Source: Candidatus Aenigmatarchaeota archaeon
GTDB taxonomy: Archaea; Aenigmatarchaeota; Aenigmatarchaeia; Aenigmatarchaeales; JACQIB01
DNA: 6,706 nt
Assembly: GCA_046760225.1 (NCBI GenBank)
Contig: JBHIDR010000035.1
Span: 1-6,706 of the forward strand
Direction: 5' to 3'
Shown here: piece by piece, positions 1 to 6,706 of the stretch
Layout of the letters: each line of letters opens with the position of its first letter
How positions within the stretch are numbered: position 1 is the first letter of the stretch
Notes under the pieces: model-generated
The model's input: only the letters and a program-made list of their open reading frames with translations
The model's database searches: none
What the model was told of the DNA's origin: nothing
Program-made: the position numbers and the translations under genes

Positions 1-381
1 AACCGTGCATGGGATGAATATCTCGACGAAAAACGGGGGAAGGCCTTTGTTAAAAGGGAAAAGATAGGAACATTGGAAGCAATCGAAACAATACTTAACT
101 CTGGCGGCATACCTGTTATGGCCCATCCAATCAAGCTGAATGACCAGGAGCTAATACCCTATTTCGTCAAGAAAGGCATGATTGGAATTGAAGTTTATTA
201 CCCTGAGCATGGCGAAGAAACAGAGCAGCACTATTTGGAAATGTCAAGGAAATATGATTTGGTTGCCACGGGAGGCAGTGATTCGCATGGACCCGGTTCT
301 GTCAAGCCCCTTGACGTAGGATGCGCAAATGTTCCTTTAAGCGTATATGAAGACCTCAAGAAAATCAAGAAGAATTTATAA
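1..381 (+). CDS. PHP-domain metal-dependent phosphoesterase (TrpH/YciV-like), C-terminal part, 5'-truncated by the window
   Basis: Frame 1 is open from base 1 (NRAWDEYLDEKRGKAFVKRE...). It carries the PHP motifs GGIPVMAHP, GIEVYYPEH and TGGSDSHG. Stop TAA at 379-381. Confidence 0.85.
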   Translation, partial: NRAWDEYLDEKRGKAFVKREKIGTLEAIETILNSGGIPVMAHPIKLNDQELIPYFVKKGMIGIEVYYPEHGEETEQHYLEMSRKYDLVATGGSDSHGPGSVKPLDVGCANVPLSVYEDLKKIKKNL

Positions 382-404
382 GGGCTGGAAACTATTTCTA
401 AGGC

Positions 405-830
405 ATGGAGTATAAGTTTTTCGAGCACACAGCTGACACCATCTTTGAAGGATATGGCAAGAGCTATGAGGAGGCTTTCGCCTCGGCAGCACTTGCAATG
501 CAGGAGGTCATGACTGATACATCCAGGGTGGAGGCAAAACAAGAGGAGAAGATAGAAGCAGAAGCCAGGGACATGAAGGCGCTGCTGTACGACTTTCTTG
601 AGAAGTTCCTGATACTCAAGGATGCAAAGAACCTTGTTTTCTCAAAGTTTGAGGTCAAGAGGATAGATAAGACTGACAGGGGATACAGGCTCGAAGCAAA
701 GGCATGGGGAGAGGAATTCAACCCGGAGAAGCACGAGGACAAGAGCCATGTCAAGGCTGTTACATACCATGAAATGGAAATCGGTGAGAAGGAAGGAAAG
801 AAATATGTAAGGGTGCTGGTTGACATCTAG
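405..830 (+). CDS. Archease (RtcB activating cofactor)
   Basis: 141 aa with N-terminal YKFFEHTAD, central LLYDFLEKFL, AWGEEF and C-terminal VKAVTYHEM...VLVDI, all archease signatures. It lies close to rtcB. Confidence 0.95.
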   Translation: MEYKFFEHTADTIFEGYGKSYEEAFASAALAMQEVMTDTSRVEAKQEEKIEAEARDMKALLYDFLEKFLILKDAKNLVFSKFEVKRIDKTDRGYRLEAKAWGEEFNPEKHEDKSHVKAVTYHEMEIGEKEGKKYVRVLVDI

Positions 831-1234
831 ATATCTACTGAAATCTTTTCAACAAGAACAATTATTTTCTTGCCCTTTCTGGGACCCTCGACCTTAATGA
901 GACCGAATCTTTCAAATATCTTCAGGTCCTCGTATACATTCTTTATGTCCCTCTTGACTGCCCTTGCAAGTCCTGTTATTGAATCGAAACTGCTGTATTT
1001 TATTGTCTCCAAAAGGATTAGGCGCTCTGGTGTTAGCAGTTTCCTCAGTTCGCTTATCTGAACCTTGAAAATCTCTTCCTCAGACAGGAAGAGCTCTCCT
1101 GATTCTTCATATTCTCTGTATGCCCTGTTCAGCCTGAACCATTCTTCTGTATCCTGCTTCTTTTTCCTTTTCAAAATGGCTATTTTCTTAACCAGTTCCT
1201 CTGGCCTGAGTTTGTATTTTATCCTTATCTCCAT
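827..1234 (-). CDS. Winged helix-turn-helix putative transcriptional regulator (HVO_A0114-like)
   Basis: C-terminal LLTPERLILLETIK...SITGLARAVKRDIKNVYEDLKIFERFGLI is typical of this archaeal HTH family. I placed the start at ATG 1234 (MEIRIK) because a minus-strand TATA-like TTTTATAG lies about 23 nt upstream. The ORF-track start at 1285 falls inside the promoter palindrome. Confidence 0.75.
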   Translation of the reverse strand: MEIRIKYKLRPEELVKKIAILKRKKKQDTEEWFRLNRAYREYEESGELFLSEEEIFKVQISELRKLLTPERLILLETIKYSSFDSITGLARAVKRDIKNVYEDLKIFERFGLIKVEGPRKGKKIIVLVEKISVDI

Positions 1235-1256
1235 ACAAACAGATGGGTCCTGAGAA

Positions 1257-1264
1257 CTATAAAA
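1257..1264 (-). promoter_or_regulatory. Putative TATA box of the HTH gene (probably a leaderless transcript)
   Basis: The reverse complement of ctataaaa is TTTTATAG, about 23 nt upstream of ATG 1234. Confidence 0.45.
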
Positions 1265-1267
1265 ATC

Positions 1268-1286
1268 TTTGGTATGCCATACCAAA
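1268..1286. promoter_or_regulatory. Perfect inverted repeat TTTGGTATG-C-CATACCAAA, candidate operator
   Basis: 9-bp arms with a 1-nt spacer, located between the two divergent TATA-like boxes. Confidence 0.6.
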
Positions 1287-1292
1287 AATTGA

Positions 1293-1325
1293 TATATAAA
1301 TACGTAAACAAGGATAGAAAGGTGA
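1293..1325 (+). promoter_or_regulatory. rtcB promoter TATA box (TATATAAA 1293-1300) and ribosome-binding site (GGTGA 1321-1325)
   Basis: Archaeal TATA consensus preceded by an A-rich BRE-like stretch. GGTGA lies 4 nt before ATG 1330, and the same RBS precedes 3489 and 3823. Confidence 0.6.
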
Positions 1326-1329
1326 TATA

Positions 1330-2837
1330 ATGCCTGAAATAAGTCTCAAAAAAATAGATGAGCTGCGCTGGGAGATACCCATAGGAACGATTCCAAATAT
1401 GCGCGTTCCTGTAAGGGTCTTTGCCAGTGAGCCCATGCTCGAGAAGATGAAGCGTGACAGGACGCTCACACAAGGAGCTGGCGTTGCAACACTGCCAGGG
1501 ATTTATAAGCATGCCATTGTTCTGCCGGATGGGCACGAGGGATATTCTGTAAATGATTTTTGCAGAACCTTAAATGGGTTCCCAATCGGCGGGGTGGCTG
1601 CACTTGATTTCAAGGAAGGCGGAATAAGCCCTGGCGGAATAGGATTGACTAAATAGTGTTAGCTTTTAGTCCCTAAAATGATATCAATTGTGGCGTGCGG
1701 CTTGTTACCACTAATCTCACGATTAAGGATGTAATGCCGAAAATAAAGGAGCTGTTGGAGGCGTTGTTCAGGAACATTCCCTCGGGCTTGGGCTCCAAGG
1801 GAAAAATAAAGGTATCAACTGATGTCCTGAACACTGTCCTGGAAAAAGGAGCTGCCTGGGCTGTTGAAGAAGGCTATGGATGGAAAAAGGACCTTGAGCA
1901 CCTTGAATCGAACGGCAGGATTGATGCTGATGCTTCGCTTGTGAGCAGCAGGGCAAAGGACAGGGGCAAGCCACAGCTCGGTAGCCTGGGTTCAGGTAAC
2001 CATTTCATTGAAGTGGAAAAGGTTGACAAGATATTCAGTCCTGAAGTTGCAAAGGCATTCGGCATCCATGATACTGATCAAATAGTTGTGCTTATACACA
2101 CAGGCTCAAGGGGGTTTGGGCACCAGGTATGCAGCGATTACCTGAGGGAAATGGAAAGAAAGTTTGCTGACATTATCGCAAAGCTGCCTGATCGTGAGCT
2201 TGTATATGCTCCTGCCGGGACACAGATGGCAAAGGACTATCTGCTTGCAATGGGATGCGCTGCTAATTTTGCCTGGACCAACAGGCAGATGATAGTGCAC
2301 TGGGCAAGGCAAAGCTTTGAAAGGATATTCAAGAAGAGTGCAGAGGACATGGAAATGAACATCATCTATGATGTTGCCCACAACATCTGCAAGATAGAGG
2401 AGCATGAAGTCAATGGAAAGAAAGCAAAGGTGTACATGCACAGGAAAGGGGGAACAAGGGCATTCCCTCCAGGACATCCTGAAATACCTTCTGAATACCG
2501 TTCAGTTGGCCAGCCTGTGTTTATTCCTGGAAGCATGGGAACAGCTTCCTATGTGCTTCATGGAGTAGACGAAGGGAAGGTTACGTTCTTCTCAACTGCA
2601 CATGGTGCAGGAAGGGAGATGAGCAGGCATGCTGCGCTCAGGCAGTGGAGAGGGGAAAGGGTCAAGAAAGAGCTTGAGGCAAGGAACATCTTTGTGCGCA
2701 GCGCAAGCTGGAAGGGGATTGCAGAAGAGGCTCCTGGTGCATACAAGGACATAGATGAGGTAGCAAGAGTGAGTGACGAGACAGGCATCGCAAAGCGCGT
2801 CTCAAGGCTTGTGCCTGTGGGTGTTGTGAAGGGATAA
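1330..2837 (+). CDS. rtcB: RNA-splicing ligase RtcB, intron-containing: join(1330..1543,1574..1645,1678..2837), 481 aa
   Basis: Exons of 214+72+1160 nt total 1446 nt, i.e. 481 aa plus stop. The spliced product has all RtcB motifs: LPDGHEGYGFPIGGV, SPGGIGYDINCGVRL, GSLGSGNHFIEV, IHTGSRGFGHQV, YDVAHN, HRKG, PGSMG, STAHGAGR and EEAPGAYKD. Archease is nearby. Confidence 0.93.
1544..1573 (+). other. rtcB intron 1: 30-nt BHB (archaeal tRNA-type) intron, in frame, no stop
   Basis: Central helix AGGG(1538-1541)/CCUU(1568-1571). Bulges AUA(1542-1544) and AAA(1572-1574). Inner 9-bp stem UUCUGUAAA(1545-1553)/UUUGCAGAA(1559-1567). Outer exon-exon pairing of 1522-1537 with 1575-1592. Removal restores GGA TAT GGG TTC (GYGF). 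Confidence 0.85.
1646..1677 (+). other. rtcB intron 2: 32-nt BHB-like intron, frameshifting, with in-frame TAG
   Basis: Central helix UAGG(1640-1643)/CCUA(1672-1675). Bulges AUU(1644-1646) and AAA(1676-1678). Inner 7-bp stem GACUAAA(1647-1653)/UUUAGUC(1665-1671). Removal restores GGA TAT GAT ATC AAT TGT GGC GTG (GYDINCGV) and joins the two ORFs in frame. Confidence 0.9.
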
Positions 2838-3410
2838 TCAGTTTGCAATGAACTCGAATATTCTTTCAAAAGAACGTGGCGTATGATCACACAGAGCATG
2901 ATAGAGCAAGGAGTCAAATTTCCTTGCATCATCCTCATTGAGGTAGTTTGTCTCGAACCAGAGCTGCGGTCTCATGTCAGTGGTCTTTCTCAGGGCCTCG
3001 CCGTTCGACTTTGCTGTAACCATGTATACCTCTATTCCCTGATTCTTTCCCTTGTAGGCGATTGCATTGCGGTCTGAGGCTATTACCTTTATCATCTTGA
3101 ACTTCTCCTTGTCCCCGTCCTCTATGGCCTTGGCTGTATCTTCAAAGTCAGAGGAAAAGCAGTAGGCCTTTTTAACAACGTACAGGTCTTCTCCGTCTTC
3201 CCTTTCAACTGCCTTGAGGTCCTTTTCCATTATTTCATTGAAGTATTCGGCAGCGCCTTCTGAACTCTGGGGTGCAACTGTACTTTTCTTGAACTCCTCT
3301 TCTGTTATTCCAAACTCCTTTAATGACTCATAAAAGGGCTTGTTGTCCACAGCATACGCAAAGACAGCTGCCCAAACCTTGGATAGATATATGCTCGGAT
3401 CTGGCATCAT
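2838..3410 (-). CDS. Hypothetical protein (190 aa, acidic)
   Basis: Long ORF with protein-like composition that fills the gap between rtcB and the next gene. GAGGAGA RBS on the minus strand at 3412-3418. No family recognised. Confidence 0.7.
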   Translation of the reverse strand: MMPDPSIYLSKVWAAVFAYAVDNKPFYESLKEFGITEEEFKKSTVAPQSSEGAAEYFNEIMEKDLKAVEREDGEDLYVVKKAYCFSSDFEDTAKAIEDGDKEKFKMIKVIASDRNAIAYKGKNQGIEVYMVTAKSNGEALRKTTDMRPQLWFETNYLNEDDARKFDSLLYHALCDHTPRSFERIFEFIAN

Positions 3411-3488
3411 ATCTCCTCAAATAAAGTGTACTATATATGGTCAGAAAACTTTTTATCCTATTAGGTTCATCTATAGGAAGGTGATGTA

Positions 3489-3773
3489 ATGCCAGTATCA
3501 AAGGCTCCTTATACAAGGAAATACCAGCATACAAAGAGGAGGGGCAGAGAAGGCACTGTAGCGTGCGGCTACTGCGGGAAGAAGGTGCCGCGCTACAAGA
3601 CCTTTATAAAGTTCAGGGGATTCAGGATTACTGACCCCGCGATTCTCCAGCAGGTTGACAGGAGCCAGATACACATGAGCAGGCAGAAGATGTATGTATG
3701 CCCCAGCTGCGCAAGGTTCCACAAAATCGTCCAGAGGGGAAGGACCGTAAGGAAAAAGCACCTCAGGAGGTAA
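3489..3773 (+). CDS. rps26e: Ribosomal protein eS26 (S26e)-like, Zn-binding
   Basis: Very basic 94-aa protein. The pattern RGREGTVACGYCGKKVPRYK...DPAIL...KMYVCPSCARFHKIV matches the eS26 layout (CxxC..VP..K / Y.CxSCA...IV). GGTGA RBS at 3480-3484. Confidence 0.72.
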   Translation: MPVSKAPYTRKYQHTKRRGREGTVACGYCGKKVPRYKTFIKFRGFRITDPAILQQVDRSQIHMSRQKMYVCPSCARFHKIVQRGRTVRKKHLRR

Positions 3774-3822
3774 CCTTCTATCTTTAAAAAGGTTAGAATT
3801 CAATTAAATTTAGGTGACAGAA

Positions 3823-4149
3823 ATGAAGGTGCTGGAAACAAAGCCCATATCAATGGCAGAAGCAAAGAAGATCTTGGCTAGCCGTGAGAAGGCTGGTGAG
3901 CTTGGCTATGAGCAGAAGCTTGCAGTGGAGCACCTAAACAAATTCACCAAACTAAAACCCGAGAAGGCAAAGAAATTCCTGGAGGAAATATCTTCAGTTC
4001 TAAGAATGTCGCCTGAAACCCTTGTGCAGATAGCCAACCTGATGCCAAAGAACGCTGACGAGCTCAGGCTCATATTCGCCAGGGAAAAATTCAGCCTGAA
4101 GGAGGAAGAAATAAACAAAATTCTTGAAACAGTCAAGAAATATTCATAG
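3823..4149 (+). CDS. rpoF: DNA-directed RNA polymerase subunit Rpo4 (RpoF)
   Basis: Motifs ISMAEAKKIL, ELGYEQKLAVEHLNKFTKL and IANLMPKNADELRLIF. It sits in the conserved rpoF-DUF655-ksgA order. Start set at ATG 3823, after GGTGA (3813-3817). Confidence 0.9.
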   Translation: MKVLETKPISMAEAKKILASREKAGELGYEQKLAVEHLNKFTKLKPEKAKKFLEEISSVLRMSPETLVQIANLMPKNADELRLIFAREKFSLKEEEINKILETVKKYS

Positions 4150-4158
4150 GTGGTTAAC

Positions 4159-4719
4159 ATGGTTCTGAGGGATGATGACGTCATAGTTTTAGATTTCTTG
4201 CCTAGGGGCAGGGCTGATGGAAGAAGGGCAGAGCCAATAGCACAGGTCATAGGTACTAAGTATTTCTCTTTGCTTGAGGTCGTGACCAGGAAAGATGTCA
4301 CGCTCAAGCACGGCGACAAGGTGTACATAGGAGAATCAAAGAGGGAAAAGGTCGATCACATTAAGAGGAGGATAATGATGAAGGACCTCACATCATTTGC
4401 AAGAAGCGAGCTTCCCTTTGTTGTTGAAAAGCTTGTTAAGGAAAGGGAGGAACATTTTGCCAATTTCTTCAATACAGCGCAGCCAATAAGCACCAGATTG
4501 CACCAGCTCGAGCTGCTTCCGGGAATAGGCAAGAAGCACATGTGGGACATAATAAGGGAGAGAAAGAAGGGCAAGTTCAAGAGCTTTGAGGACCTGAAGA
4601 AGAGAGTAAAGCTTCTTCCTGACCCAATGGGCTCAATAGTCAAGAGGGTAATGGAAGAGCTGCAGGATGAAAATATAAGGTACAGGCTCTTTGTTGCAGG
4701 GCCTGTAAGGAGATACTAG
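4159..4719 (+). CDS. DUF655 family putative RNA-binding protein with HhH motif
   Basis: Motifs VLDFLPRG, AQVIGTKYFSLLEV, FFNTAQPISTRLHQLELLPGIGKKHMW and FKSFEDLKKRV. It lies between rpoF and ksgA. AGGTGG RBS precedes ATG 4159. Confidence 0.9.
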   Translation: MVLRDDDVIVLDFLPRGRADGRRAEPIAQVIGTKYFSLLEVVTRKDVTLKHGDKVYIGESKREKVDHIKRRIMMKDLTSFARSELPFVVEKLVKEREEHFANFFNTAQPISTRLHQLELLPGIGKKHMWDIIRERKKGKFKSFEDLKKRVKLLPDPMGSIVKRVMEELQDENIRYRLFVAGPVRRY

Positions 4720-4727
4720 GTTTTTGC

Positions 4728-5456
4728 ATGCCAGCAAAACTAGGACAGCACTTTCTGCAGGATATTGGAACAGCAAGGAAGATAGTAGAGTATGCGGATG
4801 TGGGCAGCAGGGACACTGTCCTGGAGATAGGGCCAGGAAAGGGCATGCTTACTGAACAGCTGGTGAAAAAAGCAAAGAAAGTAATAGCAATAGAGAAGGA
4901 CTCTGTGCTTGCCCGAGTAATTGCTGACAACTTTCCTGATGTAGCTGTGATAAGGGCTGATGCACTGAAGATTGAATGGCCGGAATTTGACAAGATTGTC
5001 TCTAATCTGCCCTATCAGATATCAAGCCCTGTGACATTCAAGCTCTTCAGGCACAAGTGGAAGGCAGCTGTGCTCATGTACCAGAAGGAGTTTGGGGAGA
5101 GGTTTGTTGCAGAGCCAGGAGAAAGGCGATATTCCAGGCTCACAGTAGCAGTGAACTACCATTGTGATGCTGAGGTACTTGAATTTGTGCCAAAGGAGAA
5201 GTTCAGGCCAAGGCCAAAGGTTGATTCAGTGATAATCAGGCTGACACCCAAAAAACCGCCTTTTGTGGCAGATGATTTCTTCTGGCATGTTGTGACCCAG
5301 CTGTTCAGGCACAAGAAAAAGACAGTTGCAGCAGCACTCAAGGCAAGCAAGTACAGCAAAAAGGCTATAGAAAGGCTGCCAGAGGAGCTTGCAAAGGAAA
5401 GGGTCTTCTGGTGCGACCTTAAGAAGTTAAAAAGCATAGCGGATGCGATGAGATGA
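4728..5456 (+). CDS. rsmA: 16S rRNA adenine dimethyltransferase RsmA/KsgA/Dim1
   Basis: Motifs KLGQHFL, VLEIGPGKG (SAM-binding), IEKD, VSNLPYQISS, MYQKEF and FRPRPKVDS. Confidence 0.95.
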   Translation: MPAKLGQHFLQDIGTARKIVEYADVGSRDTVLEIGPGKGMLTEQLVKKAKKVIAIEKDSVLARVIADNFPDVAVIRADALKIEWPEFDKIVSNLPYQISSPVTFKLFRHKWKAAVLMYQKEFGERFVAEPGERRYSRLTVAVNYHCDAEVLEFVPKEKFRPRPKVDSVIIRLTPKKPPFVADDFFWHVVTQLFRHKKKTVAAALKASKYSKKAIERLPEELAKERVFWCDLKKLKSIADAMR

Positions 5457-5863
5457 GGCAGTGCCCGAACTGCAGGAAGAGCAAGTTCCTTGTGTACAAG
5501 CCATGGCTCGGGCTCATATGGGAGTGCAGGAAGTGCGGGTACAGAGGGCCACTTGTGATAGAAGTAATGGAACCCAGACTTCTTAGGCTTCTGAAGAAAA
5601 TACCAAGGGGTAAAGTAACAACCTATGGCATTCTGGCAAAGAAACTGGGGACAGGCCCAAGAGCTGTTGCACAGATGCTGAAAAACAATCCTGAGCCCAT
5701 AAGGATTCCATGCCACAGGGTTGTGAAGTCAGACGGCAGCCTAGGCGGCTATACTTGGAAAGGCAGGCAGAATGTGAAAAGGAAAAAGGAGCTGCTCAAG
5801 AAAGAAGGCGTGGAAATAAAGAAAGGTAAAATTGACCTGAGGCGCTTTGGATACAAATTCTGA
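5453..5863 (+). CDS. MGMT/Ogt-family methylated-DNA-protein-cysteine methyltransferase C-terminal domain with an N-terminal Zn ribbon
   Basis: IPRGKVTTYGILA...PRAVAQ...NP...IPCHRVVKSDGSLGGY, with the active-site PCHR intact. N-terminus has CPNC-x17-CRKCGYRGP. ATGA overlap with rsmA. Confidence 0.85.
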   Translation: MRQCPNCRKSKFLVYKPWLGLIWECRKCGYRGPLVIEVMEPRLLRLLKKIPRGKVTTYGILAKKLGTGPRAVAQMLKNNPEPIRIPCHRVVKSDGSLGGYTWKGRQNVKRKKELLKKEGVEIKKGKIDLRRFGYKF

Positions 5864-5888
5864 TAAATCTTTAGCACCAATTCTATGC

Positions 5889-6706
5889 ATGCGAAGAACA
5901 GGCACTGCCAACCTTCCTCTACACTATGGCCATGCGCCGCGCTGGCTGTTTGAAAGAATGGTAAAGCTGAGTGGTGCAATATCTGAAGCCATAGTCCTAG
6001 AGTATGGTCCAGAGGAGCTATTGAAGAGACTAGCAGATCCCTTCTGGTTTCAATCATTTGCATGTGTAATCGGCTTCGATTACCACAGCTCGGGCACCAC
6101 TACAACTGCCTGCGGAGCACTGAAAATCGGGCTTCCAAAGGAACTGGGAATAAGCATTGCAGGCGGAAAAGGAAGAATCTCAAGGAAAGCGCCCCAGGAA
6201 ATAGCAAAAGCTGCCAAGATATATGGACTGGATGATGCCCTGCTTGTGCATGCAAGCAAAATGGCTGCAAAGGTGGACAGTGCGTGCGTTCAGGACAGTT
6301 ATTCCCTCTACCATCACTGCTTCTTCCTTGCAGAATCAGGTGAATGGGCTGTTGTGCAGCAAGGAATAGGGGATTCCTATGCAAGAAGATACCATTGGCT
6401 GAGCCAGGGAGTGAAAAGCTTTGTTGAAGAGCCGCACAGCGGCATAGCATGCGAGCACAAGAACAAGAATACGCTTGACCTGACAGCAGAGCTCAACAAG
6501 GAAATAAGGCAATACAGCATTGAGCTGGCAAAGGAGAGCCCTGTCAAGATAGAGAAGGCTGCATTAACTTTACCAAGGATGCACAAGACCCCTGTGGGAC
6601 CTGTAACACTGAGGAATCTGAGGAAAATCGCTGAAATACAGCCACAGAATTATGAGGAGCTAGTGGGTCTCAAGGGCATAGGAGCAGCATCCCTAAGGGC
6701 CCTTGC
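5889..6706 (+). CDS. DUF763 family protein, 3'-truncated by the window
   Basis: Missing from the ORF track because no stop occurs in the window. Manual translation from ATG 5889 is open to the end: MRRTGTANLPLHYGHAPRWLFERMVKL...RLADPFWFQSFACVIGFDYHSSGTTT...GGKG...AKVDSACVQDSYSLYHH...WAVVQQG...ARRYHW...FVEEPH...LKGIGAASLRAL, which are DUF763 signatures. Confidence 0.9.
   Translation, partial: MRRTGTANLPLHYGHAPRWLFERMVKLSGAISEAIVLEYGPEELLKRLADPFWFQSFACVIGFDYHSSGTTTTACGALKIGLPKELGISIAGGKGRISRKAPQEIAKAAKIYGLDDALLVHASKMAAKVDSACVQDSYSLYHHCFFLAESGEWAVVQQGIGDSYARRYHWLSQGVKSFVEEPHSGIACEHKNKNTLDLTAELNKEIRQYSIELAKESPVKIEKAALTLPRMHKTPVGPVTLRNLRKIAEIQPQNYEELVGLKGIGAASLRAL

Follow-up and report, generated by a model that had tools for sequence, protein, structure and literature searches.

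The question raised by this locus is whether a gene for the RNA ligase RtcB can be interrupted by introns whose splicing from the message would need RtcB itself. The window analysed here is an entire contig (C35) of 6,706 nt from a genome assembled to 851 kb in 83 contigs and 83% complete. Its rtcB gene, on the forward strand, is divided in the unspliced DNA between two open reading frames, one of 108 aa (1330-1656) and one of 380 aa (1695-2837). We asked whether the two short inserts responsible for this division are tRNA-type introns, which would be cut by the splicing endonuclease EndA and sealed by RtcB, or whether they have some other explanation.

Structure of the interrupted rtcB gene

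The initial annotation had proposed that two inserts break conserved RtcB motifs. Its coordinates and arithmetic are correct: when the segments 1330-1543, 1574-1645 and 1678-2837 are joined, they form an open frame of 481 codons that contains both RtcB motifs. The features of the locus are the following.

405-830, forward strand: archease gene (RtcB activator), matching PF01951 over the full profile length (E 7.2e-47)
1330-1543, forward strand: rtcB exon 1, matching residues 3-70 of P. horikoshii RtcB
1544-1573, forward strand: candidate intron 1, 30 nt, in frame and free of stop codons, delimited by its hairpin, by BHB scoring and by a gap in the structure alignment
1574-1645, forward strand: rtcB exon 2, 72 nt, matching PF01139 positions 26-46
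1646-1677, forward strand: candidate intron 2, 32 nt, frame-shifting and bringing a TAG stop into frame, delimited by BHB scoring
1678-2837, forward strand: rtcB exon 3, stop codon included, matching PF01139 positions 48-426 (E 1.3e-148)

The three exons lie in register on the Pfam RtcB profile, and no further lesions are present across the 481 codons of the joined frame. The boundary between exon 1 and intron 1 falls within the PDGH-x-G-Y motif, where only the first base of the Tyr codon belongs to the exon. In the alignment with the solved P. horikoshii RtcB, intron 1 corresponds to a gap of 10 residues immediately following the Tyr aligned with residue 70. The last residue of this protein covered by exon 2 is 93, and intron 2 therefore splits codon 94, which lies just ahead of the metal ligands Asp95 and Cys98. 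The archease gene is located upstream of rtcB on the same strand, at a distance of about 500 nt; a small winged-helix-like ORF lies between the two on the opposite strand. A profile search of the assembly (83% complete) found no PF01139 locus other than this one. On the best explanation, the one rtcB found in this small DPANN-type archaeal genome lies in the window and is broken by two tRNA-type mini-introns.

Geometry of the two inserts

Under the standard BHB rule, four exon bases pair with four intron bases, each strand has a 3-nt bulge that is cut between its second and third bases, and the intron is closed by an inner helix. The central helix of intron 1 (1538-1541/1568-1571) has all four pairs, one of them G-U, and is flanked by bulges at 1542-1544 and 1572-1574 and by an inner helix of 9 bp (1545-1553/1559-1567). 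The central helix of intron 2 (1640-1643/1672-1675) consists of four Watson-Crick pairs, with bulges at 1644-1646 and 1676-1678 and an inner helix of 7 bp (1647-1653/1665-1671).

Cut pairs within 8 nt on either side of the boundaries, 289 per intron, were scored by the strict BHB rule. Only two or three cut pairs per intron restore the protein motif, and for both introns the motif-restoring cut was the unique best of the 289. Since the BHB cut tops all pairs, RNA geometry and protein motif point independently to the same bonds. This bears out the proposal that excision of 1544-1573 and 1646-1677 restores both motifs, the cut predicted from the BHB being the one that restores them.

The outer exon-exon helix at the 3′ bulge is short in both cases. 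In intron 1, it has only 2 bp, followed by a mismatch and then by a longer helix; in intron 2, it is a single base pair. With inner helices of 9 and 7 bp and outer helices of 2 and 1 bp under the strict hBHBh′ criterion, both introns are thus relaxed rather than textbook hBHBh′ motifs. They are comparable in this respect to the cbf5 introns and to the non-canonical tRNA introns described in PMC2738675 and PMC5829648, respectively.

Thermodynamic folding gave a less uniform picture. The minimum-energy fold contains the BHB directly for intron 2; for intron 1, the central helix is moved by one base. Intron 1 with its flanks is unusually stable (z −3.47, 1 of 200 shuffles as stable), and the stability of intron 2 is not unusual (z −0.67, 44 of 200 shuffles), fold energy being informative for intron 1 only. 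The description of each insert as a BHB fold was accordingly right about the 4-bp helix and the 3-nt bulges, which are present in both introns, but slightly too generous in the case of intron 2, where no stable outer helix closes the 3′ bulge.

Presence of the inserts in independent contigs

An artefact of assembly or binning could be suspected, as the contig is short and belongs to a fragmented metagenome-assembled genome. However, Logan contigs of four DNA runs from one hydrothermal-vent study contain both inserts without indels. Two of these contigs, of 5,921 and 20,510 nt, cover the whole of rtcB with 11 substitutions and no gaps and represent a slightly different strain; a 991-nt contig is identical to the window over 1330-1727. 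Neither a joint skipping either insert nor an indel was reported in the Logan contigs of the four runs. The sequencing runs listed as containing the locus include none of RNA. The check for an assembly artefact that had been called for in the initial annotation is thereby answered in favour of the inserts, and we consider an artefact to be the least probable of all the explanations discussed here.

Inserts in rtcB genes of the class

Relatives were searched with the Pfam RtcB profile, 61 at first and then 371 genomes of the class; those that have names are labelled Aenigmatarchaeota, Nanoarchaeota, Pacearchaeota or Woesearchaeota. RtcB was found in 331 of the 371 genomes, and many copies were flagged for internal stops or split matches. 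We compared 58 loci with the intact RtcB protein of G001, a genome of the same genus as that of the window; 30 of the loci were automatic best matches, and 28 were picked because they had been flagged. Together with the window, 18 genes with a total of 21 short inserts emerged from this comparison, and every insert lies within one of two segments, PDGH-x-G-Y-G-F-P and G-I-G-Y/F-D-I-N-C-G. Among the 30 unselected loci, only one has an insert. In this whole-gene comparison, the motif-restoring cut ranked first of 289 in 16 of the 21 inserts and uniquely first in 12.

A census of the class was made with two degenerate patterns that are anchored on the flanking codons and admit inserts of 15-45 nt. 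Since the patterns cover only the two segments, they measure the frequency of inserts and not their clustering. Of the 371 genomes, 41 have an insert in the site-1 segment and 13 have one in the site-2 segment; nine are counted in both, which makes 45 genomes in all. A reversed control pattern had no matches in any of the 371 genomes. Re-analysis of 37 of the 41 site-1 inserts (those of G213, G223, G227 and G310 were left out) and of all 13 site-2 inserts placed the motif-restoring cut first in 28 and 8 cases, respectively, where the cut was the best-scoring of 1-9 motif-restoring options, a choice that slightly favours the test. In the relatives' remaining inserts (9 of 37 at site 1 and 5 of 13 at site 2), another cut ranked first.

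The inserts occupy eight points overall. At site 1, there are five points, at 3, 9, 10, 12 and 16 nt as measured from where the His codon starts (15, 1, 9, 10 and 2 cases, respectively); at site 2, there are three points, with 5, 4 and 4 cases. The exact insertion points of the window are shared by eight other genomes at site 1 and four at site 2. The helix sequences of inserts at an identical point may differ while pairing is kept, as in the window compared with G023 and G006 (site 1) and with G008 (site 2). A search for compensatory changes had been suggested for these helices, and it is the inner and central helices that diverge and still pair. Five relatives with an insert at the window's site-1 point have only two of the four central pairs under the strict rule. 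Most 5′ bulges read AT/A or AT/T and most 3′ bulges AA/N (the cut is at the slash).

Many of the homologous inserts hold stop codons or shift the frame and must therefore be removed from the RNA. The insert-bearing arrangement is found in dozens of genomes of many families. No inserts are present in G001 or in G002, and 326 of the 371 genomes have none in either segment. These observations are best explained if the window introns belong to a large and evolutionarily fluid population of mini-introns that occupies the same two rtcB segments across the class.

An intervening element of another kind is found in two relatives, G003 and G004, where an in-frame insert of ~1.5 kb (about 490 residues) is located just before the Cys codon. 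The insert of G003 matches Intein_splicing and LAGLIDADG domains. The window inserts are not inteins by this measure, being 30 and 32 nt long, the second of them out of frame.

The distribution and coding properties of the inserts also bear on the idea that the interruption is dealt with during translation, either by ribosome bypass, as in T4 gene 60, or by reading intron 1 as a 10-residue loop. Intron 1 is indeed in frame and stop-free, and intron 2 combines a hairpin with an in-frame stop a few codons past a GGA codon, an arrangement that superficially recalls the bypass site of T4 gene 60. However, the point at which the frame would resume after intron 2 is not preceded by a codon matching the GGA take-off codon. 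More generally, in neither insert does a codon matching the one before the insert stand ahead of the point of resumption, and each insert splits a Tyr codon. Reading through intron 1 would place 10 residues in a conserved loop, where the solved RtcB structures leave no marked room. At the intron 1 point, the inserts of relatives have lengths of 28, 31 or 33 nt or include stop codons, and translation through the insert therefore cannot be a general solution. We regard a translational explanation as highly improbable.

Selection on rtcB

Comparison with the intron-less rtcB of G001 (78% protein identity) gave a pN of 0.146 and a pS of 0.807, and of the 11 substitutions that distinguish the strains, eight are synonymous and three are conservative changes. 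Since pN is far below pS and the strain substitutions are mostly synonymous, rtcB is under strong purifying selection.

This result argues against the view that the gene is a decaying pseudogene, disabled by the inserts, with another gene or a host providing the ligase. There are grounds for considering such a view: DPANN archaea are often host-dependent, a further intact rtcB may sit on DNA missing from the 83% complete assembly, and the genome contains one match, a weak one, to PF09414 (RNA_ligase), in a 569-aa frame of contig C24. PF09511 had no match in the genome, a result that is uninformative since its control also matched nowhere. Apart from the selection on the gene, the pseudogene view has against it the 481 codons free of other lesions, the exact agreement of both insert positions with those at which BHB geometry restores the frame, and the recurrence of the same arrangement in other genomes and families described above. 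We therefore consider it very unlikely that rtcB of the window is decaying, and return to the reading of the inserts as introns.

Splicing machinery and tRNA introns

The initial annotation required that EndA, archease and RtcB be available, and the genome encodes all of them: archease at 405-830, RtcB itself, and two EndA paralogs. The latter, of 163 and 202 aa, are encoded on contig C2 with one unrelated ORF between them, and each has an N-terminal and a catalytic C-terminal domain (PF01974 plus PF02778). The presence of two different small subunits suggests a heteromeric enzyme of broad specificity, the type linked to relaxed motifs and to cbf5 splicing. Cutting of the window introns by EndA would need such relaxed specificity, for which the pair of paralogs is the only indication.

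The organism clearly lives with many tRNA-type introns. Aragorn predicted 21 tRNA genes, 13 of them with introns, and when eight intron-bearing tRNA genes were subjected to BHB scoring, the best cut coincided with the aragorn boundaries in five.

Search for further intervening sequences

A loose genome-wide BHB scan retrieved 48,147 candidates, approximately the number expected by chance, and candidates that would join ORFs did not stand out above random-position controls (3,166 versus 3,289, and 327 versus 254-313). A compact strict search retrieved 485 candidates; the nine that interrupt a frame flanked by long open stretches were inspected, and none of them seemed to join parts of one gene except rtcB intron 2. 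The scan is blind to stop-free in-frame introns, to relaxed motifs and to introns longer than 50 nt, and has low power; it is weak evidence that rtcB alone is interrupted among the protein genes of the genome. Searches with blastn-short for other copies of either intron in the genome gave chance matches of 14-18 nt only, and the introns are thus no repeated mobile element of this genome. No Rfam family was matched within the window.

Proposed splicing pathway and its consequence

Taken together, we put the probability that the window inserts are real mRNA introns, cut by EndA and sealed by RtcB, at about 80%, a judgement drawn from what the DNA shows, namely the gene structure, the BHB geometry, the conservation and the set of encoded enzymes. 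According to this reading, rtcB would be transcribed with both inserts, and EndA would cut four bonds, each after the second base of a 3-nt bulge. RtcB already present would then, with archease, seal the 2′,3′-cyclic-phosphate and 5′-OH ends, twice per message. Translation of the sealed message would yield a 481-aa RtcB in which neither N-terminal active-site motif is interrupted. The unspliced message would give an N-terminal fragment only, and a message retaining intron 1 alone would give a protein with 10 extra residues in the active-site loop. Since failure to splice would yield no intact RtcB, new RtcB would depend on RtcB inherited from the mother cell. Thus, if the splicing reading is right, the cell probably needs RtcB already present to make more of it.

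One can ask whether the introns are kept for this very reason, as an adaptive gate that ties RtcB synthesis to splicing capacity through positive feedback or a checkpoint. The dependence on pre-existing RtcB follows from the gene structure; the inserts are located within the first 100 codons, inside motifs, such that failure of splicing would leave an inactive product; both segments are occupied in nine genomes of the class; and the archease gene adjoins rtcB. On the other hand, 326 of the 371 genomes lack such inserts in these segments, and so does G001, of the same genus. With eight insertion points and free variation in length and sequence, the inserts show less constraint than one would expect of a tuned regulator. 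Positive feedback on an essential enzyme would presumably be poor control, because the more ligase is in demand, the less of it would be made. Finally, an intein, a classic selfish element, is lodged in the same motif of two relatives. The patchy distribution, the variable points and sequences, the awkward feedback and the intein disfavour a designed regulator, and we hold adaptive autoregulation to be unlikely.

The patchy distribution fits neutral or selfish persistence at least as well as a regulatory device. Most likely, the introns persist as near-neutral or selfish passengers that are made harmless by the resident splicing machinery, and are not a purpose-built regulator. A bolder version of the opposite view, which we find somewhat less likely still than autoregulation, is that the mini-introns are not passengers: RtcB synthesis would be autocatalytic, proceeding only with active EndA, RtcB and archease, and would constitute a protein-inherited, self-sustaining state that could act as an all-or-none switch between growth and shutdown. 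A related possibility is that introns cluster in rtcB because the splicing enzymes occasionally reinsert excised introns into the message of the ligase itself.

The initial annotation knew of no described rtcB of this structure and asked for a literature check. Full-text searches, with subscription journals lying outside their scope, turned up no paper on introns in rtcB and, among archaeal protein genes with such introns, only cbf5. According to PMC2738675, cbf5 is the only protein gene confirmed so far to have archaeal tRNA-type introns, and on pre-mRNA introns PMC5829648 cites cbf5 papers only. If the introns are real, rtcB would be a second host gene, in about one in eight genomes of the class, and would take EndA/RtcB splicing of mRNA beyond a one-gene curiosity. 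Gene callers would then be making a systematic error in these genomes, annotating rtcB as split or truncated. The locus would also be a natural case of an enzyme needed to mature its own message, with a bearing on the spread and persistence of introns and on how an essential activity can be inherited through protein. The occurrence of both RNA introns and an intein in one active-site motif offers a compact system in which to ask why intervening elements gather at conserved sites.

Comparison with known systems

The closest known system is the BHB intron in the pre-mRNA of cbf5 (pseudouridine synthase) of Crenarchaeota (Watanabe 2002; Yoshinari 2006; Yokobori 2009, PMC2738675). Like the rtcB inserts, it is a short tRNA-type intron in a protein gene, often has a relaxed BHB and is cut between the second and third bulge residues. 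It is tied to a hetero-oligomeric splicing endonuclease, and its gain and loss among relatives are patchy, as here. The host gene, however, is different: the window gene belongs to PF01139 and not to the cbf5 family, and is found in DPANN-type archaea, whereas the cbf5 introns are those of Desulfurococcales and Sulfolobales. Instead of a single site, there are two introns in the window rtcB and eight points across relatives. While cbf5 splicing was confirmed by cDNA, the rtcB introns are predicted from DNA sequence. Moreover, the product of rtcB is the very ligase on which the splicing pathway relies and would be needed for its own synthesis.

The BHB introns of archaeal tRNA and rRNA, for which EndA is the endonuclease and RtcB, with archease, the ligase, have the same geometry and size range as the window inserts. 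The proposed rtcB substrate differs from them in being an mRNA, which has no tRNA body for recognition, and in its weak outer helix.

The rtcB intein shares with the window introns both its host gene and the N-terminal metal-site motif in which it sits; the solved P. horikoshii protein is named PH1602 'extein'. Unlike the introns, the intein is excised at the protein level; it measures about 490 residues and has a homing endonuclease domain of its own.

The splicing of XBP1 and HAC1 mRNA by IRE1 and RtcB in eukaryotes (PMC3400036; PMC4687415) resembles the proposed pathway in that an endonuclease cuts twin stem-loops, RtcB seals the ends and the reading frame changes. It employs another nuclease and another RNA motif, however, and is a regulated stress switch whose target is a transcription factor, whereas in the window the message that would be spliced is that of the ligase.

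Strain variation and surroundings of the source rtcB gene

Ten of the eleven differences that separate the window from the slightly different strain seen in two Logan metagenome contigs spanning rtcB are crowded into 40 nt of exon 3 (positions 2408-2447 of the window), where they cause three amino acid changes; a short tract of recombination is one possible origin of this cluster, a variable loop another. Further downstream, at positions 2503-2553, the summed contig depth is several-fold higher in each of the four runs; RtcB is conserved here, and the excess comes from matching short contigs that belong to other organisms. The stop codon of rtcB is immediately adjoined by an open reading frame in which a Pfam search found no match:

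Window 2838-3410, minus strand: 190-aa ORF

Processing genes and a possible ligase gene elsewhere in the source genome

Two paralogs of the splicing endonuclease EndA are encoded on either side of an unrelated 189-aa ORF:

G000:C2:22790-24355 (fetched stretch L004, 1297-2862): EndA paralogs of 163 and 202 aa

As judged by eye only, the 163-aa protein apparently lacks the histidine that its 202-aa paralog has at the expected place. Only 21 tRNA genes were found by aragorn in the whole genome, 13 of them with predicted introns, several at non-canonical positions, which suggests that many tRNA genes are disrupted or undetected. A weak match to PF09414 (RNA_ligase; 32 bits) is present at G000:C24:10669-11214, within a 569-aa open frame that, going by size alone, would suit an ATP-dependent DNA ligase.

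Inserts and irregular rtcB genes in related genomes

The rtcB gene of G053 (L038, contig C11) contains two mini-inserts and, in its N-terminal part, is ca. 30 codons short in the region that links WEIP to LPGI, with a change of frame there; possible causes are a deletion, decay of the gene or a third intervening element. That of G033 (L040, contig C35) is broken between reference residues 141 and 177, also with a frame change, and both pieces contain stops (Pfam table). Longer inserts were found in three further relatives:

L055 (G224:C80), 534-698: 165-nt insert in the site-2 segment of rtcB

L041 (G003:C25), 1467-2927, minus strand: in-frame insert of ca. 1.5 kb just ahead of the D-I-N-C-G cysteine codon

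L042 (G004:C5), between 556 and 2072: in-frame insert of ca. 1.5 kb just ahead of the same codon

The G224 insert is far longer than the other inserts of the intron type, and with the cut that restores the motif, four of four central pairs form and the inner helix is 8 bp long. G003 and G004, which carry the ca. 1.5-kb inserts, belong to the same family as each other and the source genome. The G003 insert matched Intein_splicing (E = 1.6e-15) and LAGLIDADG_3; given these matches and its location before the D-I-N-C-G cysteine, we conclude that an intein and the RNA introns target the same RtcB motif.

Follow-up and report, generated by a model that had tools for sequence, protein, structure and literature searches.

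The BHB intron in the cbf5 pre-mRNA of Crenarchaeota is said to have been described by Watanabe in 2002 and Yoshinari in 2006. It resembles the case considered here in being a short BHB intron of somewhat relaxed motif in a coding mRNA, in hosts that possess two-subunit endonucleases, and in its patchy gain and loss among relatives (passages on cbf5 in PMC10485636 and in Yokobori 2009, PMC2738675). The section of a 2023 review that treats archaeal mRNAs processed at a BHB names only cbf5 and HVO_1309, and expects more (PMC10485636). HVO_1309 of Haloferax volcanii is comparable as the second published archaeal mRNA cut by the splicing endonuclease at a BHB, although that review passage draws no link between this gene and the splicing machinery (PMC10485636). 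XBP1/HAC1 offers a further parallel, with a short frame-shifting intron, an endonuclease working with a tRNA ligase (RtcB or Trl1), and an active protein obtained from the spliced mRNA alone; there, however, IRE1 makes the cut once activated by stress, and the switch is demonstrated, whereas the cut considered here is presumably made by a housekeeping endonuclease (account of these mRNAs in PMC10630183). Archaeal tRNA introns, including those at non-canonical positions in DPANN, share the motif, the bulge composition and presumably the enzymes (part of PMC5829648 on these introns), but the second intron described below has an mRNA as its host and lacks a stable tRNA helix on the exon side. Inteins of RtcB occupy the same conserved motif, and with them, too, the enzyme is active only after their exact removal; unlike this intron, which has 32 nt and no ORF and would be removed at the RNA level, they are removed at the protein level and comprise about 480-500 aa with a homing endonuclease. 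The intein of Pyrococcus PH1602 is an archaeal RtcB intein.

As a case study, we considered an rtcB gene that is interrupted twice, once inside a metal-binding motif, and that encodes the ligase completing the very splicing reaction by which the interruptions would be removed. Compared with cbf5, the affected gene is that of the splicing pathway's own ligase, it carries two introns, it belongs to a DPANN-like class, and at least nine distinct insertion points, in two hot spots of about 13 nt, are found in the rtcB genes concerned. The intron at the DINC site and the sharing of hot spots by introns and inteins appear to be new.

The rtcB locus and its interrupted frame

The window, meaning the whole stretch of 6,706 nucleotides that was analysed, is contig C35 of a genome (G000) of 851,505 bp in 83 contigs, which is 83% complete. 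A PF01139 profile search of the whole genome returned the locus at 1330-2837 as its sole match, so that rtcB is single-copy in the assembly; at 83% completeness, the missing part could hold a second rtcB or another ligase. The Pfam RtcB profile is matched in two pieces, by an ORF at 1330-1656 (profile positions 3-47) and by an ORF at 1695-2837 (52-426, E = 2.3e-145). Other neighbours in the window that could be named from Pfam are a winged-helix gene on the minus strand, a weak S26e-like ORF, Rpb4, DUF655, an rRNA adenine dimethylase, an MGMT-like DNA-binding domain and DUF763. The genes and exons that matter for the argument are the following.

405..830, plus strand: archease (RtcB cofactor family), intact, near rtcB (Pfam PF01951, E = 7.2e-47)
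1330..1543, plus strand: rtcB exon 1, from Met1 to the first base of the Tyr72 codon (ORF, Pfam RtcB profile 3-47, scripted splice)
1544..1573, plus strand: intron 1, 30 nt, in frame and without a stop (BHB scans; its removal restores HEGYGFPIGG)
1574..1645, plus strand: rtcB exon 2, 72 nt, ending with the first base of the Tyr96 codon (scripted splice, alignment to the intronless gene of G001)
1646..1677, plus strand: intron 2, 32 nt (removal restores the motif; BHB scans; alignments)
1678..2837, plus strand: rtcB exon 3, from the rest of Tyr96 and DINCG to the stop codon (Pfam profile 52-426; alignment to PDB 1uc2 residues 95-481)

Read without splicing, the frame opens at ATG 1330 and closes after 108 codons at a TAG (1654-1656), and a second ORF of 380 aa starts from GTG 1695. 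When 1330-1543, 1574-1645 and 1678-2837 are joined by script, a single open frame of 1446 nt (481 aa) is obtained, in which the joints read HEGY/GFPIGG for intron 1 and GGIG-Y-DINCG for intron 2. The length of intron 2, 32 nt, is what shifts the frame. A sequence-only reading of this DNA had proposed that the 32-nt insert, by its in-frame TAG and its frame shift, leaves unspliced RNA with an N-terminal fragment of 108 codons only, that it splits the Tyr96 codon just before Asp97 and Cys100, and that YDINCG is encoded by neither ORF; translation of both ORFs and the scripted splice, which restores GIGYDINCG, bear out all of this.

From Asp97 onward, the spliced protein aligns end to end and without large gaps with residues 95-481 of the Pyrococcus horikoshii RtcB (1uc2), by which Asp97 and Cys100 correspond to its D95 and C98. 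In the Pyrococcus enzyme D95 is an M2 ligand and C98 a ligand of both M1 and M2 (PMC9745838, in its treatment of these residues), so the same reading was right to regard the Asp and Cys of DINC as metal ligands. By its motifs the protein is an RtcB: in the 1uc2 alignment the D, the C, the GSGNH, HTGSRG and AHN motifs and HGAGR are kept, and the positions of the metal and GMP ligands all find their counterparts in the Pyrococcus enzyme. Exons 1 and 2 together are 79% identical to the intronless gene of a relative of the same genus (G001). In DNA contigs of four runs, all belonging to one study and perhaps including the source sample itself, both introns are present without indels, and no intronless joint in rtcB was seen among those covering the gene; an assembly artefact is therefore unlikely. 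Among the runs listed as containing 1330-2837, none is of RNA. Strain differences in exon 3 of these contigs fall at third codon positions in 8 cases of 11.

Intron 1 has a canonical BHB, composed of a central helix (1538-1541/1568-1571), bulges at 1542-1544 and 1572-1574, and an inner stem of 9 bp (1545-1553/1559-1567), and its region is strongly structured (fold of 1520-1595, z = -3.47). Searching the genome for further copies of intron 1 with blastn-short gave only chance matches of at most 14 nt. A strict BHB scan of the genome, blind to relaxed introns and to in-frame introns without stops, returned 1,461 motif matches; in 39 cases, among them the rtcB match itself and a candidate between the endonuclease genes treated below, removal adds 40 aa or more to an open frame. 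Both halves were tested for 20 of these 39, and in none of the 20 did they prove to be two halves of one Pfam family. One of the 20, on contig C25, is ambiguous, with Ig-like repeats on both sides.

Structure of intron 2

The elements of intron 2 and its surroundings are listed below.

1597..1612, plus strand: exon-2 segment of a long-range helix, lineage-specific and of doubtful role (14/16 pairing with 1679-1694)
1640..1643, plus strand: exon strand of the BHB central helix (4 bp), partner 1672-1675 (minimum-energy fold of 1625-1695; alignment fold)
1644..1646, plus strand: 5' three-base bulge, predicted cut 1645/1646 (fold, BHB geometry scan)
1647..1671, plus strand: inner hairpin, 7 bp 1647-1653/1665-1671 plus 3 bp 1655-1657/1662-1664 (fold, BHB scan, alignment fold)
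1654..1656, plus strand: in-frame TAG inside intron 2, ending the unspliced frame (translation)
1672..1675, plus strand: intron strand of the BHB central helix (fold, alignment fold)
1676..1678, plus strand: 3' three-base bulge, predicted cut 1677/1678 (fold, BHB geometry scan)
1679..1694, plus strand: exon-3 partner of the long-range helix (14/16 pairing with 1597-1612)

Folded alone, 1625-1695 adopts as its minimum-energy structure a canonical 3-4-3 BHB with a 7-bp inner stem. In BHB substrates the cut falls after the second base of the bulge, and the cuts placed by this rule are at the same borders that restore the frame and GIGYDINCG. The BHB-type intervening sequence that had been proposed with these borders thus has a canonical core, with both cuts as predicted, and the cut pair that restores the protein motif shows strict BHB geometry, as only 30 of 14,343 neighbouring cut pairs do.

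The strict hBHBh' form has flanking helices of at least 2 bp on both sides. Intron 2 falls outside it, with an inner helix of 7 bp and an adjoining exon-side helix of a single pair (A1639-U1679, as had been noted from the sequence), and since its outer helix has only 1 bp it is a relaxed BHB form on the exon side. The earlier description of a relaxed, BHL-like substrate therefore holds for the weak outer exon helix and is overstated for the core, which is canonical. Folding likewise gave a divided answer: the BHB is the minimum-energy fold of 1625-1695, but in a 111-nt context it must be enforced at -23.1 kcal/mol against a minimum of -28.0 kcal/mol, that is 4.9 kcal/mol higher. The z-scores of the intron-2 region (-0.25 and -0.29) are not significant, and with the competing 111-nt fold this means that thermodynamics alone does not single intron 2 out; its position and the comparative data do. 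Rfam covariance models gave no match at E <= 1 over the whole window, which excludes group I and group II introns as the identity of intron 2. An intein was considered as the identity of the insert at 1646-1677 and ruled out, as the insert has 32 nt and a stop codon.

rtcB introns and inteins across the class

Using the intronless protein of the same genus as query, we searched 42 genomes of the order and 371 genomes of the class, 331 of the latter with a match. Thirty loci were read from the first search, together with 20 additional regions, and for each interruption we listed the cut pairs by which the motifs are restored. The breaks in rtcB concentrate around query residues ~69-75 and ~95-99. 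On sequence, 26 introns were verified in 21 genomes of nine families, with lengths from 13 to 165 nt: 19 are in the HxGYGFPIGG region, at five positions, and seven in the GIGYDINCG region, at four positions, which are the same two hot spots as in G000. A central helix of 4/4 pairs with 3-nt bulges and an inner stem is formed by 16 of the 26, at least 3/4 pairs by 23, and 2/4 by the other three, all from one genus; among other cut pairs up to 12 nt away, which served as background, 4/4 was reached in 30 and at least 3/4 in 204 of 14,343. The closest relative, G001 of the same genus, has neither intron.

The codon phase of intron 2 is shared by introns in G008 (30 nt), G065 (22 nt), G124 (19 nt) and G136 (19 nt). 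The strict exon pattern at the intron-2 position was matched in 6 of the 371 genomes, five of which (G000 and these four) have true introns; the sixth match, in G045, is ordinary coding sequence. With four same-site introns, RNAalifold recovered the BHB, without an outer helix, and four of its nine pairs show compensatory changes. One of these four is an exon-intron pair, changed from A-U to C-G, in which a synonymous exon position is paired with an intron base.

The sequence-only reading had also stated that inteins insert at DINC in some archaeal RtcBs. In relatives of the same family, G003 and G004, inteins of ~500 aa (PF14890) are indeed found at DIN/C, and in G145 an intein with a LAGLIDADG domain follows GYGF, so both intron hot spots are also intein sites. 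All 26 introns are placed 2-17 nt upstream of the intein insertion points. At site 2, family f1 has an intein in two genomes, an intron in two, nothing in three and both in none. Full-text literature searches turned up no description of rtcB introns in the passages they returned, and the BHB introns of rtcB are apparently an undescribed, recurrent pattern.

Splicing machinery and origin of the interruptions

Two PF01974 endonuclease subunit genes are encoded on contig C2, at 22784-23242 and 23819-24352 (163 and 178-202 aa), with a nitroreductase-like ORF between them; a BHB candidate at C2:23243-23265 that would join the two was rejected because of this intervening ORF. The pair is present in 21 of the 24 relatives searched and is conserved as a pair across the order. 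The downstream, catalytic (alpha) subunit has 3iey_A as its best PDB match (E = 4.5e-35) and shares with it a loop insert between the active-site Tyr and His, as seen in Nanoarchaeum equitans, and the upstream subunit has no His where the active-site His of 1a79 aligns. The architecture, which had been named beforehand as something to check, is thus predicted to be two-subunit. The textbook catalytic triad of the alpha subunit is Tyr-His-Lys. Here the Tyr and His positions are kept, and the Lys position is Ala in all seven genomes aligned; as this Ala is invariant, activity of the endonuclease is an assumption of what follows. A loop insert initially known from Nanoarchaeum and ARMAN-2, which may be the one found here, is present in diverse DPANN lineages and accompanies a greater number of disrupted tRNA genes, according to the part of PMC5829648 that deals with it. 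In G000, ARAGORN called 21 tRNA genes, 13 of them with introns. By gene content, the organism has the BHB machinery, namely an endonuclease, an RtcB-type ligase and archease. A second 3'-5' RNA ligase was not found in the genome, at its 83% completeness; a PF09414 match taken up as a candidate is an ATP-dependent DNA ligase. The genome also encodes a LigT/2H-family protein, which we counted against the explanation that follows.

In our view, 1646-1677 is a genuine archaeal BHB intron of the tRNA type in the rtcB mRNA, which would be spliced (probability about 85%). The transcript can form a helix between 1640-1643 of the exon and 1672-1675 of the intron, bordered by the two 3-nt bulges and the inner hairpin; the two-subunit endonuclease would cut both bulges, at 1645/1646 and 1677/1678, and RtcB already present would, with archease, join the exon ends carrying a 2',3'-cyclic phosphate and a 5'-OH. 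The stretch Tyr96-Asp97-Ile-Asn-Cys100 with the rest of the enzyme is encoded solely by the joined mRNA. If RtcB joins its own mRNA in this manner, new RtcB depends on RtcB from the mother cell, and the enzyme can probably be made only where some of it is already present. Intron 2 itself would be a constitutively spliced passenger, selfish or neutral, which persists because an imprecise deletion within the motif destroys the enzyme; such lethality to the enzyme would also be the reason why inteins occupy the same two hot spots.

The sequence-only reading had called intron 2 an on/off switch, and a regulated device can be envisaged in which its splicing is rate-limiting and tuned, RtcB output tracks the splicing and ligation capacity, and a long-range helix presents or hides the BHB. 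We consider this unlikely, and no test result indicates regulated rather than constitutive splicing. Such a switch would be in keeping with the inability of unspliced RNA to yield active enzyme, with the need of the rtcB mRNA for the very ligase it encodes, and with the BHB having a rival in the lowest-energy fold of the longer context. The helix proposed in the same reading between 1597-1612 and 1679-1694 does form 14 of 16 pairs, the best among 24 genes compared and a value that only 282 shuffles out of 20,000, made with the upstream 106 nt, attained, but as a defining and conserved feature it fails: three other same-site carriers compared form 10, 11 and 8 of 16 pairs, and the homologous segments of 20 genes without a site-2 intron already form 6-12 (mean 10), because both segments encode conserved residues. 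The helix may thus help in the G000 lineage and is not part of a conserved design. The closest relative, moreover, does without any intron, and the positions and lengths of the introns vary so widely between lineages that passengers fit better than a tuned device. Introns might instead be kept as immunity against inteins, whose homing endonuclease would find its DNA target broken by an insertion just upstream. The coincidence of both hot spots with intein sites (DIN/C and after GYGF), the position of 26 introns out of 26 at 2-17 nt upstream, and the lack of genomes with both elements at site 2 in family f1 are in keeping with this; the numbers are nevertheless very small, and co-location is explained equally well if both elements survive only in indispensable motifs, so that we regard immunity as improbable.

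A decaying pseudogene, whose inserts would be inactivating lesions and whose ligase activity would come from elsewhere, for instance a host, might be suspected from the broken frame and from the small genome (851 kb) of what is probably a symbiont. Against it stand 481 codons free of other lesions with all catalytic residues kept, exact BHB geometry in both inserts, inserts of this kind, showing compensatory changes, in 21 genomes, and the third codon positions at which 8 of the 11 strain differences in exon 3 fall, and decay appears very improbable. Decoding without splicing, either by ribosomal bypass of the 32 nt or as two polypeptides that assemble into a split enzyme, could draw on the second ORF of 380 aa from GTG 1695, yet it hardly deserves credence, as Tyr96-Asp97-Ile-Asn-Cys100 is in neither ORF, Cys100 bridges both metals (PMC9745838, on the equivalent residue), and the insert has a structure that fits a BHB and co-varies as RNA.

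A more speculative reading may be added, to which we give only modest credit. As RtcB must ligate its own mRNA, twice in G000, synthesis of the ligase would be autocatalytic, and the rtcB introns would form a self-referential circuit, heritable only through carry-over of the protein, which selection might exploit as an addiction-like lock or to gauge the capacity for splicing; recurrent insertion at the hot spots would then reflect RNA-level and protein-level elements competing for the same targets in the DNA. The locus raises a bootstrap problem, that is, how a cell line is maintained if the ligase is ever lost. It also raises the questions of whether the splicing pathway can act routinely on mRNAs in these uncultivated archaea and of whether short BHB introns and inteins converge on one set of indispensable motifs. 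A practical consequence is that gene callers working on these genomes will report rtcB either as a pseudogene or as two separate fragments. In several assemblies, contigs break exactly at the rtcB intron sites.

Intron 1 of rtcB and the splice context shared with intron 2

The rtcB gene of the source genome carries two predicted introns, each inserted between the first and second bases of a Tyr codon. Once spliced, the two sites have a context of seven bases in common, GGAT/ATG, which spans Gly-Tyr codons.

1544-1573, forward strand: rtcB intron 1, 30 nt, in frame and free of stop codons
1540-1546/1574-1576, forward strand: GGAT/ATG context at intron 1
1642-1645/1678-1680, forward strand: GGAT/ATG context at intron 2

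Retention of intron 1 would add 10 residues within HEGY-GFPIGG. The region around it is strongly structured (z = -3.47) and contains a long helix that pairs exon with exon. A 190-aa ORF on the opposite strand (2838-3410) adjoins the 3' side of rtcB; a Pfam search matched it to no family.

Unusual inserts and contig ends at the rtcB hot spots

Two kinds of unusual insert were found in the rtcB genes of related genomes.

L043 (contig C80 of G212), about 633-798 of the locus: insert of 165 nt with several stops
L026, L036 and L037 (G016, G021 and G024, one genus): insert of 32-33 nt at site 1, the HxGYGFPIGG region

The first, which far exceeds the remaining rtcB introns in length, interrupts the Ile codon of DINCG and combines an 8-bp inner stem with a complete central helix (4/4 pairs). 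The second has a good inner stem, of 4 bp in G024 and 8 bp in the other two genomes, and only two of the four central pairs form in the canonical register; it may be a truly relaxed motif in which the bulges are shifted.

In several assemblies the two hot spots coincide exactly with contig ends (the ends of G224:C25, G070:C19, G027:C11 and G021:C41, and the starts of G027:C27 and G035:C7); a possible cause is that the sampled populations held a mixture of alleles for an intron or an intein.

Relationships of RtcB

The RtcB proteins of the source genome and of G001, a genome of the same genus, share 66-72% identity with those of families f2 and f3, as against only 48-54% with those of their own family, f1. 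This greater closeness to f2 and f3 points, at the level of protein identity, to lateral transfer or to the existence of two RtcB lineages.

The splicing endonuclease and the tRNA genes

C2:23819-24352 of the source genome and relatives (L075-L084): predicted catalytic subunit of the splicing endonuclease
C2:19643-20662 of the source genome (L056): 340-aa ORF with a weak match to LAGLIDADG_3 (E = 0.0013, below the cut-off)

The catalytic subunit retains the active-site Tyr and His and has Ala at the position of the textbook catalytic Lys; the motif around this Ala and two Lys of an inserted loop are invariant in all seven aligned genomes. Across the whole source genome, ARAGORN recovered only 21 tRNA genes. 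It called 13 of these as intron-containing, in some cases with the intron at an odd position, and many tRNA genes of this organism are probably disrupted beyond the reach of that program.

Follow-up and report, generated by a model that had tools for sequence, protein, structure and literature searches.

A 30-nt insertion in the rtcB gene of a Candidatus Aenigmatarchaeota archaeon, which is read in frame and contains no stop codon, raises the question whether these bases encode ten residues of the ligase RtcB or belong to an intron of the bulge-helix-bulge (BHB) type, and, in the latter case, whether different splicing states could give rise to RtcB isoforms. The gene is located on contig JBHIDR010000035.1, whose positions 1–6,706 (forward strand) are the stretch of DNA analyzed here, subsequently designated the window. 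The genome was assembled from metagenomic data and is a draft of 83 contigs (851 kb, 83% complete). As detailed below, bases 1544–1573 very probably represent a BHB micro-intron in the rtcB pre-mRNA, the excision of which is predicted from sequence.

Exon structure of the interrupted rtcB gene

The genes, exons and introns of the window are as follows.

405–830, + strand: archease (RtcB activator family), upstream of rtcB; Pfam PF01951, E = 7e-47
827–1285, - strand: HVO_A0114-family protein, divergent, between archease and rtcB; Pfam PF25212, E = 2.5e-17
1330–1543, + strand: rtcB exon 1, from Met1 to the first base of the Tyr72 codon; open reading frame list, match to RtcB structures, predicted cut
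1544–1573, + strand: intron 1, candidate in-frame stop-free BHB micro-intron; exact gaps relative to 1uc2/4dwr and G001, blind BHB scan
1574–1645, + strand: rtcB exon 2, 72 nt; structure match, G001 alignment, blind BHB scan
1646–1677, + strand: intron 2, 32-nt obligatory BHB intron; fold, exact 32-nt gap relative to G001
1678–2837, + strand: rtcB exon 3 including the stop codon (2835–2837); Pfam RtcB, E = 1.4e-149, tblastn to G001 RtcB (77% identity)

The 30 bases of intron 1 read as the ten codons SVNDFCRTLN between the GHEGY and GFPIGG motifs, and alignment with the RtcB structures 1uc2 and 4dwr (phmmer, E = 1.8e-30) revealed one clean 10-residue gap exactly at this place. The same-genus genome G001 lacks precisely these 30 nt as well as the 32 nt of intron 2, the surrounding DNA being ~80% identical. 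The aspartate of PD and the tyrosine of the interrupted codon correspond to residues 67 and 72, respectively, which bears out the first-pass annotation in its description of a stop-free insertion between the two motifs, five residues past the aspartate. The lengths of 481 and 491 aa given there likewise agree with the exons, as 214, 72 and 1160 nt add up to 481 aa, or to 491 aa when intron 1 is kept. Since AT is repeated at both borders, the insert could equally be placed at 1545–1574 or 1546–1575. Excision of 1544–1573 restores GGA-UAU-GGG (Gly-Tyr-Gly) at the junction and gives back the motif found in 93/93 scorable uninterrupted rtcB genes, in which a single residue, Tyr, lies between the two motifs (139 rtcB loci were examined; scorable genes carry both motifs in one open frame, the rest being partial, interrupted or of variant motif). 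Finally, the GC content of intron 1 is 26.7%, as compared to 49–56% in the rtcB exons (50.5% in exon 1).

Intron 2, located 72 nt downstream of intron 1, carries a TAG and shifts the frame; left unspliced, it splits rtcB into two open reading frames of 108 and 380 aa. An unremoved intron 2 with its stop and frameshift, in a draft genome of 83 contigs, might suggest a decaying rtcB pseudogene or insertions produced by mis-assembly. However, rtcB is single-copy and otherwise intact in this genome, which has intron-bearing tRNA and rRNA genes; its exons share 75–77% protein identity with G001 RtcB without any further break (tblastn); and both insertions are precise BHB units that also occur in independent assemblies. 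We therefore consider decay or artefact hardly credible.

Genes for the machinery expected to act on such introns are present in the host. Two EndA-family genes are located on contig C2; their products of 163 and 176 aa both have an N-terminal and a catalytic domain, and one of them has PDB 3iey as its closest match, with the aligned His retained. The genome thus encodes both a splicing endonuclease (two EndA) and an RNA ligase (rtcB, with archease). BHB micro-introns of 28–41 nt and of the same build are also found in its 16S rRNA, 23S rRNA and tRNA-Ala genes, the coordinates of the tRNA-Ala intron (39747–39774 on contig C1) being ARAGORN's own call.

BHB fold and predicted cut sites

According to PMC5829648, what defines a BHB is a 4-bp helix with a 3-nt bulge at each end, located at the borders between exon and intron. 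Intron 1 shows this arrangement, and its elements (all + strand) are the following.

1538–1541, + strand: central 4-bp helix, exon strand AGGG; pairs with 1568–1571, 4/4 including one G-U
1542–1544, + strand: 5' bulge AU|A; predicted cut between 1543 and 1544
1545–1567, + strand: inner hairpin with a 9-bp stem (1545–1553 with 1559–1567) and loop 1554–1558; from the fold
1568–1571, + strand: central 4-bp helix, intron strand CCUU; partner of 1538–1541
1572–1574, + strand: 3' bulge AA|A; predicted cut between 1573 and 1574

The 9-bp inner stem described earlier is indeed seen in the fold, and the 91 nt around intron 1 fold with z = -3.26, only 1/200 shuffles folding equally well. The minimum-energy structure is one base off: GAGG (1537–1540) is paired, leaving a 4-nt 5' bulge and six unpaired 3' bases, so that the 3-4-3 geometry known from textbooks corresponds to a neighbouring register, which was scored by script and was not the first choice of the fold program. 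The long exon-exon pairing claimed for this site stands in part. The energy fold pairs exon bases 1522–1528 with 1586–1592, but the outer helix is interrupted (2 pairs, a mismatch, 4 pairs), only 36/72 of its cells are paired across 12 relatives, which is no better than slid controls, and by our reading the flanking complementarity is also present in intron-less G001. Because the outer helix is interrupted and pairs no more than the controls, the motif is probably of a relaxed type on its outer side, and this would fit the relaxed forms accepted by broad-specificity endonucleases.

In intron 2, the central helix is formed by UAGG (1640–1643) and CCUA (1672–1675), the bulges are AU|U and AA|A, and the inner stem comprises 7 bp (1647–1653 with 1665–1671) closed by an 11-nt loop. 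Fold energy alone is not significant in this case (z = -1.09; 26/200 shuffles fold as well). In a 221-nt fold, both rtcB BHB domains form side by side.

The splicing endonuclease cleaves after the second base of each bulge. This rule matches the ARAGORN-called tRNA-Ala intron of the same genome and 15/18 homology-defined junctions. Moreover, among the four possible placements of the cut at the Tyr72 codon, only the Tyr-restoring one yields a BHB in all seven relatives first examined. When all cuts and lengths were scanned blindly, the length and cut obtained for intron 1 were those given by homology; the homology-derived intron was recovered in 9/12 cases at the Tyr72 site, with G016, G021 and G024 (2/4 central pairs each) being missed, and the homology cut was matched in 6/6 introns at the intron 2 site.

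From these data a splicing pathway can be proposed. In the folded transcript, exon bases 1538–1541 would pair with intron bases 1568–1571. The 4-bp helix thus formed, flanked by two 3-nt bulges, would lie above the 9-bp intron hairpin. EndA, the archaeal splicing endonuclease, would cleave after 1543 and after 1573, and the exon ends would be joined by RtcB itself, aided by the archease encoded just upstream. Removal of intron 2 (1646–1677) in the same way would yield a message for a standard RtcB of 481 aa, in which the invariant PDGHEGY-GFPIGG motif is intact.

At the genome level, a strict BHB-hairpin motif occurs 155 times on both strands of the 851 kb, as compared to 59–92 times in five shuffles, and simple arithmetic from these counts indicates that a particular 30-nt indel would carry a strict BHB by chance with a probability of about 1e-5. 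With loose criteria, 2,298–2,428 matches were obtained versus about 1,600–1,700 in shuffles. A still wider scan gave 26,924 matches, and its 1,230 apparently ORF-fusing candidates were discarded, being mostly non-coding-frame noise. None of the eight frame-breaking strict candidates with at least 50 open codons on both sides resembles a split gene upon inspection. Judging from the translations, one of the eight is located between two apparent small genes of ribosomal/RNA-polymerase type. The sensitivity of the strict filter is poor, as both rtcB introns are missing from its final list: intron 2 was lost by its 11-nt loop and intron 1 by its short downstream exon. A motif-free comparison with the sister genome detected BHB-type insertions only in rtcB, 16S and 23S rRNA, tRNA-Ala and one unnamed RNA locus; it covered 345 kb of aligned sequence at a median identity of 71% and is blind to shared introns and fast-evolving genes. 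The earlier suggestion that in-frame micro-introns may be hidden in further genes of this lineage stays a plausible conjecture; the in-frame cbf5 micro-introns described below bear stops.

The Tyr72 codon in related archaea and the isoform question

Inserts at the same codon are widespread. In two pattern scans covering contigs of one genome per species, 53 + 14 stretches were obtained; with the loci found earlier added, there are 55 distinct archaeal BHB inserts of 23–39 nt, all of which restore Tyr at this codon. The respective genomes are labelled Woesearchaeota, Nanoarchaeota, Micrarchaeota, Aenigmatarchaeota, Hadarchaeota and Hodarchaeaceae. As a negative control, 11 bacterial-labelled stretches from the pattern scans showed neither a BHB nor a Tyr junction. 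One locus in which Tyr is restored and the central helix is 4/4 (L255) has an inner run of 1, fell below the threshold and was left out of the 55. Another locus (L134, labelled Aminicenantes) turned out to be a false interruption matched by the regular expression and was dropped before the covariation count.

Covariation was assessed in 12 homologous introns. At the base of the inner stem, 59/60 cells of the five basal pairs are paired, versus 17–30/60 with slid partners; three to five pair types occur per position, and the stem sequences are otherwise unrelated. For the central helix the values are 42/48 versus 12–32/48, and its intron strand covaries with the exon codons, as seen in AAGG/CCUU, AGGG/CCCU, UGGG/CUCA and GCGG/CCGC. 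The inserts of the relatives vary in length and in read-through peptide, i.e. base pairs are conserved and not amino acids.

These observations bear on the possibility that the insert is ordinary coding sequence for a lineage-specific 10-residue surface loop and that the hairpin is coincidental. Consistent with such a loop, the insert is in frame and free of stops, and RtcB tolerates small insertions elsewhere, four residues near position 250 in several relatives being an example. However, the relatives' inserts break the frame, not one of the 93 other scorable genes has an extra residue at this site, 27% GC is at odds with a coding region of ~50% GC, and a strict BHB would fall on a given indel by chance with a likelihood of only ~1e-5. 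A conserved 10-aa loop in homologues, which the first-pass annotation had named as one of the findings that would speak against its proposal, was looked for among these 93 genes and is absent. A coding loop is thus very improbable, and a cryptic in-frame BHB intron that gene callers read through, as originally proposed, is the supported prediction.

Is the open frame of intron 1 of functional relevance? Judged by its sequence, an in-frame stop-free insert may be translated in some or all transcripts, and it had been suggested that removal of intron 2 only leads to a 491-aa RtcB, with the order or efficiency of splicing tuning ligase activity. Such a product is arithmetically possible as the frame is open through intron 1, and the two BHB domains, which fold independently 72 nt apart, could be cut independently. 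However, of the 55 introns at the Tyr72 codon 25 are divisible by three, and the one in the window alone lacks an in-frame stop; 54/55 shift the frame or carry a stop, so that the frame is open only upon their removal. Of the 55 introns, 9 have no stop in the exon frame, versus ~30 expected after shuffling, and in 14/20 sequence clusters every member has a stop, an excess that is only suggestive because the 55 rows are related sequences. In addition, the BHB of intron 1 is superior to that of intron 2 (stem of 9 versus 7 bp; z of -3.26 versus -1.09), which makes selective retention of intron 1 unlikely. Since only 1/25 in-frame introns is stop-free, same-genus G001 has no intron and Tyr stands alone at the site in 93/93 uninterrupted genes, the open frame looks accidental. 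Regulated retention is accordingly improbable, and the proposed tuning of activity by splice order or by a 491-aa isoform finds no support. The 30-nt length and the stop-free frame look best explained by chance, not as an isoform device; a retained insert would probably harm the enzyme, and we infer that intron 1 is spliced constitutively.

Among related genomes, micro-introns were found in rtcB in 9/55, as compared to 0/59 for an RNA polymerase B domain and 2/57 for cbf5 in the same genomes. The two cbf5 cases are in-frame but stop-bearing. Within a stretch of ~30 rtcB codons, at least four further intron positions as well as inteins were detected.

Relation to known systems and significance

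The kind of intron proposed here is already known, and rtcB appears to be new as its host. Watanabe 2002 and Yoshinari 2006 reportedly described BHB introns in cbf5 pre-mRNAs of Crenarchaeota. For pre-mRNA BHB motifs, PMC5829648 cites three cbf5 papers, and cbf5 introns of Crenarchaeota are the subject of Yokobori 2009 (PMC2738675); no archaeal pre-mRNA examples other than cbf5 are cited in the literature consulted. The cbf5 introns resemble those of rtcB in being short, BHB-bordered and located in an archaeal protein-coding gene for an RNA-processing enzyme; they are removed by the tRNA-splicing endonuclease and ligase and are patchily distributed among relatives through gain and loss. In contrast to cbf5, the host gene encodes the ligase of the same pathway, the host is a small-genome archaeon with relatives labelled Woesearchaeota or Nanoarchaeota, two introns lie 72 nt apart, and intron 1, being in frame and stop-free, causes no visible break. 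A search of the open-access literature retrieved no BHB introns in rtcB and none in protein-coding genes of Woesearchaeota.

With archaeal tRNA and rRNA introns, intron 1 of rtcB has the 3-4-3 geometry and the cut rule in common. Unlike these, it resides in a message, so its removal must also keep the reading frame; furthermore, the exon strand of its central helix is constrained by conserved codons, to which the intron strand adjusts. A further parallel is provided by the unconventional HAC1/XBP1 mRNA splicing of eukaryotes, which also involves excision of a short mRNA intron by a protein endonuclease and rejoining by a tRNA ligase, RtcB in metazoans, the spliced and unspliced messages yielding different proteins. 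In that system, IRE1 serves as the nuclease and splicing acts as a regulated switch under stress, whereas for rtcB we propose EndA acting on a BHB and do not infer regulation. RtcB inteins, finally, share with intron 1 that they are in-frame selfish insertions and that they affect the same part of rtcB, its active-site region. Two relatives of the same family (G003 and G004) carry inteins of 487 and 505 aa at DIN|CG, 26 codons downstream (Pfam Intein_splicing). Inteins are excised from the protein and comprise hundreds of residues with splicing and LAGLIDADG domains, which are missing from the 10-codon insert; an intein was rejected as an explanation for intron 1, as it would require at least 130 residues instead of 10 and the signature is one of RNA structure.

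It is tempting to speculate that rtcB is a preferred and long-kept home of BHB introns because RtcB has to seal the message encoding it, although we regard this as unlikely on balance. The observations that bear on this idea so far are the 55 distinct introns at Tyr72, the further intron and intein positions nearby and the 9/55 count for rtcB. If it were true, new RtcB would be made only when free EndA and RtcB capacity is available, constituting a self-referential feedback loop; alternatively, an addiction would make rtcB introns hard to lose. The introns would then be maintained, or spread from one archaeal phylum to another, at a small number of active-site codons, and the stop-free intron in the window would be the one case where failure of splicing gives a full-length, possibly dominant-negative ligase.

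Independent of this idea, the rtcB introns at one conserved codon, with at least 55 distinct sequences under several phylum-level labels, would widen the cbf5-type class and raise the question of a ligase having to join its own message. The Tyr72 site would provide a natural, covarying set of BHB substrates for studying what EndA accepts. Because intron 1 leaves neither a frameshift nor a stop, automatic annotation would record a wrong RtcB in gene calls and protein databases, with ten false residues beside a conserved motif, and small-genome archaea are known almost only through such annotation.

The rtcB gene and its insert at the Tyr72 codon

The window corresponds to contig C35 of an 851-kb draft genome (83 contigs, 83% complete), in which the RNA ligase gene rtcB is present in a single copy. 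The gene, its reading frames before splicing and its neighbours are arranged as follows.

405-830: archease gene, upstream of rtcB
827-1285: HVO_A0114-family gene, upstream of rtcB and in opposite orientation to it
1330-2837, + strand: rtcB
1330-1656, + strand: N-terminal ORF of rtcB as read unspliced, 108 aa
1544-1573: candidate intron 1, at the Tyr72 codon
1646-1677: candidate intron 2
1695-2837, + strand: C-terminal ORF of rtcB as read unspliced, 380 aa
2838-3410, - strand: 190-aa ORF without Pfam match, directly 3' of rtcB

Most of the relatives of this rtcB in public genomes carry the label Woesearchaeota, Pacearchaeota or Nanoarchaeota. The N-terminal ORF was aligned end to end with the solved structures 1uc2 and 4dwr (E 1.8e-30), leaving a single clean 10-residue gap, which is the insert SVNDFCRTLN that the first-pass annotation had placed between GHEGY and GFPIGG. 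Its numbering was likewise correct: the PDGH aspartate is residue 67 and the tyrosine residue 72.

Five independent results favour an intron over a translated protein loop: three comparisons of the site across genomes, given here, and the prediction of the junction by the structure and the covariation of the helices, given below. In a same-genus genome (G001), whose remaining DNA is ~80% identical, precisely the 30 nt of intron 1 and the 32 nt of intron 2 are missing. rtcB is present in 54 of 60 relatives (55 of 61 genomes including the window's own). Both flanking motifs lie in one open frame in 93 of 139 examined rtcB loci, and all 93 have a single residue, Tyr, between them. Inserts of 28-33 nt are found at the Tyr72 codon in six relatives besides the window's genome (G005, G006, G016, G021, G023 and G024), five more occur among 80 public rtcB loci, and two pattern scans of one-genome-per-species contigs returned 53 and 14 stretches. 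With all sources pooled and duplicates removed, 55 distinct Tyr-restoring bulge-helix-bulge (BHB) inserts of 23-39 nt were obtained; those of other genomes are untranslatable. Neither a BHB nor a Tyr junction was detected in the 11 bacterial-labelled stretches from the pattern scans.

Record labels of the 55 sequences (public genome contigs within L196-L262) include Woesearchaeota, Nanoarchaeota, Micrarchaeota, Aenigmatarchaeota, Hadarchaeota and Hodarchaeaceae, and some records are labelled 'uncultured Methanosarcinales'; one sequence cluster combines four Hadarchaeota-labelled with two Hodarchaeaceae-labelled members. In two relatives, G027 (L059, L042) and G035 (L060, L040), a contig break falls within rtcB close to the intron site at the Tyr codon, and the two contig ends overlap by 9-17 codons; strains that differ in carrying the intron are a possible cause.

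Fold of the two candidate introns and covariation

Folding of 91 nt around intron 1 gave a z-score of -3.26, with 1 of 200 shuffles equally good. The predicted 9-bp inner stem was recovered (1545-1553 with 1559-1567), four more pairs stack 3' of it, and exon-exon helices enclose the whole. In the register scored by our script, AGGG (1538-1541) pairs with CCUU (1568-1571) as a textbook 4-bp helix with bulges AU/A and AA/A (slash, junction), and the predicted cuts would excise exactly 1544-1573, leaving GGA-UAU-GGG. The energy-minimal fold itself lies one base off and has a 4-nt bulge, a flaw in this picture. Intron 2 is built alike (UAGG with CCUA, bulges AU/U and AA/A, 7-bp stem), and in a 221-nt fold the two BHB domains form side by side. 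Removal of intron 2 would be obligatory, because it contains a TAG and shifts the frame. The GC content of intron 1 is 26.7% versus 49-56% in the surrounding exons.

BHB introns are cut at a set position within the bulge, and this rule was checked empirically. Homology allows four cut placements, and in 7 of 7 cases a BHB formed only at the Tyr-restoring one. When all cuts and all lengths were scanned blindly, the intron defined by homology came back in 9 of 12 cases at the Tyr72 site and in 6 of 6 at the site of intron 2; the three misses belong to one genus, with no more than 2 of 4 pairs formed in the central helix. Across 12 introns, the five basal inner-stem pairs were paired in 59 of 60 cells (3-5 pair types each; slid controls 17-30 of 60) and the central helix in 42 of 48 (slid controls 12-32). 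The intron strand of the central helix follows the exon codons (AAGG/CCUU, AGGG/CCCU, UGGG/CUCA, GCGG/CCGC); the helices covary, whereas the sequences do not. The outer helix was paired in 36 of 72 cells, no better than controls; therefore the long exon-exon pairing noted earlier, though present in the 91-nt fold, is not a conserved feature.

The open frame of intron 1

The first-pass annotation had further proposed that retention of intron 1 would yield a probably inactive isoform, so that the order of splicing could tune ligase activity. The arithmetic agrees, with 481 aa for the spliced product and 491 aa if intron 1 is kept; beyond this, no support for a function emerged. Of the 55 introns at the Tyr72 codon, 25 have a length divisible by three, and the window's is the only one of them that is stop-free. 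Its BHB is stronger than that of intron 2, so of the two it would not be the more likely to be retained. Regulated retention is accordingly rated as highly improbable.

In the exon frame, 9 of the 55 introns are free of stops, where shuffling predicts ~30; the remaining two frames give 18 and 33. This excess of stops is a hint and not a test, because the sequences are related. Stops are present in every member of 14 of 20 sequence clusters, and many of the introns have one by the second codon from the split Tyr codon (e.g. U/A plus R, or UUC UGA). If anything, the excess hints at selection against read-through of unspliced messages. The open frame of intron 1 is very probably an accident.

Predicted splicing machinery and insertions in rtcB

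Two genes of the splicing endonuclease (EndA) family lie at 22790-24355 of contig C2 (L063 1297-2862), separated by an apparently unrelated 189-aa ORF. They encode 163 and 176 aa, each with N-terminal and catalytic domains. The longer product is closest to PDB 3iey (E 4e-35), presumably the Nanoarchaeum catalytic subunit, with which it shares a loop insertion ahead of the aligned His; it keeps this His. In the shorter product the aligned catalytic His is missing, and both EndA products have Ala at the first Lys of the RKK motif of solved homologues. Two-subunit endonucleases of this kind are described in PMC5829648 as tolerating relaxed BHB motifs.

Aligned with G001 without recourse to any motif (345 kb, median identity 71%), the genome showed BHB-type insertions in rtcB (two), 16S rRNA, 23S rRNA, tRNA-Ala and one unnamed RNA locus. 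For tRNA-Ala, the BHB rule gave C1 39747-39774, exactly the ARAGORN call, confirming the cut rule for this genome. Scanning the whole genome for more introns in coding sequence gave noisy output and no convincing case. ARAGORN called only 21 tRNAs, 13 with introns. A tRNA-like gene it did not call (C1 ~59050-59260, - strand; L192 ~17050-17260) has matching acceptor ends, a CCA tail, a canonical BHB intron of 17 nt (59127-59143) and what looks by eye like another insertion, in the T-arm; this may explain the low count. The 16S (C1 42936-46859, - strand; L192) and 23S (C8 16700-20775, - strand; L193) rRNA genes are heavily interrupted, the former matching in two pieces ~1.7 kb apart and the latter spanning 4,076 nt against a 2,987-position model. 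Both contain BHB micro-introns of 30-41 nt that the sister genome lacks, although a separate micro-intron of 45 nt is present in the 16S of that genome.

Within a stretch of ~30 codons in rtcB, insertions were found at several positions.

Tyr72 codon: micro-introns
G/Y: micro-introns in the window's genome, G008 and four public genomes
H/S of PDGH/SGY: 21-nt micro-intron in G053 (L039)
I/N, between DI and NCG: 33-nt micro-intron in G053 (L039)
D/I: 35-nt micro-intron in G006 (L048), besides its 28-nt Tyr-codon intron
DIN/CG: inteins in G003 and G004, of the same family (L047 1556-3016, - strand; L049 560-2074, + strand), 487 and 505 aa, Pfam Intein_splicing, LAGLIDADG in one

The intein site lies three codons downstream of the site of intron 2. 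At least one rtcB micro-intron occurs in 9 of 55 related genomes with rtcB. In the same genomes, the RNA polymerase B domain has none (0 of 59) and cbf5 has them in 2 of 57; these counts are descriptive, since kin are not independent. The two cbf5 cases, L194 (G024:C118) and L195 (G027:C49), are BHB micro-introns of 30 and 15 nt within 300-760, in frame but containing stops, with central helix CUCU/AGAG and bulges AG/N and AA/A. Their position coincides with the Asp codon of GGTL-D-P, which we take to be the catalytic Asp.

Among archaeal messages, cbf5 of Crenarchaeota has recorded BHB introns (PMC2738675), with earlier descriptions reportedly dating from 2002 and 2006. In the openly accessible literature covered, including a preprint on this phylum, introns in rtcB or protein-coding introns in these lineages were unreported. 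That the ligase's dependence on itself for maturing its own message is functional appears unlikely. Judged from sequence, bases 1544-1573, in rtcB, are very probably a member of the already known type of BHB intron in archaeal messages.
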